The notes under the pieces: model-generated | Database searches by the model: none | Seen by the model: only the letters and a program-made list of their open reading frames with translations | Told to the model about the DNA's origin: nothing | Sequence record: PV357172.2 | Origin: a phage | Reading direction: 5' to 3' (one strand) | Length of the DNA stretch: 64,000 nucleotides | Position numbers and translations under genes: made by a program | Shown: one piece after another, positions 1-64,000 of the stretch | Position numbering within the stretch: the first letter of the stretch is position 1 | How the letters are laid out: every line of letters begins with the position of its first letter

Positions 1-627
1 TATTTCTAGGAAGTTAGTGAAAGTTGTAGCCACACAATGGTGAACTTCATCAACTATAACAGTACCGAATACTTTAGAAAGATTATTCGCATGTTTATTC
101 ACTGTTTGAATATTACTGACCACAATTGGTGGATCAATATTGTATTTCCCAGAACCTATGATACCCGGTTCAAACCCAAACCATTTACGAACTTCTGCCG
201 CCCACATTTCACGAATAGATGTGTTAGTACAAATTACTAAAGTTTTCTGGCCAAATTTATACGCAAGTGCAAGGGCTAGGATAGTTTTACCAAATCCAGG
301 TTTACCATTAATAATACAGGTATCATCGCATTCTTCGTATATTGGAAGCTGATCTTCTTCACGCAGTTTGAACTTAGGTTTTGGTATATCTACCGGAGCT
401 AGTGTGCGTTTATCAACTAATTCGTATTTTACTCCTTTAGCATCTAGTAAGTCTAGACGTGTAATAGGAATCCACTTAATCTCTTTGGCAACAACACCAC
501 TATTCTTATACATAATAGGGTATTTACTAGTCATTGTCTCAATGTGATAAGTAGTTTGCTTACTACAATAATCCCAAAGTTCATCATCGGGCTTGAAATA
601 GGCTTTATTAGATATAACAACCTTCAT
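1..627 (-). CDS. SF2 DNA helicase, N-terminal part (gene continues beyond window start)
   Basis: Minus-strand ATG at 627, open to position 1; translation has Walker A GKPGFGKT and DEVHH box; ATGA overlap with upstream ORF stop. Confidence 0.6.
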   Translation of the reverse strand, partial: MKVVISNKAYFKPDDELWDYCSKQTTYHIETMTSKYPIMYKNSGVVAKEIKWIPITRLDLLDAKGVKYELVDKRTLAPVDIPKPKFKLREEDQLPIYEECDDTCIINGKPGFGKTILALALAYKFGQKTLVICTNTSIREMWAAEVRKWFGFEPGIIGSGKYNIDPPIVVSNIQTVNKHANNLSKVFGTVIVDEVHHCVATTFTNFLEI

Positions 628-1121
628 AATTTTATTCTAAGTCTAGGAATTTCAGGCTCCTCTTGATGGACTTGATAAATAACAGGGCTATTATTTACCA
701 GAATATAGCTTATATAAGCTGGAACATAGGATAATACAAATGGATAAGGGACTTTAGCCACATAGCATTGGTATTTTCCGTTATAAATTCTAGCTGAATG
801 CAAAACTTTAGAGGTGACAACATCATAGAACGTAGTTTTCTTCCAGTTAATAAGATTTCCATCAGAATCTATAAATTGGCTACGCTTTGACCCAACTAAT
901 TGAGACAACATTGATATTCTGCCCCTAATAGGATAGAGCTTGTAGGGTAATTCCTTCCGTTTCTCAAATAGAATAAGCCTACGTTGAGAAAACGTGCCAG
1001 GCAACTTCCTGTTATCTAGCACATATTTATTATACCTTGTTGTAATTACGGAATAATCACCTTCTTGCTCAATTGATACAAACGCCCGTAAAGCATATAC
1101 GGGCAATTTGAAATCAAGCAC
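624..1121 (-). CDS. hypothetical protein (165 aa)
   Basis: ORF track; 8-nt overlap with polymerase gene end suggests translational coupling. Confidence 0.45.
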   Translation of the reverse strand: MLDFKLPVYALRAFVSIEQEGDYSVITTRYNKYVLDNRKLPGTFSQRRLILFEKRKELPYKLYPIRGRISMLSQLVGSKRSQFIDSDGNLINWKKTTFYDVVTSKVLHSARIYNGKYQCYVAKVPYPFVLSYVPAYISYILVNNSPVIYQVHQEEPEIPRLRIKL

Positions 1122-3681
1122 CGAGAATCCTTCTCACGTTATCCAAATCTTTACATACAGCAATAAACTTATCATCCTTGTATTTGCTATGATCTGGATG
1201 CTCTTTATCCATTGCAGCTAGTTTCTTATACTCGAATTCTGCATCAAGTAATACACCCTTGACATAACGAGTATATTCATCATCATCAATACAAGCGATT
1301 GATGGATGCTGCTTCTTCATCTTACCACAGGAGTAGTCACGAGAACCTCCAGCCTCAGAATCAGAATCAATACCAATCGGACAGCCAGGAATACTGATAC
1401 CACGGTCTTTCTGAATATTACGAATCAGGATTTCATTGTATTGGTCGATCAAATCCTCACGAACAATAGCAACTACGGAGTCATGAACCAGCATAACAAT
1501 CTTCATCTCGTGTTCTAAGCCAAGAGAAATGATCTCATTATCTGCATCTACAGCACCTAAAAGGAGACTATCAGAAGAAGCAGACTGAATGATTGCGTTA
1601 AATCCAGAACGAATTTCTTCACCCTGAACGCCACGGTCTTCGGAGTGGATATTATGCAGACGACGTTTACGACCAAAGTGACTATAGATAAATCCATGAT
1701 TCTTGATCTGATCGTGGCACTTATCAATCCAACGCTTAAGCTGTGGGAATTGACCAAAGTAAGTCTCAATGTACTCTTTAGCATCTGCAACAGTACATTC
1801 AACAAACGGTTCCCCCGTTTTGGCTGCTTGTTCGAGCAATGCTTCGTTAACAGAATGTGCTACTTTAGCCGGGCCAGAACCGTACAAAATACCAAAGGTA
1901 ATTGCCTTAGCTGCCTGACGCAGAGCTGGGAACAGCTTCTTAACATCACGAGGTTCACATTGCAATTTAAATACCATGTGGGCGATGTTAGAGTGGAAGT
2001 CAGGGTATTTATCAGGTTCATTTCTCATGTTGATAAATACTTGTTGCATATTTCTATCACCAGATAGAACAGCAGCATAATAAACTTCCGCAGTTGTTAA
2101 GTCCCATGCGATTACACGGTATCCAGGTGGTGCAACTACACAACCCTTAATGATAGATTCATCACGAGGTAACTGTTGCAGGTTCAGTTTACCAGAAGAA
2201 CTCAGACGACCAGAAGTAGTCATATGCTCATGGAAGCCAGTACGAATGCAACCATCAGCATCAATGCTCAGAAGAATCTTCTCAACGTAAGTAGAGATCA
2301 GCTTAGTCAGCTTACGAATCTCTAGTAGGGTCTTAGCAATTGGATGCTGCGTAGACAATTCGTTCAGAGCTTCTGCATCTGTAGAGTCCGCTCCAGTATC
2401 TGTCAATTTACCTGTTGGAGTTAACCCAACATAATCAAACAGAAGAACACGTAGCTGCTTAACAGAGTTTGGGTTAAACGCTTCGTTCTGGTCTTTCTCT
2501 AGCTGAACGACTTCTGGATAAGTATACAGTTTCTCACGAGCTTTATTCAGATTATGGGTTAACTGGTACTGAGCTTCTTTTAAACGATCAATAGAAATAG
2601 GTACACCACGATCCTCAACACGTTGCAGGAACACGCAACCAGGCATTAGAACATCATAATACAGACTGCAAAGTTTTTCATTCTTCTCAATTTTTGGTAA
2701 GAAGAAGTTGTGCAAACGTATGGTGGCATCGGTATCTTTTGCAGCGTAAGGCCACATAATATCAAACGGAATTAAATCATAGGTGAAATCTTCTTTCTTG
2801 ATTTTATGTGCTTTGCAATAATCCTCCTTGAACTTATCTAGTTCAAAATCATAGTCACCCATATCGGTATACTTCATTGCTAGAGATTTCAAGCCATGAG
2901 TACCACGACGCTCATCTAGAACATAATGCTGCAACATTGTATCATGGAGCCTGCGTTCTTTATGTGCTTTATCAAAAGTAAGTCCCAGATGGTACTTATA
3001 AAAGTGCATATCAAACTTCAGGTTGTGAAAAACAATAGTGTGGTTTTCACTATCCAGAATTTTCTGGAGATAATATACTGCAACCTCTGTGAGACAATCA
3101 GAATCGATATATACACCCTGATATTCTTGGTGAGACATAGAAACACCAAGCAGATAACCATCTCGACAGTATAGTGCTGAGGTTTCGGAGTCAAATGCTA
3201 CAGGTCCGATAACCATATTATACACCATCTTGATATATTCTTCCGCCTCGTCAGGGTCAGTAATAGGACGGTAATCACCAGCTTTTGCAATCTTCTCACG
3301 ACCATTGATAATATCGTGGATATTCTCTACTGTTGCATCGAAAACTGGTTTCATTTCAGGTTTAAAGTGTAACTGGGCTGGGCTGATGCTCGCAATCCAG
3401 TTAGCATATCCATTATGCTCTACACGTTTACCAGTATAGTCACCAATGCCTTTCTTACCAGCAAAGTACAGGAAAGGTTCGGCACCTACCAGTATAACAA
3501 AATCATAATCATTCGGATCAAATGGGTTTTCCGGAGTCCCGATAGTAATATGCTTTTTGAGCAAACGACCGGATAACTTCTCATTACACATATGGAATAC
3601 ATCAACTTCCTCGCCGTATAGCTGGAAATGTTTATCGTAACGAGTGTTATTTAGAGCTTTATCAACTACTGCGATTTTCAA
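1114..3681 (-). CDS. DNA polymerase, family A (PolI-like)
   Basis: 855-aa ORF; motif B-like RQAAKAITFGILYG and motif C-like LVHDS; apparent TTG start 8 nt after GAGGAG. Confidence 0.8.
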   Translation of the reverse strand: MKIAVVDKALNNTRYDKHFQLYGEEVDVFHMCNEKLSGRLLKKHITIGTPENPFDPNDYDFVILVGAEPFLYFAGKKGIGDYTGKRVEHNGYANWIASISPAQLHFKPEMKPVFDATVENIHDIINGREKIAKAGDYRPITDPDEAEEYIKMVYNMVIGPVAFDSETSALYCRDGYLLGVSMSHQEYQGVYIDSDCLTEVAVYYLQKILDSENHTIVFHNLKFDMHFYKYHLGLTFDKAHKERRLHDTMLQHYVLDERRGTHGLKSLAMKYTDMGDYDFELDKFKEDYCKAHKIKKEDFTYDLIPFDIMWPYAAKDTDATIRLHNFFLPKIEKNEKLCSLYYDVLMPGCVFLQRVEDRGVPISIDRLKEAQYQLTHNLNKAREKLYTYPEVVQLEKDQNEAFNPNSVKQLRVLLFDYVGLTPTGKLTDTGADSTDAEALNELSTQHPIAKTLLEIRKLTKLISTYVEKILLSIDADGCIRTGFHEHMTTSGRLSSSGKLNLQQLPRDESIIKGCVVAPPGYRVIAWDLTTAEVYYAAVLSGDRNMQQVFINMRNEPDKYPDFHSNIAHMVFKLQCEPRDVKKLFPALRQAAKAITFGILYGSGPAKVAHSVNEALLEQAAKTGEPFVECTVADAKEYIETYFGQFPQLKRWIDKCHDQIKNHGFIYSHFGRKRRLHNIHSEDRGVQGEEIRSGFNAIIQSASSDSLLLGAVDADNEIISLGLEHEMKIVMLVHDSVVAIVREDLIDQYNEILIRNIQKDRGISIPGCPIGIDSDSEAGGSRDYSCGKMKKQHPSIACIDDDEYTRYVKGVLLDAEFEYKKLAAMDKEHPDHSKYKDDKFIAVCKDLDNVRRILGA

Positions 3682-3743
3682 ATTTAATCTCCTCTTGGTA
3701 AGTAAGTATAACTTCAGTGTTTCTTCTCTAACTTACCAATATA

Positions 3744-4634
3744 TTATACCAAATCTTTAAGCGATTCAGCAACTAAAATTTCAATACGTTTTGCTAACAT
3801 ATCAATTTCATCTTTGTTTAAATCACCCGGATCTTTGCCTTCGGGCAGAAGAAAGTTAGCAACTACAGGTGTTAAACGCGTTTTTGTACGAATTAACTTG
3901 GCCAATGCTTGTGCAGCTTTATTACCAGAAGCATCATTATCTAGTAAGATAACAACAACTTTTACACCGGCAATAATATAAGGACTGAACTTATCTGCAA
4001 TGTTATCCGAAGTAAACTGATGTGTACCAAAGCAGCAAGAAGCATAGTCTATACCATTATCCTCTAGGTTCAGCATATCAAAGATACCTTCAACTAGAAT
4101 AAGAACTGGAGTATTATATCGTACAGGGAAAATCGGTGGTGAAACTTGTTTTGGTTTTACTAAGTATTTAGGAGGGGCAGAACTGTTTATAGAACGACCC
4201 AAAAATAGGATATTGCGTCCAACAGCATCTGTGATTGGGAATACAATTCTGCCTTCCCAGTCTGCTTGATGTTGGAAAGCAAAATATTTCTTCAAGGTCT
4301 TAGAACTTATACCTCGGAAATCACCTTCGAAAAGGCAAGCAGATTCAGGAATTGCAAGATTCGTTGATCCATTCCTAATCTCTGAAATCTTTTTACGTAC
4401 TTGCGATAGTCTTGGGGACTGTCGGTACTGAGTCTCATTAAAATAATGGTAAATGCTCGGTATACCTTTACCGAAGCCACAACTCAAGCAGTGCATAATA
4501 CCTGTTTCAGGATCAATACGCAAACTTGGGTGTTTATCGTCATGATCTGGATTGAGACAACAGATGAGGATGTCCCCACCTGTGTCTTTATATTCAATGC
4601 CTTTCAGATCAAGTAGTTCTGTTATTCTACTCAT
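3744..4634 (-). CDS. DNA primase (zinc-binding domain plus TOPRIM)
   Basis: N-terminal Cys/His cluster (CCLNPDHDDKHPS...HCLSCG); TOPRIM-like LVEGIFDMLNLEDNG. Confidence 0.65.
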   Translation of the reverse strand: MSRITELLDLKGIEYKDTGGDILICCLNPDHDDKHPSLRIDPETGIMHCLSCGFGKGIPSIYHYFNETQYRQSPRLSQVRKKISEIRNGSTNLAIPESACLFEGDFRGISSKTLKKYFAFQHQADWEGRIVFPITDAVGRNILFLGRSINSSAPPKYLVKPKQVSPPIFPVRYNTPVLILVEGIFDMLNLEDNGIDYASCCFGTHQFTSDNIADKFSPYIIAGVKVVVILLDNDASGNKAAQALAKLIRTKTRLTPVVANFLLPEGKDPGDLNKDEIDMLAKRIEILVAESLKDLV

Positions 4635-6103
4635 ATATCGCTGGCCTGTTCACCTGTTGAATTTTCAGCTTTGTCTTTCTTAGCACGTTTAGGTTGAGCC
4701 GGCTTATCCTTCTCAATAGGGATAACGAACTCAGCTTCCATTTGAGATATATCTTCCATTGCTAGGTTGGTAGTGTTATCCATCTGCAGGGTTTCCCAGT
4801 TCATCTTAGGCATAAACTTCACGCTATCAGAAGAACGGGTCTTAACGAAGTCAAACATAATAGCACCTTGACCATTATCAGCTTTTGCAGCATTAAGATT
4901 AGCAGCCATGTCTGCGGAATCAAGAATCCCCTTTGACATACGTGTTCTACCATCTTGATCGATCTGGTAAGGAGCTACTCCAGCCACGTTATGTTTCTGG
5001 CAGATGGATTTGAAAGATGAACTAACAACCATCTGTTCTTTCCAGTCATACATATCAATGGTCTTTGAATCTGGAAGTCTTGTTTGGTTAATATAGTCTA
5101 GAAGAGCTACAGTAACCTTATCACCATATTTAGCAACTAGTTTATTTAATTCTACGTCAACCGTCGTAATAGACAGTTCAGGATCGTAAACGATGATCAT
5201 AGGAGTGTGAAGCTCATAGCCTTCAAGGAGTTTACTTTCCATATCATAGAAGTCACTCATTTTAGCCATAGTGTATTGCTTAACGAAGTTATCGAAAAGC
5301 TCTTCACCACCATTAAACATTCTAGCCCTAGTTCTGGCTAATCTCAACAGAGCAGCACCTTCAAGAGTGTTATTACGCATTGCTAATGCAGATACTCCAG
5401 CTAACATAGCCAGATTACGTCTAAACACTTCGTGCTCTTTCATCTCAATTGAGAAATATGGAGCAATGTCTCCATTCAAATATTGCTGAACCTGTATGTT
5501 TGAACAGATAATGGATTTACCAGTACCACGCCAACCACCAAGCAGTAACGTTTCTGTGCGAGCTAAACCAATTTGAGCGTCGAACTCATTACAAATACCA
5601 AGAGCGATTAAGTTCAGTTTGGTATCTTCTTCTCTCTGGAAAATACGCATTGTGTCTGCGTTGAATACCTTTCCAGTATTCGTTACTTTCTCTTCTAATT
5701 TTAAGTGAAGGGAGGCAACTCGGTTGAGAATTTCTCCCTGATCCAGCATTGTTAAATCTTGAAGCACGTCTGTTTCTAGAAGCTTCAGGAATAAATCCTG
5801 TGTATATTCGGCCTCTAGGACTTCAAGTGCCTGTTCCATGCTAACTTCTGGAATTTGAGTGTTAGCTAAAACGACTAGAGCTTGAGAAAGGCGGGCGTTC
5901 CTATTAGCCTCAAGCATCAGTGCGTCAATGGATGGCATTGTGTTATATTTTTTATAATAATTCTGGACGGCTTGGTAAATTGAGGAGAAAGCGTCATTAA
6001 AATGATCTTTATGCAGTTTTGAGAATGTTTCCAATGCTATTTGCTTCTGTTCGGAAGCTAGAAGCATCTTCAACACTACAGCTTGCACGTTAAACAAGGT
6101 CAT
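4631..6103 (-). CDS. replicative helicase-like P-loop ATPase (DnaB/RecA fold)
   Basis: Walker A GGWRGTGKS; start moved to ATG at 6103 preceded by AAAGGAGA. Confidence 0.55.
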   Translation of the reverse strand: MTLFNVQAVVLKMLLASEQKQIALETFSKLHKDHFNDAFSSIYQAVQNYYKKYNTMPSIDALMLEANRNARLSQALVVLANTQIPEVSMEQALEVLEAEYTQDLFLKLLETDVLQDLTMLDQGEILNRVASLHLKLEEKVTNTGKVFNADTMRIFQREEDTKLNLIALGICNEFDAQIGLARTETLLLGGWRGTGKSIICSNIQVQQYLNGDIAPYFSIEMKEHEVFRRNLAMLAGVSALAMRNNTLEGAALLRLARTRARMFNGGEELFDNFVKQYTMAKMSDFYDMESKLLEGYELHTPMIIVYDPELSITTVDVELNKLVAKYGDKVTVALLDYINQTRLPDSKTIDMYDWKEQMVVSSSFKSICQKHNVAGVAPYQIDQDGRTRMSKGILDSADMAANLNAAKADNGQGAIMFDFVKTRSSDSVKFMPKMNWETLQMDNTTNLAMEDISQMEAEFVIPIEKDKPAQPKRAKKDKAENSTGEQASDI

Positions 6104-6134
6104 TCTCCTTTGCACGCTTTCGTGCCTTCTAAAT

Positions 6135-6168
6135 GCAAAAAGGGGAAGGAGCATAGCCCCCTCCCCTT
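6135..6168 (-). terminator. rho-independent terminator (minus strand)
   Basis: GC-rich hairpin GGGGAGGGGG...CCTTCCCC followed by TTTTTGCATTT on minus strand, just downstream of gene ending at 6186. Confidence 0.55.
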
Positions 6169-6185
6169 AGGTTTAATTTACCAGA

Positions 6186-6953
6186 TTATTCAGCAGCCGC
6201 AGCTTTTGCATCCAGTTTAGCACGCTTAGCGGCACCATCATAGTCCTTAGCAACCAGACCACGACGAGACAGCATAGATTTAACACCGCGCTCAGATTTA
6301 CCAGTTTTCTCAGCGATCTCAGCAACAGTCATGTTAACCAGATCCAGACCTTCTAACAGATCTTCACGAGTTTTAGCACTCGAGGTTTCCTGTACCGGCA
6401 TAGCGGCGATACGACCTTCACGAAGCAGACTCAGAGCTTTACCACGGATCTGCTTGATATTACGACCGAAGTGAGCAGCGATAGCTTCAATAGTAGCACC
6501 AGCAACAACCTGATTAACAAAATCAGTTTCTTCATCCGGAGTGAAGGAACGAACAGCAGCAGCTTTTTCAGTTGGTTTAACAGAAGCGGTCATTTCCAGA
6601 CTCAGGATCTTACCCTGTACCTGCTTAGCACCGAACTGACCACCAGCTACAGCAGCAGCGATTTCAGCATAGGTATACTGACCAGCATGAGCGTTCAGGA
6701 AATCAACCAGTTCAGCTTCCTGCTCAGGAGTCCACGGAGATTTCTGCACTTCGTTAGCTTTCTGTACTTCAAAACCTTCTTTACGCAGTTTAGAGCCAAC
6801 AGAGCGGGCAGTAACATCTTTGCCAGTTTCAGCAGCCAGTTCAGCAGCAATAGCAGCTACTTGTTCTTGAGAGATTACAGCAACACCCAGAGCAGTGGCT
6901 TTTGCTTTCAGAGACTCGGTTACACCTTCTACGTTCCAGTTCAGTTTAGACAT
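6186..6953 (-). CDS. DNA-binding protein with three HTH-like repeats
   Basis: Three internal repeats (TYAEIAAAVAGG, TIEAIAAHFGRN, TVAEIAEKTGKS); GC-rich, strongly E. coli-like codon bias suggesting high expression. Confidence 0.5.
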   Translation of the reverse strand: MSKLNWNVEGVTESLKAKATALGVAVISQEQVAAIAAELAAETGKDVTARSVGSKLRKEGFEVQKANEVQKSPWTPEQEAELVDFLNAHAGQYTYAEIAAAVAGGQFGAKQVQGKILSLEMTASVKPTEKAAAVRSFTPDEETDFVNQVVAGATIEAIAAHFGRNIKQIRGKALSLLREGRIAAMPVQETSSAKTREDLLEGLDLVNMTVAEIAEKTGKSERGVKSMLSRRGLVAKDYDGAAKRAKLDAKAAAAE

Positions 6954-7728
6954 TATTATTTTTCTCCAATAGTTCTTTAATCGACAGGATTTCTATCCCA
7001 TTCGTTTCGGCTTTCTTATAAGATGAGGAAGAACGTTTTGATTCATCCTCACAGATCAGGTATTTGACGTCTTTGGTAACGGATTTCTTAACCGTATATC
7101 CTAGACCTTCTAAATAGTTTGTTGCATCCGTTCTATTTGCAAAATCTTGCAAAGATCCGGTAATACATACCGTTATTCCGTTTGGTTGGGCTACTAGACC
7201 ATCAGTGATGATGACCTCAGCTTTAGCACCTTTAATACCAGTTGTGAATTTCCACGGTAATTCGATAACATCCTTGCCTTGTGGGGAATTTAGCCAGGCT
7301 TTATAATTTTCTCCAGCCTTGCCGTCAGCCTTCACATCATGGAAGCTAGTGCAATTTTGGGATAATTTCTTTGCTGCAACCTCTCCGATTAGAGGGATTC
7401 CTAAAGAACCGAGAACTGAACCAAAGTCAATGTCTCCGCGAACTTTAGTATTTAATTCGCTAATTAACTTAGCGGCAACCTTGCTACCCACGGCTCTAAC
7501 CAAATCTTCTTCGGTTAGGTAAAATAGTTCTGAAATCTTCGTCAGCTCCAGCTTCTCAATAGTTTTTGGACCAAAGCCCTTTAACTTCATTTTTGAACAG
7601 AAGTTCTCAATTAACTTACTTGATTGCGCTGGACAGTTGGACTTATTCCGACAAAATAATTGTCCGTTGACAAGATCTAGCTTAGAACCACAAGAGGGAC
7701 ATTGTGTTGGAATTTCGATTTTCATCAA
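6946..7728 (-). CDS. NAD-dependent DNA ligase, C-terminal subunit (Zn finger, HhH, BRCT)
   Basis: N-terminal CPSCGSKL...CRNKSNC zinc finger, HhH-like GFGPKTIEKL, BRCT-like C-terminus. Confidence 0.75.
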   Translation of the reverse strand: MMKIEIPTQCPSCGSKLDLVNGQLFCRNKSNCPAQSSKLIENFCSKMKLKGFGPKTIEKLELTKISELFYLTEEDLVRAVGSKVAAKLISELNTKVRGDIDFGSVLGSLGIPLIGEVAAKKLSQNCTSFHDVKADGKAGENYKAWLNSPQGKDVIELPWKFTTGIKGAKAEVIITDGLVAQPNGITVCITGSLQDFANRTDATNYLEGLGYTVKKSVTKDVKYLICEDESKRSSSSYKKAETNGIEILSIKELLEKNNNV

Positions 7729-7929
7729 ATTTCTTCCTTATCAATTTATATAAATATTATAGCAAGTATTTAAGCATTTAGCAACTACAATTTTAACTAA
7801 CTTTGCTTACCCTCGCCATAACTTTCTATCCCTCAACTGAATGATAATAGTATATACCTAAGCGGCGAAAATGTCAATAACCACTTTATAATTCCGATAT
7901 GGTAGATGGGTAGCAAAGGGTTACATATA

Positions 7930-8904
7930 TTAATCGTATACTCGCTCTACTATGCACGGGATTACACCACCAGCACGAATCACTCGAATCTGGCAACCGA
8001 TCTCTAGATCAAGAGAGTTAATATAATCAACGTTATTAAGAGTCGCTTTAACAATTGTAGCGTCATCAATAATTACCGGTTCGAAATATCCAACAGGAGT
8101 TACTTTACCAGAAGCCCCTACCTGCCACTCAACTTTGAGAAGAGTTGTAATTTCGCCTTCTTCATCTTGTTTAATTGCATAAGCACCGCGAGGATGTTTA
8201 TTCGTCCAACCTTCACGGAAGAATTTATTGTTGTCATTAATACGAACAACTTTACCATCCGTTGGATACCAGTTGAAGTAGTTTTTAATGTTCATTACAG
8301 TGATGAAATCTTCGTTAGCCAACCAAGACATATCATCTAAATAAGAACCTGTAATACCTACAGAATCTTCTGAACACTGAATACCATAAGCTACAAAGAT
8401 TAATCCACCTTCCGCAATACGTTCGATGAAATCATCTTCTTCTTTTAAGTTAATAGCACCTGAAGCGTAGTTACGTTTGTTTTCTACTTCTTTAGTGATA
8501 AGAACTTCACCCGTGATTTGAGTTGGTACTTTTTGGGAAATCTTTTTCGGGATGTTCAGCAATCTAACGTTGCTTGTGACATCATTCCCTAGAATACCAT
8601 TACCACGAGTTAACGCTTGAACAAACGTTCCGTCGATGTACAACAGAGAAATTGCGCAACCGTCTAGCTTATCAGTTTCTACGTCTTCAAGAGTAGTGAA
8701 GGGGGCTTTATCACCACGATCGAAGTAAACTTTTTGTAAAGAATACATACGATACAGATGTGGGATATCACCTTTCGGGCCGATAGCATCTTCCGCCGTT
8801 GGGAAACGTTTTAACAGACGGTCATATTCTTCATCAGATATTAAAGACATACCCTGATAATATGCTTCTTGACAGCGTTTAATAAAGTCTTTTACATTAG
8901 TCAT
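7930..8904 (-). CDS. NAD-dependent DNA ligase, N-terminal adenylation/OB subunit
   Basis: KxDG adenylation motif TDKLDGCAISLLY; 324-aa ORF directly upstream of the Zn-finger/BRCT subunit. Confidence 0.75.
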   Translation of the reverse strand: MTNVKDFIKRCQEAYYQGMSLISDEEYDRLLKRFPTAEDAIGPKGDIPHLYRMYSLQKVYFDRGDKAPFTTLEDVETDKLDGCAISLLYIDGTFVQALTRGNGILGNDVTSNVRLLNIPKKISQKVPTQITGEVLITKEVENKRNYASGAINLKEEDDFIERIAEGGLIFVAYGIQCSEDSVGITGSYLDDMSWLANEDFITVMNIKNYFNWYPTDGKVVRINDNNKFFREGWTNKHPRGAYAIKQDEEGEITTLLKVEWQVGASGKVTPVGYFEPVIIDDATIVKATLNNVDYINSLDLEIGCQIRVIRAGGVIPCIVERVYD

Positions 8905-9177
8905 TTATTCTGCCTCATAGTACGTGGGCTGTCTAGTGGACCCGTGCCATGTATAATTTTTGCAAAGATGCAAATATGTAGTTTTTACTAGCCTATCTGA
9001 CAACGGAGAGTATATTTCAGCTGTTAATACTTCTTTTTCGTAATGAAGTGAAATCAGCTTATACCCACTTCTAGTTTTAGTATACTTTTCTCCATTAATC
9101 TTCTCCTCCCACATAAGTATAAGAGGCTGTCCGATACATGGGAAAGGTTTAAGTGTACTTATATTTATCTTTTTCAC
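8905..9177 (-). CDS. hypothetical protein (90 aa)
   Basis: ORF track; abuts ligase subunit start; promoter-like module upstream on minus strand. Confidence 0.45.
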   Translation of the reverse strand: MKKINISTLKPFPCIGQPLILMWEEKINGEKYTKTRSGYKLISLHYEKEVLTAEIYSPLSDRLVKTTYLHLCKNYTWHGSTRQPTYYEAE

Positions 9178-9263
9178 TTTGCAACCCTCTCATTAATTTA
9201 TATAAATATTATATAACAAAACTGAGTTGAAAGCAAATACATTTATAAAGAAAAAGCCAAGAA

Positions 9264-9572
9264 CTAGGCATTCTTGGCTTTGAGTTCTTCAGCTCGTTTC
9301 TGTACTTCATGTAAAACCTCAGATTCGCTAAGAATCTGTGTAAACGCATAGAAAAGCTGTGATGTTGTTTCTAGAGTGTAAGGAAAAGAGAAGCCAGATT
9401 TCGTTGGAAACCATTCATCATTAATATCAAGAAGCCAGTAACGAATACCCATGTATAGATTCCCACGAAATTCAGATACTGTTAATCTTACTTGTTCTCC
9501 CTCCTTCTCCCAAAGTATGATGGACTGGTCATCAACGTGTCCTTCATAGTTTTGATTTACCTGTTCGCTCAT
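9264..9572 (-). CDS. hypothetical protein (102 aa)
   Basis: ORF track; compact operon context. Confidence 0.45.
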   Translation of the reverse strand: MSEQVNQNYEGHVDDQSIILWEKEGEQVRLTVSEFRGNLYMGIRYWLLDINDEWFPTKSGFSFPYTLETTSQLFYAFTQILSESEVLHEVQKRAEELKAKNA

Positions 9573-9622
9573 TTACATATCCCAAATACACAAAAAGCCC
9601 CATATAGGGGCTAATTGGTTTC

Positions 9623-9919
9623 TTATCGGCCTACTGGAGAAGCACGATCTAACTCTGATTGGAGGCTAGTCACACGACGGACTTTCTCGACAGGAATAAA
9701 ACGGAAGCTATCATTAGTGCGAGAGAAGACAAGGATTTCATCATCTTTCGCTTTACGAATACGTTCACGTTTAATACGCTCAGCTAGATATTTATCTTGG
9801 GCTGGGTCAAATTCCATCGTACCCTGAAGGTACGTGGTTCCTTTCTGACGAAGTTTCTCGTAATGAAGATAAAACTCACCAAATTTTTCACATTGTGCGA
9901 TAATTTCAGCTTTGGTCAT
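9623..9919 (-). CDS. hypothetical protein (98 aa)
   Basis: ORF track; antisense ORF 9615-9827 judged spurious. Confidence 0.45.
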   Translation of the reverse strand: MTKAEIIAQCEKFGEFYLHYEKLRQKGTTYLQGTMEFDPAQDKYLAERIKRERIRKAKDDEILVFSRTNDSFRFIPVEKVRRVTSLQSELDRASPVGR

Positions 9920-9955
9920 AACTGTGTTCCTTTTGTTGGTGGATTTATCTAAAAA

Positions 9956-10366
9956 TTACTTAGTGATAGCTCGGATTGCTTCTGCCAGATGAGCAGCCGC
10001 TTTACCGGTCAGTTTGTCGATAATTGCATCATCCAGAAAATCTGGTGCTAAGCCAGCGTCAGAGAATGCTGCGCGAAGGTCGGCATGGGCTTGAGCTTTG
10101 GAGGTACGAGAACCACCGGAAGCTTTTTCTCCAGTAGATGCGCTAGATTTAGAAGTAGAACCAGCAGCTTTCTTGATATACAAACCTGCTTTAGTCAGCT
10201 TCATACGAAAACCGTTCGGAGTTACACCATTTTCCTGGGCAATTTCGCTAACAATTTCCATGCTAACACCCGGACGTTCATCCTCTGGGAATTGCTCCAT
10301 ACGAGCAACATATTCGGAAGACATTTTTTCAAACAGTTCATCAGTCCACTGAGTTGGAGTAGTCAT
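9956..10366 (-). CDS. hypothetical protein (136 aa)
   Basis: ORF track; Ser/Ala/Lys-rich low-complexity middle. Confidence 0.45.
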   Translation of the reverse strand: MTTPTQWTDELFEKMSSEYVARMEQFPEDERPGVSMEIVSEIAQENGVTPNGFRMKLTKAGLYIKKAAGSTSKSSASTGEKASGGSRTSKAQAHADLRAAFSDAGLAPDFLDDAIIDKLTGKAAAHLAEAIRAITK

Positions 10367-10472
10367 ATTTTATATTTCCTTAATTAAGAATTAAACAGAA
10401 TAGTTCTTTCAAACTATGAGAATATTATATCAAGAATTATAGGATTAAGCAACTGAAATTTTTCGGTAACTG

Positions 10473-10709
10473 CTACACATCTAGCTCAACAATCTCCCAA
10501 TCATCCGCTAGAGCTTCGTCTAGAGTTAATTCAACCTCTTCATCACTAGGCAGCAGCGTAGTATCTGAAGGCATCCACACATATTGGCGTACAGTATTGC
10601 TGTCTACATCAAATTTCAATAGTACAGTATACTCTTTATTATTTTCCCAGCTATCCCGCTGGAGATACTTTACATCTCCATCTTTAAGCAAGTCTGTTAG
10701 CTTACTCAC
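10473..10709 (-). CDS. small acidic protein
   Basis: Probable GTG start at 10709 after AAGGAAA, overlapping upstream stop; acidic C-terminus DEEVELTLDEALADDWEIVELDV. Confidence 0.4.
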   Translation of the reverse strand: MSKLTDLLKDGDVKYLQRDSWENNKEYTVLLKFDVDSNTVRQYVWMPSDTTLLPSDEEVELTLDEALADDWEIVELDV

Positions 10710-11406
10710 GGCGTTTTCCTTTTTCTTTATCAAGTTTCAGGGCAGCCTTAACAGCTTCGTTAATCAACGAAATTACTTCTTCCCGGGTCCATTTATACCC
10801 TAGAGATTTTACATCAACCCCCAGCTTTTCCAGATGTTTAACAGAGGCCAACTCGTAATTCATATAATGGACGTTCTGTTGTTTGCCTTCTGATAGGAGC
10901 CATACACGGTAACAACCAACAGGATTATCCATTGCTTTTTTGATTTCACCGATACACTGGTATCCAGGAACCCAAACAAGTTCACCAACTGCAAATTCTT
11001 CTGCTACAGCATCATCAGGAATAATTGGAGGATTCAATGGATCTACAATATCGTTCAAACGAAGCAGAGCACCATATCGTTCCAGAACAGATTTAACCAT
11101 TGCTACAGAGCGGTAATTACGATCGGCAATTTCTTCAAAAGAATCACCAGATAAATACTGCTCAATAACGTTAGCTAACTCAATACCTTCAATGAGTGTG
11201 CCACGTTTCTTTTTCTTCATTTCGGCAACTTGAATCTGGCGGTCTTGCCATTCTTCAATCATCCTTTCCATAGTTGGATTGGATGATACGCCGAGCATTT
11301 CACATGCTGCTTTCTTAGTACCACCGTTCTCCAGATGCTCTATAACTTTTTTAAAGACTTCATCCGGGATTTCATGGATATGTTTCTTTCTGCGAGAACC
11401 AGCCAT
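10702..11406 (-). CDS. putative HTH DNA-binding protein (234 aa)
   Basis: N-terminal GGTKKAACEMLGVSSNPTMERMI resembles an HTH. Confidence 0.45.
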   Translation of the reverse strand: MAGSRRKKHIHEIPDEVFKKVIEHLENGGTKKAACEMLGVSSNPTMERMIEEWQDRQIQVAEMKKKKRGTLIEGIELANVIEQYLSGDSFEEIADRNYRSVAMVKSVLERYGALLRLNDIVDPLNPPIIPDDAVAEEFAVGELVWVPGYQCIGEIKKAMDNPVGCYRVWLLSEGKQQNVHYMNYELASVKHLEKLGVDVKSLGYKWTREEVISLINEAVKAALKLDKEKGKRRE

Positions 11407-11474
11407 ATTTAAACTCCTCTCTCAAATTTATGAATCTATTATACAGAAAAATTTTCCTGAAAGCAAATAAATTT

Positions 11475-11933
11475 TTAATTTGGATAGAGTTCGGACTTAA
11501 AATTAGCCCTAACTTTTTTAGCCTCTTCTATAGTATTGCACTGCTGGTACTTACGAATAGATCCTTTCTGCATTAGCACACAATATTTATCGCCCCTCAT
11601 GTAGATATTAGGCTCGCCCAACTTATTGTCTTTACGCACATTAATATTGTGCATTTGCTTAGATCTATTGGAGTCTTCTAAATTCTCTATAAAGTTGCAA
11701 TCTTTAATCCTGTTTTTGTGGTCTATCTCTTCTGGTATGTACCCCTTATGATATAAGAATACCAGCTGATGCTCTCCCCAGTGCCTACGCTTAAACCCTA
11801 TTCTTATATACCCTTTATGTTTACCCCCGGCAAACTTACCTACTAGACTCTTCTGTCTTGTTTTCTTCCATTTAAGATGGCCTGTTTCAGGATCATACTC
11901 AAAAGCCTCTCTAACCTCTTCCTGTGTTATCAT
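11475..11933 (-). CDS. HNH homing endonuclease
   Basis: HNH motif region HKGYIPEEIDHKNRIKDCNFIENL; paralog of five other HNH genes in window. Confidence 0.7.
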   Translation of the reverse strand: MITQEEVREAFEYDPETGHLKWKKTRQKSLVGKFAGGKHKGYIRIGFKRRHWGEHQLVFLYHKGYIPEEIDHKNRIKDCNFIENLEDSNRSKQMHNINVRKDNKLGEPNIYMRGDKYCVLMQKGSIRKYQQCNTIEEAKKVRANFKSELYPN

Positions 11934-12171
11934 TTTCTTTAATCAATTCTCCTAATTCTCTATAGATTTGATCTAACTCAAAAGATATACGTAGTGATAT
12001 GCTTTGCTTTCTCTGCTTTAGCAACCATGCGCCTATGCCATTTATGGATGCTAGTCTAGCAGGAACCACCCTACATAGCTTCTCCGAAGTATCATAAACA
12101 GGAACTTTGCGTTCTTTTACTGGAAACTTCCTTGTTTCCCATTTTTTATTCTTCACTGTCATTTCTAGCAC
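11911..12171 (-). CDS. hypothetical protein (86 aa)
   Basis: ORF track; overlaps neighbours by a few codons. Confidence 0.4.
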   Translation of the reverse strand: MLEMTVKNKKWETRKFPVKERKVPVYDTSEKLCRVVPARLASINGIGAWLLKQRKQSISLRISFELDQIYRELGELIKENDNTGRG

Positions 12172-15013
12172 CTAGCTCTGACATTGCTTCCTCGTGCATC
12201 TGACGTTCTTCCTCTGTCATGAATTTGAAAGGAATTGGCATACACTCGATTTTACAATAGGTTCTGTACCAGTCTACGATATTCTCCGTGTTCATATCTT
12301 TACCAATACCCATCATACCAAGATACATTCTAGCATATTTTGGGTTAGCACTCTGACCTGTTTTAAGGAAGAAATCTTTCTTCTTACCTTTCAGAGCTTC
12401 TATGAAAGGTTTGATAGTGACATTTGAACACTTCTTAATATCTTCCCAGAACATCTCATGCATCTTATGGAAGAATGCAGCTCGATCATTCGGCTTATCT
12501 TTGATATATTGTTCAACATGCTCAACGGTTACATCTTTAATAGACTCCAGATGATAATAGCGAACAAGAAGTAGTTTAGCTTCATACGCATCCGCATGAC
12601 GTGGAGCACAATAATCAGGAGTTGAGTGCAGAATAGCTTTGATTCGCTCTTCTGTATACTCTTTACCAGCACCTTCAATAGTTCCCCAGCTTTCACTGAA
12701 AATATCAATAGTTGCACCCTGATCAAGTAAGTAATAACGTAAAGTACTAGTATAGTTCCTAGATTCCAGCTCCCTGCGACGTGCGTATAATTGCTGTGCT
12801 AACTCCAGCCAACCCTCATCAATATTATATTGTTCAGAACCTGCGGAGAATCCACTAGTGGATTTATCAATAAAATAATAGATATTCTGAGCACCACGGT
12901 CGCGCCTGATTGCTTGGAAACGCATGTTTGGCGCTTGATTACTGGTTCTAGTAATAACAAATACGTTATCAAAATAGTTGAAGTCAACTCCACTCGTTAC
13001 GGATGGACTACATAATAAGCAATCAATTTGTTGATCAATTAGCTCATTAGTTGTATAATCCAGAATACGTCGAATATCCACATCTGAGGTAGAGTTTGAA
13101 TGGATTTCCTTAACTAACGCACCCGTATTACGACGCAGTGCCATACCCTTCTCATTCAGTTCATCCGGTCCACAGTCAGATACTAGGATAGATTTTTCAC
13201 CCATCTCTAGAGATGTCTGAAGTGCAACCCAAATACTGGATTCATCCGGGAACTCATAAGCATGAGCTTTTGATAGCATTTTACGGTGATGATTATAGAA
13301 TGCAACTGGTTTATCGAACTCAATCAAAGAACCATATGCTTCAATTGTTTCAGCACTAATATCACCATCTGATAGTATAATGATTTTTGCAGTTGCAAGA
13401 ATATCACGAAGAACCTGAATACACTCACGACGTTGTTTAACAACCGGGGCGAATAATAGGTCATTCATTACTGCATCACATTCATCGATAAAGATTGCAT
13501 CAATTTGACCAATAAAACTCTTGAACTTATGCAAAGAGTGAATAGTTGTGGACATACGGTCAATAGCACCACGCTTAAAATTAAGCATATCTACAGACTT
13601 ATCATATTGTCCTGCACTAAATTTCTTGGCATTTGAAGACACCAGTGCTCTAGTATTGGTAATTGCTAAGAAATTACCTTTAATAACTCCTGAATCCAGC
13701 CAACGAACAACAGCCGTTGTTTTACCTGTGCCTAGACTTGCTTTTACAAAAGTCATATAGCCTTCTGGTGGTACAGTATTTAATTTCAAGAAGTTGTCGG
13801 TCTCTAGTGAATTAGTTTCTAGCTTTTTAAGTGGAATACCTTTTAAAATATCCGGTATATCACGTTTAGAATTATTAACAAACGCTTTCAGAGCCTGCTT
13901 ACGACCGTTGTTAAAGTAATCTTGAATATTACGACTATTATCTTTAGTTGCAATATATTCTGATAAGGCTGGACGGATTTCTTTTTCTAGCCATGCGAAG
14001 TCAACACCATCCTCTAAAGCTCTGTGATAGAGTTTAGGTATGATACGTAGGTACACTCCATCCTCAGCTTCTTCTAGTTCGCTGATAGTTTCCTCTACTT
14101 TATCAGAGGCAGCTTTTTTACCTTTAATTTGATCGAGTAAAGAGTAAAACTCCTCTTTAAACTCACCTCTAGTTGTTTCATAATCAACTAGATTATTGGG
14201 TAAGTTTACCTTAGAACCCTTAACAAATACCAGACGTGAAGCACCCTCCGCTTTAAACGGATCTACTATACCATCATTAAATAACGGATCTGCAAAATAA
14301 TGGAGCTGTACGGAAGAGTAATAAGCTAAGTCGGCAATATCAAAGCCATACTTTTGTCTACTACTTTCGTTGATAGATGTAAATAAGAATTTGATTTGAC
14401 CCTGAGTCACTTTAATATTAGATTCTAGTATTAAGTGCATTCGGATACCTGGTTTTAGCCCGGCCGAAGACGATGCATGAGCGATAAACCCTGCATCAAG
14501 AGGAAACATATCCTCACTAATACTATTTAACATTCTAATAATATGTCGAGCCATGCCAACAAGATCAAACTTGTTACAACCACCTGTATCTACAATACCA
14601 TCCACGTCCATTGCGATTATATGACTTGGGTTAGATACATTAAAGTTGCCCTTCTTACGTCGCACATTATTTTTAGGTGCAAGACATCGACCTCGTACCG
14701 CAACGATATGAGGGTCAGACGTTAAACGTCTCATAAGAGGAAGCATTTCTACTAGGGTTTGAGGATCAACTTCATCAATTACATCAAACTTGAAGGGCAT
14801 TGAAGCTGGTTTACCTTCAGGATGCTTTGAGGAAAATCTTTTAGCAAAAAGATAATCTTCTGCTTTAACTTCTCGCCAATTACCTGTGGCTAAATCGCGA
14901 TGAAATCCTGCATGACCTTGTAGGATTGAGAACACAACAATACTCCTGTGTTGGAAATGAAATAAGTTTTCTTTAGGACTATTCAGAAAGAATAGAACAA
15001 CTGTTACTGTCAA
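12146..15013 (-). CDS. large helicase-like ATPase, candidate replication initiator (start uncertain)
   Basis: 955-aa ORF (track start is TTG); Walker A SLGTGKTT and Walker B-like FIDECD; adjacent to TCAC-repeat noncoding region. Confidence 0.55.
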   Translation of the reverse strand: MTVTVVLFFLNSPKENLFHFQHRSIVVFSILQGHAGFHRDLATGNWREVKAEDYLFAKRFSSKHPEGKPASMPFKFDVIDEVDPQTLVEMLPLMRRLTSDPHIVAVRGRCLAPKNNVRRKKGNFNVSNPSHIIAMDVDGIVDTGGCNKFDLVGMARHIIRMLNSISEDMFPLDAGFIAHASSSAGLKPGIRMHLILESNIKVTQGQIKFLFTSINESSRQKYGFDIADLAYYSSVQLHYFADPLFNDGIVDPFKAEGASRLVFVKGSKVNLPNNLVDYETTRGEFKEEFYSLLDQIKGKKAASDKVEETISELEEAEDGVYLRIIPKLYHRALEDGVDFAWLEKEIRPALSEYIATKDNSRNIQDYFNNGRKQALKAFVNNSKRDIPDILKGIPLKKLETNSLETDNFLKLNTVPPEGYMTFVKASLGTGKTTAVVRWLDSGVIKGNFLAITNTRALVSSNAKKFSAGQYDKSVDMLNFKRGAIDRMSTTIHSLHKFKSFIGQIDAIFIDECDAVMNDLLFAPVVKQRRECIQVLRDILATAKIIILSDGDISAETIEAYGSLIEFDKPVAFYNHHRKMLSKAHAYEFPDESSIWVALQTSLEMGEKSILVSDCGPDELNEKGMALRRNTGALVKEIHSNSTSDVDIRRILDYTTNELIDQQIDCLLCSPSVTSGVDFNYFDNVFVITRTSNQAPNMRFQAIRRDRGAQNIYYFIDKSTSGFSAGSEQYNIDEGWLELAQQLYARRRELESRNYTSTLRYYLLDQGATIDIFSESWGTIEGAGKEYTEERIKAILHSTPDYCAPRHADAYEAKLLLVRYYHLESIKDVTVEHVEQYIKDKPNDRAAFFHKMHEMFWEDIKKCSNVTIKPFIEALKGKKKDFFLKTGQSANPKYARMYLGMMGIGKDMNTENIVDWYRTYCKIECMPIPFKFMTEEERQMHEEAMSELGARNDSEE

Positions 15014-15029
15014 TTTCTCAACAAATTAA

Positions 15030-15250
15030 TCGCAAATACTGAAGTGGGGTGGCAACTTCCACTTTCACGCTACACTGCCGCTTCACTATACCGCACAAAT
15101 CCTTGAGGATGGCCGCTAAGCCAGATTTGCTCACCTAATGCTTCATGTACTAGCTCATACTAGATGCAGTATACCTTACGTCATCACTTCTCAGAGTTTT
15201 TCACTCTTCCCGTCTCACTTCACAACCACCTCACACTAGGTTGCTTCGAG
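15030..15250. promoter_or_regulatory. candidate replication origin or regulatory region with iteron-like TCAC/TTCAC repeats
   Basis: ORF-free, GC-richer than surroundings; at least 8 copies of TTCAC/TCACTTCAC-like motifs read in sequence. Confidence 0.35.
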
Positions 15251-15470
15251 GCCTTACCAGGGTTCCTACGGGGTGTAGATCGCTAAGTATTCTATTAACT
15301 ATTTGTTTAAAAACTAACACGTAACAGTTAAAACAACCCTTAATGGGGCAGCCTAACTGTTCCGTATCGCGGATTGTAAACAAGAAAAATTAGCAAAATC
15401 AGTTTTTACTAATGTCTCTCAATTATGGGAATATTATACTATAAAATAATACTCCCTTGCAAATGAAATT

Positions 15471-15923
15471 TTACTGGATTGATTCCCTACCGTATAATTG
15501 ACCTCTAAACATCTTGGCCATAGAACATGCAACCTCATAGTTATCATATGTTCCTTTAACTATACGTTTACGGTTAATAGTAAATACTACTTGCCAGTTC
15601 TTACTACCAGAAGGGTAAACATGCATTCCTTTCTTATACTTGATATTTCTTAGATTACCGGATACTGTCTGCTCTCTAAGATTTTCAATACGATCATCAC
15701 CTTTTACAGTATTCACATGATCTACTAAATCAGGTAAGTATCCGTGATGCATTAAGAAGATAGCTCTGTGTCGGAGCATAGTTCTACTCCCTAGAGAAAT
15801 ACGGTAATAACCATTTCCCGTTGAAACACAACATTCCTTGCCTGCATTTCTTCCTGTAGTTCTAAATAATTTTCCATCTTCATATCGGAAATTATCTAAA
15901 AGTTCCTGTTGTGTGAGCGACAT
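15471..15923 (-). CDS. HNH homing endonuclease
   Basis: HNH motif HHGYLPDLVDHVNTVKGDDRIENL; start set at ATG 15923 preceded by GGAGG. Confidence 0.7.
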   Translation of the reverse strand: MSLTQQELLDNFRYEDGKLFRTTGRNAGKECCVSTGNGYYRISLGSRTMLRHRAIFLMHHGYLPDLVDHVNTVKGDDRIENLREQTVSGNLRNIKYKKGMHVYPSGSKNWQVVFTINRKRIVKGTYDNYEVACSMAKMFRGQLYGRESIQ

Positions 15924-16062
15924 CTTTACCTCCAATACATATATTATTACATAATCCACCCAATTTGTCAATGACAATTTATTCATACTGTCAATTAACT
16001 GGAAAGATTATATAATAATCCGAGCCAAAATGACTCGGTAGTCAGAGTTCAGCTAATAAAAA

Positions 16063-16455
16063 TCATTCATCATTCAGACCTGGAACATAGATCCCAACAT
16101 GGTTTAACTGTTCTTTAGCTTCTTTGAGAATATCTGGAGTGTACTCCCAAATATCATCTTCCACCTGTAAAAGATGGGGCGAACAACCATCATCAGGCAT
16201 ACGACATATAGCCAAACCACGTGGATGGAACAAAGAGAAATTTAGGGCAACAATTAAACCCATAGCAGACAACTCATTCCAATCCAATTCCCATTCCCTA
16301 GCGTAGCCTGATAGGAAAACACCAATACAGGGATCGTCTATTTGCTGCTCCGGAAAAGTGAAGGAGGCTTGTCTTACCCCCAACCAACGTTGTAGCAGCT
16401 TCTCCGCACGCTTCACCAAACTAGGATCAATCTGACGCCAATATACTTGTTCCAT
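16063..16455 (-). CDS. hypothetical protein, tandem paralog A (130 aa)
   Basis: Shares PCIG...ELD...MGL..ALN..LF.P motifs with adjacent ORF. Confidence 0.5.
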   Translation of the reverse strand: MEQVYWRQIDPSLVKRAEKLLQRWLGVRQASFTFPEQQIDDPCIGVFLSGYAREWELDWNELSAMGLIVALNFSLFHPRGLAICRMPDDGCSPHLLQVEDDIWEYTPDILKEAKEQLNHVGIYVPGLNDE

Positions 16456-16464
16456 TCTGCCTCC

Positions 16465-16893
16465 TTAAGCAGTTAAATCTGGGATCATATACCCGAAACG
16501 TCGAAGTTTCTGAATCCCCTCATTTACTTCTTCCGGTGAATAAGACCAACCATAACGTTCATTAACCTGAAAACCAGGAGATTCACTAGTTTTATAGTTA
16601 ACAACTAGGCGATGCTTAGCAGGCATAAACAGCTTATAATTTAACGCAAAAACTAAGCCCATTTCATCTAACTCTTTCCAGCCTACAATCTCTTCAAGAC
16701 CCTCCTCTACCTGAACAATTAAACCAATACAGGGGGCCTCATCAATATCATCTTTAAAAGCAAAGGAGATTTCATTATTCTCACACCATATTTTCAAGGA
16801 GTTAATAGCCTCATTATACAGGCTAGCTGGGAGAGTACGCCAAAAGTTAATCAAAATTGGATTAGCTTCTTTAGAGAATACATTATTGAACAT
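16465..16893 (-). CDS. hypothetical protein, tandem paralog B (142 aa)
   Basis: Paralog of 16063-16455. Confidence 0.5.
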   Translation of the reverse strand: MFNNVFSKEANPILINFWRTLPASLYNEAINSLKIWCENNEISFAFKDDIDEAPCIGLIVQVEEGLEEIVGWKELDEMGLVFALNYKLFMPAKHRLVVNYKTSESPGFQVNERYGWSYSPEEVNEGIQKLRRFGYMIPDLTA

Positions 16894-16895
16894 AT

Positions 16896-17402
16896 TTACA
16901 CCTTAAATTGTTGTAAGGATTTACACATTTCAAGATCTGGGCTAAATTCTAGCATATAGCTAACAGCTTTTAAATCTTGAAGATTTATCCCAGTCCTACC
17001 GTTGACTATAACCGTTGGATACTGATACATCATAGCACCCGCATCATCAAGCACACACCAATGTTTGAGCTTATGCTTTTCAACGAAACGAAGAACAGAA
17101 TTACCCCTAGATAATCCACCCCCCGTAAAATCCGTTGTACCAAGAAAACGATCGATAAGACCTAATCCGGTCATAATCTGAACGTTCTCCATCTCATTTC
17201 TAACAGAGAACCAAGATGATACCCCAACAATCATTATCGGAGAAGGACGAATAAAATCCTGAAAAGCCTTGAGAAGCGGTTTGAAAACCCAGTCACTTCC
17301 AAAGAAAATCTTTTCATTATCAGGTGCATGATGGTGGGAGATGCTCGAATTGAGCACCCCATCAATATCTAGAAAAATAATTGGAGTATTACTTATTTCC
17401 AT
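16896..17402 (-). CDS. HAD-superfamily hydrolase-like protein (putative phosphatase/nucleotidase)
   Basis: HAD motif I IIFLDIDGVL near N-terminus. Confidence 0.5.
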   Translation of the reverse strand: MEISNTPIIFLDIDGVLNSSISHHHAPDNEKIFFGSDWVFKPLLKAFQDFIRPSPIMIVGVSSWFSVRNEMENVQIMTGLGLIDRFLGTTDFTGGGLSRGNSVLRFVEKHKLKHWCVLDDAGAMMYQYPTVIVNGRTGINLQDLKAVSYMLEFSPDLEMCKSLQQFKV

Positions 17403-17571
17403 TTTTGTTCCTTTCTAAGAACGTATCATACTCAACCGTATCAACATATATGACGCCATAGTCATCGGATTTATAGTCCATTTCCCATAACTCACATCGA
17501 TAGCACCAACTACCATCTGCCCATACAAATATATCATCGGGATGTGTATATACAGATTTAACTATGGACAT
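17389..17571 (-). CDS. hypothetical protein (60 aa)
   Basis: ORF track; overlaps flanking genes by 14 nt. Confidence 0.35.
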   Translation of the reverse strand: MSIVKSVYTHPDDIFVWADGSWCYRCELWEMDYKSDDYGVIYVDTVEYDTFLERNKNGNK

Positions 17572-18394
17572 ATCTGTTTACCTTGCTTCTCGACACATAA
17601 GGTCTACCCTCTAAATGAGCTTCTACACGAGCAATAAAATCAGGATCACTGAAAGCATCTACCGCACCTTTACTCCAGTAAGGGATACCACGTTCTTCCA
17701 GCTGGTACATCTCACTACGAGTCATACCTTGATAGCCCGGTTCTGCCGCTAGGCCACTATCATAGTAGTTAACAACCATAAGTTTCGCAGCAGTCAAATT
17801 AAGAACAGGAAATAATTCCCAGTAGAAGTTAATTACTTGGTTAGAGCAACCAACCACAATGATCATATCTTGACTGGTAATACCATCAAAAACATTATAC
17901 ATTTCTGCGTATGCAGGAGCATGTTCTCCAAAGAAGATTACATTAGGTTTAACCCATTTATAATCATCTGGATCAATAGAATTATACCCTACATCAATAA
18001 TCCGTTTATTGCTACTATTGTAGCTATCAGCTACAACAACCTCTTTTAAATATCCGTGAATGTGCAGAATGTCACTATGTGGAACACCAGCACGCTCAAT
18101 AAGGTCATCAACGTTGGTAGTCAAGTTTACTACTTGACCTGGGTATTGTTTATACCATTCACCAATACGCAAATGCGCAAGATTGGGTTCAACAGTTTTT
18201 AGCTCTTCACGACGCTTGTTGTAAAACATATGGGTTTTATGATAAAAATTACCACGAAAGGCATGAATATTACATACTTCTTCTAGATCATAATCATCCC
18301 ACAATGCTTTACCACTAGCAGTATCAGTACGGAAGGCTCGTACACCACTTTCAACGCTCAAACCTGCACCGCTAATAATAATTAATCTACGCAC
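17558..18394 (-). CDS. Sir2-family (sirtuin-like) NAD-binding protein
   Basis: Sirtuin motifs ISGAGLSVESGVRAFR, TTNVDDLIERAG, HIHGYL, FFGE, VVGCS; no obvious Cys4 zinc ribbon. Confidence 0.65.
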   Translation of the reverse strand: MRRLIIISGAGLSVESGVRAFRTDTASGKALWDDYDLEEVCNIHAFRGNFYHKTHMFYNKRREELKTVEPNLAHLRIGEWYKQYPGQVVNLTTNVDDLIERAGVPHSDILHIHGYLKEVVVADSYNSSNKRIIDVGYNSIDPDDYKWVKPNVIFFGEHAPAYAEMYNVFDGITSQDMIIVVGCSNQVINFYWELFPVLNLTAAKLMVVNYYDSGLAAEPGYQGMTRSEMYQLEERGIPYWSKGAVDAFSDPDFIARVEAHLEGRPYVSRSKVNRYVHS

Positions 18395-18588
18395 TATACG
18401 ATTCCTCGCTTAAATCCTTCGATAATATTTCGGAGTAAAATTGCTTCCTCCGGGCGTACCTTTTCTTGCTTAATAAGCATATCCAATCCAGCAATACAAC
18501 TAGTTACACCAGCATTATAACCAGAGTTCCATTGCTCAATGAGCATGTTTTCTAGATTACTTTTTAGATTCTGATTCAAGAAGTCCAT
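18394..18588 (-). CDS. hypothetical protein (64 aa)
   Basis: ORF track. Confidence 0.35.
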   Translation of the reverse strand: MDFLNQNLKSNLENMLIEQWNSGYNAGVTSCIAGLDMLIKQEKVRPEEAILLRNIIEGFKRGIV

Positions 18589-18760
18589 AAAGTCTCTCCT
18601 CTAATTCCATAATACGATTTTCATAAGAGGCACGCAACTTTTCAATTGCCAGCGCACGCACTGTAACCTCATTAGAGTTAATAGCTAATTGGGCCAGATC
18701 TTCTGTTTCCATACGTCCGTTGTAAATTAAGCGATATTTAAGATGTTTTACGTTTTTCAT
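18557..18760 (-). CDS. hypothetical protein (67 aa)
   Basis: ORF track. Confidence 0.35.
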   Translation of the reverse strand: MKNVKHLKYRLIYNGRMETEDLAQLAINSNEVTVRALAIEKLRASYENRIMELEERLYGLLESESKK

Positions 18761-18769
18761 TCTTGTTCC

Positions 18770-19051
18770 TTAGTTCTGTACTGTAAATTCATTCTTATCA
18801 CAGTGAGCGTAATAATACCCATACATGCGATAAATTTTCACAGCCTTAGTAGACCCCTTCGATTCTTCATAATCAATCCAGAGCCACTTGTCTTTACCTA
18901 CATAATGTACCCGAAACTTCTTAACTTTCTTATCATTCCATGTTGCAACAACACGACGATAATCAAATCCACCCAACCAATCTAGAGCCTTACGTTCTTC
19001 ACTAGGCCCTCCAAGATGGGAGACATCTACTTTAGGAAGCAACTCGCTCAT
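18770..19051 (-). CDS. hypothetical protein (93 aa)
   Basis: ORF track; promoter-like module upstream at 19052-19150 on minus strand. Confidence 0.45.
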   Translation of the reverse strand: MSELLPKVDVSHLGGPSEERKALDWLGGFDYRRVVATWNDKKVKKFRVHYVGKDKWLWIDYEESKGSTKAVKIYRMYGYYYAHCDKNEFTVQN

Positions 19052-19150
19052 AGCTTTCTCCTCTCAAATTTATAAATCAATTATACATAAATTTTTGGCT
19101 GAAAGCAAATAAAATAAAAGCCAGGTCGACTAGCAACCTGGCTGATTAGC

Positions 19151-20977
19151 TTACTTAAGATTTAAGTGTTTTACTCTACCAAGTACTTCTTTTTGTTTCC
19201 CAGAATTGAAAGGCCTACTGCCCGGGGATCCCAGGTACCCGCAAACCCTACGTGTAACCTCTATTTCTTCAGATCCACAACTCGGACATACAAACCCACG
19301 TTCAGAGGCAACAGATTCACCCATATACCCACAGTTGAAGCACTCATCAATTGGTATATTAACACCAATATAATGACTACATTCTAGTCCCTTATCTACT
19401 ACGTATTCAAGAGCTTTATGGAACTTTTTCATTTGTGGTAGTTCCACAAACGATATATTACCACCATTAGCTATTTTGGTGAAATGAGCTTCATACTCAA
19501 ATTTAGTATCCGGAGCTACCTTCTCCCTTACGTCCAAATGATGACTATTAGTGAGATAGCCTTTATCTGTTAGCCAAGAATACTCAGGGAACCTACGTTC
19601 CAGTAGTTTATTAAAGCGATTACATAGAGACTCACTAGGAGTAGCATACAAGCTAAACCCAAGATTAGTCTCATTAGCTTTAACTTCGCAACGATTTTTT
19701 AGGTGAGTAAGAACTTCCTCTGTAAATTCAATACAGTCCCTATGAGTCTGCGGTAAACTAAACATTATTTGGCACATCTCATAGACCCCAATATACCCAA
19801 GAGATACAGAAGATCTACCCTCAAAAATTGGCCATACATACTCTTCCCTATCTAAACGCACACCAAAACCACCGTGCATATAAAGAATAGGGGCTTGTTT
19901 AGCCTTCACTTTCTTAAGTCTATCCAAGAAAAAATCATGAGCTTCAAAAGCCTCATCCACATATTTGTCCAGAATATCCCAGAAATCTTCAAAAACCCCA
20001 TCTGCCTCAGCAGCAACCATAGGTAGATTAATAGACACTACACCTAAATTATTGCGCCCTGCAATTTCTCCGGAGGGGATAGCAGATAAAAAGCTACGAC
20101 AACCCATAGGGGCTTTAAAATCACCAGTAACAGCTATAACTTTCTCATAGCTTAAATAGTCTGGGTACATACGGGTAGCAGAACACTCAAGTGCTAGCTG
20201 TTTTATATCATAGTTAGGATCGCCTGGATTTTTATTTAACCCTTCTTTAACTGAGAATACTAGTTTAGGGAAGATAGGGGTTGACTCGGCAGCACCTAAA
20301 CCTTTAATACGATTTTGGAGGATGGCTTTCTGAATCATCCTTTCCTCCCACTCCTGACCTAATCCAAAGCCAAGCGTAACAAAAGGGGTCTGCCCGTTAG
20401 AGTTAAATAATGAATTAGTTTCATACTCTAGAGCTTGGAATGCATCATAACACTCTTTTTCAGTAAGCTCAGTAGCATACACAGCAGCTTTTCTTTCATC
20501 CTTGAGCCAACGTAGCCCACGACCCAGATGTTTATTGTAAGACTTTCTGACATACGGGGCTAGAACCTCGTCGATACGATCAATAGAGGTACCACCATAC
20601 TGAGCACCAGATACTTGGGCAATAATCTGAGCAGTGATTGCACATGCAGTAGTTATGGATTTAGGAGTTTCAATATTTGCATTACCGATTTTAGTACCAT
20701 TCTTCAGCATGCCCCCCAGATCTACTAAACAACAGTTGGTGTACCCTTGTGCTCTGTAGTCCATGTCATGAATGTGTATTTTACCTAGATTATGCGCGTC
20801 TAACAGGTGTTTAGGTAATTCTTGCGATACTAAATACTTGTTAATTTCCCCAGCTAATAAGTCCCTTTGAGTATGGAACATCTCACTAGGCTTATTAGCA
20901 TTATTATGTTGTAAGTCTTTATCCGCAGTTAGAGTGAGCAGACCTTTGCAATTTTCAATTAATTCATTCTCTGTCAT
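19151..20977 (-). CDS. nrdD: anaerobic ribonucleoside-triphosphate reductase (class III)
   Basis: 608-aa ORF; C-terminal glycyl radical motif RVCGYLGS; Cys cluster CFNCGY...CPSCG. Confidence 0.85.
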   Translation of the reverse strand: MTENELIENCKGLLTLTADKDLQHNNANKPSEMFHTQRDLLAGEINKYLVSQELPKHLLDAHNLGKIHIHDMDYRAQGYTNCCLVDLGGMLKNGTKIGNANIETPKSITTACAITAQIIAQVSGAQYGGTSIDRIDEVLAPYVRKSYNKHLGRGLRWLKDERKAAVYATELTEKECYDAFQALEYETNSLFNSNGQTPFVTLGFGLGQEWEERMIQKAILQNRIKGLGAAESTPIFPKLVFSVKEGLNKNPGDPNYDIKQLALECSATRMYPDYLSYEKVIAVTGDFKAPMGCRSFLSAIPSGEIAGRNNLGVVSINLPMVAAEADGVFEDFWDILDKYVDEAFEAHDFFLDRLKKVKAKQAPILYMHGGFGVRLDREEYVWPIFEGRSSVSLGYIGVYEMCQIMFSLPQTHRDCIEFTEEVLTHLKNRCEVKANETNLGFSLYATPSESLCNRFNKLLERRFPEYSWLTDKGYLTNSHHLDVREKVAPDTKFEYEAHFTKIANGGNISFVELPQMKKFHKALEYVVDKGLECSHYIGVNIPIDECFNCGYMGESVASERGFVCPSCGSEEIEVTRRVCGYLGSPGSRPFNSGKQKEVLGRVKHLNLK

Positions 20978-21635
20978 TGATTATTTCCTCGATAAACCTT
21001 GCTACTATTTCTGGCTCAATACTAAAAAATTCTGTAGCACCATCAAAATCTTTGTACTGACAATTATATTCCTTAAACTGTAAATGGGCCTCTCTTTCAA
21101 TACGCATAGCTTTTGATCTATCTGAAAAGCTATATTCCTTAAATATTTTTAAATCATGTATGTTAGAAGAAGTTTTAATATCTCTGAGTCTATCTTTAGT
21201 TCTGCTAGACACCCCTATTTTGGTTCCCACACTACTTATTAAAATATATACGTTAGTAGGATAATTATCCTTCTCTAATAAACATATAGGACAACCAGAA
21301 TTATGATTTCTAACACTATCAAGTGTAGACTCCCATCTATGATTATTCTCACAGCTGAACATAATTTTACTCTTAGAATTGATGTATTTACCTTCCATCT
21401 TTATTCCACGAGCAGCTAAGGATTCATTTACCTCTTTAAGATCTAAAGTACGACTAGCACAATAAGGGCAACCTCTCCCACCTTTTACATTATCTACTCT
21501 AGCCTCCCAGATATGTCCATTAGAGCACTTAAATACAGCATTGGATTTAGCTGATATATACGTGCTTAGCATAATTATTCCTCTGGGAGCAAGTGTTAAG
21601 TTCACATCTTCTGTAGTTATTTTCTTTCTTACCAT
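20964..21635 (-). CDS. T5orf172/GIY-YIG-like domain protein with tandem zinc-ribbon repeats
   Basis: Two N-terminal repeats (FKCSNGHIWEARVDNVKGGRGCPYC / FSCENNHRWESTLDSVRNHNSGCPIC); C-terminal VYILISSVGTKIGVS...R...E GIY-YIG-like core. Confidence 0.5.
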   Translation of the reverse strand: MVRKKITTEDVNLTLAPRGIIMLSTYISAKSNAVFKCSNGHIWEARVDNVKGGRGCPYCASRTLDLKEVNESLAARGIKMEGKYINSKSKIMFSCENNHRWESTLDSVRNHNSGCPICLLEKDNYPTNVYILISSVGTKIGVSSRTKDRLRDIKTSSNIHDLKIFKEYSFSDRSKAMRIEREAHLQFKEYNCQYKDFDGATEFFSIEPEIVARFIEEIINDRE

Positions 21636-21953
21636 TAAATTCTCCTTAATTCACATATTATACACAATTCCACCCCATAAGTCAACTACATTTTTCTAAT
21701 ACTATTTGACTTTTGATTTTTATCAATTTTTATTGATGCTATACAGCATAATATCTTTACATATAAATAAATGATTATCTAGTATCATATTTTTACCTTT
21801 ATAAGCAAGTAAATTTTTTACTTAAAAGCAATATCATAGGTTTATTTAAAATTATACTTGCTTTTTGCTGTAAACCTTGTTATAATATATTTGTAAGTTG
21901 ATAAACAAGATCTCTTTGTTGATCCTCTGTTAGAAGCGAAGTACACTATAGGA
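21636..21953. promoter_or_regulatory. divergent promoter region between leftward and rightward gene blocks
   Basis: AT-rich 318 bp; plus-strand TTGCTT...TGTTATAAT upstream of 21963 and reverse-complement TTGCT/TATAAT elements for the minus strand. Confidence 0.55.
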
Positions 21954-21962
21954 GTGTTATTT

Positions 21963-22715
21963 ATGGGAAAAGCACGTCAAAAAAGAGAGAACCGCAATGG
22001 TTCAAGAAAGCGTGGCAACAAATATGAGAATAACGTAATTCAGGCTGATTTTTCTAATGATTACGCTAACCCAGTTGCTAAATCCCTAGTAGGTAAAAAC
22101 CGCGAGCAAAAATCATATATCAATATGATCAAGAACAACACAGTGACTGTGGGTATCGGTGAGCCAGGTACTGGTAAAACCTTTATTCCGTCCGTTCTTG
22201 CAGCTCAGGAACTCGTAGACATTCACTCAGATATTGAGCAAGTGATTCTCGTACGTCCTAATGAACCTCTAGGTAAGTCTCTTGGTATGCTTCCTGGTGA
22301 TCTGGCGGAAAAGCTAGAGCCTTGGTTAGAGCCAATAGCTGATGGTATGAAATGGGCCATCGGCGATCATGCCTATAAGGGATATGTCGAACGTCAGAAA
22401 ATTAAATTTTTGGCTGTCGAACATGCTCGTGGCAGAACTTTCAACAACTCCTATGTAATTGTCGATGAAGCTCAGAATATTTCCGTTGAGGCAATGATTT
22501 GTCTCCTAACTCGTGTAGGGCAAGACTGCCGTTTAATTATCTGCGGAGATATAGCTCAGAAAGACATTAAAGGTGACTCAGGTCTAGCACTCCTTATGGA
22601 AGTCTATGAGAAATATGAAAATGCCCCATTCTCAATGATCGAATTGATTGATAACGTTCGTTCTGTTGAGTCTAAAGCATTCTATGATATTTTTAAAGAT
22701 ATGGGAAAGGTGTAA
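21963..22715 (+). CDS. phoH: PhoH-like ATPase
   Basis: Walker A GEPGTGKTF; ATG at 21963 after GGAGTG. Confidence 0.7.
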   Translation: MGKARQKRENRNGSRKRGNKYENNVIQADFSNDYANPVAKSLVGKNREQKSYINMIKNNTVTVGIGEPGTGKTFIPSVLAAQELVDIHSDIEQVILVRPNEPLGKSLGMLPGDLAEKLEPWLEPIADGMKWAIGDHAYKGYVERQKIKFLAVEHARGRTFNNSYVIVDEAQNISVEAMICLLTRVGQDCRLIICGDIAQKDIKGDSGLALLMEVYEKYENAPFSMIELIDNVRSVESKAFYDIFKDMGKV

Positions 22716-22716
22716 T

Positions 22717-22959
22717 ATGGGAAACGTCGTTCATCTGAGCCGTAAAACTAAAATACATCGTACTTCACTGAGTGCTGCTAATATGATTACACGTAAGGAA
22801 GGGGAAGAAAGTCCTAAGACAGCCCTAGCGTGGAAAATTGTAACCTCAAATCCAAATAAACCATTCAATTATAACGAGCTGAGCACCTCTATAGATATTC
22901 TATTAAAAGAAGTAGCTAGAGCTAAAGTAATTGAACAAGCTAAAAAGCTAGACTGGTAA
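22717..22959 (+). CDS. hypothetical protein (about 81 aa)
   Basis: ATG at 22717 after GGGAAAGGTG; track ORF begins at upstream TTG. Confidence 0.45.
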   Translation: MGNVVHLSRKTKIHRTSLSAANMITRKEGEESPKTALAWKIVTSNPNKPFNYNELSTSIDILLKEVARAKVIEQAKKLDW

Positions 22960-23080
22960 TATACAGGGCCTGGGTATGAAAATACTCGGGCCTTTTCTAT
23001 CAGAAAATTTTATTTGCCTAATGACAGATAATAAAGTAGAATATTCCTTAAATCCTGATAACTATAAAAAGGAAAGCCAA

Positions 23081-25411
23081 ATGAGCCATCGCATTGAAAA
23101 AGTAATTAAACGTGACGGTACTGTAGAAGACTTTGCTCCTGAAAAACTCAATGGTTGGGCAGAGTATGGTTGCAAAACAGTTGATGTAAGTTGGTCAGCC
23201 ATTACTATGGCTGCTCAAAAAACTCTGCCTAAGGGGGTTGTAGATTCCGACACTCTGATGGACGCATTAATTAAAGCTGCTGAAAGTCTTATCAAAGATA
23301 ACCCAGCATACGATGTGCCAGCAAAGGAATTACGTCTTGCGCAAATGCGTAAACGCCTTTACGACTCTTTCGAACCACCTTCTCTACGCTTCTTCCATGA
23401 CCATATGGTTAGCGTAGGTGCATGGGAAGACATGAGTGCATGGATTACCGATGAGCAGTTCGAAGCTCTGAATCAGGTTATCGACCATGATCGTGACCGT
23501 CTTTTTACTAGTGGTGGACTGAAACAGTTCTTTGATAAGTATTCCCGTCGTAACATAGCCACTGGTGAAATTTATGAAACTCCGCAGTTTGCCTACATGG
23601 GTATGGCAATGGCGATGTTATCTCAACCTAACTGGACAATTCTAGATGCAATCGACCTCTACAACGCAATGTCACTCCACAAAATCAACGTTCCTACGCC
23701 GCCACTGGTTGGTCTGCGCTCTAGTGACCGTGGATTTGCTAGTTGCTGCCTCGTGGATTCCACTGACACGTTGGATTCAATCGACACCGCCGAGCACATC
23801 GTCTTCAAAATGGTCGCAGCCAGAGCGGGAATCGGGTATCATCTTGAAAGCCGATCAATTGCTGATCCGGTGCGAAATGGGGCATTCCCGCATTCCGGAA
23901 AACTGCCATATTATCGACACATTGACCGCTCAGTAAAGGCCAATACTCAGCAAACTCGTGGTGGTTCTGCCACAGTGTCTTATCCGTACTTCGACCCTGA
24001 AATCATTCAATTGATGCAGGTTAAGCAACAACGTGCTACAGATGAGAATAAAATCGATAAGATGGATTATTCTCTGAGCTTCAACAATCTTTTGTTAAAA
24101 CGTTATCTGAAAAATGAAGATATTACGCTAATGTCATACTTCTATGCTCCAGAAGTTCATGAAGCGTTTTATAGTGATGACGAGGCTAAATTTGAAGAAA
24201 TCTATGTGGCAGCGGAGAAACGTGTGGCATCTCTTACAAAGATCGACCATGAAGGAAAAACAGTTCCAGCAGCTCCTAAAGTCTCTGCAAAAGAAATCCT
24301 AGATACTTGGCTACGTATCCGAATGGAAACAGGACGTATGTATGCCCACCACATCGGGGAATCTAATCGTCACGGTAACTTCCTTGATCCGATCCGTATG
24401 ACAAACCTTTGTGTTGAAATTACTCAGCCTACGCGCCCGTTCCACCACATTACAGAGTTGTATAAGACAAAAGAACAACTTGATCAAATGAAGCCGGAGG
24501 ATATTGGTGAAGTATCTCTGTGTAACTTAGGTGGTGTTGTACTTGGACGCATGGAATCTCTGGCTGAGTGGGAAAAAACTTGCTACATCCTCCTGAAATT
24601 CGTTGATACAATTATTGAAATTCAGGATTACCCATTCCCAACTATGGAATATACGGCTAAGAAACGTCGTAATGTTGGTATTGGTCTGATGAACGCAGCA
24701 GGTGCAATGGCAGCAGAAGGTCTGGCTTACGAAGGTATTGAAGCACGTAACTGGATTCATCGTGAAGCTGAAAAATTGTCCTACTTCCTGCATAAAGCCT
24801 CTGTACGTCTAGCCAAAGAGCAAGGTGCATGTGAGTGGTTTGATCGTACTAAACCATCTAAAGGAATTCTGGTAATCGACACGTACAAGAAAACTGTTGA
24901 TGAACTGGTATCCGTAGGTCTAGAAATGGATTGGGAGTCTCTGCGTGCAGATATTCTGAAATACGGTATGCGTAACTCTGTTCTGACTGCGCAGATGCCG
25001 GGAGAAAGTTCTTCCGTTCTATTAGGGGTTACTAACTCTATTGAACCACCTCGTAAGATTGTATCTATCAAGGGTAGTGCAGTGAATAAAGTAATTGCAA
25101 TTGCTCCAGGTGCAACCGACTGGGAAACGTTAATGAGCTATAAACTGGCTTATGATATTGATCGCACTGAGTGGATCAAGTGGAATGCCGTTTACCAAAA
25201 ATTCTTGAGTCAGTCATCAAGTTTCCAGATGTATTATGATTACTCTAAATTCGAGAATGAAATCATCCCTGGCCCAGTAGTAATTCGTGATTTTATGACT
25301 GCGGTTAAGTATGGCATAAAAACCTGGTATTATGCTAACTTTAACACTGCGAATGGTGGAGGAGCTGGTGAGGAAGCAGCGGGTTGTGCTTCTGGTGGTT
25401 GCCAGTTATAA
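23081..25411 (+). CDS. nrdA: ribonucleotide reductase class Ia large subunit
   Basis: ATP-cone-like N-terminus; catalytic region NLCVEIT; ATG at 23081 after AAAAGGAAAG. Confidence 0.85.
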   Translation: MSHRIEKVIKRDGTVEDFAPEKLNGWAEYGCKTVDVSWSAITMAAQKTLPKGVVDSDTLMDALIKAAESLIKDNPAYDVPAKELRLAQMRKRLYDSFEPPSLRFFHDHMVSVGAWEDMSAWITDEQFEALNQVIDHDRDRLFTSGGLKQFFDKYSRRNIATGEIYETPQFAYMGMAMAMLSQPNWTILDAIDLYNAMSLHKINVPTPPLVGLRSSDRGFASCCLVDSTDTLDSIDTAEHIVFKMVAARAGIGYHLESRSIADPVRNGAFPHSGKLPYYRHIDRSVKANTQQTRGGSATVSYPYFDPEIIQLMQVKQQRATDENKIDKMDYSLSFNNLLLKRYLKNEDITLMSYFYAPEVHEAFYSDDEAKFEEIYVAAEKRVASLTKIDHEGKTVPAAPKVSAKEILDTWLRIRMETGRMYAHHIGESNRHGNFLDPIRMTNLCVEITQPTRPFHHITELYKTKEQLDQMKPEDIGEVSLCNLGGVVLGRMESLAEWEKTCYILLKFVDTIIEIQDYPFPTMEYTAKKRRNVGIGLMNAAGAMAAEGLAYEGIEARNWIHREAEKLSYFLHKASVRLAKEQGACEWFDRTKPSKGILVIDTYKKTVDELVSVGLEMDWESLRADILKYGMRNSVLTAQMPGESSSVLLGVTNSIEPPRKIVSIKGSAVNKVIAIAPGATDWETLMSYKLAYDIDRTEWIKWNAVYQKFLSQSSSFQMYYDYSKFENEIIPGPVVIRDFMTAVKYGIKTWYYANFNTANGGGAGEEAAGCASGGCQL

Positions 25412-25492
25412 TAAAAACAAGGAGATCTTCGGGTCTCCTTTTTCTTTGAAATTTTACTTGCTAATCGCTACCTGATTTGCTATAATATCTAT

Positions 25493-25990
25493 ATGAAATT
25501 AACACAGAGTAGATTAAAAGAGCTAATCTCCTATGACCCTGAAACTGGCGAATTTACCTGGCTCCCAAGAAAAACTTTAGCAAAGCATTTATGGAATGCT
25601 AAAGCAGGAACCTACGATAAATTAGGGTATCTTCGTATAAAAGTTGAAGGAGTTCAATATTTAGCTCATCGCCTAGCCTTCTTGTATATGACTGGAGAAA
25701 TACCGGAAGGAAAAATCGACCATAAAGATACTAATCCGTCTAATTGTGCCTGGGATAATCTCCGTGAAGCCACGAGTTCTCAAAATTCTATGAACTCGTG
25801 TGCAAGATCGGATAACCAGCTTGGAATGAAAAATATTCGTGTAAAAGGCACTTCATTTCAGGTTAGGATAGGCAAAGACGGCAAATCTTATACAAAAACT
25901 TTTAAAACCCTAGAAGAAGCTATAGAATGGAGAGACACCAAACTACTAGAACTTCATGGGGACTTTGCAAACAACGGAGAAGCTAAATGA
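25493..25990 (+). CDS. HNH homing endonuclease (between nrdA and nrdB)
   Basis: HNH motif GEIPEGKIDHKDTNPSNCAWDNL; own promoter-like element upstream. Confidence 0.7.
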   Translation: MKLTQSRLKELISYDPETGEFTWLPRKTLAKHLWNAKAGTYDKLGYLRIKVEGVQYLAHRLAFLYMTGEIPEGKIDHKDTNPSNCAWDNLREATSSQNSMNSCARSDNQLGMKNIRVKGTSFQVRIGKDGKSYTKTFKTLEEAIEWRDTKLLELHGDFANNGEAK

Positions 25991-27132
25991 CTACTTTACT
26001 TAACTTAGAATGGGATCATACTAACGCTGACCTTTTCCTGGGAGATTCTCTTGGTATCGCAGACTATGTTCGTGTTGCTCATCCCGAGCTAGAACGACTC
26101 GCCCTACTGCAGAGGAGCCAGTTTTGGACTGAGACAGAAATCAGTTTAGAAGCTGATAAAAAGCAGTGGGGTAATCTCCCGCGTGAAATTCAGGAAATTA
26201 CACTCCTGAACTTAGCATGGCAAACTCAAACTGATTCCTTTATCAGTCGTGCTCCTGAAGCAGCTATTATGCCACTTGTAAGTCGCCCAGAATTGGAAGG
26301 TATGCTCAAGCAGTGGAGCTACTTCGAAGATCTGCATAGCCGTGCATATAGTAATATTATTCGTAATGTGCTGACTGATCCAGCAGAATTTATTGATTCT
26401 GTAACCAAAAACCAGGAAGCATTCGCACGCATCGCTGATTCTGTTGAGCTATTTGATGAGCTATATCAGTTAGGTCAGTATTTCCTAGCAGTACGTGATC
26501 ATCGTGGCGATAATACTTACCCAGAAACCGAGTTTCCTGAAGTTAAACGTGAAACTCAGGCTAAGCTATTAGACGCTTACTTTGCAATCTACGGTCTGGA
26601 AGCAATGCAGTTTTACGCATCCTTTGCATGTACCTTTGCATTAGCGGAGAACGATATTCTGCAAGGTATTGCTAAAAACCTGCAATTAATCGCTAAAGAT
26701 GAAGCTCTGCACACTCAGATGTCCAAAGCAATCATCCAGATTATGTTTCAGCAATTTGACAAAGATCTGGTAGATGAAGCAGTGGCTAAAGCACCAGCAC
26801 AGCTCCTGAAAACTCTGAAAACTGAAATTGAATGGGGTCATTTCATTTTCAAAGGTCGTAGTCTGATTGGTTTAAATGCAGAACTTCTAGAAGAATATCT
26901 GTATTTTGTGGGACGTAATGCATTTATGCACATCGGTGTAGAATGGCCTAGTCATTTACCAGTAATCACCAAAAACCCTATTCCGTGGATCATGAACTGG
27001 TTGGATACCACTTCTTTACAGCCTGCTCCACAAGAAATCCAGATTGGTGCAGCATATCGTGTAGGTCAAGTCACCGAAACCTCTACTGATACTCTGAAAG
27101 ATCTGGGTAATGAATTTGGAGATTTCTTATGA
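25987..27132 (+). CDS. nrdB: ribonucleotide reductase class Ia small subunit
   Basis: 381-aa ORF following nrdA; helical ferritin-like sequence with conserved E/H positions. Confidence 0.75.
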   Translation: MTTLLNLEWDHTNADLFLGDSLGIADYVRVAHPELERLALLQRSQFWTETEISLEADKKQWGNLPREIQEITLLNLAWQTQTDSFISRAPEAAIMPLVSRPELEGMLKQWSYFEDLHSRAYSNIIRNVLTDPAEFIDSVTKNQEAFARIADSVELFDELYQLGQYFLAVRDHRGDNTYPETEFPEVKRETQAKLLDAYFAIYGLEAMQFYASFACTFALAENDILQGIAKNLQLIAKDEALHTQMSKAIIQIMFQQFDKDLVDEAVAKAPAQLLKTLKTEIEWGHFIFKGRSLIGLNAELLEEYLYFVGRNAFMHIGVEWPSHLPVITKNPIPWIMNWLDTTSLQPAPQEIQIGAAYRVGQVTETSTDTLKDLGNEFGDFL

Positions 27133-27662
27133 TTACAGCAATGTATGCAGTTGGGCCGAATGGGGAGTTCGGCCTCCGCGGTAAACTTCCATGGGGTTCC
27201 TTCAAAGAAGAACTAGATGCTTTCTATTCTCAACTGGACGTGTTGAATCCAGATAACATCATCATTGGTGCGGGTACTTATTTAGCACTTCCAGAAGTTG
27301 TTCGGCAACGTATGATTGGAGAATCAGACCTCTTTATTCGTGCGGATCGTCCTCTGCCTGATGATATTAAACAGGGTATCTATACCCCAATTTCAAAGAT
27401 TGGGGATACATTACCTACATTCTTAAAAGATCAGCAAACAGTAGTTCTAGGCGGTGCAACATTACTGTACGAAATGTATATTCATGGGCATATTGAAAGC
27501 GCTTTTGTATCCACAATCTTTAGTAATCAAAAACTAGAGGCAGATGTACATCTGGATAATACGATTCTAGATTACAACTATGAATCTACTCGTTTAGTTT
27601 ACGCAACTGGCGCAAACAGTGATAACAGCCTGCGATTTGTACAGGAATTGGTTACTTATTAA
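27129..27662 (+). CDS. frd: dihydrofolate reductase
   Basis: N-terminal [22 protein letters not shown] motif. Confidence 0.75.
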
Positions 27663-28516
27663 TGGATCAGTATATCGAAGTTGGAAAACGTATTCTATCA
27701 GAGGGTCAGTGGGTAACGAATCCCAGAACAGGGGTTCGTTGCCTCACCATTATTAACGCAGATTTTACTTTTAATGTAGGTGCAGGTGAATTTCCACTTA
27801 TTACTACCCGTAAGGCGTTTGCAAAACAAGCAATAATGGAAATGATTGGGTATCTACGTGGGTATGATTCAGCAGCACAATTCCGCGCTATTGGTGTTAA
27901 CACATGGAATGCTAATGCAAATGAAAACTTAGCTTGGCTAGACAATCCATACCGTAAAGGTGAGGATGATATGGGACGAGTCTATGGTGTTCAAGGACGT
28001 CAGTGGACTAATTCCGATGGTCTTATGTTTGACCAACTAGCCAAGATTTATCATAACCTGAAGAAGGGCATTGATGATCGTGGGGAAATTCTAACGTTCT
28101 GGAATCCTGGAGAGTTCTCGAAAGGTTGCTTACGTCCATGTATGCACACTCATCAGTTCTCTATTTTGGGGGATACATTATACCTGAACTCTTTCCAGAG
28201 ATCTAATGACTTCCTGTTAGGCCAAGTATTTAACATGGTTCAGTGCTACACGCTTCTAGCATTAATGGCACAGATTACAGGCCTTAAACCAGGGATTGCA
28301 CGCCAGAAGATTATCAATCTTCATATCTATGAGGATCAGTATAATGTTTTGATGGAGCATAAGCAATTCGATCGTGAACCTTTTGCACCTCCTACTCTAG
28401 AAATCAACCCAAATATCCGAACTCTAGAGGATGTATTGACCTGGGTAAGCAAGGATGACTTTACTGTTCGTGGTTACGAGCACCACCCTGCTATTGCATA
28501 TCCATTCACTGTGTAA
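27662..28516 (+). CDS. thyA: thymidylate synthase
   Basis: Catalytic region [10 protein letters not shown] and QRSNDF motifs. Confidence 0.85.
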
Positions 28517-28595
28517 TTCAAATAAAATATTACTTGCTTGATGTCTAAATTTATAATATAATATTTCCTATATGTATATTATAGGGGATTTACTT

Positions 28596-29150
28596 ATGAT
28601 TATAAAAGAAGGATGGACAAAAGAGTCCGCACGAGCTAGATTTATATACAACCCTGATACAGGGGAGATTTTTAACAGAGTAAATAGCGGACGTGCTAGA
28701 AAAGGAGAATTAGCCGGGTATATTGATAAATCTACGGGGTATGTTAGACTAGTATTATCTGGTAAAAGGATTAAAGGACATCAGCTAGCCTTCTTATATA
28801 TGGAAGGCTATATACCTGATACCATAGACCATATTAATAGAATAAAATCAGATAATAAATGGACTAATCTAAGGGAATCATCGGCTCAAGAAAATGCTAG
28901 AAATATTAGGGCAAGAAGTAAATCGGGCTATTTAGGTGTTGGTTGGTATAAGCCAACCCAAAACTGGTGTGTTTATACTAAGGATAAAGATGGAGTCCAA
29001 GTTAACGGAGGCTACTTTGCATACAAAGAACTAGAGTTAGCAGTTCAAAAGGCTAATGAACTTCGCTTACAGTTACATGGAGAAAACGCTGTTATAGAAG
29101 CTTTTGATTCCACAAAACCACTTCCCACATTAGAGGATCTTAATAAATGA
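28596..29150 (+). CDS. HNH homing endonuclease (between thyA and RNase H)
   Basis: HNH motif EGYIPDTIDHINRIKSDNKWTNL; start at ATG 28596 after AGGGGA. Confidence 0.7.
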   Translation: MIIKEGWTKESARARFIYNPDTGEIFNRVNSGRARKGELAGYIDKSTGYVRLVLSGKRIKGHQLAFLYMEGYIPDTIDHINRIKSDNKWTNLRESSAQENARNIRARSKSGYLGVGWYKPTQNWCVYTKDKDGVQVNGGYFAYKELELAVQKANELRLQLHGENAVIEAFDSTKPLPTLEDLNK

Positions 29151-29626
29151 GTACATTCCACGTTTACACAGATGGTGCTTGTAAGTCTAATCCGGGTTTA
29201 GGTGCTTGGGGATTTATTGTCTATGATGATAATGATGATCGTTTAGGTTCTAAATCTGGCTATAACCCTAAAACCACAAATAACGAGATGGAACTCACGG
29301 CTATTGTAGAGGCTCTTCGCTGGTCTGTTAAAAAAGATAATAGACCAATTGCTATCTATACTGATTCTGCTTATTGCAAAAATGGTATGGAAAGTTGGAT
29401 GTTTTCTTGGCAAAGGAAAGGCTGGAAGAAAGCAGATGGTGAAGTTCCTCTTAATCTAGAACTTTGGCAGGAAGCATTTAAATTAACACAGCAGTATATC
29501 AACTTTCATAATACTAATCCTACCTTTATTAAGGTTAAAGGACATTCTGGTATTAGTGGTAATGAAGCTGTAGACGCCTTATGTAATACAGTTATTACTG
29601 AAGCTGAAATGGCTGAGATGTTATAA
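29147..29626 (+). CDS. rnh: ribonuclease H
   Basis: RNase HI signature VYTDGACKSNPGLGAWGF...ELTAIVEAL...IYTDSAYC. Confidence 0.8.
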   Translation: MSTFHVYTDGACKSNPGLGAWGFIVYDDNDDRLGSKSGYNPKTTNNEMELTAIVEALRWSVKKDNRPIAIYTDSAYCKNGMESWMFSWQRKGWKKADGEVPLNLELWQEAFKLTQQYINFHNTNPTFIKVKGHSGISGNEAVDALCNTVITEAEMAEML

Positions 29627-29699
29627 ATAAATTAAAAATTTTCTTGCTTAAAGCCCTCTAATTTAGTATAATATTCGTATTGAAAGTGAGGAGGGCTTT

Positions 29700-29978
29700 A
29701 TGCGAATTTATAACTCAAATTCATTAGGATTTAAACCATTGAGAAAACGTGCACAATCACCTCGTCAAATAAGAAAGGCTAATATTGGTGAGCCAGAGAC
29801 ACGCCTTCCACCTCCTCCAGAACAACGTTTAGTTTATCTGGACGAAGAATTAGCTGAACGCGAAAGAAAAGCTCAAGAAGAGATTGAGCGTAAGAAAATG
29901 TGTACTGCTCCAGCGTATAATAAAGGGGCGTATCAATACGTCTCAGATGCCGAACAAGCTAAGATGGTTGGTAGATAA
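29700..29978 (+). CDS. hypothetical protein (92 aa)
   Basis: ORF track; GAGGAGGG RBS; promoter module upstream. Confidence 0.5.
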   Translation: MRIYNSNSLGFKPLRKRAQSPRQIRKANIGEPETRLPPPPEQRLVYLDEELAERERKAQEEIERKKMCTAPAYNKGAYQYVSDAEQAKMVGR

Positions 29979-29984
29979 TTTTTA

Positions 29985-30030
29985 AAAAATTCATTTGCTA
30001 AACGCTTCAAATTCTTGTATAATATACTTC
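29985..30030 (+). promoter_or_regulatory. sigma70-like strong early promoter
   Basis: TTGCTA at 29995-30000, 17-nt spacer, TGTATAAT at 30016-30023, A/T-rich upstream. Confidence 0.6.
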
Positions 30031-30061
30031 ATAAATTGATAAACAAAAAGGAAAACAAATA

Positions 30062-30577
30062 ATGGCTAAGCAGAAAAACGCAAAAACTCAAGCAGCTCCG
30101 GCAGTTAAAACTTTCCCGAAGACTGAGGCTAATCGCAAAGCTCGGCTGGAACGTCACCTGCGTAAGCATCCTACCGATGCTCAGGCTGCGCAAGCACTGA
30201 ATAATCCGGCTCCGATTCGTAAGAAGCCTAAAGCTAAAAATGCCACCCGTAAATCCTACAAAATGGTTATGTATGTAGAAAATTACGGCCACAAATCTGT
30301 CCCAGTTTCCCTGAGCTTCAACGCTGGAGCTGAATTGTTCTCTCGTAATGGTATGTCTATGAAAGACTATGAGAAGGCAGTTAACCAGAAGCGTAAACCA
30401 ACAGCAGATGTATTGCGTGATACTCGTGGACAGTTTGGTTCTGTTAAGCCAAATATCTTTGGCGTAGAGTATAGTAAAGATAATGTTCGTGCTCTGTGTT
30501 ACGGTGTAGGCATTAAGTTCACGGGTGATTCTGCTCGTAAATCTGCTAAACCAGCTCGTAAACGTAAAGCGAAGTAA
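30062..30577 (+). CDS. basic Lys/Arg/Ala-rich protein, possibly nucleic-acid binding
   Basis: 171-aa ORF; strong codon bias; basic termini. Confidence 0.5.
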   Translation: MAKQKNAKTQAAPAVKTFPKTEANRKARLERHLRKHPTDAQAAQALNNPAPIRKKPKAKNATRKSYKMVMYVENYGHKSVPVSLSFNAGAELFSRNGMSMKDYEKAVNQKRKPTADVLRDTRGQFGSVKPNIFGVEYSKDNVRALCYGVGIKFTGDSARKSAKPARKRKAK

Positions 30578-30641
30578 TAGATAAATAGGGGCAGAAGCCC
30601 CTACAATCTACTAATTCTCTAACTAATCAAGGATATTTTTT

Positions 30642-30857
30642 ATGTTCTCTAAGAAACCACGTTCCGTTACTGAAATCGTTGCTTCCTTTACCACTATCAC
30701 TGATGAGCTTCAAGCTCGTATTGAGGCTGATCAAAAAATTGCGGCGGATATTCAGAAACAGCAGGAAGAACTCGCTTTAAAGTTGGCTGAAACCAACAAG
30801 AGTGAAAAATCTGCCCAAACTATTATGGAAAATATTCTTAAACTGCTGGGCGAGTAA
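30642..30857 (+). CDS. hypothetical protein (71 aa)
   Basis: ORF track; flanked by GC hairpins. Confidence 0.45.
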   Translation: MFSKKPRSVTEIVASFTTITDELQARIEADQKIAADIQKQQEELALKLAETNKSEKSAQTIMENILKLLGE

Positions 30858-30899
30858 TTTAAGTTAGGGGGCGAAAGCCCCTCTTAGTTTGGAGAAACT

Positions 30900-31136
30900 A
30901 TGCGTAATTTTGTAGCAAAGAATGATTTTAACCGTGCTAGCACTCATAAGTCCGCTAGAGATTATACACGACTTTCTAGTCACGAGGTAATGGATACCTG
31001 TTATGAAGAGCTGGAAGGTAGCTGGGATGAATGGCCCGACTTCTCTATGGAAGAGAACTGGGATGTCAGTGAGGATATGCTTCCTGGTTTTAAAGACCCC
31101 AAGAAGTGGGAGTCTATTAAAGAGACAGCTCTTTAA
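30900..31136 (+). CDS. hypothetical protein (78 aa)
   Basis: ORF track; GGAGAAACT RBS. Confidence 0.45.
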   Translation: MRNFVAKNDFNRASTHKSARDYTRLSSHEVMDTCYEELEGSWDEWPDFSMEENWDVSEDMLPGFKDPKKWESIKETAL

Positions 31137-31164
31137 TAGTTTTCTACACAGTAAAGGATAAGTT

Positions 31165-31866
31165 ATGAAAGTAAAACCATTTGGTATGCTAGATATTGAA
31201 TCTCTAGGAACTCCAGGAGATTGTGGTACTACTCATATCGTAATGCCTTCTTTCGCTTTTGTGGCTATGCATGGGGTTGATAAAGACCCTGATCTAGTAT
31301 TTGTTACTTTGGATGTGCAGGATCAGCTTAATTCTGGTGCCAAAGTTACAGCATCTACTCTAGCATTCTGGATGGATCAAGCTAAAAATAGCCCGTCTGC
31401 TATCCACATTATGGAAGCTATGAAGGAACGTAATCCAAAACTGATTGCCTTCCAAAATGGTAAACATCATTGCACTAATAAATTAGGCTCAAACTATGCT
31501 GCCTTCTCTATGGCTCAAAATATTATGGAGTTGGCTCTAGGCGAAAATGCTTTGTATTATGGCAATGGCCCAGAGTTTGATATGACTATCTACTCTGCAA
31601 ATACGTTCCATGCTGGAACCAATGAAGAGGTAGTTCCGTGGAAATTCTGGAATTTGGGCAATGTTCGATCTCTTCGTAATCTCTGGATGCAAGCTGGATA
31701 CAGTTATAAGGCTCTAGAGACCGAAGGTATTAGCTGGGCAATAGCTAAAATGGAGAAGATGGACACTATTCGTTATGGGATATATCCGGTTAAGCACGAC
31801 CCAGCATTCGATGCCTTAGTTGAGAGCTATTGTGTTGCGGCTATGATCGAAAAAATGAAAATTTGA
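31165..31866 (+). CDS. putative DEDDh-family 3'-5' exonuclease
   Basis: Exo I-like MLDIESLG and Exo III-like HDPAFDALVESY motifs. Confidence 0.5.
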   Translation: MKVKPFGMLDIESLGTPGDCGTTHIVMPSFAFVAMHGVDKDPDLVFVTLDVQDQLNSGAKVTASTLAFWMDQAKNSPSAIHIMEAMKERNPKLIAFQNGKHHCTNKLGSNYAAFSMAQNIMELALGENALYYGNGPEFDMTIYSANTFHAGTNEEVVPWKFWNLGNVRSLRNLWMQAGYSYKALETEGISWAIAKMEKMDTIRYGIYPVKHDPAFDALVESYCVAAMIEKMKI

Positions 31867-31936
31867 TTTGCTTCCGGCTCCAAAATTCTGTATAATATAT
31901 TCATAAATTTGAGAAAACAATAAAAGGAAAACAAAT

Positions 31937-32119
31937 ATGCCAGTATCTAAAAATGTTCGTAAAAATGGTAAGAAAGCTACTCGTAATCTGGGTATCCGTC
32001 GTATGGCTGAACGTCAATCAGGTATCCAGAAAATCTTTGATCTGTTAAATCGTGCTAATCCTAAAATTGATAACAGTAAAGATACTGTTCTGCGTACCTT
32101 ACTGGCAATGGGTCTGTAA
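31937..32119 (+). CDS. small basic protein (60 aa)
   Basis: ORF track; promoter module and AAAAGGAAAACAAAT leader upstream. Confidence 0.45.
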   Translation: MPVSKNVRKNGKKATRNLGIRRMAERQSGIQKIFDLLNRANPKIDNSKDTVLRTLLAMGL

Positions 32120-32171
32120 TAGACCAACTTTAAACAAATTCAAATCTTAAACTTCATATAAGGAAGAAACA

Positions 32172-32810
32172 ATGACTACTCGTATTTCTAAAACTCGCGA
32201 TCTGGCAACTATCAAATCTCTGGAAGCTAAAATCCGTAAAGCTACTGAACAACAGCTTCTGATCGCTGTTGGTGAAGGTAAGGATAAAAATAAGGTTGTA
32301 GTTGGCGCTGCAATCGAAGTAGACGATCTGTCTGCTCGTATTAAGGCAGATTTCCAATCTCTCCTAGATATGATGTCCCAGCGTGATCGTATCAAAGCTG
32401 CTCTGATTAAGAGCAATGCGGAAACAGTAGTTGAGATTGGTTCTCGTAAAATGACTGTTGCAGAAGCAATTGAAGCTAAGCGTTCTATGGAGCTTAAAGC
32501 TCAGTTGCTGGCTAATATGCGTAAGCAGTTCCATGCCGCTACGGTTAAGTTTAATACGCAGAAAGCACAGTTTGATGCTAAATATGAGCGTTTGCAGGAT
32601 AGCATGGCTACCCGCGATAAGAAAACTTCCGAAGATGAAGTTAAAATGCAGCTCAACCTGCTGGAACTCAAGAATACTCCATTCTTGATTGATCCGCTGG
32701 AGCTGGAGAAGCTGATCAAGCAGCACGACGAAGAATATCAGGACTTTGCAACTAATGTTGACTTTGTTCTGTCTGAGTCTAATGCCTCTACTTTCATTGA
32801 AGTAGAGTAA
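32172..32810 (+). CDS. coiled-coil protein of unknown function (212 aa)
   Basis: ORF track; strong codon bias; heptad-like sequence. Confidence 0.5.
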   Translation: MTTRISKTRDLATIKSLEAKIRKATEQQLLIAVGEGKDKNKVVVGAAIEVDDLSARIKADFQSLLDMMSQRDRIKAALIKSNAETVVEIGSRKMTVAEAIEAKRSMELKAQLLANMRKQFHAATVKFNTQKAQFDAKYERLQDSMATRDKKTSEDEVKMQLNLLELKNTPFLIDPLELEKLIKQHDEEYQDFATNVDFVLSESNASTFIEVE

Positions 32811-33252
32811 TAATTTAAAAGCTAGTAAATCGGTAGACGAAAGCCCAAGCATCTTACCTCGCAGCAGCGGTTGAAATACGAGGTTAAATAAGACCGCTGA
32901 CCATACTATAAAGTATAATCTATTGGAGATTATGTTTATTACATCAGACATTTAATCTGACACGTAAAAACAAAGAGTCGTTGATATTACCGACACAACT
33001 TCAAAGATCAACATTTAAGTATGAAAGCTGAAAAGTTTAAAGAACTCAAACTTCTAAACTTCTAAAGCTAAAAGATGCAAAGTATTCGTTGATGATTCAA
33101 ACCCTAGATCAAAGGTACATGGCTCATAAGATATGGCCTGTGGCGCCTCTAGGCTGTTTATCGGTTTACTAGTTTCACAATTTAAAAATGTATTTGCTAA
33201 TCTACTAAATTATATGTATAATATATTTTTAAATTGATGAAACGAGGCTATT

Positions 33253-34074
33253 ATGGGTAAATTACAAAAACAAATACTACCACATATAGATTATATTCGA
33301 GAAATTATAGAGTATAATCCTTATACTGGTAAATTATTTTATAAGCCTAATAAATACAAGAATAAAACTTGGCACACCCTATATGCTGGGAGAGAAATAT
33401 GTAGTAAGAACTCTGATGGGTATATCAGAGTTAGTTTGCTCTTAGATAATAAACCCACAATTATTTATGGACACCGAATAGCGTGGTTGCTCCATTATGG
33501 TGAAGAGCCTCCTTATATGATCGACCATATAAATACCATACCGTGGGATAACAGAATTGTTAATCTAAGAGAGACAAATTTTAAGTTAAATAGGATTAAT
33601 ACTAATAAAACCGTAGGTGTAGAACTCCTCCCCGAGGGTTTTGTGTATAGCATTACATTAGGTGGAAAGTTTTTCGTATCTCCTGGCTTCACCACTTTCG
33701 AACAAGCTAAAGGGGAAAGAGAAAAACTAGTAAATGGTTTATGTAATGCAGAAATTGGGAAGCAGACCAATATTCTAATAGACGATGTTAGAGATCTACC
33801 TGAAATGTCCATTATTTGTCGTACAGTTATAGGTGCGCTGGAACTATCAGATATGTTTAGTTTTACTGGTTCCTACCTATTTATGGACTCAGATCTAGGA
33901 GACCCAGAAGTACAAGGAAAAGACTTATTAGATTATATACTCTTTTTAGGTCAAAGACCTTTGAAAGTAGTTCTAGTAACATCCAACCCTGTTGACGCAG
34001 AGTACATGAGAGGTACTCTTACGTCTTATGGTTATCGAGAAAATCCCAATAGGTTAGAATATGACCTATTTTAA
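33253..34074 (+). CDS. HNH endonuclease with C-terminal extension
   Basis: HNH motif YGHRIAWLLHYGEEPPYMIDHINTIPWDNRIVNL in N-terminal half. Confidence 0.65.
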   Translation: MGKLQKQILPHIDYIREIIEYNPYTGKLFYKPNKYKNKTWHTLYAGREICSKNSDGYIRVSLLLDNKPTIIYGHRIAWLLHYGEEPPYMIDHINTIPWDNRIVNLRETNFKLNRINTNKTVGVELLPEGFVYSITLGGKFFVSPGFTTFEQAKGEREKLVNGLCNAEIGKQTNILIDDVRDLPEMSIICRTVIGALELSDMFSFTGSYLFMDSDLGDPEVQGKDLLDYILFLGQRPLKVVLVTSNPVDAEYMRGTLTSYGYRENPNRLEYDLF

Positions 34075-34086
34075 GGAGTAAAAAGA

Positions 34087-34536
34087 ATGAAGGCAGCTTT
34101 GCTTTTAGTAGCTGCCCTTACCTTCAGCTTTAGTAGTCAGGCATCGCACGATGCAAAAGAAATAGATTGCATTGCTAAAAATATCTATTTTGAAAGTCGT
34201 GGTGAGGGCATAAATGGAATGATGGCGATTGCACATGTTACTAAAAACCGTGTAAACTCCGGTAAATTCCCAGATTCCTACTGTAAAGTAGTATATCAGT
34301 CTACCCAGTTCTCTTGGGTATCTAAGAGACCAAAAGTTGATAAAACGGATGAGGCTTGGCAAACCGCTAAGAATTTAGCTAGAGTGATATACTACGTTGA
34401 TTTACCACAAGATCCAACACATGGAGCACTATACTTCCATAGTGGTAAAGATAAACCTTACTGGACAAAGAAGTTTAAGAAAACAACGAAGATTCAAGGC
34501 CATACGTTCTACAAGCCTGCGGTCACTAAAACTTAA
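34087..34536 (+). CDS. secreted SleB-like cell wall hydrolase
   Basis: Signal peptide MKAALLLVAALTFSFSSQA; motif NIYFESRGEG...AIAHVTKNR typical of the SleB/Hydrolase_2 family. Confidence 0.55.
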   Translation: MKAALLLVAALTFSFSSQASHDAKEIDCIAKNIYFESRGEGINGMMAIAHVTKNRVNSGKFPDSYCKVVYQSTQFSWVSKRPKVDKTDEAWQTAKNLARVIYYVDLPQDPTHGALYFHSGKDKPYWTKKFKKTTKIQGHTFYKPAVTKT

Positions 34537-34605
34537 AAATTTATTTGCTTAAATACTTAAACTTCTGTATAATACTTTCATAAATTAATGAGAGGAAGCG
34601 AAATA

Positions 34606-34776
34606 TGAAGAACTTGATCGTCATTGGTGTTAACACTCGCGGTATTCGTACTACGAAAACTATTAAAACTTCTAACGTTGCTGAAATCACTACGAACCCT
34701 AAAAAGTTTGATTTCGCCAAAGTCTCAGCAGTTATGACGGAGCAATCTTTTAACCAAGCGTTAGGACTGAAATAAT
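34606..34776 (+). CDS. small protein (about 56 aa)
   Basis: Below track threshold; ATG at 34606 directly after promoter module and GAGAGGAAG RBS. Confidence 0.4.
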
Positions 34777-35218
34777 GGAAGAGAATATTTTAGATGTTTT
34801 GCGTAGAGCTTTGCAGGATTCTAAGTTTAATGGTTCTGATAAAGAAGTCGCTAAAAGCTATCAGACCATAATCGGGGATCTTCAGCGTATTGATAAAGAT
34901 TTCATCACTTCTGAACAATTTGTGTCTTATCTCAAAGCTCAACTAAAAAGCATTAACCAGATGAAAGCTAAACTTCATGGTCAAGATCTTGATAGTTATA
35001 GCTTGCAGTCCGCTCAGTATGAATACATTCTAAATAAGTGGTTGCAGGAGTATCTGCCTCCTCAGTTATCTGATACTGAGATTCGTAAATACTTTGCAGA
35101 ATTAGTTAAGCTAAACCCTGGAATTACAAAAGGTATGCTGATGAAAGCGATTAAGGAAGAATTTCCTGGGCGTTATGATGGTGGTACTGCTGCTCAGATT
35201 GCTGGCGAATTTAATTAA
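34775..35218 (+). CDS. hypothetical protein (147 aa)
   Basis: ORF track; ATGA start-stop overlap with preceding small ORF. Confidence 0.5.
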   Translation: MEENILDVLRRALQDSKFNGSDKEVAKSYQTIIGDLQRIDKDFITSEQFVSYLKAQLKSINQMKAKLHGQDLDSYSLQSAQYEYILNKWLQEYLPPQLSDTEIRKYFAELVKLNPGITKGMLMKAIKEEFPGRYDGGTAAQIAGEFN

Positions 35219-35478
35219 AAATTTACTTGCTAAATGCTTATAAATTCTGTATAATATATTCATAAATTAGGGAACAGCGAGCCGATTACGCTGAGTGCAG
35301 AATCCCAACCGGAGCGCATTGAATAGAGTCGGTGGGTTAGTTGTAAAACTAGTACACAGGGGGCGGCAATCCCGGTTAGTGGCTAGAACGTGTAAAATGA
35401 GGCGTCTGAAACCTCTCCCCTAAACTCTTCTCTAATTTATAAATAGTGGGGTGTGGAAATCACTTATGTAGTAACACT

Positions 35479-35550
35479 GCCGTCCTAGTATAATTGGTAT
35501 TATCAAGCCGTAACTGGTGGAAGATGTAGGTTCGAATCCTACGGTCGGTA
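35479..35550 (+). tRNA. tRNA-like element (possibly degenerate; anticodon not resolved)
   Basis: T-arm GTAGG-TTCGAAT-CCTAC and a 7-bp acceptor with one mismatch; anticodon stem does not fold cleanly. Confidence 0.3.
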
Positions 35551-36052
35551 AGAACTGGATAACTGATGCTTTTAACGTAAAAGCTTCCGAGGTTAGTTGC
35601 GCACTGCCTAAACCACGCGGTAGTTGGTTCCAGACTAACCAACCAGTCTGCTGAATAGTTTTATTACGATTTAACTATGCCCAGGCTAAAGAAGAACTTT
35701 AGAAGGTATTCTAGGATAGTGAAGTTCTTTCTCCATATCGGAGTAGTTTTTCAAGCTATCCACAAAGTGGGAAATGCTGACATGAGAGATGTCACTAATG
35801 GTGCACAATAGCACAGGTAATTCGCGATAACCCCTGTTGAGTAGCAGCAAAAGGCGGGAAGTCATGACCCCAAGCCTAACCGAGTCCTCAATATACCGCA
35901 GGACATAACCACTAAGTCCCCCTGACTTAAACTGGAAAATAATAGACGTTACTGTATTTTGTCTTGAAATACTTAATGAGTGAGACTTATGACTCTCCCG
36001 GTATCGTCTGTATTTTTAAGAGTTTTTACGAGAGTTCTTAAAAATACTTAAA

Positions 36053-36127
36053 CGGGGTGTAGTCTAAGGGAGAGGCAGGAGTCTTCTAAATTCCTTTATG
36101 CAGGTTCGAATCCTGTCACCTCGGCCA
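36053..36127 (+). tRNA. tRNA-Arg (anticodon TCT)
   Basis: Hand-folded cloverleaf: acceptor CGGGGTG/CACCTCG, anticodon loop CTTCTAA, T-arm GCAGG-TTCGAAT-CCTGT, encoded CCA. Confidence 0.65.
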
Positions 36128-36161
36128 ATTTTATTAACTGTAGCTAAAACAAAGGAAATAT

Positions 36162-37109
36162 ATGTTTAATACTAAAAATATGAAAGAACTGACTTCTGAG
36201 CAGAAAGTAATTCGTACTATTAAACGTTGGGGTATTGGTGCTGTAGTTGGTTTAGCAGGTTTAATCCTAGCTTTTAATTCATATACTGTTGTTCAAGACG
36301 GTACTGTTAAAACCCAGACTTTCCTGGGTAAAGTTGACCCTAGCCCAGTATTACCCGGCTTTCATATTGTAAATCCTTTTGCTTCTTTCGATACTTTTAG
36401 TACTAAAGATATTGCCCTAAAATTAGATAAACTTCAGGTTCCTAGCCAGGATAAGTTTAAATCCACTGTTGACCTGACTGTTATGTTGCAGTTTGATGGT
36501 TCTAAGGCACCAATTAACCGTATTAACGCAGGTACTCAGGATCAGGCGTTAGACAAGTATGTAACTGAAAAATTACTGTCTACTATTCGTGAGTTTGGTA
36601 AGTCTGTACCTAAAGCACAAGATTTGTTTGATGCTAAAATTCAGGCTCAATTGCAAACTGCAATTCAACAGGAAGTTGAAGAGTATGCACGCCCATATGG
36701 TTACACAGTTAAGCAGGTATTCCTTCAGGATATTACTTTGCCACCGGTAATCATGGAACAGGTACAGAATACCAAAGTTCGTGAAGAGCAAGTTAATGCT
36801 GCGAAAGCTGAACTGGCCCGCGTTGAACAAGAAGCGCAGCAAAAGGTTAAACAAGCAGAAGCAGACCGTGAAGCTCGCAACAACCAAGCTATTGCTAATG
36901 AACGTGACGCAGATGCTAAACTGTACGCAGCTAAGAAAGAAGCTGAAGCTAACGCCGCATTGCAACGTACCATTACTCCTGAGATGATTCGCTGGAAGCA
37001 ACTGGAAGTTGAAATGCTTCGTGCTGAAAAATACCAAGGTGGTGTACCGCAAACAGTAGTGGGAACTGGTTACGATGGCCAGATGATCATGGATATGCGT
37101 AATAAGTAA
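36162..37109 (+). CDS. SPFH/band-7 (prohibitin/HflK-like) membrane protein
   Basis: N-terminal TM segment, SPFH-like core, Ala/Glu/Gln-rich coiled-coil tail. Confidence 0.55.
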   Translation: MFNTKNMKELTSEQKVIRTIKRWGIGAVVGLAGLILAFNSYTVVQDGTVKTQTFLGKVDPSPVLPGFHIVNPFASFDTFSTKDIALKLDKLQVPSQDKFKSTVDLTVMLQFDGSKAPINRINAGTQDQALDKYVTEKLLSTIREFGKSVPKAQDLFDAKIQAQLQTAIQQEVEEYARPYGYTVKQVFLQDITLPPVIMEQVQNTKVREEQVNAAKAELARVEQEAQQKVKQAEADREARNNQAIANERDADAKLYAAKKEAEANAALQRTITPEMIRWKQLEVEMLRAEKYQGGVPQTVVGTGYDGQMIMDMRNK

Positions 37110-37145
37110 TATCCGCATGTAATCTCTGAAGTAAGCCCTGTGTTC

Positions 37146-37175
37146 CCTGGAGAGCGCAGGGCTTTTCTGTATTTA
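37146..37175 (+). terminator. rho-independent terminator
   Basis: Hairpin CCCTG-GAGAGCG-CAGGG followed by CTTTTCTGTATTT. Confidence 0.55.
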
Positions 37176-37299
37176 AGGCAAAAGAAAAAGCCCATAAGTT
37201 ATTCAACTAAGGTCTTTAGTATTTAATTCTTTAGAATCATATAATATTATTGCAGCAACAACGTGCTAACCTTAAGTGCCCTGCAATTTTCCTCTAAAA

Positions 37300-37350
37300 A
37301 GTTAAAAAATTCGATTGCTTGAATGCTAAATTCTCTGTATAATATATTTA
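37300..37350 (+). promoter_or_regulatory. sigma70-like strong early promoter
   Basis: TTGCTT at 37315-37320, 17-nt spacer, TGTATAAT ending at 37343. Confidence 0.6.
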
Positions 37351-37373
37351 TAAATTTGAGAGAGGAATCAAAT

Positions 37374-38429
37374 ATGATTAAGACTGGTCTAGTAATTGGT
37401 AAGTTCGCACCATTAACGCGTGGTCATATTAACCTAATAAACACAGCAGCAACTATGTGTGAACGAGTTATTGTTGTAGTTAGTCATGATAATCGTTGGC
37501 TGGATAAGCAGAACACACGTGATCAGGAAGTATTACAGTTAAAGAATCGACTTCGTTGGTTAGAACAAACTTACGCGGATATTGAGCACATTTCGGTAGA
37601 GTACATTATTGAAGATGATATTCCTGAATATCCGAATGGTTGGCCGGAATATGCTAGAATCCTTAATGAAAATTACGGACATTTGCCTGAGATCACCGTT
37701 TTCTCTAGCGAACTAGACTATGATGCAGAATATAAGAAATATCTGCCGAAGTTTGGTCATTATATTGTAGATTCTGATCGGACTCGTGTTCCAATCTCAG
37801 CTACAATGATTCGTAATGATCTTATGAAGTATTGGGAGTTTCTTCCTAGCTTAGTTCGTAAAGATTACGTGCGTAAGGTTGTAATCATTGGGACTGAAAG
37901 CTCGGGAAAGACTACTTTAACAAAATACCTTGCGAAGCTATACAACACTTCGTGGGTAGAAGAATATGGCCGAACGTATTGTGAAGTTGATCTAGTTGGT
38001 AACGAAAATCTACTTACCAGTGAAGATTACAGTAAAATTGCGTTCAGACACAAAGAGCTAGAGTTTGAAGCAGAACGTACTGCAAATAAGATCATGTTTG
38101 TGGATACAAATGCTTTTATTACTGAGTTCTACCACAGACTTTATGAACATAGTAAGAACCCTGTGGTTACAGCAATTGCAAAAGTAGAACATTACGATTT
38201 AGTAATTGTTCTAGCGCCTACTGTCAAGTGGGTAGATGATGATTTACGTATTAACTCCGATCGTTCAATTACTTCTGAACTGTTCGAGCAGATGAAGAAA
38301 GAATTTCCAAATCAGTTCCCTGAAGGGCGTACTGTTTACATCGACTCTCCGGACTACAAAGTTCGTATGGACGAAGCAGTAAACGCAGTAGACTGGCTGA
38401 TTCATCACTTTAACGTTGGAGAGTTTTAA
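37374..38429 (+). CDS. NadR-like bifunctional NMN adenylyltransferase / ribosylnicotinamide kinase
   Basis: N-terminal nucleotidyltransferase motif GKFAPLTRGHINLI; C-terminal P-loop IIGTESSGKTTL. Confidence 0.65.
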   Translation: MIKTGLVIGKFAPLTRGHINLINTAATMCERVIVVVSHDNRWLDKQNTRDQEVLQLKNRLRWLEQTYADIEHISVEYIIEDDIPEYPNGWPEYARILNENYGHLPEITVFSSELDYDAEYKKYLPKFGHYIVDSDRTRVPISATMIRNDLMKYWEFLPSLVRKDYVRKVVIIGTESSGKTTLTKYLAKLYNTSWVEEYGRTYCEVDLVGNENLLTSEDYSKIAFRHKELEFEAERTANKIMFVDTNAFITEFYHRLYEHSKNPVVTAIAKVEHYDLVIVLAPTVKWVDDDLRINSDRSITSELFEQMKKEFPNQFPEGRTVYIDSPDYKVRMDEAVNAVDWLIHHFNVGEF

Positions 38430-38430
38430 T

Positions 38431-39108
38431 ATGACTAACTATCTCGTAAATGACTTTAAAAACTGGAAACCTCTGGAATATCTGTGGCTGCTCATAGCGG
38501 TTGTCTTCATTAGTTTAGCAAACTATAATGGTACAGCTCTAGATTGGGCTACTGCAATAACCAATGTGGTTTGTGTTATTCTGGTTGCAAAAGGACGTGT
38601 TTCCAACTATATTTGGGGCTTAGTGGGTGTTCTTACATATGGTATTACAGCTTTAAACGCAGATCTTTATGGTAACGCTGCACTAAACCTGCTATACTAC
38701 GTTCCTATGCAGTTTTATGGAATGTACTTATGGCATAAAAATAAACCAAGTAATCTGCCAGACGTTCCAACTAAGGTTCTGACTAAAGCTCAGGCTTTAT
38801 TAACTCTTGGGATTCTAGCAGTAGCTACTCTAGGCTATGGCAGCTTCCTCGCTACCACAGCAGATCCGTTCCCAATGCTCGATGCATTTACTGCGGTTGG
38901 TAGTGTAATTGCTATGTGGCTTATGGTCAAGCAGTATGCTGAACAATGGCTAATCTGGATTGCCATTAATATTGGTACTGTATACATTTGGTTTGTAACT
39001 GCTCAGTCTACAGGTGCTTCTTATGCAATCCTAGCAATGTGGCTGGTATTCTTTGGTAACTCTGTACTTGGAGCCTATAAAGGGTACTTTGTACGCGTTA
39101 ACAAATAA
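38431..39108 (+). CDS. PnuC-like nicotinamide riboside transporter
   Basis: Multi-TM protein immediately downstream of NadR-like gene; ATG at 38431 after GGAGAG. Confidence 0.55.
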   Translation: MTNYLVNDFKNWKPLEYLWLLIAVVFISLANYNGTALDWATAITNVVCVILVAKGRVSNYIWGLVGVLTYGITALNADLYGNAALNLLYYVPMQFYGMYLWHKNKPSNLPDVPTKVLTKAQALLTLGILAVATLGYGSFLATTADPFPMLDAFTAVGSVIAMWLMVKQYAEQWLIWIAINIGTVYIWFVTAQSTGASYAILAMWLVFFGNSVLGAYKGYFVRVNK

Positions 39109-39116
39109 AATAGTTA

Positions 39117-39150
39117 TAGCCCTCAAAGCGAGGGCTATTATCCAGAAAAT
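39117..39150 (+). terminator. rho-independent terminator (weak U-tract)
   Basis: Hairpin AGCCCTC-AAAGC-GAGGGCT followed by ATTATCC. Confidence 0.4.
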
Positions 39151-39151
39151 T

Positions 39152-39192
39152 TCACTTGCTAAATGCCGAGATTTTCTGTATAATATATTTAT
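39152..39192 (+). promoter_or_regulatory. sigma70-like promoter driving tRNA transcription
   Basis: TTGCTA at 39156-39161, 17-nt spacer, TGTATAAT ending at 39184; tRNA-Ser begins about 15 nt downstream. Confidence 0.6.
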
Positions 39193-39198
39193 AAATTC

Positions 39199-39290
39199 GG
39201 AAGATTAACCCTAATTGGTAAGGGAGCATCTTGCTAAGTTGCCAGTAGCTGTGGAAACACGGTGTATCGGTTCAAGTCCGATATCTTCCT
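39199..39290 (+). tRNA. tRNA-Ser (anticodon GCT), long variable arm
   Basis: Perfect acceptor GGAAGAT/ATCTTCC, anticodon loop TTGCTAA, variable-arm hairpin, T-arm ATCGG-TTCAAGT-CCGAT, encoded CCA. Confidence 0.7.
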
Positions 39291-39298
39291 CCAAATTT

Positions 39299-39373
39299 GG
39301 TTCTCAAGCTCATTTGGTATGAGCCGTCGCCTCATAAGCGAAAGGTAGGTAGGTTCGAATCCTCCGGGAGCCA
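39299..39373 (+). tRNA. tRNA with CAT anticodon (Met or Ile2)
   Basis: Acceptor GGTTCTC/GGGAGCC with G-U pairs, D-stem GCTC/GAGC, anticodon loop CTCATAA, T-loop TTCGAAT, encoded CCA. Confidence 0.65.
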
Positions 39374-39393
39374 CCAGATAACTAGGAGACTTT

Positions 39394-39582
39394 ATGTCAC
39401 GCTTTCACGAAATTAAGCAAGAACTGGAAGAACTCGCCTGTCCTGAATGCTTTGGGACAGGTGAATGGAATGATGCTGAACCCGGGGATACGCGGTTTAA
39501 CACTTACGTTTGCACTCACTGTGAAGGTACTGGTGTAAACCCTCTTTACACTATTTCTCTTTTTGTAGGGGTTGCTAAATAA
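39394..39582 (+). CDS. small zinc-ribbon protein (62 aa)
   Basis: CPECFGTGEW...CTHCEGTG DnaJ-like Cys motifs. Confidence 0.45.
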   Translation: MSRFHEIKQELEELACPECFGTGEWNDAEPGDTRFNTYVCTHCEGTGVNPLYTISLFVGVAK

Positions 39583-39588
39583 TGCACT

Positions 39589-39936
39589 TTGAAGATGATG
39601 AAAAAAGAAGCGTTCTACACTGTCCCAGCAATTAATCTGCTCGGTACTGTACTATTTCAGATTAAGTTCTACCTGCGAGACGACTACACTGAAGTGGTAA
39701 ACGCTATTGTACCTGAGTTCTTCGTAAATAATTTCCAAAAGGACTTTAAGTTCTTTATTGATGATGTTTACGATGGTGTGGTTGATCCGGCAGTAGCTCC
39801 AGCTATATACAATGTATTTAATTCTCTGCCAGATCTAGATTTTGATCTAGGACTTATTGAGTCTGGTGAGATTATCTGGGCACTTAATGTTCCAGTGACT
39901 GGATTCCCTGGTTGGCTGCAAGGTTACGAACTCTAA
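39589..39936 (+). CDS. hypothetical protein (115 aa)
   Basis: ORF track. Confidence 0.45.
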   Translation: MKMMKKEAFYTVPAINLLGTVLFQIKFYLRDDYTEVVNAIVPEFFVNNFQKDFKFFIDDVYDGVVDPAVAPAIYNVFNSLPDLDFDLGLIESGEIIWALNVPVTGFPGWLQGYEL

Positions 39937-39944
39937 CAAAATTT

Positions 39945-40027
39945 GGATCTGTGGTGGAATTGGCAATACACACCATGCTTAAAACGTGGCGCTTAAATGA
40001 TTGAGGGTTCGAGCCCCTCCAGATCCA
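39945..40027 (+). tRNA. tRNA-Leu (anticodon TAA), long variable arm
   Basis: Perfect acceptor GGATCTG/CAGATCC, anticodon arm CCATG-CTTAAAA-CGTGG, T-arm GAGGG-TTCGAGC-CCCTC, encoded CCA. Confidence 0.7.
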
Positions 40028-40182
40028 CCAAATTAAGGAAGTAAAAATGAAATCTATTAAGAAAGCACTGCGTAAATTTATGTATTGTCGTTTTCATAGC
40101 ATCAAGGCTTCAACTAATGGTACTACTTACGATCGCTATGATCCTAAGTTTGGCTTACATTCTAAATAACTGGAGAAAACAA

Positions 40183-40389
40183 ATGGCTAATCCTGAAATT
40201 ACGGCACAACGCTTTATGCTGAAAGGAATTATTGCTGAAGCAGGCATGACAGAAGAAGTTGCAGATTTTCAAAAGCAATTCCTCAATATTCTCACTCAAG
40301 CCAAAGAGCTAGGAGAGAAAGAACATGGCGCGGCTATTATGGCAATCACATTGGTTGGGCTTGATCTGGCTGAAGAATCAGGAGTTTAA
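40183..40389 (+). CDS. hypothetical protein (about 68 aa)
   Basis: ATG at 40183 after GGAGAAAACAA; track ORF starts upstream. Confidence 0.45.
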   Translation: MANPEITAQRFMLKGIIAEAGMTEEVADFQKQFLNILTQAKELGEKEHGAAIMAITLVGLDLAEESGV

Positions 40390-40478
40390 CTCCTCCAAGC
40401 AGAAATTTTAAAAATGTACTTGCTTTTTACTTAAGATTTCTGCTATAATAGTTATATAAGTTGATGAGAGGAATCAGA

Positions 40479-40754
40479 ATGTTAAAACGTTTTGCAGCAA
40501 CTGGTATTGAAAGCTCAGTATGTAAATCCTGGGGTGGTTGGGAAGGTGAGATCGAGTGGCTTTATTTCTACAATGTAGAACTTCTTCCAGAGATCAAAGC
40601 TCAATGTATTGAGGCTGGTATGGCTCCTGATGCTACGGCTGATGTTGAAATCAGCATGAATAAGCTAGAGGGTCGAGTAGTCACTGTTACTGATGAAGGT
40701 GAAGAGGTATTCGAACTTCCATTCACTTTGAAAGTCACTCCTTCATTTGATTAA
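40479..40754 (+). CDS. hypothetical protein (about 91 aa)
   Basis: ATG at 40479 after promoter module and GAGAGG. Confidence 0.5.
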   Translation: MLKRFAATGIESSVCKSWGGWEGEIEWLYFYNVELLPEIKAQCIEAGMAPDATADVEISMNKLEGRVVTVTDEGEEVFELPFTLKVTPSFD

Positions 40755-40882
40755 CTGATACAGCACTGAGCAAGTTCTTTAAAATTTGACTTGCTCAGTA
40801 CCTTAAAACTTGGTATAATAGTTATCTAATTTGGAAACATATTTAAAAGTATTCAAATACTAGTTTAAACACTTTTAAATGT

Positions 40883-40966
40883 ACATCGTTGGCAGAATGG
40901 CTATTGTAGCGGTCTGTAAATCCGTGCCCTTCGGGATTGGTGGTTCGAATCTTACACGGCCCGCCA
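40883..40966 (+). tRNA. tRNA-Tyr-like element (GTA anticodon loop), possibly degenerate
   Basis: D-arm and anticodon arm (loop CTGTAAA) fold, variable-arm hairpin GCCC-TTC-GGG, TTCGAAT T-loop, CCA present; T-stem and acceptor pair poorly in my reading. Confidence 0.3.
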
Positions 40967-41068
40967 AATTCTGTGTAGAGTTAAGTAAACCGGTAGCCAA
41001 CCAGCTATCATTGCTGACATCGAATTCAGCCACAGATACCATTTTCATTAATAACTGAGGAAATAGAT

Positions 41069-41254
41069 ATGACAACTCGTGCAATTGCTCGACTAGAAGC
41101 TGATCGTGATAATCTGATTAATAATATTAAGGTTCGTGGTAATATTATTAAGGCTCTGAAAGCTGAACTTCTTGAAGAACTTCAAGGTCAAGTAGAGCGT
41201 CGTGAAGCTCTAAAAGAGGTTGAGGAAGCTATCGAAAAACTCAAAGCTGAGTAA
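41069..41254 (+). CDS. small coiled-coil protein (61 aa)
   Basis: ORF track; GAGGAAATAGAT RBS. Confidence 0.45.
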   Translation: MTTRAIARLEADRDNLINNIKVRGNIIKALKAELLEELQGQVERREALKEVEEAIEKLKAE

Positions 41255-41257
41255 ATT

Positions 41258-41839
41258 ATGCACGGAATATCCTTACCAATTCCAGGGTTTGAGGAGTACT
41301 TAGTAAGTTTGGATGGGTTAGTATTTAGTATCAAATCAAACAAAATACTAACCCCAATAACCAGTAATTACGGATACTTATCTATACGTCTCCATAAAAA
41401 TGGTCAACAGAGAAATACCGGTGTACATAGGATTTTAGCATGTGCATTTAAGAAATTACCAAGTCTAGACTCTGAACTAGAAGTTGACCATATTAACACA
41501 GACATTACTTATTGGGGTCTTAATAACTTACAAGTGCTCACAAAAGAGCAGCATCTAGAAAAGACTTTAAAAGATAAAGGATTTAGTAAACTAAACCATG
41601 ATAATTGTTGTAAGGATTGTGGTAAAGCTATTTCTTTAAAAGCTGAAAAATGTCAGGAGTGCTCTTCACATAAACCAAAAGATATCTCTATAACTAAAGA
41701 AATAATCGAGGTTACAGTAAGAGAGCTAGGCTGGTCAGGTGCAGGGAGAAAGTTAAGTTATTCAGATAATGGGTTGCGTAAAAGATACACTTCTTTAGGA
41801 GGCAATCCTAAAGAACTTAAAAAGTTAAAGGTACTATAG
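41258..41839 (+). CDS. HNH endonuclease with zinc finger and C-terminal HTH
   Basis: HNH region ELEVDHINTDITYWGLNNLQVLTKEQH; CKDCG...CQEC zinc finger; paralog of 43929-44513. Confidence 0.65.
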   Translation: MHGISLPIPGFEEYLVSLDGLVFSIKSNKILTPITSNYGYLSIRLHKNGQQRNTGVHRILACAFKKLPSLDSELEVDHINTDITYWGLNNLQVLTKEQHLEKTLKDKGFSKLNHDNCCKDCGKAISLKAEKCQECSSHKPKDISITKEIIEVTVRELGWSGAGRKLSYSDNGLRKRYTSLGGNPKELKKLKVL

Positions 41840-41901
41840 TCTAACGGTTAGGATACTCCCCTGTCACGGGAGAGGTAGGGTTTCGATTACCCTTAGTACC
41901 G
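41830..41901 (+). tRNA. tRNA-Asp (anticodon GTC)
   Basis: Perfect acceptor GGTACTA/TAGTACC, anticodon arm CTCCC-CTGTCAC-GGGAG, T-arm AGGGT-TTCGATT-ACCCT, CCA; 5' end overlaps HNH stop codon. Confidence 0.7.
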
Positions 41902-41910
41902 CCAAATTAT

Positions 41911-41984
41911 ACATCCATAGCTCAATTGGTTAGAGCTACCGCCTCTTAAGCGGTAGGTTCTAGGTTCAAGTCCTAGTGGGTGTA
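41911..41984 (+). tRNA. tRNA-Lys (anticodon CTT)
   Basis: Acceptor ACATCCA/TGGGTGT, D-stem GCTC/GAGC, anticodon arm ACCGC-CTCTTAA-GCGGT, T-arm CTAGG-TTCAAGT-CCTAG, CCA. Confidence 0.7.
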
Positions 41985-41987
41985 CCA

Positions 41988-42200
41988 AACATCAGAGCAG
42001 CGTGATGTACTGCAAAGACCCAAAGTCCGGGGTGGACTTCTTGATTCAAAGGAGCAGGCACTAATTATCATTCTAGCGTGGTGGAGAGGGGACACCAGCT
42101 TGCCGAGGGTAGAAGCTCGTTCGATTCGAGTGAAAGAATGGTTCTCGTAAATCCGCACAAGTGATAGCAGGTTCAAGTCCTGCCTAGATTGACTTATTAT
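41988..42200 (+). ncRNA. structured noncoding segment with two orphan T-arm-like hairpins (pseudo-tRNAs or small RNA)
   Basis: GCTCG-TTCGATT-CGAGT and GCAGG-TTCAAGT-CCTGC T-arm-like elements with no pairing acceptor stems found; no credible ORF. Confidence 0.3.
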
Positions 42201-42271
42201 GCGTTCGTAGTTAAAAGGTATAATTTTTGGTTGCCAACCAGAAGTTGAGGGTTCGATTCCCTCCGACCGCA
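42201..42271 (+). tRNA. tRNA-Gly (anticodon GCC)
   Basis: Acceptor GCGTTCG/CGACCGC (one mismatch), anticodon arm TTTGG-TTGCCAA-CCAGA, T-arm GAGGG-TTCGATT-CCCTC, CCA. Confidence 0.65.
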
Positions 42272-42587
42272 CCAAATTTAGGTTTCTGCTTCCTAGAGAA
42301 CGGACTCCTAGATAAACAAGGCGATGAGTTTCCGGCCGGTTCTAGTCGCTGAAAATCCTCCCGACCAGGTAGGTGTAAGTAAATGAAAGTTTACTTATTG
42401 AGTAGGTTCCGATAGACCGGCGGGTCTATTCTGGCATTTAAGAGAGGTCTCGCAAACTTCTTTGTCAGCCGTGGGGTTGGTAGCCTCCAGGTGGCCTACA
42501 CAATAAGTAAATTTATTAAAAATTCATTTGCTATTCTGCTTAATTCTCTGTATAATATATTTTATAAAGTGAGTTAACAAAAATTAA

Positions 42588-42660
42588 CAGTGCGTAGCGC
42601 AGTTGGTAGCGTGGGAGCCTTGGGTGCTTCGGGTCGCAGGTTCGAGTCCTGCCGCACTGA
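42588..42660 (+). tRNA. tRNA-Pro (anticodon TGG)
   Basis: Perfect acceptor CAGTGCG/CGCACTG, anticodon arm GGAGC-CTTGGGT-GCTTC, T-arm GCAGG-TTCGAGT-CCTGC, CCA; directly after promoter module. Confidence 0.7.
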
Positions 42661-42669
42661 CCAAACAAT

Positions 42670-42744
42670 TGCGGGTTAGATCTCTGGTAGAGATCGCTAG
42701 TCTCATAAGCTAGAAAGAGGTAGGTTCGATTCCTGCACCCGCTT
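42670..42744 (+). tRNA. tRNA with CAT anticodon (Met/fMet or Ile2)
   Basis: Anticodon loop CTCATAA, T-arm GTAGG-TTCGATT-CCTGC, CCA; position 1-72 appears unpaired (U-U) in my fold. Confidence 0.6.
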
Positions 42745-42767
42745 CCATTTTAATAGAGGATTTCGAA

Positions 42768-42931
42768 ATGAAAGTATTTCGATTAGTAGTAAGTGACAAA
42801 CGGTTAGGTAAGAATACATCAAAATCCTTACTTGCTCATTATGGTAAAAATTGGGATGAAGTAATGGCAGAGTTTAATACTAATCACCCTTACTTGAAAG
42901 TTCACTCTATTAAGGAAGTTTATGCTTATTA
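42768..42931 (+). CDS. small protein (about 54 aa)
   Basis: Below track threshold; ATG at 42768 after AGAGGA; overlaps start of next gene. Confidence 0.35.
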
Positions 42932-43395
42932 ACAGGGTGCTTCAAGCTCTAGATCTTCCAGAGCTCTTTACTATTACCGACCCCTTAATACATCGGTATA
43001 TGGAAAAGTATAATGAAATCTCTGGTAAAAAAGGGAAACTAAAATCCTCAGAATTTAAGTTCTGTTATAGAATGGCAGCATTAAACCTCTTAAAGTACAA
43101 GAGGGAGCATAAAATCCCTATAACAGAAGGATTTGTCTATGTAATAGGTAGTCCAGCATGGCCTGGACTATATAAGATAGGTATGACAGTAGATGTGAAT
43201 GAAAGACTGTCTAGTTATCAAACATATTCGCCTTATCGTGATTACAAGTTATACCATTTCAGATTCTCCTCGGACAAGAGAAGAACTGAAAAAGCATTAC
43301 ATAACCTTCTGAAGGACTACAAAGTATCAGGAGAATGGTTTGAAGTACCTCTGTTAGACGCCTTCAAACTATTAGTAGAAAATTTGGATTGCTAA
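42922..43395 (+). CDS. T5orf172/GIY-YIG-like domain protein
   Basis: Motif GFVYVIGSPAWPGLYKIGMT...R...E; AAGGAAG RBS. Confidence 0.5.
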   Translation: MLINRVLQALDLPELFTITDPLIHRYMEKYNEISGKKGKLKSSEFKFCYRMAALNLLKYKREHKIPITEGFVYVIGSPAWPGLYKIGMTVDVNERLSSYQTYSPYRDYKLYHFRFSSDKRRTEKALHNLLKDYKVSGEWFEVPLLDAFKLLVENLDC

Positions 43396-43460
43396 CTCAA
43401 CTGGATAAGAGTACCGGACCTTTAATCCGTCAGTTCTGGGTTCGAATCCCAGGCAATCCA
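43386..43460 (+). tRNA. tRNA-Lys (anticodon TTT)
   Basis: Perfect acceptor GGATTGC/GCAATCC, anticodon loop CCTTTAA, T-arm CTGGG-TTCGAAT-CCCAG, CCA; 5' end overlaps last codons of upstream CDS. Confidence 0.65.
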
Positions 43461-43748
43461 CCAATTTCAAGAAAAACTCAGTTGCTTGATGCTTAATTTC
43501 TTGTTATAATATTTATATAAATTGATGAGGAGAAATCCTCATCATAGTTCACTAAGGTATTAGCTCGACCTAGGACTGGCTGCCAAAAAGCACGATCCCT
43601 ACGATTTGGGAGAAGTTCTAGATTAGTCCACTAGATTCAGCGGCAACTGAATAGTGTATCGGTTTTGCGAGATGACGCGGTTCCTTCCGCTCGAAGCGAA
43701 GGTGCTGTAGTTACGCCGAGCTAATAGCCTTAGTAAACTAAGGAATTT

Positions 43749-43819
43749 GGGGATATAGTTTAATGGTAGAACATCTGCTTTGCACGCAGAAGACGAGGGT
43801 TCAACTCCCTCTTTCTCCA
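43749..43819 (+). tRNA. tRNA-Ala (anticodon TGC)
   Basis: Acceptor GGGGATA/TTTCTCC (one mismatch), anticodon arm TCTGC-TTTGCAC-GCAGA, T-arm GAGGG-TTCAACT-CCCTC, CCA. Confidence 0.65.
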
Positions 43820-43827
43820 CCAAATTT

Positions 43828-43909
43828 GGGGCTATGCTGGAACTGGTAGACAATACGGCCTTAGATTCCGTAGCTTAAATGCGTGGGAGTTCGAGTCTCC
43901 CTAGCCCCA
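43828..43909 (+). tRNA. tRNA-Leu (anticodon TAG), long variable arm
   Basis: Perfect acceptor GGGGCTA/TAGCCCC, anticodon loop CTTAGAT, T-arm GGGAG-TTCGAGT-CTCCC, CCA. Confidence 0.65.
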
Positions 43910-43928
43910 CCAACTTATAGGGTAATGT

Positions 43929-44513
43929 ATGCAGTTTGTACCAATAAAAGATGCACCAGGGTATTTAGTAAATGAAACAGGGGATGTGTTATCTACATTT
44001 ACTAATAAAATCTTATCAAGATATATAGTTGATGGGTACCCTGCTGTAAAATTACAGATAAATGGTAAGCAAACTTCGGTACTTATACACCGAATTATTT
44101 CTCATGTATTTGGGGACTTATATAATCTATTTGACCCTGAATTAGAAGTAGATCACAAGGATAGAGATAGGCTGAATCTATCTAAAGATAATCTTCAAGT
44201 TTTATCAAAAATAGAACATCAGAAGAAAACTAATAAAGATAATGGATGGTCTGATAGTAGAGTACCTTGCCCCTTATGTGGAAATCTAATGCTTCAGAGA
44301 TCAGTAACATGTACAAATTGTAAGCCAAAACCTACAGGAAAGTTAATAAAACCAGAATTGTCCTTAGAAGACATAACTGAAAAGGTTTTATTAATGGGGT
44401 GGGTTAAGGCAGCTAAAGATCTAGAAGTATCAGAGTCCACTTTACGTAGACGATATACTAAACTAACCGGATTAAGCCCGAAAGTATTAACAGAACAACG
44501 GAAAAGCAAATAG
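43929..44513 (+). CDS. HNH endonuclease with zinc finger and C-terminal HTH
   Basis: HNH region ELEVDHKDRDRLNLSKDNLQVL; CPLCG...CTNC zinc finger; paralog of 41258-41839. Confidence 0.65.
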   Translation: MQFVPIKDAPGYLVNETGDVLSTFTNKILSRYIVDGYPAVKLQINGKQTSVLIHRIISHVFGDLYNLFDPELEVDHKDRDRLNLSKDNLQVLSKIEHQKKTNKDNGWSDSRVPCPLCGNLMLQRSVTCTNCKPKPTGKLIKPELSLEDITEKVLLMGWVKAAKDLEVSESTLRRRYTKLTGLSPKVLTEQRKSK

Positions 44514-44590
44514 ACTGGTGACTAAACCCGATTGGAAATCGGTTGAGTGGTAGCAATACCGCCTTATGGGTTCAACTCCCATCTTTTCCG
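44500..44590 (+). tRNA. tRNA-Ser (anticodon GGA), long variable arm
   Basis: Perfect acceptor GGAAAAG/CTTTTCC, anticodon loop TTGGAAA, T-arm ATGGG-TTCAACT-CCCAT, CCA; 5' end lies inside last codons of HNH gene. Confidence 0.6.
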
Positions 44591-44605
44591 CCAAACAATT
44601 TATAT

Positions 44606-44697
44606 GGTAGGTCAATCCAATGGCTGGCGCTGGACTCCGACTTGAAATCGGTTGATCGTAGTGATACGGTGTAAGGGTTCGATCCCCTTACCTACCT
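44606..44697 (+). tRNA. tRNA-Ser (anticodon TGA), long variable arm
   Basis: Perfect acceptor GGTAGGT/ACCTACC, anticodon loop CTTGAAA, T-arm AAGGG-TTCGATC-CCCTT, CCA. Confidence 0.65.
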
Positions 44698-44955
44698 CCA
44701 AATCTTGAAGTATGCCGGAATCGGTAGACGGGGCTGCCTAAAAGGTTTATAGGGAACATCCACTCCCTGCAACATACCTCATAAAGCGGCTGAGATAAAT
44801 GGTCTATCTCGTGAAGGTTCAAGTCCTTCTGCTTCTTGATACATCTATGGCTCAAAGTGTAACGGTGCTATTTGATGCTCTTGGTAAGACTTCCCCGACA
44901 TGCGTTCGGGAGTAAGCTGCTAAGACTAGAGTAGAAGAGTTTCTGAGAGCCGCCA

Positions 44956-45070
44956 CAATTGAAAATTCGTACTCGTCTTGAGCTGCGTGCAATAGGAGAT
45001 AACTTGATTAGTATTCTAGAACATGCTAATTGAGGATGGTTTCGCTAACCCTGCGAGTTTTCAATTGTGG
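44956..45070. repeat. 14-bp perfect inverted repeat GCCACAATTGAAAA / TTTTCAATTGTGGC separated by about 88 nt
   Basis: Read directly; distal arm overlaps the 5' acceptor of tRNA-His. Confidence 0.5.
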
Positions 45071-45140
45071 CTATATCATAATTGGTTAATGATCCTGATT
45101 GTGAATCAGGCCTATGTGGATTCGAATTCCACTAGCCACC
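45067..45140 (+). tRNA. tRNA-His (anticodon GTG)
   Basis: Perfect acceptor GTGGCTA/TAGCCAC, anticodon arm CCTGA-TTGTGAA-TCAGG, T-arm GTGGA-TTCGAAT-TCCAC, C discriminator, CCA. Confidence 0.65.
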
Positions 45141-45168
45141 CCAAATTAACTTAAATAGGAAATAAAAT

Positions 45169-45369
45169 ATGGCTGATTTCTGCAAGCAATGCTCCCTTGA
45201 TATGTGGGGCAGAGATACTGGTGACTTATCTGGTCTGATTACAGAAGCCGAAGTCAAAGAAGGTTATAGTGCAGTTGTGATTTGTGAAGGCTGCGGTGTT
45301 ATCCGTGTAGACCACACCGGTAAGCGTTTGGAAGAACCAGTTCCAATTGCGCAAGTTCCTGTAGAATAA
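45169..45369 (+). CDS. hypothetical protein (66 aa)
   Basis: ORF track; Cys pairs CKQC...CEGC suggest a zinc ribbon. Confidence 0.45.
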   Translation: MADFCKQCSLDMWGRDTGDLSGLITEAEVKEGYSAVVICEGCGVIRVDHTGKRLEEPVPIAQVPVE

Positions 45370-45377
45370 AAAATTAT

Positions 45378-45450
45378 TGGAGTGTAGCTCAACTGGCAGA
45401 GCGACGGTTTCTGACACCGTAGGTTTCTAGTTCGATCCTAGACATTCCAG
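45378..45450 (+). tRNA. tRNA-Gln (anticodon CTG)
   Basis: Acceptor TGGAGTG/CATTCCA, D-stem GCTC/GAGC, anticodon arm ACGGT-TTCTGAC-ACCGT, T-arm TCTAG-TTCGATC-CTAGA, CCA. Confidence 0.65.
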
Positions 45451-45459
45451 CCAAACAAT

Positions 45460-45534
45460 TGGGGATTAGCTTAGCTTGGCCTAAAGCTTCGGCCTTTGAA
45501 GTCGAGATCATTGGTTCAAATCCAATATCCCCTG
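45460..45534 (+). tRNA. tRNA-Gln (anticodon TTG)
   Basis: Anticodon arm TCGGC-CTTTGAA-GTCGA, T-arm ATTGG-TTCAAAT-CCAAT, CCA; first acceptor pair mismatched in my fold. Confidence 0.6.
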
Positions 45535-45545
45535 CCAAACAATAA

Positions 45546-45618
45546 GCGATTAAGCACACGGGTTGTGCCGCAGGCCTTCCAAGCCCCGCTGAGTAGGGTT
45601 CGATTCCCTCTAGCCGCT
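45546..45618 (+). tRNA. tRNA, anticodon uncertain (possibly TCC, Gly)
   Basis: T-arm with TTCGATT loop, acceptor with one mismatch, CCA; anticodon stem weak in my fold. Confidence 0.4.
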
Positions 45619-45638
45619 CCAACTTTAAGGAAACATTT

Positions 45639-45860
45639 ATGCACGTTTTTGAGTTTCGTGATAAAAGTAACAATAAACGAGTTATTGTTATTGGAGAAAC
45701 ATACCTAGCATACGAACAAACTGATGGCTCTGTTATCTTGAATGATGAGAAAGCAAATTTTAGCTTTTATCCAGAAGAACCTTATGAAGAGTTTCGTACT
45801 AAGTTTCTTTTACCAGACTGGCTAGCAGTAGCCGAGCAACGAGAATCCGAAGATGGCTGA
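45639..45860 (+). CDS. hypothetical protein (73 aa)
   Basis: ORF track; AAGGAAACATTT RBS. Confidence 0.45.
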   Translation: MHVFEFRDKSNNKRVIVIGETYLAYEQTDGSVILNDEKANFSFYPEEPYEEFRTKFLLPDWLAVAEQRESEDG

Positions 45861-46014
45861 TAACCTAAAATTAAGGGTTGACAAACAAAAGAAATACGTT
45901 GAGGTTGAATTAGGCGAAGAACGCTTAAAGCTAACTTTCGAGTTTCTTCAGCAGTTGGCTATGACAGTCATGACTGATAAGTCTCCTGTTATTGAAAAAG
46001 AAATCCCGTTGAAA
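45853..46014 (+). CDS. small protein (about 53 aa)
   Basis: Below track threshold; ATG overlaps upstream stop (ATGGCTGA). Confidence 0.35.
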
Positions 46015-46025
46015 TAGGAAGCAAC

Positions 46026-46418
46026 ATGGAGTTTACTTGTTTAAATTGCGGAATCACAAAACCTAAAAGTAGGGGTTCCGCAGGTAAGTATTGTGGTGCT
46101 GCTTGTCAGCAGGAGTACCAGACAAAGCAAAAAGTATTAAAGTGGCTGGCAGGTGAAGAACCTGGTTATACTGGTAAAGCTGCACAATTAAAACCTTTTG
46201 TTAGGAAGTGGCTGTGGGATACTCGTGGTACTGCTTGTGAAGTATGTGGTTGGGATGGGAAACATCCAATTGACGGAGCAGTTTTAACTGAGGTAGATCA
46301 TATAGATGGAGATGCAACTAACTGTTCTCCAGAAAATCTAAAGATTCTCTGCCCTAACTGTCACTCTATGACACCTACGCATAGGGCCAGAAATAGAGTT
46401 TCAACAAGACAACGATAG
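46026..46418 (+). CDS. small HNH endonuclease (130 aa)
   Basis: HNH/zinc motifs TEVDHIDGDATNCSPENLKILCPNCH. Confidence 0.6.
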   Translation: MEFTCLNCGITKPKSRGSAGKYCGAACQQEYQTKQKVLKWLAGEEPGYTGKAAQLKPFVRKWLWDTRGTACEVCGWDGKHPIDGAVLTEVDHIDGDATNCSPENLKILCPNCHSMTPTHRARNRVSTRQR

Positions 46419-46489
46419 CTCTTAAAGCATTGCTGGCGATGCAACGGTCTTGTAAACCGTGGAACCGGGTTCGATTCCTGGTGGGAGCA
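46418..46489 (+). tRNA. tRNA-Thr (anticodon TGT)
   Basis: Acceptor GCTCTTA/TGGGAGC, D-stem GCAT/ATGC, anticodon arm ACGGT-CTTGTAA-ACCGT, T-arm CCGGG-TTCGATT-CCTGG, CCA; first base is last base of HNH stop codon. Confidence 0.7.
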
Positions 46490-46567
46490 CCAAAATTAAA
46501 AAATTCATTTGCCTTCTCTCTTATTTCTTGTTATAATATTTATATAAATTAATGAGAGGGAAACCAA

Positions 46568-46861
46568 ATGAAACGTTATCTTTCTGTCGTGTTCCAAACT
46601 GGTGGTCAACGCTACACTTATGAATTTCCTGAGTCCTGGAAAATTAAAGAAGGTGATCAAGTTGTTGTATTAACACCTCGTGAAGGCTTCAAAGTAGTAA
46701 CGGTTAAACAAGTATTTCCAAAAGATCACGAACCATCTAAGGCTATTCAGTACAAGATGATTCATGGTCTGGTACGAAAAGTACCTAGAACAGAAGTCGA
46801 AGTAGATAAAACTGGGGAAGCTAAATACCAGTATACCTCTTACTTAGATGAAATGATGTAA
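46568..46861 (+). CDS. hypothetical protein (97 aa)
   Basis: ORF track; promoter module and GAGAGGGAAACC RBS upstream. Confidence 0.5.
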   Translation: MKRYLSVVFQTGGQRYTYEFPESWKIKEGDQVVVLTPREGFKVVTVKQVFPKDHEPSKAIQYKMIHGLVRKVPRTEVEVDKTGEAKYQYTSYLDEMM

Positions 46862-46862
46862 T

Positions 46863-46935
46863 GCTCTGATAGTTCAACAGGTTAGAACAGACGACCGATA
46901 ATCGTCAAATCTTGGTTCGATCCCAAGTCGGAGTA
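46863..46935 (+). tRNA. tRNA-Ile (anticodon GAT)
   Basis: Acceptor GCTCTGA/TCGGAGT, D-stem GTTC/GAAC, anticodon arm GACGA-CCGATAA-TCGTC, T-arm CTTGG-TTCGATC-CCAAG, CCA. Confidence 0.7.
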
Positions 46936-46944
46936 CCAAATTAT

Positions 46945-47017
46945 AGTTAGTTGGCAGAGTGGTTATGCACCTCCTTCATACGGAGCGACTACAGTGGTTC
47001 AAATCCACTACTAACTA
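46945..47017 (+). tRNA. tRNA with CAT anticodon (Met or Ile2)
   Basis: Perfect acceptor AGTTAGT/ACTAACT, anticodon loop TTCATAC, T-arm AGTGG-TTCAAAT-CCACT, CCA. Confidence 0.6.
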
Positions 47018-47023
47018 CCAAAC

Positions 47024-47062
47024 AGAGGATCTGGTCATTGTACCAGATCTCTGTGTTTATTA
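47024..47062 (+). terminator. rho-independent terminator closing the tRNA cluster
   Basis: Hairpin GATCTGGT-CATTGT-ACCAGATC followed by TCTGTGTTTATT. Confidence 0.55.
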
Positions 47063-47203
47063 AACTGAATGGGACTATCAATCCACAAGCCGGACTACGA
47101 GCGATTATCGGGTATTCACTTAATAAACAGCCTGCCCCCCAGTTTTTATCTTGCTTCTGGGTTAACAAAAAGCTGAGCCAAATTCTAATATCAGGGAGAT
47201 CTA

Positions 47204-47572
47204 ATGAAAGCATATCAAAATCTTAAATCCGGCGTAATTAACCTTGTTCATGAAAATCAGATCATTCAGCTATACTCTAAAGACGGTGAACTTAAACAGA
47301 AAGTTCTAGTTGAAGATCTAGAAGGTATCACACCTCACTTTGACCCTGAAGCCTTTCGCATTGTAGATGTGGAAGTGGTTCCCCAAGTCGAGGGTGGTCA
47401 GCACCTAAATGTCAATGTGTTAAGCCGTGATCAGCTTTTAGATGCACAGAAACATCCTGAAAAATATCCTCAGTTGACCATCCGTGTCTCTGGCTATGCT
47501 GTTCGATTTAACGCATTGACGCGTGAACAACAGAACGACGTTATTAGTCGTACATTTACTCAGGCGATATAA
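47204..47572 (+). CDS. autonomous glycyl radical cofactor (GrcA/YfiD-like)
   Basis: C-terminal glycyl radical signature [29 protein letters not shown]; size 122 aa. Confidence 0.65.
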
Positions 47573-47653
47573 TGGGGTTTGGATACGATTTCTCCCAGCT
47601 ACGCAAGGTAGTCGAGCAAACTCCGTTTATCTCCCAAGTTTTAGGAGAAATGT

Positions 47654-47968
47654 GTGGATCGAGCATTAAGACGCCATCACCGGCAACGTGTGAAGAACAA
47701 CCGCAAGAAGTATTGGACAGTCTTTCCACATGAAGAAAGCCCTAAGCGATTAGGTATTATCACTACTACTCCTTGCATCTGTTCTTGCTGGATGTGTGGG
47801 AACCCTCGCAAATATTATAAGAATAGTAAAGCAGGTATGAAAACCTCGGAGATCAGGAAAATGGGAGCAATGATTATGGGCATCTCAAATGATGAATTTG
47901 ATGGCTTTGTAGGATTCGGAGAAGGAACTAGCTCAGGCTGTTTCGAATATGAACTCCCCGATCTGTGA
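47654..47968 (+). CDS. Cys-rich hypothetical protein (104 aa)
   Basis: ORF track (GTG start); my reading differs from the track by 2 nt here, so boundaries follow the track. Confidence 0.4.
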   Translation: MDRALRRHHRQRVKNNRKKYWTVFPHEESPKRLGIITTTPCICSCWMCGNPRKYYKNSKAGMKTSEIRKMGAMIMGISNDEFDGFVGFGEGTSSGCFEYELPDL

Positions 47969-48089
47969 TTAACAACAAACCCCAGCTATGGAATAAGTAG
48001 TCTGGGGTTTTTCTATATACAGGTAAATAATTTATGTATAATAAAATTCACCCACATTAGGTTAATTCAAAAGACTTAATGGAGGTAAT

Positions 48090-48437
48090 ATGAGCCGTAC
48101 TTATCGTAGACAAACTGGTGATCAGTGGTGGAAGTCTAAAGCTAATTACACCCAGGGGTATACTTTCCTCAAAGCAAGTGGCTACTGGATTCGTGTTATT
48201 TATGCTAAATCCTGGGATGATGTAGAACAGGAAATGAAGGAAGCAACTGTTCGTAATGAGAAAAAGGATGGTTATAACTGGAATTCTATTAGTAAGAATG
48301 TTAAGTGGCATTCTAATAAAATGGTTCGTCAAGGGAATCGTCAAGAACTCCACCGCGTGATGAAAGATCCAGAAAATTATGATTATAATCGCGATCATGA
48401 CATGCGTAAGCGTGGATTATGGTGGTGCTATGACTAA
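48090..48437 (+). CDS. hypothetical protein (115 aa)
   Basis: ATG at 48090 after GGAGGTAAT. Confidence 0.5.
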   Translation: MSRTYRRQTGDQWWKSKANYTQGYTFLKASGYWIRVIYAKSWDDVEQEMKEATVRNEKKDGYNWNSISKNVKWHSNKMVRQGNRQELHRVMKDPENYDYNRDHDMRKRGLWWCYD

Positions 48438-48513
48438 ATTCTGAAATAATTCATTTGCTAAACCTCTCTTTTCTTGCTATAATATATTTATAAATTGATG
48501 AGAGAGGTTTGAA

Positions 48514-48795
48514 ATGAAAACTCGTCTAGACTGTGCTGTTCATGTTCTTGAACATGATGTTGTGGGAACCTGTATGTCTTACCACGAAGCAGGTCGTTTA
48601 ATTAAAGAACGTGTGGCAGATGTGTGCGGATTGAAGATTACTGCTGAGGAAGCTGATGATCTTTTAGGTCAAGCACTAGAGAAAACCGAAATGTTTCTCT
48701 GCGATTCTTGTTCTTGGTGGTGTGAAGCTCACGAACGTTCTTTCAACGATTATGATGTATGTCGTGATTGTAGTGGGGAGGATGAAGATGAATAA
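48514..48795 (+). CDS. Cys-rich small protein with acidic tail (93 aa)
   Basis: Promoter module upstream; CDSCSWWC...CRDC motifs; tail GEDEDE. Confidence 0.5.
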   Translation: MKTRLDCAVHVLEHDVVGTCMSYHEAGRLIKERVADVCGLKITAEEADDLLGQALEKTEMFLCDSCSWWCEAHERSFNDYDVCRDCSGEDEDE

Positions 48796-49087
48796 GTTTA
48801 TTATTGCACTGATGATCTCCGCAGTTAGTTTCGGTTCTCTGGCATCTACCAAAGTTTCTATGAAAAATGGTAATGTTAAAGTCCAACAGAACGGCATTAT
48901 TACTGAGTATGGTAAAGTTCGTGATGTTAAGGAACGTAACGGCAGAGTAGAAATATATACTAATAAAAACTTCTCTACTCCGGCTGTTACTGTTAGCAAA
49001 CGTGGTGAGATAACTACTCAACGTACTAATAGCTCTAGTTCTTTTACTTGTCGTTATGATTGCGACTTTGAAGGTGAAGATGAATAA
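48782..49087 (+). CDS. secreted small protein (about 101 aa)
   Basis: ATG after GGGGAGG; signal-peptide-like MKMNKFIIALMISAVSFGSLAS; tail FEGEDE. Confidence 0.45.
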   Translation: MKMNKFIIALMISAVSFGSLASTKVSMKNGNVKVQQNGIITEYGKVRDVKERNGRVEIYTNKNFSTPAVTVSKRGEITTQRTNSSSSFTCRYDCDFEGEDE

Positions 49088-49475
49088 TTTAGATCCTAGA
49101 ATTAAATTTGCAATTACAGAAATCCAAGATCAAATTGATGAGGATTTCACTGTTTGGTCAAGGTCTGGTAATGGAGAATATTGCCAGCTTTATAGCATGA
49201 AAATGGGTATCTCAATTGAGCTTAATATCAACTCTGAAGGTAGAGTAGAAGCCCAACCCATGTTCAGTGTTCCAGGCTTCTCTGGGTTTGTTGCGGGTAT
49301 GAAATTATGCCTACCAAATAACCATCTTCATCGAGTTATTTGTCAGCTAGAGACTATTAAGCATTTCTTGCCAGAAGATAATATTAATGACTACTATCAT
49401 GAAGTTGTAGCAGCTCATATGATGAAAGAATGCAAACGTCGGAGAGAAGAGCGTGAAAAAGCTAAACATCAATAG
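49080..49475 (+). CDS. hypothetical protein (about 131 aa)
   Basis: ATG at 49080 after GAAGGTGAAG; overlaps upstream stop. Confidence 0.45.
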   Translation: MNNLDPRIKFAITEIQDQIDEDFTVWSRSGNGEYCQLYSMKMGISIELNINSEGRVEAQPMFSVPGFSGFVAGMKLCLPNNHLHRVICQLETIKHFLPEDNINDYYHEVVAAHMMKECKRRREEREKAKHQ

Positions 49476-49749
49476 CACAGTGCAGATTCCAGCAACTAAG
49501 GACATCTTAACATTCCTGCGTAGTGAGAATGCACAATTTTGGCATGATCATGTTACAAAGAATGGTAGCACTCCAGATGTAGTTGCCTTTGCTAAAAAAC
49601 GTATCGAGGAGTATAAAGATCCAGAGATTAAAGATGGCATGATTACTATGCAGTTGTGGGTAGCTATGCAAACTTTTGGCCCCACCATGTGTTTAGGAAA
49701 TACTCCATTATTTACAAATATTTTAATTAATGAAAAGGATCTGAAATGA
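49453..49749 (+). CDS. hypothetical protein (98 aa)
   Basis: GTG start after GGAGAGAAGAGC. Confidence 0.4.
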   Translation: MKKLNINSTVQIPATKDILTFLRSENAQFWHDHVTKNGSTPDVVAFAKKRIEEYKDPEIKDGMITMQLWVAMQTFGPTMCLGNTPLFTNILINEKDLK

Positions 49750-50030
49750 TTGTTTCTCCATTTGCTCTTTGGTTCGTCATTGGATCTGTGGTTGCTATTT
49801 ACAGTCTAATAGATGATTTATTCATCTCCAAGAATAAAGATGTAATATTATACGTTATACATAAAACTCGACCGTTAGATCTGCCACCTCTTGATGACAA
49901 AACATTACTCAGATGTGCTAGATCTGTGATATTTATTGTGGATATTCTTCTAGGCCCAACATCTGTGTTTTTCTTTTATAGAAAAACTCGTAATATGAAA
50001 AAATTTAAAGCTGAAATGCAGAATACTTAA
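49746..50030 (+). CDS. small membrane protein (94 aa)
   Basis: Hydrophobic N-terminus; ATGA overlap with upstream gene. Confidence 0.45.
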   Translation: MIVSPFALWFVIGSVVAIYSLIDDLFISKNKDVILYVIHKTRPLDLPPLDDKTLLRCARSVIFIVDILLGPTSVFFFYRKTRNMKKFKAEMQNT

Positions 50031-50140
50031 AGAACTCGCGTAGGACCGAGTTGCGTCACCTGCAACTGTTACGGATAAGGGAGTCGTGCCCCTTAGTGCG
50101 GTAAGTGGTGAGGTGGCTGCTAGCCCTAACTGGAGATAAT

Positions 50141-50485
50141 ATGACTATATTACTAATTCTTGTTACAACTTGGTTTTTAATCGGTGCTGGATATGCAATA
50201 GCTATTATTAGACATTTGGATGAACATTCTGCTGAATGGTTTGTTAAATATCTACGCATTGATGATCAAGAACAGAAGTTTAAAGATGAAAAGCAGAAAA
50301 AAGCAGTAAATAATATGACAGCCAAAGAATGCTTGTTCTACATGCGTATTGTAGGGTTCTTTGGACTATTAGTTGCTGGCCCAATTGGTTCTACCATTGC
50401 TCCATATAAAGAAACAGTTGCTGACATCAAGTTGTGGAGAAATGCAGGGGTACTACGCAAAGCTAGAGAAACTAATATTACATAA
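50141..50485 (+). CDS. small membrane protein (about 114 aa)
   Basis: ATG at 50141 after CTGGAGATAAT; predicted TM helices. Confidence 0.45.
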   Translation: MTILLILVTTWFLIGAGYAIAIIRHLDEHSAEWFVKYLRIDDQEQKFKDEKQKKAVNNMTAKECLFYMRIVGFFGLLVAGPIGSTIAPYKETVADIKLWRNAGVLRKARETNIT

Positions 50486-50527
50486 GATTGACACTAAGTC
50501 AGCTTACTAGCAAAAGCAAATAATGAC

Positions 50528-50570
50528 AAAGCCCAGCCTGCACTTTTGCGACTGGGCTATTTTTATAATA
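50528..50570 (+). terminator. rho-independent terminator
   Basis: Hairpin GCCCAGCC...GACTGGGC followed by TATTTTTA. Confidence 0.45.
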
Positions 50571-50639
50571 AAATTTTAGTTGCTTAGATGCCCAAACTTT
50601 TGTATAATATGTTTATAGATTGAGGCAAGAGGATTAAAT

Positions 50640-51338
50640 ATGAGGATTATTTCTAAGTTCGCCGATGTGTATGATTTGCAGAACAGTTTGTTCGACCCAG
50701 ATCGTGTGTGGGAACGTAAAACTGAGGAGTTGCTGGTTAAAGTAACCGATGATGCAGAAAAGAATATTGTGCATACTCGCCAGGTATTTCGTGATGGTTC
50801 GCTATCTTTCCGTGGTGATTTCGAATACTTCGTAAACCCCCTATTTGTTGCAGGTGAAGTTTACTGGTTACATGAGCTGTACTGCTGGCATCCAGCATTT
50901 AGCTTCAAAACGTTCGACCTCGACACTATGTTCGATAAAATGGAAGAGATGGGATTGCATGCTCGCTCTTACTTAATGGATAAGAGTCGTGGAGATGTTC
51001 GTGAAACAATGCGTGATCTGCTCGCTGAAGCAAAACCTAAAGCAGAACGTATCTTATCCGAACTGCGTGTACCGATTGCATATGTGAAAGGTATTAAAAA
51101 GAACGATAACGATGATGTTCGTAACTTCGTAATTCAGACTAACATTCGTTTCCATCAGTCCGGTATTCCGTGGCAGGAAATTGAAAGTAACTTATACCGT
51201 TTACACCAAGTTCTCGAACAGTATATCTTCGGTGTACTAGGAACTGGTGAGCCTGATATGATTAAAGTATCAGATAAAGACAGGTTAGCAGCGCATGGAT
51301 TTGATACAAAAACTTCTTTCAGGAATATGGCACGGTAA
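50640..51338 (+). CDS. hypothetical protein (232 aa)
   Basis: Promoter module and GAGGATTAAAT leader upstream. Confidence 0.5.
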   Translation: MRIISKFADVYDLQNSLFDPDRVWERKTEELLVKVTDDAEKNIVHTRQVFRDGSLSFRGDFEYFVNPLFVAGEVYWLHELYCWHPAFSFKTFDLDTMFDKMEEMGLHARSYLMDKSRGDVRETMRDLLAEAKPKAERILSELRVPIAYVKGIKKNDNDDVRNFVIQTNIRFHQSGIPWQEIESNLYRLHQVLEQYIFGVLGTGEPDMIKVSDKDRLAAHGFDTKTSFRNMAR

Positions 51339-51744
51339 GTGGTATATCCTGGGAGCAGGTCTAGCGATAGGCATCGGGTTCGGTGCTTATCACTTAGTAG
51401 ATAAAGTGGAGACTTTAGCAGGAGATCTTGCGGTAGCTACTAAAAAGATTTCTTCTCTAGAGACTTCCCTCAATAAGGTGAAAGCTGAAAGCGAACTTCG
51501 TGAGACTAGAATGAATCAGTATTTCACAATGAATAATATTTTGCAAGCAGATCTAGACAAAAAGATTAAGCAGTTAGACAAAGCTCTTAGTCGCCAAGAT
51601 ATTATAGCTGCAAAGCCTGGATTGGTAACATTAATTGCTAAAAAGCAGAGTAAAGAGTTCGAGGAAAGATTAGCGTGTTTAACTGGAAACTTGGAATACT
51701 GCTCGCAGCCGCAATCACAATCACAGGCTGTGCAGAAGAAATAA
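51295..51744 (+). CDS. putative i-spanin (inner-membrane spanin component)
   Basis: N-terminal TM WYILGAGLAIGIGFGAYHLV followed by coiled coil; overlaps downstream lipoprotein gene; start uncertain. Confidence 0.45.
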   Translation: MDLIQKLLSGIWHGKWYILGAGLAIGIGFGAYHLVDKVETLAGDLAVATKKISSLETSLNKVKAESELRETRMNQYFTMNNILQADLDKKIKQLDKALSRQDIIAAKPGLVTLIAKKQSKEFEERLACLTGNLEYCSQPQSQSQAVQKK

Positions 51745-52028
51745 AACCAGAGCCATCTCATGAGTTAAAGCAAGCTCATGTAGACTGGCCTAAAGGACTT
51801 CAGCCTTGTAGCTTTGATTTCAAATTCGAAAAGAAATTAGCTACAAATGGCGAAGATGGCGTAGTAGTTGTTGTACCATATAAAGATTGGAATGCAAAAG
51901 CAAAATGTGAGGAAGCAGTTTACTCTTACATTTCACGACTGACTGGTATGGTCTGCTTCTATCGTCAAGATTTACAAGAAAAACGTTGCTTAGTTTACTA
52001 TCCACCCATTACAAATAGGAAAGATTAA
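51675..52028 (+). CDS. putative o-spanin (outer-membrane lipoprotein)
   Basis: Signal peptide with lipobox ITGC (LLAAAITITGCAEE); overlaps 3' end of preceding gene in another frame. Confidence 0.5.
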   Translation: MFNWKLGILLAAAITITGCAEEIKPEPSHELKQAHVDWPKGLQPCSFDFKFEKKLATNGEDGVVVVVPYKDWNAKAKCEEAVYSYISRLTGMVCFYRQDLQEKRCLVYYPPITNRKD

Positions 52029-52699
52029 TGTCAGTATTAGTCGGTTTACATGGTGAAGCTGGTTCGGGAAAAGATACCGTTGCAAAATTAATTATCGATT
52101 GGTGTAATGACACGTATCCAACGTGTTTACCCCGTCGTTACAGTTTTGCTAAGCCCGTTTATGAACTTGCATCCGTAATCCTCGGTGTAACTCCAGAGTT
52201 TCTAGGAGAGCGCAGGGGAAAAGAGATTGATCAATGGTTTACGGTCACACAATCTCAATTGGAGCGAGCCAGAGATGTGTGGTTTAAGTACGGTATCGAT
52301 AAGTTTGAAGACTTCTCGTACGTTTGGCCTATTTTTGAGGAAAAATATCTTAATCCCCAACAACTTATCTCAGAGAGTAAAGAAGACGGACTTTATAGTT
52401 TATTTATTTCTCCGAGAAAAATGTTACAGCTCGTAGGAACAGAGCTAGGAAGGCAGCTGGTGCATGAACGCATTTGGCTCATAATTCTGGAGCAATCCAT
52501 CGCTAAAGACGACCCAGACGTCGCCGTAATAACAGATGTTAGATTCCCCAATGAAGGAAAGCTACTCAGAGAAACAAACCATTTAGATATGGATTCTTTG
52601 ATAGTAAATGTAGTACCGCTGAGCAGAAGTTTACTATTAAATCAGATCATCCATCTGAAAGTGGTATTCCTGCAAATATATTACTCACGAATTAGTTAA
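52028..52699 (+). CDS. deoxynucleoside monophosphate kinase-like P-loop kinase
   Basis: N-terminal P-loop GLHGEAGSGKDTVAKL. Confidence 0.55.
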   Translation: MSVLVGLHGEAGSGKDTVAKLIIDWCNDTYPTCLPRRYSFAKPVYELASVILGVTPEFLGERRGKEIDQWFTVTQSQLERARDVWFKYGIDKFEDFSYVWPIFEEKYLNPQQLISESKEDGLYSLFISPRKMLQLVGTELGRQLVHERIWLIILEQSIAKDDPDVAVITDVRFPNEGKLLRETNHLDMDSLIVNVVPLSRSLLLNQIIHLKVVFLQIYYSRIS

Positions 52700-52790
52700 T
52701 AAATTCGATGGTATCAATAACCTTAAACTAGAAGTTTATAACTTCTGTGACTTAGAGCTAGAACCACTAGTTGGATAATCAAGGATCGCT

Positions 52791-53390
52791 ATGACTAATA
52801 AAAAAGAAGAAAAGACTAACCTGTTTCACTCCATTCGCCAATCTAACGAGTATACCTTTTTCTTTGATGAAGAGTTAGGCCCGCCGGATGAATACCGTGA
52901 TTTATCAATGGTACTTATGCAGGCACATGAGGACGACGAAATTAATCTGATGATTAATGGCCCGGGTGGTTATGTTGATACTGCTGCACAGTTATCTAAC
53001 TTAATTGCTAATTGCCGTGGAACAGTTATAGGACACCTGATTGGTCCTAGTGCTTCTGCTTACTGCACAATTTTCCTATCCTGTCATGGATGGGTAGTAC
53101 ATCCACATGCTACGCTAATGGGACACACGTTCTCTGGCGGATTCTGTGAGAAGGGTCAAGAAATCAAGAAAGCCTATGAATCTTACAACAAGTTCGTAGA
53201 AGATATGATGCTAGATGTCTACTATCCGTTCTTCTCAATAGACGAAATCGACGAGATGGTAAAAGACAACAAAAATATCTATCTAGATAGCAAAGAAATC
53301 CATAAGCGTATTGAAATCTTGGCAAAATATCGATCTGAGCAATATAATAAAGCCCAGTTACCTCAATCAGAGGAGCATAACGAAGAGTAA
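52791..53390 (+). CDS. ClpP-like (S14 family) serine peptidase
   Basis: ClpP-like core INGPGGYVDTA...IGPSASAYCTIF...HPHATLMGH. Confidence 0.45.
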   Translation: MTNKKEEKTNLFHSIRQSNEYTFFFDEELGPPDEYRDLSMVLMQAHEDDEINLMINGPGGYVDTAAQLSNLIANCRGTVIGHLIGPSASAYCTIFLSCHGWVVHPHATLMGHTFSGGFCEKGQEIKKAYESYNKFVEDMMLDVYYPFFSIDEIDEMVKDNKNIYLDSKEIHKRIEILAKYRSEQYNKAQLPQSEEHNEE

Positions 53391-53401
53391 GTAATTTTAA
53401 G

Positions 53402-53436
53402 CCAGGGTTTAACGACCCTGGCTTTTCTTTTATCTA
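53402..53436 (+). terminator. rho-independent terminator
   Basis: Hairpin GCCAGGGTT-TAACGA-CCCTGGC followed by TTTTCTTTT. Confidence 0.6.
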
Positions 53437-53546
53437 AAATTCTTCTTGACAACGACAAAATTTTATGCTCCAGAAGTGATCTTTAAAAACACATTGTAAT
53501 TTTCCTCCAAAATTAGTATAATGGTACTGGTTAGAGGAGGTTACAA

Positions 53547-54203
53547 TTGGAAAAGTTCTTACAATTATTAACGGTACTGCTCCAAGAAGCGAAAGATCCA
53601 GCATCGCTTCTTAAACGTCTGCTAACTATCTTAGTTGCTGTCATTATTTTCTTATTTGTTAGTAATACTAGCGAGGTGATGTCATTCTTAAAGACTTTCT
53701 CCACGTCTGCGGTTCTACAGGATGTTCAAACTCAAAGGATAGATAACTTTCCTAATGTAGCTAGAGAAAAGAGCATGGTACTTTTTTCTCAAACGGGTGC
53801 GGATGCTGTTTTTGTCGTCAAGTATAAACCAGATGCTATTAATGATTATTCTAACATTATTGCATGGGAAAGCAATGCGCAATTAGATAGGGCTGACTTG
53901 GCCGATAAAGCGGTAAATAAAACGTCTGAGCTATATAGACGTCACTTGGAGGGCTTTAACTACGCATCGGATTTAAGTGTAAAAGTAAATAAATACATGG
54001 GGTTAAATATACCTGCGTTTAAGAACGTTACTTTTAATTACATATACACTTGTCCGTATTTCAATCTAAACAATATCTATGCTGGATATATTGGTATTGC
54101 TTGGAAAGATAACCCTGTAGATGCAGCCGATTCTGAGAAATTTAAGGAATATTTAACAAAGCTCTGTTCACCACAACAGAGATCTTTAGGTAGATCAATA
54201 TGA
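53547..54203 (+). CDS. putative T-type holin (single N-terminal TM, large periplasmic domain)
   Basis: 218 aa, one TM (LLTILVAVIIFLFV); TTG start after GAGGAGGT; immediately precedes endolysin with ATGA overlap. Confidence 0.5.
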   Translation: MEKFLQLLTVLLQEAKDPASLLKRLLTILVAVIIFLFVSNTSEVMSFLKTFSTSAVLQDVQTQRIDNFPNVAREKSMVLFSQTGADAVFVVKYKPDAINDYSNIIAWESNAQLDRADLADKAVNKTSELYRRHLEGFNYASDLSVKVNKYMGLNIPAFKNVTFNYIYTCPYFNLNNIYAGYIGIAWKDNPVDAADSEKFKEYLTKLCSPQQRSLGRSI

Positions 54204-54613
54204 GTTTTAAATTTGGTAAAAATAGCGAAAAACAATTAGCTACCGTTAAGCCAGAGCTACAAAAAGTAGCTCGTAGAGCTTTAGAATTATCTCCATATGA
54301 TTTCACGATCGTACAAGGTATTCGTACAGTAGCACAAAGTGCCCAGAATATTGCTAATGGTACTTCATTTTTAAAAGATCCTAGTAAAAGTAAGCATATT
54401 ACTGGGGATGCCCTTGATTTTGCTCCATACATTAATGGCAAAATTGATTGGAATGACTTAGAAGCATTTTGGGCAGTTAAAAAGGCTTTTGAACAGGCCG
54501 GTAAAGAACTAGGCGTTAAACTTCGTTTTGGTGCTGATTGGAATGCTTCGGGAGATTATCACGATGAAATAAAACGTGGTACCTATGATGGCGGTCATGT
54601 CGAACTAGTTTAA
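54200..54613 (+). CDS. endolysin, zinc L-alanyl-D-glutamate peptidase (M15 family)
   Basis: 137 aa; metal-binding motifs SKHITGDALDF and DGGHVE. Confidence 0.7.
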   Translation: MSFKFGKNSEKQLATVKPELQKVARRALELSPYDFTIVQGIRTVAQSAQNIANGTSFLKDPSKSKHITGDALDFAPYINGKIDWNDLEAFWAVKKAFEQAGKELGVKLRFGADWNASGDYHDEIKRGTYDGGHVELV

Positions 54614-54623
54614 TTAATAACTG

Positions 54624-54648
54624 AGGCGGGAATACTCCCGCCTTTTTA
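54624..54648 (+). terminator. rho-independent terminator
   Basis: Hairpin GGCGGGA-ATAC-TCCCGCC followed by TTTTT. Confidence 0.65.
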
Positions 54649-54690
54649 GGCAAAGGGGGCTTTAATAATTTTTAAAGATAGGAGAAAGCC

Positions 54691-55107
54691 ATGTTTGCAG
54701 AACTATTCACTATGATGCTGCTAGGTATCTGGAAAATAAGTCTAGTAGTATTCGTTTTAATGATAGTCTTTACTATCCTTGCATTAACTACCCGAAATAG
54801 CTTATTAATAAAGGTTATTCACGGACTAGAGTATATAATTATGGGTTCATTCGGCGTTTGTAAATGCAATTGCCATAGAGATACGAAATATTGTTGGTTA
54901 TGGATGGAACTAGAGAATCCTATATCCATAGCTTTGGCTGTTTCATTCGGTATGATTCTTATGGCCCTTACTCTAGCATTAATACCTTTGATGTTAGCTG
55001 GGGGAGTTACAGCGTATTTCACCCTTTTCTCCCCGATACTTATGTACTCAATTTACCCAATAACTATGTATCTAGTTAGGAAAAGATTTATACATGCAGT
55101 AGATTAA
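54691..55107 (+). CDS. multi-pass membrane protein (138 aa)
   Basis: ATG after AGGAGAAAGCC; three to four hydrophobic segments. Confidence 0.45.
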   Translation: MFAELFTMMLLGIWKISLVVFVLMIVFTILALTTRNSLLIKVIHGLEYIIMGSFGVCKCNCHRDTKYCWLWMELENPISIALAVSFGMILMALTLALIPLMLAGGVTAYFTLFSPILMYSIYPITMYLVRKRFIHAVD

Positions 55108-55182
55108 GATAAAAAAGTAGTTGACTTTTAGCCCTAGTTATTATATAATATATACATAAATTAGTTAAGAGAGGTATATATT

Positions 55183-55614
55183 ATGTCTGATCGTTTCTAT
55201 ACTCAAATGGCGGAACATTTTCGTATACCACATTACGAGCTAAACATTGCACTCCGTGATCATGACTCTCCTGAGTACAAAAAGCTCGAAAAGAAAGCGG
55301 AAAAATCTATTGATACAAAGGTAGGTGCATCTATGTCTAAGGGCAAAAAGTTAACTCGTCTTGATCTTAATAAAATTTTAACTGAACTTTTGGGTACTGA
55401 TATTGAAGGTGCTAAATTACCGCTTCTTGTACTAGAGACTATGATTAAAAAGGTCAAAAATAAAGAGTATAAAAAGGTAGAAGTCCCAGAAGGCAGATTG
55501 AAAGCTCCTTATCAGGAGGCATTAACCGAGTGTTTGGGTGTAAATCTTGATCTAAGCACCGCAACCGTAAAAACTATGAGAAACTTCTTAGAGGCCATTA
55601 ATAACTATGAGTAA
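55183..55614 (+). CDS. hypothetical protein (143 aa)
   Basis: TTGACT/TATAAT promoter upstream; GAGAGG RBS. Confidence 0.5.
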   Translation: MSDRFYTQMAEHFRIPHYELNIALRDHDSPEYKKLEKKAEKSIDTKVGASMSKGKKLTRLDLNKILTELLGTDIEGAKLPLLVLETMIKKVKNKEYKKVEVPEGRLKAPYQEALTECLGVNLDLSTATVKTMRNFLEAINNYE

Positions 55615-55897
55615 ATTAGTATATCTATTAAAAGGTTCCACCTGTAACCCGTGTAAACTTTTCGAGCCAGTATTTGATAAAGTAGTCAATGAATATAATT
55701 TGGAAGTCCATAAAGAGACTGATAATACAGAATTAATGCAGAAATTTGGCGTACGCCAAGTTCCTGTAGTAGTTCTGGCGGATCGCTTACCTAATGGTCG
55801 AGTAGAAGCTAATCATATTTTGATTGGACGTCAGCTTCGTAAAGAAACTATGCACGAAGCTATTAAAAATTTCCTGGATGATAATCCAGAGGATTAA
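55607..55897 (+). CDS. thioredoxin/glutaredoxin-like redoxin
   Basis: CxxC active-site-like CNPC near N-terminus; 96 aa. Confidence 0.5.
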   Translation: MSKLVYLLKGSTCNPCKLFEPVFDKVVNEYNLEVHKETDNTELMQKFGVRQVPVVVLADRLPNGRVEANHILIGRQLRKETMHEAIKNFLDDNPED

Positions 55898-55928
55898 TAA
55901 ACCAAGCCTGATCTTAGCGGATCAGGCT
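55894..55928 (+). terminator. rho-independent terminator
   Basis: Hairpin AAGCCTGATC-TTAGCG-GATCAGGCTT followed by TTATTTT. Confidence 0.6.
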
Positions 55929-55994
55929 TTTATTTTACTTGCTTTCAGCTAAAAATTTTGGTATAATACTTATATAAATTGATAGGAGGATTAA

Positions 55995-56240
55995 ATGTTA
56001 GCGGAACAAGCAAAACGTTTAGCTAGGATAAATAGAGCCGCGTCCCTCAAGAGCCGAAAGAAAACGTATAGATGGGTTAAGCGGAGGATAGTATCTTCTG
56101 TCGAGATTGGAGGTTCTTTTGTACAGCTTAATCGTGACGAAATTAGTTATGAAGCTATAAAAGCCCTCAATAAAGAGGGTTATACTCTCAAACTATCAAA
56201 TAATTATGGTACAACTATTTTAAATGTTATTTGGGAATAA
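55995..56240 (+). CDS. hypothetical protein (81 aa)
   Basis: Promoter module upstream; GGAGGATTAA RBS. Confidence 0.45.
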   Translation: MLAEQAKRLARINRAASLKSRKKTYRWVKRRIVSSVEIGGSFVQLNRDEISYEAIKALNKEGYTLKLSNNYGTTILNVIWE

Positions 56241-56242
56241 TT

Positions 56243-57106
56243 ATGAAAAAAGAATTTAATGTGCATAAAACACTAGTAGTACCTGATGATGTTAACTTAT
56301 TCTTTGTTGGTGATATTCATGGATGCAACGATTTACTAGAAGATGCACTACAATTAGCTGGCTATAACGGCAAGAAAGATTGCGTTGTATGCGTGGGAGA
56401 TTTAATTGATCGAGGCACGCAGAACCTACAAGTTTTAGCCAAATTCCTGTATAATCCACGCTTTATCAGTGTACGTGGTAATCATGACCAATTTATGATT
56501 GTGGGAGATTGGGCTAACTGGATGTATAACGGTGGTATGTGGGCCATGAATGAACTAGATGCAGATACCATTAAAAATATTGCTGAAGACATGGCTGAAA
56601 AAATGCCAGTATTTCTGACTGTATTGCATCGTGGTAAAAAGTATGGTGTTGTTCATGGTGGTGTACCTTTTACGTACAAAGAATGCGGTAACGAAGTAGA
56701 AACCCCAGTATGGGATAGCCTTATTGCACAAGTAGAAGCAGCTAAGGAAGACCCACATGACCATCCTGGATACCATGTTGAGCCATACTTATGGGATCGA
56801 GATGTAATCCAAGAAATAGGTTTTCACTTAGCTAAAAATGGTGAAGAACACTCACATTTCCAGCGTTATGCAGGGTTTAAAGAGAAATACATGGTAGAAG
56901 TACCTCCGGTTAATGGAGTAGACTTTGTATTTCATGGGCATACCGGAGTACCTTACCCGATTTTATACCAGAACCGTGTTTACCTAGATACTGGCGGTGT
57001 TTTCAACGGGCAGTTGACGGTTGCGCAGGTTAACGATGAAACTGGCAAAATCACCACATTTACCACAGACAAAAATGATAGCTGCGGTGTACAGAGGATC
57101 CTTTAA
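56243..57106 (+). CDS. Ser/Thr protein phosphatase (calcineurin-like metallophosphoesterase)
   Basis: Motifs GDIHG, GDLIDRG, GNHD; ATG at 56243. Confidence 0.7.
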   Translation: MKKEFNVHKTLVVPDDVNLFFVGDIHGCNDLLEDALQLAGYNGKKDCVVCVGDLIDRGTQNLQVLAKFLYNPRFISVRGNHDQFMIVGDWANWMYNGGMWAMNELDADTIKNIAEDMAEKMPVFLTVLHRGKKYGVVHGGVPFTYKECGNEVETPVWDSLIAQVEAAKEDPHDHPGYHVEPYLWDRDVIQEIGFHLAKNGEEHSHFQRYAGFKEKYMVEVPPVNGVDFVFHGHTGVPYPILYQNRVYLDTGGVFNGQLTVAQVNDETGKITTFTTDKNDSCGVQRIL

Positions 57107-57393
57107 TGAATGATAGAATGAAAGAAGTACAAGAAGAATTACGAGCAATGCGTATTGATGCCCTTCGTTGGAGGGCATTAGTTAATGCTTTCGTCAAAGG
57201 AGATACCGGAGTAATATATTCTGGAATAGCAGTCAATTTTTGTTTTAATTCTCCTGCTGAAATAGAGATAGAAACAAGGCTTACTACCTACCTTAATGAG
57301 GTAGACCTTAAGGAAGGAGAGACTCCCGAGGAGTTTAAAACTAGAGTATTAACTACCTGGGTTGATAATTTAATACAAAAAAGGAGTAAGTGA
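57106..57393 (+). CDS. hypothetical protein (95 aa)
   Basis: ORF track; start and stop overlaps with neighbours. Confidence 0.4.
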   Translation: MNDRMKEVQEELRAMRIDALRWRALVNAFVKGDTGVIYSGIAVNFCFNSPAEIEIETRLTTYLNEVDLKEGETPEEFKTRVLTTWVDNLIQKRSK

Positions 57394-57983
57394 TGAAGGT
57401 TAAATTCTGGTCAGACTTGCACTTAGACCACCCTGGAGCACTACGTTTCCGTCCGTGGTTTAAGAACATGAAAGAGCACGATGAGTATATTCTAGATACT
57501 TTGTCCAAGCATATTGGTAAACGAACAAAACTTATTTTGCTAGGAGATATTGCAGTAGGTCGTGAAGGTCTGGCCAAATTAAAGTCGGTTATCCACAATG
57601 TCCCTAATCAACTCATTATGGGTAATCATGATGCGGAGCGTCAAGGACTGAGTATTAGGGACTTAGCGGAAGTTTATGATGATATTCAGGCTCTAGGTAA
57701 ACAGACTGGAGGTGGCAAAAAGTTTTGGCTATCTCACTGCCCTTTGCATCCCAATGAACTTCGTGGCAAACTAAATATTCATGGACACGTACATACTACT
57801 TCTCTACGTGATCCACGTTATATCAATGTTTCATTTGAAATGAGTAAAACTCCAATTCCTCTAGAGGATATTGTGTCTGGTAAGTTTACTAGCTATGATA
57901 AAGTAGTTAATTGTACTACCGGCGAGGTATTACAAATAGGGGAAGACGTAGCTGCTGTATTACGTGGGGATATAAATGTCTGA
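57393..57983 (+). CDS. calcineurin-like metallophosphoesterase (second copy)
   Basis: Motifs DLHLDHP, GDIAVG, GNHD, GHVH; ATG at 57393 after AAGGAG. Confidence 0.6.
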   Translation: MKVKFWSDLHLDHPGALRFRPWFKNMKEHDEYILDTLSKHIGKRTKLILLGDIAVGREGLAKLKSVIHNVPNQLIMGNHDAERQGLSIRDLAEVYDDIQALGKQTGGGKKFWLSHCPLHPNELRGKLNIHGHVHTTSLRDPRYINVSFEMSKTPIPLEDIVSGKFTSYDKVVNCTTGEVLQIGEDVAAVLRGDINV

Positions 57984-58150
57984 GTATATAGCTGAGGCTA
58001 TTATTAAACGAATCATACAAGCGATAGCAATACTTATAATCATTTGTATTGCTATTGGTACAGGATTAGGCATTTTAATTAAAAGTTTTATTTGCTAAAA
58101 TGCTTAAGTTTCTGTATAATTACTTTATAAATTGATGAGAAGGAATCAAA

Positions 58151-58582
58151 ATGAACAAAGTTGATAAAGCTCTAGTTTTCGCAGCAGCAGATAAGTTTGA
58201 ACAAGTTAAGGCAACTTTCCGAACCTTGTTCCAGTCTTACGTTCAGGATAAGTCTAATCCTATCTCTGAACGTTTGATGGTCTGGGAATGTCATGCTTGC
58301 AATGCCCTATTAATTGCGGATTATCGTAGCGATATAGATAAAGATCTGTGCGAAATTCTTATCGCTGAGGAGGCAGAACGTTATCAGTTAATCTCTTTCC
58401 AAGATTTGGCGGAGCATATCATTCCTGATGATCTTTGGGATAAATACTACGGTGATCCTGAGGACGAAGGATTGACTCCAGAAGCCTGTATTGAGCTAAT
58501 CTGCAAAGATCATCCTGAAATTGCAGAGAAATTTGAAAAAGTTTTTGCTTCTGAGTTCTCCGGCGTTGTTAACGATTGGTAA
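58151..58582 (+). CDS. hypothetical acidic protein (143 aa)
   Basis: Promoter module and GAGAAGGAATC leader upstream. Confidence 0.5.
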   Translation: MNKVDKALVFAAADKFEQVKATFRTLFQSYVQDKSNPISERLMVWECHACNALLIADYRSDIDKDLCEILIAEEAERYQLISFQDLAEHIIPDDLWDKYYGDPEDEGLTPEACIELICKDHPEIAEKFEKVFASEFSGVVNDW

Positions 58583-58660
58583 GTAATTAAAAAATTCAGT
58601 TGCTTTAAGCCTTAAAATTCTGTATAATAAGTTCATAAATTAATGAGAGAGGAAATTCTA

Positions 58661-58939
58661 ATGGAAAACATGACTAAAGACTTCGACGCCTCTAACCTTA
58701 CCAAGACTGAAATGGCCAATGTATTAGCAATTCTCCTCGACATGCAAGGATTTGAGGGGCAACTGATGAAAATGTCTATTCCGGCGATGAAGAAGATGTA
58801 TGATTCTCTTAACAAGAACGCTATGGCCTTTAACTTAGCAAAACAAGAGGCACGCTTTGCTAAGGAGCATCAAGCAGTGGCAGAACGCCGAGCAGCTAGC
58901 TTTGAGCGTGAAGTCAAGCAATTAAAGAAAAAATGCTAA
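58661..58939 (+). CDS. hypothetical protein (about 92 aa)
   Basis: ATG at 58661 after GAGAGAGGAAATTCT. Confidence 0.45.
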   Translation: MENMTKDFDASNLTKTEMANVLAILLDMQGFEGQLMKMSIPAMKKMYDSLNKNAMAFNLAKQEARFAKEHQAVAERRAASFEREVKQLKKKC

Positions 58940-59466
58940 CACAAGAAAGATTAAAAGAGTTATTTGAATACCGCCCGGAAACGGGCGAGTTTATAAGGAA
59001 AGTCAGTAGAGGACGAGGTAAAGCAGGTAGTATTGCTGGTAGTCCTGATAGGGATGGTTATATATTTATTGGGATAAATAGAAAAAGATATGCAGCCCAT
59101 AGGTTAGCCTTTTTGTACATGGAGGGGTATATTCCAAATCTAGTACACCACTTAAATAATATAAGAAAAGATAATAGATGGTGTAATTTAAAAGATTGTA
59201 CGTCCCAAGAAAATAATCGTAGCAAAATCGCTCAATCTAATTCGGGGTACTTAGGAGTTACCTGGAAAAAGATCGACAACAATGGAGAGTCCAGGCCAGA
59301 AGCGCCGAAAGCATTACAGTACACGGAGGCTATTTTAGGTATCTAGATTTAGAGTTGGCAGTTCAAAGAGCTAATGAACTACGTTTAGAACTACATGGGC
59401 CTAATGCTGTTATAGAAACTTTTGATCATACAAAACCCTTACCTACTTTAGAGGACTTAAATAAAT
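58933..59466 (+). pseudogene. HNH homing endonuclease, frameshifted
   Basis: Residues 1-113 match the HNH paralogs in one frame; the conserved C-terminus GGYF..LELAVQ.ANELRL.LHG.NAVIE.F..TKPLPTLEDLNK continues in a different frame from about 59290 to 59463. Confidence 0.55.
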
Positions 59467-59746
59467 GATTACAGAAATTCTCATTGGATTGCTAGTTCTT
59501 ACTACACTAGTAGCGATTGGCGGAGTTATTGGGATTGTGAATGCACGAAAAAGCATGGAAAATATGCTTATTACTAATGATGGACTACACCACCGTTTGC
59601 TAGAGCAAGAGCAGGATATTGAATTAGCACAAAGACGCTCGGATATTCTTAAGGAAAAATTAAATAATATAGAAGCAATAGTTGGGAATAATAAATTACC
59701 TGCTAAAGTAATGCGTACCCAGATAATCACGGAGATTAAAAAATGA
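59465..59746 (+). CDS. small membrane protein (93 aa)
   Basis: N-terminal TM; coiled-coil C-terminus. Confidence 0.4.
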   Translation: MITEILIGLLVLTTLVAIGGVIGIVNARKSMENMLITNDGLHHRLLEQEQDIELAQRRSDILKEKLNNIEAIVGNNKLPAKVMRTQIITEIKK

Positions 59747-59988
59747 TGATGTTTATTCTAGCACTTTACCTAATCGTGGTGGGAGTTCTAGTTACTAAGT
59801 ATCACACATGGACACCAAAGAATATAGCTAAGGTAGCATTATTTGTTATTCCAGTACCACTTATTATCTTTTCTATGTTACTGGTGATGTTAATTGGTAG
59901 AGTAACAAAGACCGATGTTAAGCGCATTGCTGACGAATTGCAACAGTCCTGTGATATGATTGAGGATATTATTAAAGATGAAACTTAA
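59743..59988 (+). CDS. small membrane protein (81 aa)
   Basis: Two hydrophobic segments; ATGA overlap. Confidence 0.4.
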   Translation: MMMFILALYLIVVGVLVTKYHTWTPKNIAKVALFVIPVPLIIFSMLLVMLIGRVTKTDVKRIADELQQSCDMIEDIIKDET

Positions 59989-60304
59989 TTTCAATGAGTT
60001 AAATACTTTGCATGAGCTGTTACAGTTTGTAAATAATAATATTAGTATTCCAGATGATACACTAGAAGTTCTCATGTTAATCGAGAAAAAGGTAGGGGTT
60101 GAAATTGAGGATTCTTGGAAACCACTTTCTACATTAACACCTCTTAATATGAAAGTGATTGTTAAAAATATTCATACTGGTGAAGAGTATGAAATGACTC
60201 GTAAAGAATTAGCTAACAGCTATTCACCAGAGTCTGTAGTGATGCACCATAGTGATACCCCTACGGTTCTACAGACAGCTAATTACGTATGGCGTCTCCC
60301 ATGA
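59978..60304 (+). CDS. hypothetical protein (about 108 aa)
   Basis: ATG at 59978 overlapping upstream stop. Confidence 0.4.
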   Translation: MKLNFNELNTLHELLQFVNNNISIPDDTLEVLMLIEKKVGVEIEDSWKPLSTLTPLNMKVIVKNIHTGEEYEMTRKELANSYSPESVVMHHSDTPTVLQTANYVWRLP

Positions 60305-60403
60305 TTGATTTAGTACCAATTACTGCGGGGCTAATAGCACTATTAGTGCTCACAGTTTTCATTATTGTGGAGCAGGCCAAAGTAATAAGGAGACTTAAAA
60401 ACA

Positions 60404-60604
60404 ATGATAAAACGTCTTGTTTATCAGGCACCAAAGATTGTAACTGAGTATTTTGTATTACTGCCTCAGATTGTATTTCTAACAGCGTTATTTAACATAC
60501 TTTTTCGACATCTAGGAATAACGGAAAATATATTCTATACTTCTGGGTTACTTCCTTTTATGTATGAAGGCATTATCATGGCAATTAACGGGGTTCGTAA
60601 ATGA
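60404..60604 (+). CDS. small membrane protein (66 aa)
   Basis: ORF track; AAGGAGACTTAAAAACA RBS. Confidence 0.4.
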   Translation: MIKRLVYQAPKIVTEYFVLLPQIVFLTALFNILFRHLGITENIFYTSGLLPFMYEGIIMAINGVRK

Positions 60605-61062
60605 CAGCACTACAACAACTACAGAATTACTGGTTTGATAACCAATTTAACGATCTTTTCATCCAGTTGTTTGTCGAAACGAACGGACGCTTCAACTACC
60701 GATTCTTTAATAAGTTTCATGAAACAAAATTCTCACATACGGAAATTAACGCAGCGATCCAAGACCTAACTGGTTCTAAAGTAGTTCAATATCGCGAAGT
60801 AGACTTTACTCCAGATTGTTTTGGATTTGAATTGTTTAAGAAAGCATATAAATTTGGTAAGTTTGAAGATGCTCGTCAATGGGTTCACGATTTTTGGTAT
60901 AACACCGATATTGTTCCTAGTCGCGTGCTGATTCTTAACTGGATTGCTAAGCAACATCCACCTAAAACGCAATCATCCTTCTTACCGACTGACACAGGAA
61001 ACCTCTACCATGACAGAAAAGAAAAATCCATTATTGGAGCAGATGAAGGAGTGGGAGAGTAA
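60601..61062 (+). CDS. hypothetical protein (153 aa)
   Basis: ATGA overlap with upstream gene. Confidence 0.45.
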   Translation: MTALQQLQNYWFDNQFNDLFIQLFVETNGRFNYRFFNKFHETKFSHTEINAAIQDLTGSKVVQYREVDFTPDCFGFELFKKAYKFGKFEDARQWVHDFWYNTDIVPSRVLILNWIAKQHPPKTQSSFLPTDTGNLYHDRKEKSIIGADEGVGE

Positions 61063-61381
61063 TATTGAAACTGGTCTAATAGACGGTGAAGATATTGTCA
61101 ACTCCATGCTAGAAGTAACAGTAGATAATATTAATCCTATTTTGGCCGGAGAAACCTCAGATCTTATAGGACTCTCTAGCACATTTGATTCTTTGGCTAA
61201 ATTAGCTTTAGACGATGAAGAGATAACCAAAGAAGATCTCGCTACAGCTATGAATATGGCTATTAATGCTTACATCAGTAAACGTACTGATGAACTTGGT
61301 AAACAGATCAATAAGCGTGATGCTACGCTAGGTCTTATGGAAACGGCCACTATGTTAAGAAGTGGTAAACAACTTCATTAA
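61010..61381 (+). CDS. hypothetical protein (about 123 aa)
   Basis: ATG at 61010 after AGGAAACC; overlaps previous gene in another frame. Confidence 0.4.
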   Translation: MTEKKNPLLEQMKEWESNIETGLIDGEDIVNSMLEVTVDNINPILAGETSDLIGLSSTFDSLAKLALDDEEITKEDLATAMNMAINAYISKRTDELGKQINKRDATLGLMETATMLRSGKQLH

Positions 61382-61388
61382 TTTTAGG

Positions 61389-61425
61389 AGGCCAGGACTT
61401 ATTTGTTCTGGCCTTTTATGTTTTC
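61389..61425 (+). terminator. rho-independent terminator
   Basis: Hairpin GGCCAGGAC-TTATTTGTT-CTGGCC followed by TTTTATGTTTT. Confidence 0.55.
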
Positions 61426-61437
61426 AAGGAACTTCAA

Positions 61438-61641
61438 ATGCAAGTATATGTCCTTACCAGAGATATAAATGAGTATAATCAGGATGGTGAGTATTTTGTA
61501 AAAGTATTCGCTGAAAAGCCAAGTAAACAACAGTTATTAGATGCTGGAGTACCGGAAGACCAAGCTAAGTGTTTACTACAAGATAAAGAGTTTACTGGAG
61601 ATGCTTACGAATGCTTCTACCTTAACTGTGAGACTATTTAA
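61438..61641 (+). CDS. hypothetical protein (67 aa)
   Basis: ORF track; AAGGAACTTCAA RBS. Confidence 0.45.
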   Translation: MQVYVLTRDINEYNQDGEYFVKVFAEKPSKQQLLDAGVPEDQAKCLLQDKEFTGDAYECFYLNCETI

Positions 61642-61642
61642 T

Positions 61643-62089
61643 ATGAGAGAGAAAGTAAATGAATTATTAATCGAGGAAGCTAACAACTTTCCAATAAATA
61701 GGTTCATTAAATCGGATGGTTCTATTAATAGAACTAAGATTAAGCAGCTACATCCCGACTTTCAACAAGAAGCGCTAAACCTTATATTTATCAAGAAAGC
61801 TGTTGCAGCTCATGGGGCTTTCTTCGGGTATGAGCGTGTAAATTATAAGACAATGCAACAGCAAGTCGAGATCTATTGTCCAGACCATGATGGCTATTAC
61901 TGGCAAACTGCTAGATCTCATTTAGAAGGGCATGGTTGTCGACTGTGTGCACACAAGGTTGTGCAGCGTGTCACGGATTATGGAACTTATACCGTACCAG
62001 CATGTTACCATAAATTTGTAATTGACGATAATCACATAGTTTGGTATAATAAGTTTTCAAAGCTAAGAATGGAGATAAGTAGTGAGTAG
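61643..62089 (+). CDS. zinc-finger protein (about 148 aa)
   Basis: ATG at 61643; Cys/His cluster CPDHDGYYWQTARSHLEGHGCRLCAHK. Confidence 0.45.
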   Translation: MREKVNELLIEEANNFPINRFIKSDGSINRTKIKQLHPDFQQEALNLIFIKKAVAAHGAFFGYERVNYKTMQQQVEIYCPDHDGYYWQTARSHLEGHGCRLCAHKVVQRVTDYGTYTVPACYHKFVIDDNHIVWYNKFSKLRMEISSE

Positions 62090-62372
62090 CTATATTATAT
62101 GGTCAAATCCATTAGCAGCACTTAGTAACAAACTATTTAAAACAACGTGGGGGTATAATGAAATAGACTTAGGTAGTCGCCCAATACCAAACAAACACCC
62201 CTTAGTTCCAGAGCTGTATAGGGTAGTAATAAATGACACAGAGTATTTGGTTGATAAATTTGACAGAAAACGTTTACTAGAGGGTATCTACGATAATTCT
62301 ATATCGATAAATGAATTAGTAGAACATGCCCAAATATACGATAAGAGCTGGATGTTAATATGGAGATCATAG
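62082..62372 (+). CDS. hypothetical protein (96 aa)
   Basis: ORF track. Confidence 0.4.
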   Translation: MSSYIIWSNPLAALSNKLFKTTWGYNEIDLGSRPIPNKHPLVPELYRVVINDTEYLVDKFDRKRLLEGIYDNSISINELVEHAQIYDKSWMLIWRS

Positions 62373-62593
62373 TAATTATTTTAGCAGTTATGTTATTTAT
62401 TGTAACATTAGTATCGTTTGCTATTATGCGCAGAGCTAAAGAACTAGCGGAAGATCTAACAAAATTACGCGGTGAGTTAGCTGCTCTTAAATTACAGCGT
62501 GAGGCTTTAAAGTTGTTTGTGGTTCAGGGTAGCGTAGAACATACAACGGAAGACTTCATCACGTATCTCAAACGTTACATGGGAATTAAATAA
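62360..62593 (+). CDS. small membrane protein (77 aa)
   Basis: N-terminal TM IVIILAVMLFIVTLVSFAIM. Confidence 0.4.
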   Translation: MEIIVIILAVMLFIVTLVSFAIMRRAKELAEDLTKLRGELAALKLQREALKLFVVQGSVEHTTEDFITYLKRYMGIK

Positions 62594-62778
62594 TGGAAAC
62601 TCTTTTTCTTTTAATGCTAGTAGGTTCCTTGCTAGTTATATTAGCACTTCTACTGATCTGCAATATTCTTAATAATAAGAATCTAGAGCTAAAGTGTGAA
62701 AACCAAATCCTTAATCGTGAACTTAAACAATATAACATAGCAGCGCACAAGCTACTAGACAAATTGGAGAATAAGTAA
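62593..62778 (+). CDS. small membrane protein (61 aa)
   Basis: N-terminal TM LFLLMLVGSLLVILALLLI; ATGA overlap. Confidence 0.4.
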   Translation: METLFLLMLVGSLLVILALLLICNILNNKNLELKCENQILNRELKQYNIAAHKLLDKLENK

Positions 62779-63383
62779 TGACTTTATATGCACAACAACC
62801 TGTTCAAGTAGTACCAGACCATGAATTAAATACATGGGATTATGATTTTAAAGACTTAACTGCCACTGTACAGTTCAAATCTATGAAATTAACCTTTGCG
62901 CACACTGATATTAAAGCCTGTAAAGATCTTGAGCATAAATTAAAAGAAGCTCGTAAGATCTTTGGCAAGGCTCGGATTCCAGCTGATAACCTTATTAACG
63001 CATTAATAGATGCTGGTTATAAACTCGTAAAGACTGAGGTGAACCGCCCTAGTACTCCTGTGACTGTTGGAGGTTCCTGGACCAAAAGTGGTATCGCATT
63101 TAATCCTAAAATAACGTCGGATTTGCACAATGTTCCATGTGGTGGCGTTATAGAAAATAATTCCTCATATCGAGTTGGTGAAGATTACGGCCCTTCTGTA
63201 CAGTTGCAACATACTCAAGAAGCTTTTGAATCTGATATGCGAAGCGTAGCACCTGTGGATACTGAAGGTTTTAGAAGTCCCAGCTATGTTACTCACTTTA
63301 ATAATCTTAGGCCTGGGAGTATAAATGATACTATCCTTGAGGCGTTGGGAGCTGCTCTTAACGAAGATAAGAGAGGTAGTTAA
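62778..63383 (+). CDS. hypothetical protein (201 aa)
   Basis: ORF track; ATGA overlap with previous gene. Confidence 0.45.
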   Translation: MTLYAQQPVQVVPDHELNTWDYDFKDLTATVQFKSMKLTFAHTDIKACKDLEHKLKEARKIFGKARIPADNLINALIDAGYKLVKTEVNRPSTPVTVGGSWTKSGIAFNPKITSDLHNVPCGGVIENNSSYRVGEDYGPSVQLQHTQEAFESDMRSVAPVDTEGFRSPSYVTHFNNLRPGSINDTILEALGAALNEDKRGS

Positions 63384-63460
63384 TCCTCTAATACATGAGC
63401 CTCTACAGAGGCTCTAAAATAAAAAGAAGGTCGTCCAGACCTTAAAAACGGGAGATAATA

Positions 63461-64000
63461 ATGTATAACTTTAAAGATAAACTAAGACAAAATGCTGGTA
63501 AAACAAAACCTAAAGAGAACAATAATGTTCCTAATGCCAAAGTATTACCATTTCCAGAACTATCCCAAGAAGAAAAAGATAAGTTAGCATTTATGTTTGA
63601 TGCACTTATAGGGCTAAATGGACGTTTATATTCCTCTCTCAATATTAATGAGAAACGTTTAGTAGAGATGTTTTGTAAACGTTACCAAGTTACTTCAAAG
63701 GGCAATTCTTATAAAGAAGGTGAGAAAGCATTTACAGTCTTAAAGATTAGCGCATATGCACATCGTTTCTTAGTTTATGGGTTGCAAATGGAATACTTTA
63801 CTATCCCATCATTTAGCTCTTTCCATATCTTTGAAGATGAACGAATGAATATTGATGATCTCTACGGGGATACATACAAATACTCAGGAAGTCCATTCCA
63901 CGATGCATTAAGGAGTTACCCATCTAACTATTTACCCATTAGAGCATCTCAAGGTAAAGCTAGCATCTTTGCTGTATACTCAGGATCTAAAGCATCGGAT
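63461..64000 (+). CDS. hypothetical protein, 5' part (continues beyond window end)
   Basis: ATG at 63461 after GGGAGATAAT; open frame with no stop to position 64000. Confidence 0.45.
   Translation, partial: MYNFKDKLRQNAGKTKPKENNNVPNAKVLPFPELSQEEKDKLAFMFDALIGLNGRLYSSLNINEKRLVEMFCKRYQVTSKGNSYKEGEKAFTVLKISAYAHRFLVYGLQMEYFTIPSFSSFHIFEDERMNIDDLYGDTYKYSGSPFHDALRSYPSNYLPIRASQGKASIFAVYSGSKASD

What the first reader, a model, noticed from the sequence alone, without database searches (positions are those of the whole stretch)
44700..45070. Noncoding stretch with an orphan T-arm, a tRNA 3'-end-like fragment and a 14-bp inverted repeat clamping the tRNA-His 5' end
Between tRNA-Ser(TGA) and tRNA-His there is a T-arm-like hairpin (GAAGG-TTCAAGT-CCTTC, about 44813-44829) with no matching acceptor. 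The segment AGCCGCCACAATTGAAAA resembles the tRNA-His 3' end. A perfect 14-bp inverted repeat (GCCACAATTGAAAA ... TTTTCAATTGTGGC) could pair the upstream region with the tRNA-His 5' acceptor. This suggests a partial tRNA duplication or a precursor structure that controls tRNA-His processing.
Basis: seen in the sequence. Interest (0 to 1): 0.5.

Follow-up and report, generated by a model that had tools for sequence, protein, structure and literature searches.

The report
Known T5 stable RNAs before tRNA-His
The "noncoding stretch" is the block of three small stable RNAs (RNA1, RNAI, RNAIII) already annotated in phage T5 upstream of tRNA-His. The inverted repeat is a conserved 20-bp RNA helix at the base of RNAIII, and it looks like an RNase III processing site.

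Summary
The window is a T5-like phage tRNA operon. Positions 44704-45065 match, feature for feature, three misc_RNAs annotated in GenBank for T5 and BF23:
- RNA1, tRNA-like, 44704-44848
- RNAI, 44849-44955
- RNAIII, 44960-45065, 100% identical to T5

All three sequence observations are real. The "orphan" T-arm is not orphan. It belongs to RNA1, a covariation-supported type-II cloverleaf whose anticodon loop is replaced by a 48-nt bulged arm. "AGCCGCCA" is the acceptor-like GAGCC-G-CCA 3' end of RNAI, not a tRNA-His duplicate.

The 14-bp repeat (44952-65 / 45058-71) is the outer part of a 20-bp helix. That helix is kept in at least five unrelated inserts occupying the RNAIII slot in related phages. 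It shows compensatory changes and G.U pairs, which point to pairing at the RNA level.

The RNA ends annotated in T5 fall symmetrically about an invariant CAAUUG palindrome and leave 2-nt 3' overhangs. That is the RNase III signature, and it would leave U-1 on tRNA-His. This processing step is inferred, not shown.

Verdict: real, already known as objects, function still unknown.

The parts
44606..44700 (+). tRNA-Ser(UGA), upstream neighbour, with encoded UCCA end
   Evidence: Rfam tRNA-clan hit at 44606-44696. Missed by ARAGORN. Annotated as tRNA-Ser in related phages.
44704..44848 (+). RNA1: tRNA-like stable RNA (T5 'rna1'). It is a type-II cloverleaf with a 48-nt bulged arm in place of the 7-nt anticodon loop, no CCA, and a 12-nt 3' tail.
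   Evidence: 85% identical over its full length to T5 RNA1. T5/BF23 annotation reads 'tRNA-like stable RNA with unknown functions'. Covariation on alignment A2.
44707..44712 (+). RNA1 acceptor-stem 5' strand, pairing with 44830-44835
   Evidence: Four of the six pairs show double compensatory changes, for example A-U to G-C.
44733..44790 (+). RNA1 extended 'anticodon' arm: stem 44733-37/44786-90, inner helix 44743-46/44776-79, hairpin 44750-55/44764-69 with conserved loop ACAUCCAC
   Evidence: six pairs with compensatory changes across helices 3-5.
44792..44810 (+). RNA1 long variable arm (6 bp)
   Evidence: helix 6: 100% of cells paired.
44813..44829 (+).
   Evidence: The helix is invariant in all 23 sequences.
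44849..44955 (+). RNAI: 107-nt stable RNA. It is an elongated irregular hairpin closed by GGCUC/GAGCC and ending in G-CCA.
   Evidence: 92% identical over its full length to T5 RNAI. Annotation. Variants a and b share the ends and covary in the interior.
44956..44959 (+). 4-nt spacer CAAU between the RNAI CCA end and the RNAIII 5' end; forms bp 5-8 of the junction helix
   Evidence: Gap between annotated features in T5 and BF23. Invariant in all variants. Geometry.
44960..45065 (+). RNAIII: 106-nt stable RNA with a 12-bp terminal stem, three internal hairpins and a 2-nt 3' overhang
   Evidence: 100% identical to T5 RNAIII. Fold (z = -2.85). Present in 283 phage records.
44952..44971 (+). 5' arm of the conserved 20-bp junction helix. 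It covers the RNAI GCCA end, the spacer and the RNAIII 5' end.
45052..45071 (+). 3' arm of the 20-bp junction helix. It covers the RNAIII 3' end, U-1, and tRNA-His nucleotides +1 to +5.
45066..45143 (+). tRNA-His(GUG): +1 at 45067, encoded C73-CCA, and U rather than G at -1 (45066). T5 and BF23 annotate 78 nt starting at this U.

Best explanation
The stretch is a run of three small stable RNAs co-transcribed with the tRNAs of a T5-like phage. In order they are RNA1 (a tRNA-shaped RNA with an enlarged anticodon arm), RNAI (a long hairpin with a tRNA-like GAGCC-G-CCA end) and RNAIII. All three are already annotated in T5 and BF23, with unknown function.

The inverted repeat is the outer part of a 20-bp RNA helix. 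In the precursor it pairs the last bases of RNAI plus a CAAU spacer with the UCAAUU leader and the first 5 nt of tRNA-His. It continues inward as the terminal stem of RNAIII.

Proposed mechanism (inferred):
1. The helix forms co-transcriptionally, before the tRNA-His 3' strand exists.
2. Host RNase III makes a staggered double cut at the centre of the invariant CAAUUG palindrome, at 44959|44960 and 45065|45066.
3. This releases RNAIII, or whichever insert occupies that slot, with a 2-nt 3' overhang.
4. It frees tRNA-His carrying U-1 and leaves RNAI-CCA-CAAU to be trimmed back to CCA.
5. The RNAI 5' end is probably made by RNase P, which would recognise its helix plus RCCA end.

Shown: identity with the T5 RNAs, the structures, their conservation and covariation, and the geometry of the annotated ends. 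Inferred: the enzyme, the order of events, and any regulatory effect on tRNA-His.
For: Identity:
- The T5 record annotates RNA1, RNAI, RNAIII and tRNA-His in this order. BF23 and T5 st0 do the same.
- The window matches them over their full lengths at 85%, 92% and 100% identity.

Structure:
- RNA1 cloverleaf: 96% of cells paired against 39-50% in slid controls, with 11 compensated pairs.
- RNAI: shared terminal helix plus GCCA, with six covarying pairs between variants a and b.

Helix:
- Inserts IIIa to IIIe are unrelated in sequence and range from about 24 to 133 nt. All keep a roughly 20-bp helix starting at GCCACAAUU.
- 97.5% of cells are paired and nine pairs are compensated, all within bp 10-20.
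- L040 changes G-C to A-U inside the otherwise invariant part and has no RNAIII body at all.
- G.U pairs occur only on the + strand reading.

Cut geometry:
- The annotated ends are symmetric about the palindrome centre and leave 2-nt 3' overhangs.
- This is the in vivo E. coli RNase III pattern, with A-U at both D/D' positions (here bp 4 and 11, both invariant).
- E. coli has no 5'-to-3' exonuclease (established knowledge). No promoter-like site was found on the + strand inside or just upstream of RNAIII. So the RNAIII 5' end needs an endonucleolytic cut inside the helix.

Other support:
- The precursor with the full helix is predicted at -99.2 kcal/mol, against -89.7 with the tRNA-His acceptor stem forced.
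- Precedent: RNase III takes part in T4 tRNA precursor processing (McClain 1979, in the reference list read).
Against: - No experiment or RNA-seq was available. The basis of the RNA ends in the GenBank records is not visible, and the 78-nt tRNA-His may have been drawn by analogy with G-1.
- Bp 1-9 of the helix never vary, so covariation cannot prove that GCCAC pairs with GUGGC. Both strands are independently constrained, one by the RNAI CCA end and the other by the tRNA-His acceptor.
- The two pairs between the inferred cuts are both A-U. Altuvia et al. find at least one G-C there in most in vivo sites.
- RNase P alone could make the tRNA-His 5' end once the tRNA folds.
- The function of the three RNAs themselves remains unexplained.
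Confidence: 0.6

Rival explanations
1. The helix is only RNAIII's own terminal stem. The outer complementarity (GCCAC with GUGGC) is a by-product of a CCA end lying next to a tRNA whose acceptor starts GUGGC. Processing is done by RNase P at tRNA-His and RNAI, together with RNase E and 3' exonucleases. RNase III plays no role and there is no clamp function.
For: - Bp 1-9 are invariant and therefore uninformative. Bp 1 is A.C in L022 and L026.
- Both outer strands have independent constraints.
- The positions between the inferred cuts lack a G-C pair.
Against: - The CAAU/AAUU spacers have no tRNA or CCA constraint, yet they are invariant on both strands and palindromic.
- L040 keeps a 14-bp helix with no RNAIII body and carries a compensated change in bp 10.
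- The annotated RNAIII 5' end lies inside the helix, 4 nt after CCA. RNase E does not favour double-stranded sites (established knowledge).
- The symmetric 2-nt overhang geometry fits RNase III.
Confidence: 0.25
2. The inverted repeats act at the DNA level. They would be boundaries of a recombination or homing hot-spot through which different cassettes are swapped into the slot upstream of tRNA-His, possibly promoted by the HNH homing endonucleases of the T5 tRNA region.
For: - At least five unrelated inserts sit between identical flanks.
- RNA1, RNAI and an extra module are also present or absent in a mosaic pattern.
- HNH endonuclease genes lie in the region.
Against: - Pairing continues into the variable insert sequence with compensatory changes.
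- It uses G.U pairs, which would be C.A mismatches on the other strand or in DNA.
- T5 annotates stable RNAs with ends in the helix.
- This view explains the mosaicism, so it can coexist with the RNA-level explanation, but it does not explain the helix.
Confidence: 0.1
3. One reading: decayed remnants of duplicated tRNA genes (pseudo-tRNAs) with no function of their own.
For: - RNA1 has type-II tRNA features and RNAI ends like a tRNA.
- Neither ARAGORN nor the Rfam tRNA model accepts RNA1.
Against: - RNA1 is conserved across Tequintavirus, Epseptimavirus and Sugarlandvirus. Compensatory changes occur in the acceptor, the anticodon-arm extension and the inner hairpin, and the 8-nt loop is conserved.
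- RNAI shows no cloverleaf.
- All three are annotated as stable RNAs in T5 and BF23.
Confidence: 0.03
4. The region encodes small proteins, as some genome annotations imply with 'hypothetical protein' calls.
For: - Short ORFs exist, for example 44799-44915 (38 aa).
- Several records annotate hypothetical proteins over this stretch.
Against: - The ORFs are 55 aa or shorter and differ between records.
- They span boundaries of modules that are swapped independently.
- The substitution pattern preserves base pairs rather than reading frames.
Confidence: 0.02

Closest known systems
Bacteriophage T5 / BF23 stable RNAs RNA1, RNAI and RNAIII (GenBank AY543070, AY692264, AJ604530)
   Same: Same order, same neighbours (tRNA-Ser1 upstream, tRNA-His downstream) and same lengths. 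Identity is 85%, 92% and 100%.
   Different: Nothing essential differs; the window is another Tequintavirus. The window lacks the small ORF (T5.063) that separates tRNA-Ser1 from RNA1 in T5.
RNase III processing stems, such as the helices flanking 16S and 23S rRNA, T7 early mRNA sites, and the T4 tRNA precursor
   Same: About two turns of dsRNA formed by sequences flanking an excised RNA. The inferred cuts are staggered with 2-nt 3' overhangs, and both D/D' positions are A-U.
   Different: Cleavage was not tested here. Both pairs between the cuts are A-U. One strand of the stem is the 5' acceptor strand of a tRNA, so the cut would create the tRNA 5' end with a -1 nucleotide, a job normally done by RNase P.
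Phage T4 stable RNAs 'species 1' and 'species 2' in the T4 tRNA gene cluster (recalled from memory, not tested here)
   Same: Small stable RNAs of unknown function, co-transcribed with phage tRNAs and matured by the host tRNA-processing machinery.
   Different: No sequence comparison was made. The T5 RNAs are not in Rfam: no family matched 44700-45066 at E <= 10.
Type-II (long variable arm) bacterial tRNAs (Leu/Ser/Tyr)
   Same: RNA1 has a Leu-like D-loop (GGAAUCGGUAGAC), a 3-bp D stem, a 6-bp variable arm and a canonical T-arm GAAGG-UUCAAGU-CCUUC.
   Different: - A 48-nt bulged arm replaces the 7-nt anticodon loop.
- U.U at 1:72, U73 and no CCA.
- Not called by ARAGORN or the Rfam tRNA models.
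- Annotated with its 5' end 2 nt upstream and with a 12-nt tail.

Membership tests
T5-type stable RNAs RNA1 / RNAI / RNAIII | Full-length sequence homology to the annotated T5 features | tested here: met
   BLAST of the T5 features against the window: RNA1 85% (44704-44848), RNAI 92% (44849-44955), RNAIII 100% (44960-45065). Alignment A1.
T5-type stable RNAs RNA1 / RNAI / RNAIII | Synteny: between tRNA-Ser(UGA) and tRNA-His on the tRNA-operon strand | tested here: met
T5-type stable RNAs RNA1 / RNAI / RNAIII | Accumulation as discrete stable RNA species in infected cells | not testable with these tools
   Only the wording of the GenBank notes ('stable RNA with unknown functions'). The primary papers are not in the searchable library.
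RNase III processing stem | About 20 bp (two turns) of mostly Watson-Crick dsRNA | tested here: met
   20 contiguous pairs, 44952-71 / 45052-71. 97.5% of cells paired across five insert types.
RNase III processing stem | Double cleavage leaving 2-nt 3' overhangs | tested here: inconclusive
   The ends annotated in T5 and BF23 give exactly this geometry, centred on the CAAUUG palindrome. The experimental basis of those ends could not be checked.
RNase III processing stem | Base-pair preferences around the cut: A-U/U-A at D/D', and usually a G-C between the cuts | tested here: inconclusive
   D and D' (bp 11 and bp 4) are invariant A-U, which fits. The A/A' positions (bp 7 and 8) are both A-U, which departs from the usual pattern.
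RNase III processing stem | Cleavage depends on RNase III | not testable with these tools
   Needs an rnc mutant or purified enzyme.
tRNA (for RNA1) | Cloverleaf with acceptor, D, anticodon and T arms | tested here: met
   All arms are present and covary or are invariant.
tRNA (for RNA1) | 7-nt anticodon loop presenting an anticodon | tested here: not met
   48 nt lie between the anticodon-stem strands, folded into a conserved bulged hairpin.
tRNA (for RNA1) | Recognised by tRNA detectors; a 3' NCCA end, either encoded or able to be added | tested here: not met
   No ARAGORN call. No Rfam tRNA-clan hit at E <= 10. The acceptor is followed by UUGAUAC, not NCCA.
   The segment is the end of RNAI, which folds as an elongated hairpin with no cloverleaf. 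The shared motif is limited to GCCAC.

The most novel reading that the evidence does not exclude
The invariant palindromic helix is an RNase III site that doubles as a cassette slot. Unrelated structured RNAs (at least five types) are inserted at its tip and released by the same cut. That cut, rather than RNase P, sets the 5' end of the phage tRNA-His at U-1. This would give a tRNA that keeps C73 but lacks an encoded G-1 the extra 5' nucleotide and phosphate that E. coli HisRS needs. tRNA-His maturation in T5-like phages would then depend on RNase III and on correct folding of the upstream RNA.
Probability: 0.2. Interest if true: 0.55.

Novelty: already known. Interest (0 to 1): 0.3.

Why it matters
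As objects these RNAs are not new. They have been annotated in T5 and BF23 for about two decades. They are, however, absent from Rfam and are ignored or mis-annotated as "hypothetical protein" in most of the roughly 500 T5-like genomes.

The comparative result gives a concrete, testable handle on RNAs whose function has never been explained. It consists of an invariant palindromic 20-bp helix, at least five interchangeable inserts, and RNase III-like end geometry that would leave U-1 on tRNA-His.

It also bears on how a phage tRNA-His without an encoded G-1 becomes a HisRS substrate. It matters practically too, because T5 tRNAs are now known to counter host tRNA-targeting defences (from memory), so neighbouring tRNA-like RNAs are plausible decoys.

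Tried and rejected
- Rfam scan of 44300-45500 at E <= 10. Nothing matched in 44700-45066, only the flanking tRNAs.
- ARAGORN does not call RNA1 and misses tRNA-Ser(UGA).
- Seven literature searches for the primary T5 RNAI/RNAIII papers, T5 tRNA-His and a T5 transcriptome. None is in the library, so 'known' rests on three GenBank records.
- RNA1 as a tRNA with a removable intron. No combination of flanking bases gives a sensible 7-nt loop (only AUA or AAA anticodons), the insert is itself conserved and structured, and T5 annotates the unspliced length. Rejected.
- RNA1 as a recent copy of a window tRNA. The best global identity is 0.67, to tRNA-Ser(GCU). Uninformative.
- Promoter and terminator scan. 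No convincing + strand promoter inside the block. The 'terminator-like' hits are the RNA1 T-arm and the last RNAIII hairpin.
- Metagenome scan with the junction motif. Most of the 41 loci were chance matches, and only a handful were T5-like.
- The Klebsiella phage vB_Kpn_3 tRNA-His context was unreadable because of a sequencing gap.
- YrlA / Y-RNA-like reading of RNA1. The topology differs because the ends lie in the acceptor stem, and Rfam gave no hit.

Full report
**What the window is.** The region lies in a dense tRNA cluster with 19 ARAGORN calls. BLAST of 44590-45160 against phage genomes returns several hundred T5-like phages (Demerecviridae: Tequintavirus and Epseptimavirus) at 90-100% identity. 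The T5 record AY543070 annotates three misc_RNAs between tRNA-Ser1(UGA) and tRNA-His:
- RNA1, 144 nt, 'tRNA-like stable RNA with unknown functions'
- RNAI, 107 nt, 'stable RNA with unknown functions'
- RNAIII, 106 nt, same note, directly abutting a 78-nt tRNA-His

The BF23 tRNA-region record and the T5 st0 record carry the same features with the same boundaries. Alignment and BLAST place them in the window as follows:
- RNA1 at 44704-44848, 85% identity
- RNAI at 44849-44955, 92%
- a CAAU spacer at 44956-44959
- RNAIII at 44960-45065, 100%
- the annotated tRNA-His start at 45066

The finding is therefore a rediscovery of annotated T5 RNAs. None of them is in Rfam: no hit at E <= 10 in 44700-45066.

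**Checking the observation.**
- The T-arm-like hairpin is exactly at 44813-44829.
- The 14-bp perfect inverted repeat is at 44952-44965 / 45058-45071. The repeat finder extends it to 18 nt at 94%, and with G.U pairs it is 20 contiguous pairs.
- It is the longest perfect short-range stem in the window. A stem of 14 bp or more turns up somewhere in 6 of 60 dinucleotide shuffles of the whole 64 kb, so length alone is not decisive.
- tRNA-Ser(UGA) at 44606-44696 is real (Rfam), although ARAGORN misses it.

**The 'orphan' T-arm belongs to RNA1.**
- 44707-44712 pairs with 44830-44835.
- There is a 3-bp D stem with a Leu-like D-loop and a 5-bp anticodon stem (44733-37 / 44786-90).
- There is a 6-bp variable arm (44792-97 / 44805-10) and the T-arm.
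- In place of a 7-nt anticodon loop there are 48 nt. They form an inner helix and a hairpin with a conserved loop, ACAUCCAC.
- Across 23 distinct sequences, including Klebsiella Sugarlandvirus versions, 96% of cells are paired against 39-50% in slid controls. Eleven pairs carry compensatory double changes, in the acceptor, anticodon stem, inner helix and hairpin.
- It is not a tRNA by test. It has no anticodon loop, U.U at 1:72 and no NCCA, and neither detector calls it. No choice of flanking bases gives a plausible spliced loop.

**The 'tRNA 3'-end-like fragment' is the 3' end of RNAI.** RNAI begins GGCUC and ends GAGCC-G-CCA. That is a helix plus RCCA, the kind of end RNase P reads (established knowledge). 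The body is an elongated irregular hairpin, not a cloverleaf. Two variants exist in related phages, a (107 nt) and b (100 nt). They share the first 20 nt or so and the last 20 nt or so, and differ inside with six covarying pairs. This is not a duplicated piece of tRNA-His.

**The inverted repeat is a conserved RNA helix.** Related phages show a mosaic. RNA1, RNAI-a or RNAI-b, and an extra module of about 115 nt are each present or absent. The slot between the RNAI CCA end and tRNA-His holds at least five unrelated inserts:

| Insert | Length | Where seen |
|---|---|---|
| IIIa | 106 nt | window and T5; 283 phage records |
| IIIb | about 121 nt | 55 records |
| IIIc | about 63 nt | 65 records |
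| IIId | about 133 nt | 15 records |
| IIIe | about 24 nt mini-hairpin | L040 |

- Every insert type keeps GCCACAAUU...AAUUGUGGC, and every one continues the helix inward to about 20 bp using its own sequence.
- Across eight distinct arm sets, 97.5% of cells pair (31-43% in slid controls). Nine pairs have compensatory changes, all within bp 10-20.
- L040 changes bp 10 from G-C to A-U and has no RNAIII body, so the helix itself is what is conserved.
- G.U pairs appear only when the + strand is read as RNA, which argues against a purely DNA-level element.
- Bp 1-9 never vary apart from bp 1, so pairing of the RNAI GCCAC with the tRNA-His GUGGC is compatible with the data but not proven.
- In a nearest-neighbour model the uncleaved precursor prefers the full helix (-99.2 kcal/mol) over a folded tRNA-His acceptor (-89.7 kcal/mol).

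**How it most likely works.** The ends annotated in T5 and BF23 put one break at 44959|44960 and the other at 45065|45066.
- In the helix these are one nucleotide 3' of the centre of the invariant CAAUUG palindrome on each strand.
- This is a symmetric double cut leaving 2-nt 3' overhangs.
- That is the in vivo pattern of E. coli RNase III. The most constrained positions in that study (D/D', A-U or U-A) correspond here to bp 11 and bp 4, both invariant A-U.
- The fit is not perfect. Both pairs between the cuts are A-U, whereas a G-C pair is usual there.
- E. coli lacks a 5'-to-3' exonuclease (established knowledge) and no promoter-like site precedes RNAIII. The RNAIII 5' end, which sits inside dsRNA 4 nt after CCA, therefore needs an endonuclease that cuts duplex.

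I therefore propose the following. RNase III excises the insert. RNAI-CCA-CAAU is trimmed back to CCA by 3' exonucleases. tRNA-His is released with U-1. RNase III involvement in phage tRNA precursor processing has a T4 precedent (McClain 1979, listed). All enzymatic steps are inferred.

**The tRNA-His -1 position.** The phage tRNA-His has the E. coli-type acceptor GUGGCUA...UAGCCAC-C73-CCA, but U rather than G at -1. This holds in every sequence examined. In E. coli, G-1 is encoded and is kept because RNase P cuts one position early when G-1 pairs with C73, and HisRS depends on that extra nucleotide and its phosphate (established knowledge, from memory). A cut at 45065|45066 would supply a -1 nucleotide independently of RNase P. 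This is the most novel reading not excluded. It rests on the annotated 78-nt tRNA-His, whose experimental basis I could not check.

**Rivals.**
- The helix is just RNAIII's stem and the outer complementarity is incidental. This is plausible for bp 1-5. It explains poorly the invariant palindromic spacers, the L040 mini-hairpin and the end geometry.
- A DNA-level cassette-exchange site. This explains the mosaicism and may coexist with the RNA-level view, but it does not explain the G.U-containing compensated helix.
- Decayed tRNA duplicates. Contradicted by covariation and by the stable-RNA annotation.
- Small ORFs. They are inconsistent between genomes and cross module boundaries.

**Verdict.** The elements are already known as T5 RNA1, RNAI and RNAIII, and their function is still unknown. 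The added value here is the comparative evidence for an invariant, palindromic, roughly 20-bp processing helix with interchangeable inserts.

Noticed in passing
window 45066-45143: The phage tRNA-His keeps the E. coli-like acceptor and C73 but has U, not G, at -1. T5 and BF23 annotate it as 78 nt starting at this U. It is unclear how it becomes a good HisRS substrate.
   Followed up: partly
window 44606-44700: tRNA-Ser(UGA) is missed by ARAGORN but found by Rfam (37.6 bits to the tRNA-Sec model within the tRNA clan). It is annotated in related phages.
   Followed up: yes
window 40969-41041, 42069-42193, 42402-42502, 43558-43729: The other T5 'stable RNAs of unknown function' are also present: RNA3 (100%), RNA2 (90%, tRNA-like), RNAIV (97%) and RNA2H (98%). 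Each ends in a terminal helix plus a short single-stranded tail (ACCA, ACA, CA, GCC), unlike RNAIII.
   Followed up: partly
window 43929-44513: A 194-aa ORF sits at the position of the T5 hegC (HNH endonuclease F-TflI) gene. It overlaps the first 14 nt of tRNA-Ser(GGA). Homology was taken from annotations of related records, not tested here.
   Followed up: no
L026 1343-1455, L028, L036: Some Epseptimaviruses carry an extra noncoding module of about 115 nt between RNA1 and RNAI (AAGTGCTTCTAATGACC...CCATCCCATCATCAAT). Its nature is unknown.
   Followed up: no
L037 / L038 1190-1330 (Klebsiella Sugarlandvirus): An RNA1-like element has the same extended arm (hairpin GCAGA/UCUGC, compensated) but a different, weaker acceptor. 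It sits in a different context, with no tRNA-His, RNAI or RNAIII nearby.
   Followed up: partly
window 36010-36047: A perfect 12-bp hairpin (GTATTTTTAAGA...TCTTAAAAATAC) ends 5 nt upstream of tRNA-Arg(UCU). It may be another processing or terminator hairpin.
   Followed up: no
window 45169-45369: A 66-aa ORF with two CxxC pairs (zinc-ribbon-like) lies immediately after tRNA-His. It is conserved in position as T5.062 in T5-like phages.
   Followed up: no
phage database hits H28, H163: Short or odd records labelled 'Listeria phage LM 4-14-1' and 'Campylobacter phage A148' carry this T5-like sequence at about 99-100% identity. They are probably mislabelled or contaminated entries.
   Followed up: no
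window 44849-44868 and 44936-44955 (RNAI): The internal-loop sequences AAAGWGUAACGGUGC and GAGUUUCKGA are invariant in both RNAI variants while the distal hairpin is replaced. This suggests a protein-binding or tertiary motif.
   Followed up: no

What the first reader, a model, noticed from the sequence alone, without database searches (positions are those of the whole stretch)
51295..54613. Lysis functions split: overlapping spanin pair about 2 kb upstream of the holin-endolysin pair
A TM-plus-coiled-coil ORF overlaps a lipobox-bearing lipoprotein ORF in another frame (spanin-like), separated by dNMP kinase and a ClpP-like peptidase from a T-type holin and an M15 endolysin that sit behind a different TTGACA-type promoter. 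The multi-pass membrane protein at 54691-55107 after the endolysin terminator may be an accessory lysis regulator.
Basis: partly seen in the sequence, partly recalled or inferred. Interest (0 to 1): 0.4.

Follow-up and report, generated by a model that had tools for sequence, protein, structure and literature searches.

The report
T5-type spanins, holin and endolysin
This is the ordinary, already described cell-bursting gene set of a T5-like phage: two overlapping genes for the complex that breaks the outer membrane, lying two genes upstream of the pore-former and cell-wall enzyme genes.

Summary
The window is a T5-like phage (Tequintavirus; 99% DNA identity to Salmonella phage MET_P1_100_107).

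ORF 51295-51744 is the T5.045-type inner-membrane spanin subunit (i-spanin). ORF 51675-52028 is the T5.044-type outer-membrane lipoprotein subunit (o-spanin). They overlap by 70 nt in different frames. That figure is exactly what Kongari et al. 2018 report for the T5 spanin family.

Both proteins are homologous to T4 PseT.3/PseT.2, a pair shown to complement a lambda Rz/Rz1 defect. The two cysteines essential in PseT.2 are conserved here.

The order spanins, dNMP kinase, ClpP-like protease, terminator, promoter, T-type holin, M15 endolysin is the same in T5, Sugarlandvirus, Serratia phage Kamaji and Novosibvirus. Many GenBank records already annotate it this way.

The 4-TM protein after the endolysin is the T5.039 family, confined to T5-like phages. 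It has no detectable homology to anything characterised and is absent from that position in two related genera. A lysis-regulator role remains pure speculation.

Side finding: the dNMP kinase gene in this window carries two single-base homopolymer deletions.

The parts
50530..50566 (+). Terminator-like hairpin (AGCCCAG...CTGGGCT) plus T run. It closes the preceding unit.
   Evidence: Read from the sequence. T5 annotates a terminator at the equivalent place upstream of T5.047.
50580..50608 (+). Probable early sigma-70 promoter of the spanin-containing unit: TTGCTT-17-TATAAT.
   Evidence: Read from the sequence. T5 annotates a promoter immediately upstream of T5.047. Inferred, not tested.
50640..51338 (+). 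First gene of the unit, a T5.047 homologue of unknown function. Its end overlaps the i-spanin start by 44 nt.
   Evidence: PHROG 4243, unknown function. It sits upstream of the spanins in T5 (hegF lies between them there), Sugarland and Kamaji.
51295..51744 (+). i-spanin (T5.045 / T4 PseT.3 family), 149 aa. It has an N-terminal transmembrane segment (about 16-35), a long periplasmic helix, the conserved AxKPGL motif (residues 105-110) and a C-terminal C128-x7-C136 motif.
   Evidence: PHROG 739, E 2e-37; T4 PseT.3, E 2e-5.
51675..52028 (+). o-spanin (T5.044 / T4 PseT.2 family), 117 aa. It has a signal peptide with lipobox ITG|C19 and Ala at +2. The mature protein has a linker, a beta-hairpin and a long helix. 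Cysteines are C45, C78, C94 and C105.
   Evidence: PHROG 812, E 3.5e-30; T4 PseT.2, E 2e-7.
51675..51744 (+). 70-nt dual-coding overlap. It encodes the i-spanin C-terminus (ACLTGNLEYCSQPQSQSQAVQKK) in one frame and the o-spanin signal peptide and lipobox in another.
   Evidence: The same 70-bp overlap is reported for T5 in PMC6139136.
52028..52780 (+). dNMP kinase gene (dnk). In this window it is interrupted by two 1-nt deletions, after 52615 and after 52673. The longest ORF ends at 52699.
52791..53390 (+). ClpP-like peptidase (T5.042 homologue). The residues that align with the ClpP catalytic Ser and His are Ser and His.
53399..53424 (+). Intrinsic terminator that ends the spanin/dnk/Clp unit. 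It has an 11-bp stem, -18.5 kcal/mol, followed by a T run.
   Evidence: z = -6.0. Conserved in four genera. Annotated in T5 and Sugarland.
53446..53451 (+). TTGACA hexamer, invariant in four genera, with no recognisable -10 at 16-18 nt. Its role is unknown.
53494..53522 (+). Probable promoter of the holin-endolysin operon: TTGTAA-17-TATAAT.
   Evidence: It coincides with T5's annotated promoter.
53547..54203 (+). Class III (T-type) holin, 218 aa, TTG start, single transmembrane segment.
   Evidence: PF11031, E 8e-114; 96% identical to T5 T5.041.
54200..54613 (+). Endolysin, an M15C L-alanyl-D-glutamate peptidase (EndoT5 type). It overlaps the holin stop by 4 nt.
   Evidence: PDB 2MXZ/8P3A, E 1.8e-90.
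54623..54644 (+). Terminator hairpin after the endolysin, 9 bp, followed by a T run.
   Evidence: T5 annotates a terminator here.
54691..55107 (+). Four-transmembrane protein (T5.039 homologue) with a conserved FGV-x2-C-x-C...C loop. Function unknown. There is no evidence that it belongs to the lysis system.

Best explanation
The region holds the standard lysis genes of a T5-like phage (Demerecviridae), arranged in two adjacent early-type transcription units.

Unit 1 (about 50580-53424):
- A T5.047-like protein of unknown function.
- The i-spanin, with an N-terminal membrane anchor in the inner membrane and a long helical periplasmic domain.
- The o-spanin. It would be lipidated at Cys19 and, because Ala rather than Asp is at +2, sorted to the inner leaflet of the outer membrane.
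- dNMP kinase.
- A ClpP-like peptidase.

Unit 2 (about 53494-54644):
- A class III T-type holin.
- A soluble M15C L-alanyl-D-glutamate endopeptidase.

Inferred mechanism, by homology with T4 and lambda:
1. The two spanin subunits bind through their C-terminal periplasmic parts. The complex crosses the periplasm through the peptidoglycan mesh and is held inactive by it.
2. When the holin triggers, it permeabilises the inner membrane and releases the endolysin.
3. The endolysin cuts the peptidoglycan cross-links.
4. The freed spanin complexes then disrupt the outer membrane, in the lambda model by fusing it with the inner membrane.
5. Disulfide-linked o-spanin dimers through C94 and C105 are probably required, as in T4 PseT.2.

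Shown here: sequence features, homology, synteny, and promoter/terminator motifs. Inferred: lipidation, complex formation, disulfides, timing, and function in lysis.
For: - Identity of the window: 455 phage records match, the best at 99.0%, all T5-like.
- Gene order is the same in T5 (T5.047 ... T5.039), Sugarland, Kamaji and Stubb.
- PHROG 739 and 812 'Rz-like spanin' match at E 2e-37 and 3.5e-30.
- BLASTP to T4 PseT.3 gives E 2e-5 and to PseT.2 gives E 2e-7. PseT.2 is the only significant T4-spanin tblastn hit in the whole window.
- A profile search returns 38 clusters spanning T5-like and T4-like phages. All carry the same precomputed Pfam family, PF26831, and several are named o-spanin or Rz-like spanin.
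- Conservation: the lipobox Cys is invariant and the WP motif is invariant. C94 and C105 are nearly invariant across 33 sequences.
- The o-spanin is the only lipobox ORF in 64 kb.
- Models: the i-spanin is one long helix over residues 2-100. The o-spanin has a signal helix, a linker, a beta-hairpin and a helix at 69-96, with mean pLDDT 79.6.
- Literature: PMC6139136 lists a T5 i-spanin family and a T5 o-spanin family and states that the T5 spanins overlap by 70 bp. It shows that T4 pseT.3/pseT.2 complement lambda RzamRz1am, and that both PseT.2 cysteines are essential.
- Holin: PF11031 at E 8e-114.
- Endolysin: PDB 2MXZ at E 1.8e-90.
- Terminators and promoters. T5's own annotation has them at the equivalent places.
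Against: - I found no paper that tests the T5-family pair itself. Function rests on roughly 28% identity to the tested T4 pair and on signal features.
- The i-spanin membrane segment is Gly-rich and only moderately hydrophobic (19-residue mean 1.55).
- The mature o-spanin is not proline-rich like lambda Rz1 (7 Pro in 99 residues). It matches the T4 type, not the lambda type.
- Promoters are consensus matches only. The total number of such matches in the region is no higher than in shuffled sequence (22 found against 24.0 expected). Their weight comes from conservation and from T5's annotation.
Confidence: 0.92

Rival explanations
1. The 4-TM protein at 54691-55107 is a lysis regulator. It would be an antiholin-like or holin-modulating factor for the T-type holin, expressed by read-through of the endolysin terminator.
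For: - It lies directly after the endolysin in Tequintavirus, Sugarlandvirus and Kamaji.
- In the window, T5 and Sugarland no promoter is visible between the terminator and its ribosome-binding site.
- It is a membrane protein with three invariant cysteines in one loop.
- No T4 RI or RIII homologue was found in the window, so the regulation of this T-type holin is unaccounted for.
Against: - It matches no Pfam or NCBIfam family, and its only PHROG match (phrog_5944) has unknown function.
- Its topology is unlike RI, which has one SAR domain and a periplasmic domain.
- A terminator separates it from the lysis operon, and Kamaji has a TTGCAT-17-TATAAT site in front of it.
- It is absent after the endolysin in Proteus phage Stubb and Vibrio phage Thalassa, which keep the T-type holin.
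- Synteny inside one phage family is not independent evidence.
- The window is only part of the genome, so the negative RI/RIII search is incomplete.
Confidence: 0.1
2. The lipoprotein is not a spanin subunit. It would be another phage lipoprotein, for example a receptor-blocking or superinfection-exclusion protein like T5 Llp, and the TM-helix protein would be unrelated to it.
For: - T5-like phages do encode another lipoprotein, Llp (mentioned in PMC4342426).
- The genes sit in an early unit with nucleotide-metabolism genes rather than next to the holin.
Against: - Both partners are homologous to the T4 pair that complements lambda Rz/Rz1, and the two essential cysteines are conserved.
- The pair stays adjacent or overlapping in every lineage examined.
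- T4's own spanin genes are also far from its holin and endolysin.
Confidence: 0.03
3. The split has a functional meaning. Spanins would be made earlier than, or regulated independently of, holin and endolysin, possibly with an additional early role together with the ClpP-like protease.
For: - Separate promoter and terminator elements bound the two units, and these elements are conserved across genera.
- The order spanins-dnk-Clp is kept even where the endolysin type has been replaced, as in Stubb.
Against: - Both promoters are of the same sigma-70 early type, so no difference in timing is evident from sequence.
- In Vibrio phage Thalassa dnk and Clp are not upstream of the holin.
- Conserved order within a family can be simple inheritance.
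Confidence: 0.1

Closest known systems
Phage T5 T5.045 / T5.044: the T5 two-component spanin family of Kongari et al. 2018 (PMC6139136), overlapped architecture
   Same: - 88% (i-spanin) and 91% (o-spanin) identity.
- The same 70-nt overlap.
- The same flanking genes, terminators and promoters.
   Different: - T5 has the HNH endonuclease gene hegF between T5.047 and the i-spanin. The window does not.
- The first roughly 12 residues of the i-spanin differ accordingly.
Phage T4 PseT.3 / PseT.2 spanins, which experimentally complement lambda Rz/Rz1
   Same: - Homologous proteins (E 2e-5 and 2e-7).
- Shared AxKPGL motif in the i-spanin.
- Shared lipobox, WP motif and the two essential C-terminal cysteines in the o-spanin.
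- The o-spanin is folded rather than proline-rich.
- The spanin genes are not next to the holin and endolysin.
   Different: - PMC6139136 classes the T4 gene pair as 'separated' architecture and the T5 pair as overlapped. The NC_000866 coordinates (pseT.2 135132-135431; pseT.3 135428-135781) put only a 4-nt stop/start overlap between the T4 genes, against 70 nt here.
- The T5-type i-spanin has a C-terminal extension with two cysteines that PseT.3 lacks.
- The T5-type o-spanin has an extra cysteine pair, C45/C78.
- In T4 the holin and the endolysin are also unlinked from each other.
Lambda Rz / Rz1
   Same: - A two-component spanin made of an inner-membrane type II protein and an outer-membrane lipoprotein.
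- The two genes share DNA in different frames.
   Different: - No detectable sequence similarity.
- Rz1 is fully embedded in Rz, short and proline-rich.
- Lambda's S-R-Rz/Rz1 genes are contiguous in one late transcript.
T4 gpt holin (class III) and T5 EndoT5 endolysin
   Same: - The holin matches PF11031 over its full length, is 218 aa and has one transmembrane segment.
- The endolysin is near-identical to PDB 2MXZ.
   Different: - No RI or RIII antiholin homologues were detected in this 64-kb window.
- The holin here sits behind a sigma-70 early-type promoter rather than a T4 late promoter. This is inferred.

Membership tests
Two-component spanin (i-spanin / o-spanin) | i-spanin: a single N-terminal transmembrane segment followed by a helical periplasmic domain with coiled-coil potential | tested here: met
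   - Uncharged segment W16-Y32, peak hydropathy 1.73.
- Heptad score unmatched in 2000 shuffles.
- AF2 helix over residues 2-100.
Two-component spanin (i-spanin / o-spanin) | o-spanin: type II signal peptide with a lipobox and its Cys, and no Asp at +2 (outer-membrane sorting) | tested here: met
   - MFNWKLGILLAAAITITG|C19-A20.
- The Cys is invariant in 33 homologues.
- It is the only such ORF in the window.
Two-component spanin (i-spanin / o-spanin) | The two genes are adjacent in embedded, overlapped or separated architecture | tested here: met
   - Overlapped by 70 nt in different frames.
- Adjacency holds in T5, Sugarland, Kamaji and Stubb.
T5 / T4 PseT.3-PseT.2 spanin family | Sequence homology of both partners to family members, including the tested T4 pair | tested here: met
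   - PHROG 739 and 812.
- BLASTP E 2e-5 and 2e-7.
- The profile search unites T5-like and T4-like o-spanins under PF26831.
T5 / T4 PseT.3-PseT.2 spanin family | Two C-terminal periplasmic cysteines of the o-spanin (essential in T4 PseT.2) | tested here: met
   C94 and C105 align with the T4 cysteines and are nearly invariant. Their essentiality in T4 comes from PMC6139136. Disulfide formation itself is not testable here.
Two-component spanin (i-spanin / o-spanin) | Function: required for outer-membrane disruption; complements lambda RzamRz1am | not testable with these tools
   Shown for T4 PseT.3/PseT.2. I found no test of the T5-family pair.
Two-component spanin (i-spanin / o-spanin) | The C-termini of the two subunits bind each other to span the periplasm | not testable with these tools
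   The structure tool folds one chain only and accepts only restricted inputs.
Class III (T4 gpt-type) holin | PF11031 domain; one transmembrane segment, N-in/C-out, with a large periplasmic C-terminal domain | tested here: met
   - PF11031 at E 8e-114, full length.
- One hydrophobic block at 17-48.
- 22-31% identity to T-even holins.
M15C L-alanyl-D-glutamate peptidase endolysin (EndoT5) | Sequence identity to the solved T5 enzyme | tested here: met
   - PDB 2MXZ/8P3A at E 1.8e-90 over residues 1-137.
- The Pfam Peptidase_M15_4 match alone is below its cut-off (23.2 against 25 bits).
Lambda-type contiguous lysis cassette (holin-endolysin-spanin in one transcript) | All lysis genes contiguous and co-transcribed | tested here: not met
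   Two unrelated genes, a strong terminator (z = -6.0) and a promoter lie between the spanins and the holin.
T4 antiholins RI / RIII (considered for the 4-TM protein) | Homology to RI or RIII; for RI, one SAR domain plus a periplasmic domain | tested here: not met
   - No tblastn hit better than E 1.6 anywhere in the window.
- The protein has four transmembrane segments according to T5's annotation and my hydropathy scan.

The most novel reading that the evidence does not exclude
The T5.039-family four-transmembrane protein has an invariant Cys-x-Cys...Cys loop and lies directly after the endolysin terminator in most enterobacterial T5-like phages. It could be an uncharacterised modulator of the T-type holin. 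That would help explain how a holin behind an early-type promoter delays lysis to the end of the cycle in a phage with no detected RI/RIII.
Probability: 0.08. Interest if true: 0.4.

Novelty: already known. Interest (0 to 1): 0.07.

Why it matters
There is little new biology here.

The practical value is for annotation. Automatic pipelines often miss the GTG-initiated, overlapping o-spanin gene, or label both spanin genes 'hypothetical' or both 'Rz-like spanin'. Examples: the closest relative, OQ383620, lacks the o-spanin call, and Kamaji lacks the i-spanin call.

The region also shows that a scattered or split lysis gene layout is the norm for the T4/T5 spanin lineage. The one open question nearby is how T5-type phages time a T-type holin that sits behind an early-type promoter.

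Tried and rejected
I repeated it with database hits.
- Foldseek of the o-spanin model against the PDB gave nothing at E <= 0.001, so no solved relative exists. A sequence search of the PDB was also empty.
- Permissive Pfam and NCBIfam scans of the 4-TM protein and the T5.047-like protein gave no family. The weak FtsL, MctB and LcrE hits to the i-spanin are far below their cut-offs. They overlap its membrane anchor and the helix that follows (residues 17-117), and I read them as non-specific.
- The large-database search with the 4-TM protein found only T5-like relatives of at least 74% identity.
- T4 RI, RI.1 and RIII against the window gave no hit. The window is not the whole genome.
- An Rfam scan of 47000-57500 at E <= 0.1 found nothing.
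- The repeat search of 50000-56000 found only short chance-level pairs.
- The 2024 paper on the T5 holin/endolysin operon (Chernyshov et al., cited in PMC12894885) is not held. I could not use its transcription data.
- I rejected the distal TTGACA as a conventional promoter, because no -10 hexamer follows at 16-18 nt.

Full report
**What the window is.** A 4.2-kb stretch around the finding matches 455 phage records. The best match is 99.0% (Salmonella phage MET_P1_100_107), and essentially all matches are T5-like Demerecviridae. The window's + strand corresponds to the - strand of the T5 reference in its early region. A block of 19 tRNA genes lies at 36-47 kb, and the 'early C region' follows it.

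**Checking the observation.**
- The 149-aa ORF at 51295-51744 has one uncharged, Gly/Ala-rich hydrophobic segment, W16 to about V35.
- That segment is followed by a strongly heptad-periodic stretch. None of 2000 shuffles reaches its score.
- A single-sequence AlphaFold model makes residues 2-100 one continuous helix.
- The 117-aa ORF at 51675-52028 starts with GTG, 9 nt after a GAGGA. It opens with MFNWKLGILLAAAITITG|CAEE, a textbook lipoprotein signal with Ala at +2.
- A strict lipoprotein-signal filter over all 890 candidate starts in six frames of the 64 kb returns only this ORF.
- The two ORFs overlap by 70 nt in different frames.

Between them and the holin lie a dNMP kinase and a ClpP-like peptidase. 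The holin is a full-length PF11031 T-type holin (E 8e-114). The endolysin is nearly identical to the solved T5 L-alanyl-D-glutamate peptidase (PDB 2MXZ, E 1.8e-90).

**What the pair is.** The two proteins hit PHROG 739 and 812, both labelled 'Rz-like spanin'. They are the orthologues of T5 T5.045 and T5.044 (88% and 91% identity).

T5's original annotation already noted similarity to T4 PseT.3/PseT.2. I confirmed this directly:
- i-spanin against PseT.3: 28% identity, E 2e-5, including the A-x-KPGL motif.
- o-spanin against PseT.2: 29% identity, E 2e-7.

A profile search of 5.8 billion proteins with five o-spanins returned 38 clusters from T5-like and T4-like phages. All carry the same precomputed Pfam family, PF26831, and several are named o-spanin. 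In a 33-sequence alignment:
- The lipobox Cys and a WP motif are invariant.
- C94 and C105 are nearly invariant.
- A further pair, C45/C78, occurs only in the Demerecviridae-type sequences.

The AlphaFold model of the o-spanin (mean pLDDT 79.6) shows a signal helix, an unstructured linker, a beta-hairpin and a long helix. This is a small folded domain like that predicted for T4 PseT.2, not a lambda Rz1-like proline-rich peptide. The mature protein has 7 Pro in 99 residues. No solved structure resembles it.

**What is already published.** Kongari et al. 2018 (PMC6139136) list a 'T5' i-spanin family and a 'T5' o-spanin family of ten phages each. They describe the architecture as overlapped and state that 'the T5 spanins overlap by 70 bp'. 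That is exactly the figure found here.

The same paper shows three things about T4:
- pseT.3/pseT.2 complement a lambda RzamRz1am lysis defect.
- Both PseT.2 cysteines are essential.
- The T4 spanin genes are not near its holin and endolysin.

Genome announcements for Shivani and Sugarland describe a 'T5-like lysis cassette' with holin, endolysin and both spanins. The OSYSP paper numbers them orf146/147 and orf150/151, that is, with two genes in between. Many GenBank records annotate the two genes as i-spanin and o-spanin.

**Synteny.** The order is T5.047-like, i-spanin, o-spanin, dnk, ClpP-like, terminator, holin, endolysin. It is the same in four lineages:
- T5.
- Klebsiella phage Sugarland.
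- Serratia phage Kamaji. Its i-spanin is unannotated but present at L006:5582-6076 and overlaps the o-spanin by 76 nt.
- Proteus phage Stubb, even though Stubb has a different endolysin.

Vibrio phage Thalassa keeps holin plus M15 peptidase but not dnk/Clp upstream.

**Transcription units (inferred from sequence).**
- Upstream of 50640 there is a hairpin with a T run (50530-50566) and then TTGCTT-17-TATAAT (50580-50608).
- After the ClpP-like gene there is a strong terminator at 53399-53424 (-18.5 kcal/mol, z = -6.0).
- Upstream of the holin, TTGTAA-17-TATAAT (53494-53522) is conserved in four genera. It coincides with T5's annotated promoter.
Its role is open.
- After the endolysin a 9-bp hairpin with a T run (54623-54644) is conserved through compensatory changes.

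The count of promoter-like matches in the region is no higher than in shuffles. The argument therefore rests on conservation and on T5's annotation, not on the scan. A 2024 paper on transcription and translation of the T5 holin/endolysin operon exists (cited in PMC12894885), but I could not read it.

**The 4-TM protein.** ORF 54691-55107 is the T5.039 homologue, annotated in T5 as 'contains four transmembrane domains'.
- It matches no Pfam or NCBIfam family, and its only PHROG match (phrog_5944) has unknown function.
- It is found only in T5-like phages.
- Orthologues down to 19% identity keep an FGV-x2-C-x-C...C loop.

In favour of a link to lysis there is only position, plus the lack of a visible promoter of its own in the window, T5 and Sugarland. 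Against it:
- A terminator separates it from the endolysin.
- Kamaji has a promoter-like site before it.
- Stubb and Thalassa lack it after the endolysin.

No T4 RI/RIII homologue is detectable in the window, but the window is not the whole genome. I rate the regulator idea at about 0.1.

**How it most likely works.** By homology with T4 and lambda (established knowledge, not shown here):
1. The i-spanin is anchored in the inner membrane. The o-spanin is anchored by its lipid in the inner leaflet of the outer membrane.
2. Their C-terminal periplasmic parts bind, and the complexes are caged by the peptidoglycan.
3. When the T-type holin triggers, the soluble endolysin reaches the wall and degrades it.
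4. The released spanin complexes disrupt the outer membrane.
5. The conserved C94/C105 suggest the T4-like requirement for disulfide-linked o-spanin dimers.
6. The Demerecviridae-specific C45/C78 pair and the i-spanin C128-x7-C136 motif suggest additional disulfides.

The i-spanin C128-x7-C136 motif is encoded in the same DNA as the o-spanin signal peptide.

**Verdict.** It is a correct re-discovery of the T5 spanin family and of the T5 gene order. Interest is low.

**Side observations.**
- The dnk gene in this window has two single-base deletions in homopolymer runs relative to all relatives examined. This is most simply an assembly error.
- The T5 nick-site motif GCGC is conserved inside dnk.
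- The ClpP-like protein has Ser and His at the positions that align with the ClpP catalytic Ser and His.

Noticed in passing
window 52615-52616 and 52673-52674 (dnk, 52028-~52780): There are two single-base deletions in homopolymer runs (CCC->CC and AAAA->AAA) relative to PQ488695. The closest relative, OQ383620, annotates an intact 753-nt gene. The deletions split the dNMP kinase over three frames, and the longest ORF stops at 52699. This is either an assembly error or a genuine pseudogene.
   Followed up: partly
window 52210-52213: The GCGC motif that T5's annotation marks as a major single-strand interruption (nick) site inside dnk is conserved here in the same context (gagaGCGCagg).
   Followed up: partly
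window 54691-55107: The T5.039-family 4-TM protein has three invariant cysteines (C59, C61, C68) in the loop after FGV. They are conserved down to 19% overall identity (Kamaji). No function is known, and the family is found only in T5-like phages.
   Followed up: partly
window 51675-51744: The i-spanin C-terminal motif C-x-T/S-G-N/D-x3-C is encoded in the same 70 nt as the o-spanin signal peptide and lipobox. It is still conserved in Tequintavirus, Sugarlandvirus, Kamaji and Novosibvirus. T4 PseT.3 lacks it.
   Followed up: partly
window 51807-51809 and 51906-51908 (o-spanin C45, C78): An extra cysteine pair is present in all Demerecviridae-type o-spanins examined and absent from all T4-type ones. 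This suggests an additional disulfide specific to this branch.
   Followed up: partly
window 53446-53451: A TTGACA hexamer is invariant in four genera, about 45 nt upstream of the -35 of the holin promoter, with a conserved TRTGnTCC 13 nt after it and no usable -10. It could be a second promoter of unusual form or a regulatory site.
   Followed up: partly
window 52791-53390: An early ClpP-like peptidase (T5.042 homologue) is co-transcribed with the spanins. It has Ser and His at the positions that align with the ClpP catalytic Ser and His. It is distinct from the prohead protease of the late region. Its substrate is unknown.
   Followed up: partly
window 51338/51295 junction, compared with L003 (T5) 5246-5743: T5 carries the HNH homing endonuclease gene hegF between T5.047 and the i-spanin. 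The window lacks it, and the first roughly 12 residues of the i-spanin differ between the two.
   Followed up: partly
L006 5582-6076 (Serratia phage Kamaji); L008 about 1176-1529 (Salmonella phage MET_P1_100_107): Spanin genes are missing from public annotations. Kamaji lacks its i-spanin call (164 aa, overlapping the o-spanin by 76 nt). MET_P1_100_107 lacks its o-spanin call.
   Followed up: yes
L011 5166-5672 (Proteus phage Stubb): Stubb keeps the spanins-dnk-Clp-holin order, but an unrelated 168-aa protein replaces the M15 endolysin. That protein is annotated as tail lysozyme-like with a transmembrane domain. This is an endolysin swap within a conserved frame.
   Followed up: no
L012 3852-4055 (Vibrio phage Thalassa gp153): A 67-aa ORF with a lipoprotein-like start (…LIISGC) lies just upstream of the holin. 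It is a possible spanin component in a T5-like Vibrio phage that lacks the dnk/Clp spacer.
   Followed up: no

What the first reader, a model, noticed from the sequence alone, without database searches (positions are those of the whole stretch)
52791..53390. ClpP-like peptidase gene among early metabolic genes
A ClpP-fold serine peptidase lies outside any visible head-morphogenesis context, so it is unlikely to be the prohead protease. It could degrade host proteins or act with the SPFH protein or host Clp ATPases.
Basis: partly seen in the sequence, partly recalled or inferred. Interest (0 to 1): 0.4.

Follow-up and report, generated by a model that had tools for sequence, protein, structure and literature searches.

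The report
Non-structural ClpP-like peptidase of T5 phages
This is a real, strongly conserved ClpP-fold serine peptidase gene of T5-like phages (the ortholog of T5 gene T5.042), already annotated in hundreds of genomes but never characterised; it is not the capsid protease, and it lacks the features needed to dock onto host ClpX/ClpA or to pair with the phage SPFH protein.

Summary

Ser89 and His112 align with ClpP Ser97 and His122 and are invariant in 145 homologs. The third triad position is Asn162 in the T5 clade only (Asp/Glu in 138 of the 140 homologs outside that clade). The ClpP N-terminal gating loop is absent, and only 1 of 16 ClpX/ClpA-docking residues is identical. The SPFH gene lies 16 kb away and is not co-distributed with this family.

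Best reading: a chaperone-independent cytoplasmic peptidase made early in infection, substrate unknown. The "ATP-dependent" label is unsupported.

Side lead: outside T5-likes, family members are very often directly preceded by a PhoH ATPase gene.

Already known gene; modest interest.

The parts
52791..53390 (+). CDS of the ClpP-like serine peptidase (199 aa; ortholog of T5.042 / BF23 ORF45; PHROG 1827)
52781..52785 (+). Shine-Dalgarno sequence AAGGA, 5 nt upstream of the ATG
   Evidence: Sequence read directly; annotated as RBS at the same place in phage Lindwurm
53055..53057 (+). Codon TCT = Ser89, predicted nucleophile (aligns with E. coli ClpP Ser97)
   Evidence: MAFFT with E. coli ClpP; invariant in 145/145 family members; coordinates
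53124..53126 (+). Codon CAC = His112, predicted general base (aligns with ClpP His122)
   Evidence: invariant in 145/145; coordinates
53274..53276 (+). Codon AAT = Asn162 at the position of the ClpP triad Asp171; Asn only in the T5-proper clade
   Evidence: the 145-sequence alignment has Asp 121, Glu 17, Asn 5 (all T5 clade), Thr 2; Sugarland has GAT (Asp)
53148..53150 (+). Codon GAG = Glu120, a second T5-clade-specific change at a position that is Gly in 135 of the 140 homologs outside that clade (start of the handle)
   Evidence: coordinates
53399..53434 (+). Intrinsic terminator (11-bp stem, 6 GC pairs, T-run) that ends the operon directly after the peptidase gene
   Evidence: annotated terminator at the equivalent place in T5, Lindwurm, Stitch, Sugarland and PR1
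52028..52778 (+). Upstream co-transcribed dNMP kinase gene (dnk). In this window it is frameshifted by two 1-nt homopolymer deletions, so the called ORF stops at 52699
   Evidence: Pfam DNMK; alignment to T5 and Lindwurm; synteny
51295..52028 (+). Overlapping i-spanin (51295-51744) and o-spanin (51675-52028, with lipobox ...TITGC) genes at the head of the same gene string
   Evidence: ORFs; annotated as Rz-like spanins in T5, Stitch, Sugarland and PR1; Pfam Phage_T4_Spanin in L102
53547..54613 (+). Downstream neighbours under their own promoter: T-type holin (53547-54203) and L-Ala-D-Glu peptidase endolysin (54200-54613). These are context, not shown to be functionally linked
   Evidence: Pfam Phage_holin_T E=8e-114 and Peptidase_M15_4; promoter-like site at 53494-53522; T5 annotation

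Best explanation
The gene encodes a soluble, non-structural, ClpP-fold serine peptidase. It is made early in T5-type infection as the last gene of the spanin-dnk operon. Shown: the fold; invariant Ser89 and His112 at the ClpP nucleophile and base positions; an invariant PGG oxyanion-loop motif; a ClpP-like handle helix; strong purifying selection; core-gene status; separation from the head module. Inferred: it assembles into a ClpP-like ring or barrel. Because it lacks the N-terminal gating loops and the hydrophobic IGF-loop groove of true ClpP, it probably works without an AAA+ unfoldase, as an open-pore compartmental peptidase. Its likely substrates are peptides or unfolded or otherwise accessible proteins in the cytoplasm. 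The most plausible role is turnover of host or early phage proteins, a protein-catabolism counterpart of the nucleotide-salvage genes it travels with. In the T5-proper clade the triad acid is Asn162 and Gly120 is replaced by Glu. Catalysis there is therefore probably attenuated or dependent on assembly state, as in Listeria ClpP1. The substrate and the biological role are not known.
For: Fold and family. Catalytic mapping: S89/H112/N162 align with ClpP S97/H122/D171. S89, H112, G59, G60 and E152 are invariant in 145 diverse homologs, and position 162 is acidic in 138/145. Functional constraint: dN/dS 0.03-0.08 within the Asn-bearing clade, and it is one of only 8 core genes (>80% identity) across 185 Tequintavirus genomes (PMC12639943). 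Not morphogenetic: the T5.150 S78 protease sits in the head module. Family members (>=130 bits on the family HMM) lie among DNA-metabolism genes, whereas the 67-92-bit relatives lie in terminase-portal-protease-capsid modules. Early operon with terminator. No unfoldase docking features: no structured N-terminal hairpin or helix A in the model, and 1/16 groove residues identical, with family-wide polar replacements. Removing the N-terminal loops lets isolated ClpP degrade unfolded proteins (bioRxiv 10.1101/2023.03.01.530711). NCBIfam ClpP models score 16-21 bits against cut-offs of 228-347.
Against: There are no biochemical data for any member of this family; a 2023 paper states that the function is unknown (PMC10644984). 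The oligomeric state could not be modelled. The Asn162 triad is the configuration that makes Listeria ClpP1 inactive on its own (PMC9257651), so the T5 protein may need a partner or may have very low activity. The recurrent PhoH ATPase neighbour in other lineages hints that the ancestral enzyme may not be ATPase-independent after all. Low-level detection in BF23 virion preparations does not fit a purely cytoplasmic role, although those were PEG-precipitated virions that also contained DHFR.
Confidence: 0.5

Rival explanations
1. It is an alternative proteolytic core for host ClpX or ClpA (the 'ATP-dependent protease' of the database annotations and one of the first reader's ideas). On this view it redirects host unfoldases to phage-chosen substrates.
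For: ClpP fold with Ser-His in place; the annotation is used in most GenBank records.
Against: The annotation rests on similarity only (T5 note 'identified by sequence similarity'). The N-terminal axial loops that contact the ATPase pore-2 loops are absent. The IGF/IGL docking groove is not conserved: 1/16 identical, with Y60N, Y62M, F82N, I90H, L114H and V44R, and these positions are mostly polar family-wide. The family occurs in phages of very different hosts without matching change in these positions.
Confidence: 0.08
2. It stacks as a heptameric ring on a host ClpP ring, in the way Listeria ClpP1 stacks on ClpP2. This would activate its own Asn-containing triad and alter or hijack host ClpXP/ClpAP specificity.
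Against: Most of the family has Asp/Glu and presumably needs no template. The inter-ring sensor is only partly conserved: K161 stands for Arg170 and there is no counterpart of Glu169. Nothing here tests hetero-oligomerisation.
Confidence: 0.1
3. It is the peptidase partner of a phage PhoH-like ATPase, forming a two-component module. In T5-likes the two genes have been separated but still act together.
For: PhoH lies directly upstream on the same strand, with a 12-54 nt gap or an 8-35 nt overlap, in 9 loci with differing flanks (L005, L010, L052, L095-L100), and in Alteromonas phage V22 (CDS-146/147). It lies within 3 kb in three more lineages. PhoH and the Clp-like gene are both among the 8 Tequintavirus core genes.
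Against: In this window PhoH (about 21963-22712) is 30 kb away, and KVP40-type, Pakpunavirus and pf16 loci lack the adjacency. PhoH is a RecA/SF1-like P-loop ATPase linked to RNA metabolism (established knowledge), not an AAA+ unfoldase. Adjacency can reflect co-regulation only. Several of the adjacent cases come from related phage lineages.
Confidence: 0.1
4. It is a virion-associated or morphogenetic protease (scaffold or ejected protein processing).
For: BF23 ORF45 was detected by MS in virion preparations (3 peptides), at an intensity similar to low-copy tail proteins (PMC10644984). The nearest sequence relatives are ClpP-like head maturation proteases (phrog_1684 E=1e-20; NF045542 E=4e-10).
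Against: The virions were only PEG-precipitated, and the non-structural DHFR was also found. The gene is in an early operon 81 kb from the head module, which has its own S78 protease. NF045542 scores 39.9 bits against a cut-off of 120. In no lineage examined is a true family member next to portal or capsid genes.
Confidence: 0.06
5. It is an NfeD/STOPP-like protease that processes the phage SPFH (stomatin-like) protein.
For: Weak NfeD1b_N similarity (E=0.002). An SPFH protein is encoded in the same genome, and V22 also encodes both.
Confidence: 0.03
6. It modulates lysis, for example by turning over the holin, endolysin or a lysis regulator.
For: Across Demerecviridae down to 36-39% identity the gene sits between the spanins/dnk and the holin-endolysin pair. 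In Vibrio phage 70E35-3 its stop overlaps the endolysin start. An endolysin lies within 3 kb in PBES02 and IBT_VpB-34.
Against: A terminator and a separate promoter divide it from the holin. Outside these groups there are no lysis genes nearby. Synteny within one virus family is weak evidence of function.
Confidence: 0.05

Closest known systems
T5.042 'ATP-dependent protease' of phage T5 / ORF45 'Clp protease' of BF23 (PHROG 1827)
   Same: Ortholog: 99% amino-acid identity, same length (199 aa), same position between dnk and the terminator/holin/endolysin. Core gene of 185 Tequintavirus genomes.
   Different: Nothing of substance; this is the same gene. No function has been determined for it ('currently unknown', PMC10644984).
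Bacterial ClpP (MEROPS S14), e.g. E. coli ClpP
   Different: Only 16-23% identity. No N-terminal gating loop or helix A. The docking groove for IGF/IGL loops is not conserved. Asn replaces the triad Asp in this clade. It scores far below the NCBIfam ClpP cut-offs. It is phage-encoded with no cognate AAA+ gene.
Listeria monocytogenes ClpP1
   Different: LmClpP1 keeps the ClpP N-terminal region and works as one ring of a ClpP1/ClpP2 heterocomplex. No such partner is known for the phage protein, and most of the phage family has Asp/Glu rather than Asn.
ClpP-related phage head maturation proteases (NCBIfam NF045542; PHROGs 94, 1684)
   Same: Nearest relatives by profile search (phrog_1684 E=1.4e-20; NF045542 E=3.8e-10). 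They cross-hit phrog_1827 at E about 1e-24, and they too work without an ATPase.
   Different: They are encoded between portal and major capsid genes (L076, L060) and score only 67-92 bits on the family HMM against >=130 for true members. This gene is early, lies far from the head module, and its genome type has a separate S78 prohead protease.
NfeD/STOPP 1510-N protease (PDB 2deo) and SppA (S49)
   Different: Lower structural similarity than ClpP. They use a Ser-Lys dyad (established knowledge), whereas this family keeps the ClpP His invariant. They are membrane proteins; NfeD is operon-linked to its SPFH substrate, which is not the case here.

Membership tests
PHROG 1827 (phage 'ATP-dependent protease', non-structural ClpP-like) | Full-length match to the family profile | tested here: met
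   E=5.4e-90, 301 bits, residues 1-198 on profile 5-201/202
ClpP, MEROPS S14 | ClpP alpha/beta fold with handle helix | tested here: met
ClpP, MEROPS S14 | Catalytic Ser and His at the conserved positions, with the oxyanion-loop Gly | tested here: met
   S89/H112/G60 align with S97/H122/G68 and are invariant in 145 homologs
ClpP, MEROPS S14 | Asp as third triad residue (Asp171) | tested here: not met
   Asn162 (AAT) in the window, T5 and Stitch; Asp/Glu in 138/145 of the wider family
ClpP, MEROPS S14 | N-terminal axial gating loop (mature residues 1-19) | tested here: not met
   Only 19 unstructured residues precede strand 1, with no alignable hairpin or helix A
ClpP, MEROPS S14 | Hydrophobic groove that binds the IGF/IGL loops of ClpX/ClpA | tested here: not met
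   1 of 16 groove residues identical, with Y60N, Y62M, F82N, I90H, L114H and V44R (residue list; mapping)
ClpP, MEROPS S14 | Curated HMM thresholds | tested here: inconclusive
   The broad Pfam CLP_protease model is passed (32.5 vs 20.2 bits). NCBIfam ClpP equivalog and subfamily models are failed by a wide margin (16-21 bits vs 228-347)
ClpP, MEROPS S14 | Double-heptamer barrel and functional coupling to an AAA+ unfoldase | not testable with these tools
   Only a monomer model could be made; there is no biochemistry
ClpP-related head maturation protease (NF045542; PHROG 94/1684) | Score above the family cut-off | tested here: not met
   39.9 bits vs cut-off 120; phrog_94 E=1.8e-11 against phrog_1827 E=5e-90
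ClpP-related head maturation protease (NF045542; PHROG 94/1684) | Gene located in the head module (portal - protease - major capsid) | tested here: not met
   The gene is in an early operon with dnk. The T5 head module has its own S78 protease, T5.150. The contrast cases L076 and L060 are in head modules
NfeD/STOPP (SPFH-specific protease) | NfeD profile match plus membrane and OB-fold C-terminal part | tested here: not met
   NfeD1b_N 18.2 bits vs cut-off 40; the 199-aa model is a single ClpP-like domain
NfeD/STOPP (SPFH-specific protease) | Operon linkage or co-occurrence with an SPFH gene | tested here: not met
   SPFH is at 36162-37109, 16 kb upstream. The distributions differ outside T5-likes
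SppA / S49 | Closest fold match and Ser-Lys dyad | tested here: not met

The most novel reading that the evidence does not exclude
The family is the peptidase half of an unrecognised phage two-gene module, PhoH-like ATPase plus ClpP-like peptidase. The pair is translationally coupled in many lineages. It would be an ATP-driven degradation or remodelling machine built on a non-AAA+ ATPase, possibly aimed at host ribonucleoprotein or translation machinery. On this reading, T5-like phages have separated the two genes and remodelled the active site (Gly120->Glu, Asp162->Asn). This would give phage PhoH, a widely used marker gene of unknown function, its first functional partner.
Probability: 0.1. 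Interest if true: 0.65.

Novelty: already known. Interest (0 to 1): 0.3.

Why it matters
This is one of the few genes shared at high identity by all Tequintavirus genomes. It belongs to a large family (531 cluster representatives at E<=1e-30) found in many big virulent phages, yet nobody knows what it does. [quoted passage not shown] Correcting the expectation (no gating loop, no docking groove, an Asn triad in the T5 clade) tells experimenters which assays to run. The PhoH linkage gives a concrete, testable lead on two uncharacterised phage gene families at once. For the scan itself, the finding is a correct call of a gene that is already annotated.

Tried and rejected
(1) SPFH partnership: I located the SPFH gene and compared phage-wide distributions. 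I rejected the idea for lack of linkage, co-distribution and NfeD features.

(2) Holin fusion: the 320-aa homolog in Vibrio phage 70E35-3 overlaps the endolysin start, so I checked its extra 118 residues. They form an acidic low-complexity tail with no membrane segment. Rejected.

(3) Defence or anti-defence relation: PADLOC gave no hits.

(4) Literature: searches for 'T5.042/T5p042/gp042', 'phage-encoded ClpP / phage ClpP / viral ClpP', and 'pb11 + prohead protease' found nothing on function. Two searches failed because a term was too short. PMC4738002 (Huet 2016) is not held.

(5) The search for related loci with the 145-sequence alignment failed because it has no conserved stretch. The 13-sequence alignment returned mostly T5-likes plus head-protease relatives. 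I therefore sampled distant members through the search for homologous proteins and the look-up of encoding contigs instead.

(6) Oligomer modelling, and measuring Ser-His-Asn/Glu120 distances, were not possible because only monomer summaries are returned.

(7) K121 as a Ser-Lys dyad base: it is conserved in only 125/145 homologs whereas His112 is invariant, so I kept the ClpP-type mechanism.

Full report
OBSERVATION. The window carries an ATG-initiated ORF of 199 codons at exactly 52791-53390 on the + strand. An AAGGA ribosome-binding site precedes it at 52781-52785. A strong intrinsic terminator follows nine bases after the stop, at 53399-53424 (11-bp stem plus T-run). The protein passes the Pfam gathering threshold for CLP_protease (32.5 vs 20.2 bits, E=1e-7) and has only a sub-threshold match to NfeD1b_N (18 vs 40 bits). 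It matches PHROG 1827 ('ATP-dependent protease') end to end at E=5.4e-90, with much weaker matches to head-maturation-protease PHROGs.

WHAT THE WINDOW IS. The surrounding 2.7 kb is 98-99.4% identical to many T5-like phages (Tequintavirus, Demerecviridae), and the protein is 100% identical to that of Salmonella phage SCF. Mapping onto annotated relatives shows that the window is the T5 early region. It holds replication genes on the minus strand, then PhoH, ribonucleotide reductases, DHFR, thymidylate synthase, the tRNA block, dNMP kinase, this gene, holin-endolysin, and phosphatases. There are no head genes in the window. In T5 itself the gene is T5.042, 'ATP-dependent protease, identified by sequence similarity'; it differs from the window protein at 2 of 199 residues.

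LOCAL ANATOMY. The order i-spanin / o-spanin / dNMP kinase / ClpP-like gene / terminator / promoter / T-type holin / L-Ala-D-Glu endolysin is conserved widely. It is found in T5, Epseptimavirus (Stitch), Sugarlandvirus (53% identity), Priunavirus PR1 (36%) and an uncultured relative at 39%. The gene is therefore the last cistron of an early operon that includes dnk, and it is transcriptionally separated from the lysis pair.

NOT THE PROHEAD PROTEASE. T5 encodes a dedicated head maturation protease, T5.150. It lies between the portal/decoration genes and the major capsid gene, about 81 kb from T5.042, and it is a Peptidase_S78 (HK97-type) enzyme with an unrelated fold. [quoted passage not shown] A family HMM built from 145 homologs separates fetched loci into two groups. 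True members score at least 130 bits and are always flanked by DNA or nucleotide-metabolism genes. Relatives scoring 67-92 bits, where I examined them (L076, L060), sit in terminase-portal-protease-capsid modules and belong to phrog_94. The family is therefore a non-structural sister group of the ClpP-like head maturation proteases. By profile search these are its nearest relatives (phrog_1684 E=1e-20; NF045542 E=4e-10 but 40 bits against a cut-off of 120).

DOES IT DOCK TO ClpX/ClpA? In true ClpP the N-terminal loops (residues 1-19) gate the pore and touch the ATPase. A hydrophobic groove of 16 named residues binds the IGF/IGL loops, and deleting the N-terminal loops lets ClpP degrade unfolded proteins on its own (bioRxiv 10.1101/2023.03.01.530711). 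In the model, the 19 residues before strand 1 are coil, with no hairpin or helix A. Of the 16 groove residues only Phe30/Phe24 is identical. Tyr60, Tyr62, Phe82, Ile90, Leu114 and Val44 become Asn, Met, Asn, His, His and Arg, and these columns are mostly polar across the family. NCBIfam ClpP models score 16-21 bits against cut-offs of 228-347. The label 'ATP-dependent' is therefore unsupported. Canonical cooperation with host Clp ATPases is unlikely, though it is not excluded experimentally.

SPFH IDEA. The SPFH/Band_7 protein is real (36162-37109; E=2e-17) but lies 16 kb upstream in another transcription unit. The peptidase has none of the NfeD hallmarks. The peptidase family is found in 1312 phage records, including 184 Pseudomonas and 115 Rheinheimera phages. 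Neither group appears among the ten organism names listed for the 740 SPFH-positive records. Those records instead include many T4-like Klebsiella and Aeromonas phages. Outside T5-likes the two genes do not travel together.

WIDER FAMILY AND A SIDE LEAD. The family is large, with 531 50%-identity cluster representatives at E<=1e-30 and 2484 at E<=1e-10. It forms a discrete structural cluster among viral models. Three neighbourhood types emerged. The first is the Demerecviridae arrangement described above. The second is T4-like phages, where it lies among recombination and replication genes (KVP40 frd-clpP-uvsX; L101). The third, seen in many other lineages, is a PhoH-like ATPase gene directly upstream on the same strand. 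That arrangement is separated by 12-54 nt or overlaps by 8-35 nt in Barba8A, KIL4, L052 and L095-L100 and in Alteromonas phage V22 (PMC7289586). PhoH lies within 3 kb in PBES02, IBT_VpB-34 and L050/51. The flanking genes differ (Dam, Thy1, RNR, antirepressor), so it is the pair itself that is kept. In this window PhoH is 30 kb away. This is a lead, not a conclusion. Several of these loci come from related phages, and PhoH is not an AAA+ unfoldase.

MECHANISM. Shown: a ClpP-fold protein with the nucleophile, base and oxyanion elements conserved; strong purifying selection; placement in an early operon; no role in the head module; no unfoldase-docking features. Inferred: ring or barrel assembly, and unfoldase-independent degradation of peptides or accessible and unfolded proteins in the infected cytoplasm. 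In the T5 clade, activity may be attenuated or dependent on assembly or a partner because of Asn162/Glu120. I put about 0.5 on this composite reading. The rivals each get 0.1 or less: host ClpP hetero-stacking, a PhoH partner, host ClpX/ClpA, a virion or morphogenetic role, lysis control, and an SPFH partner. The BF23 virion signal (3 peptides, in PEG-precipitated particles that also contained DHFR) is most simply carry-over of an abundant or large oligomeric early protein, but it should be checked.

NOVELTY AND VERDICT. The gene is already annotated in T5 and in hundreds of relatives, and a published paper flags it as of unknown function. This analysis adds five things: a clean delimitation of the non-structural family from head proteases; the clade-specific Ser-His-Asn triad with Gly120Glu; the absence of gating and docking features; the lack of any SPFH link; and the recurrent PhoH adjacency. 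Interest is modest (0.3).

Noticed in passing
L005 3198-4720; L010 2211-3555; L052 9313-10507; L095 4288-5675; L096 1745-3156; L097 4334-5705; L098 4229-5750; L099 3204-4726; L100 3136-4668 (window PhoH about 21963-22712): Outside T5-like phages, the ClpP-like gene is very often directly preceded by a PhoH-like ATPase gene on the same strand (12-54 nt gap or 8-35 nt overlap), with differing flanking genes. The same holds for CDS-146/147 of Alteromonas phage V22. In the window the two genes are 30 kb apart. This may be a conserved functional pair.
   Followed up: partly
window about 52616 and about 52674 (dnk, 52028-52778): Two single-base deletions in homopolymer runs (CCC->CC, AAAA->AAA) relative to T5 and Lindwurm frameshift the 3' end of the dNMP kinase gene, so the ORF stops at 52699 (223 aa instead of 250). 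This is most likely a sequencing or assembly error and suggests homopolymer errors elsewhere in the window.
   Followed up: yes
window 53148-53150 (Glu120) and 53274-53276 (Asn162): The T5-proper clade differs from the rest of the family at only three conserved positions (G120E, L148F/Y, D162N). P0013 carries E120 with D162, which looks like an intermediate. The carboxylate may have been relocated or the ring interface remodelled. The geometry could not be measured.
   Followed up: partly
window 36162-37109: An SPFH/Band_7 (stomatin-like) protein, annotated 'lipoprotein' in relatives, is conserved in T5-likes and has 60-80% identical homologs in T4-like Klebsiella, Enterobacter and Aeromonas phages (RB43, KP27). 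This suggests horizontal exchange between unrelated phage families. Its function is unknown.
   Followed up: partly
window 51295-52028 vs 53547-54613: The lysis genes are split. The i-spanin/o-spanin pair heads the early dnk-peptidase operon, while the holin and endolysin form a separate unit downstream. This arrangement is conserved across Demerecviridae.
   Followed up: partly
L008 2899-4249 (Vibrio phage 70E35-3): The T5-like Vibrio phage homolog is 320 aa, with a 118-residue acidic low-complexity C-terminal tail. Its stop overlaps the endolysin start, and no T-type holin lies between them.
   Followed up: partly
window 37323-39108: A NadR-like protein (cytidylyltransferase-like plus AAA_28 domains; 37323-38429) overlaps a PnuC-type nicotinamide mononucleotide transporter gene (38416-39108). 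Together they look like an NAD-salvage pair in the early region, near two Sir2-like genes annotated in relatives.
   Followed up: no
window 33253-34074: This ORF combines an HNH_3 endonuclease domain with a cREC_REC (cyclic-phosphate processing receiver) domain, an unusual pairing for a homing-endonuclease-like gene.
   Followed up: no
BF23 ORF45 (literature, PMC10644984): The ortholog was detected by MS in PEG-precipitated BF23 virions together with DHFR. The result is either contamination by early proteins or genuine low-copy packaging.
   Followed up: no
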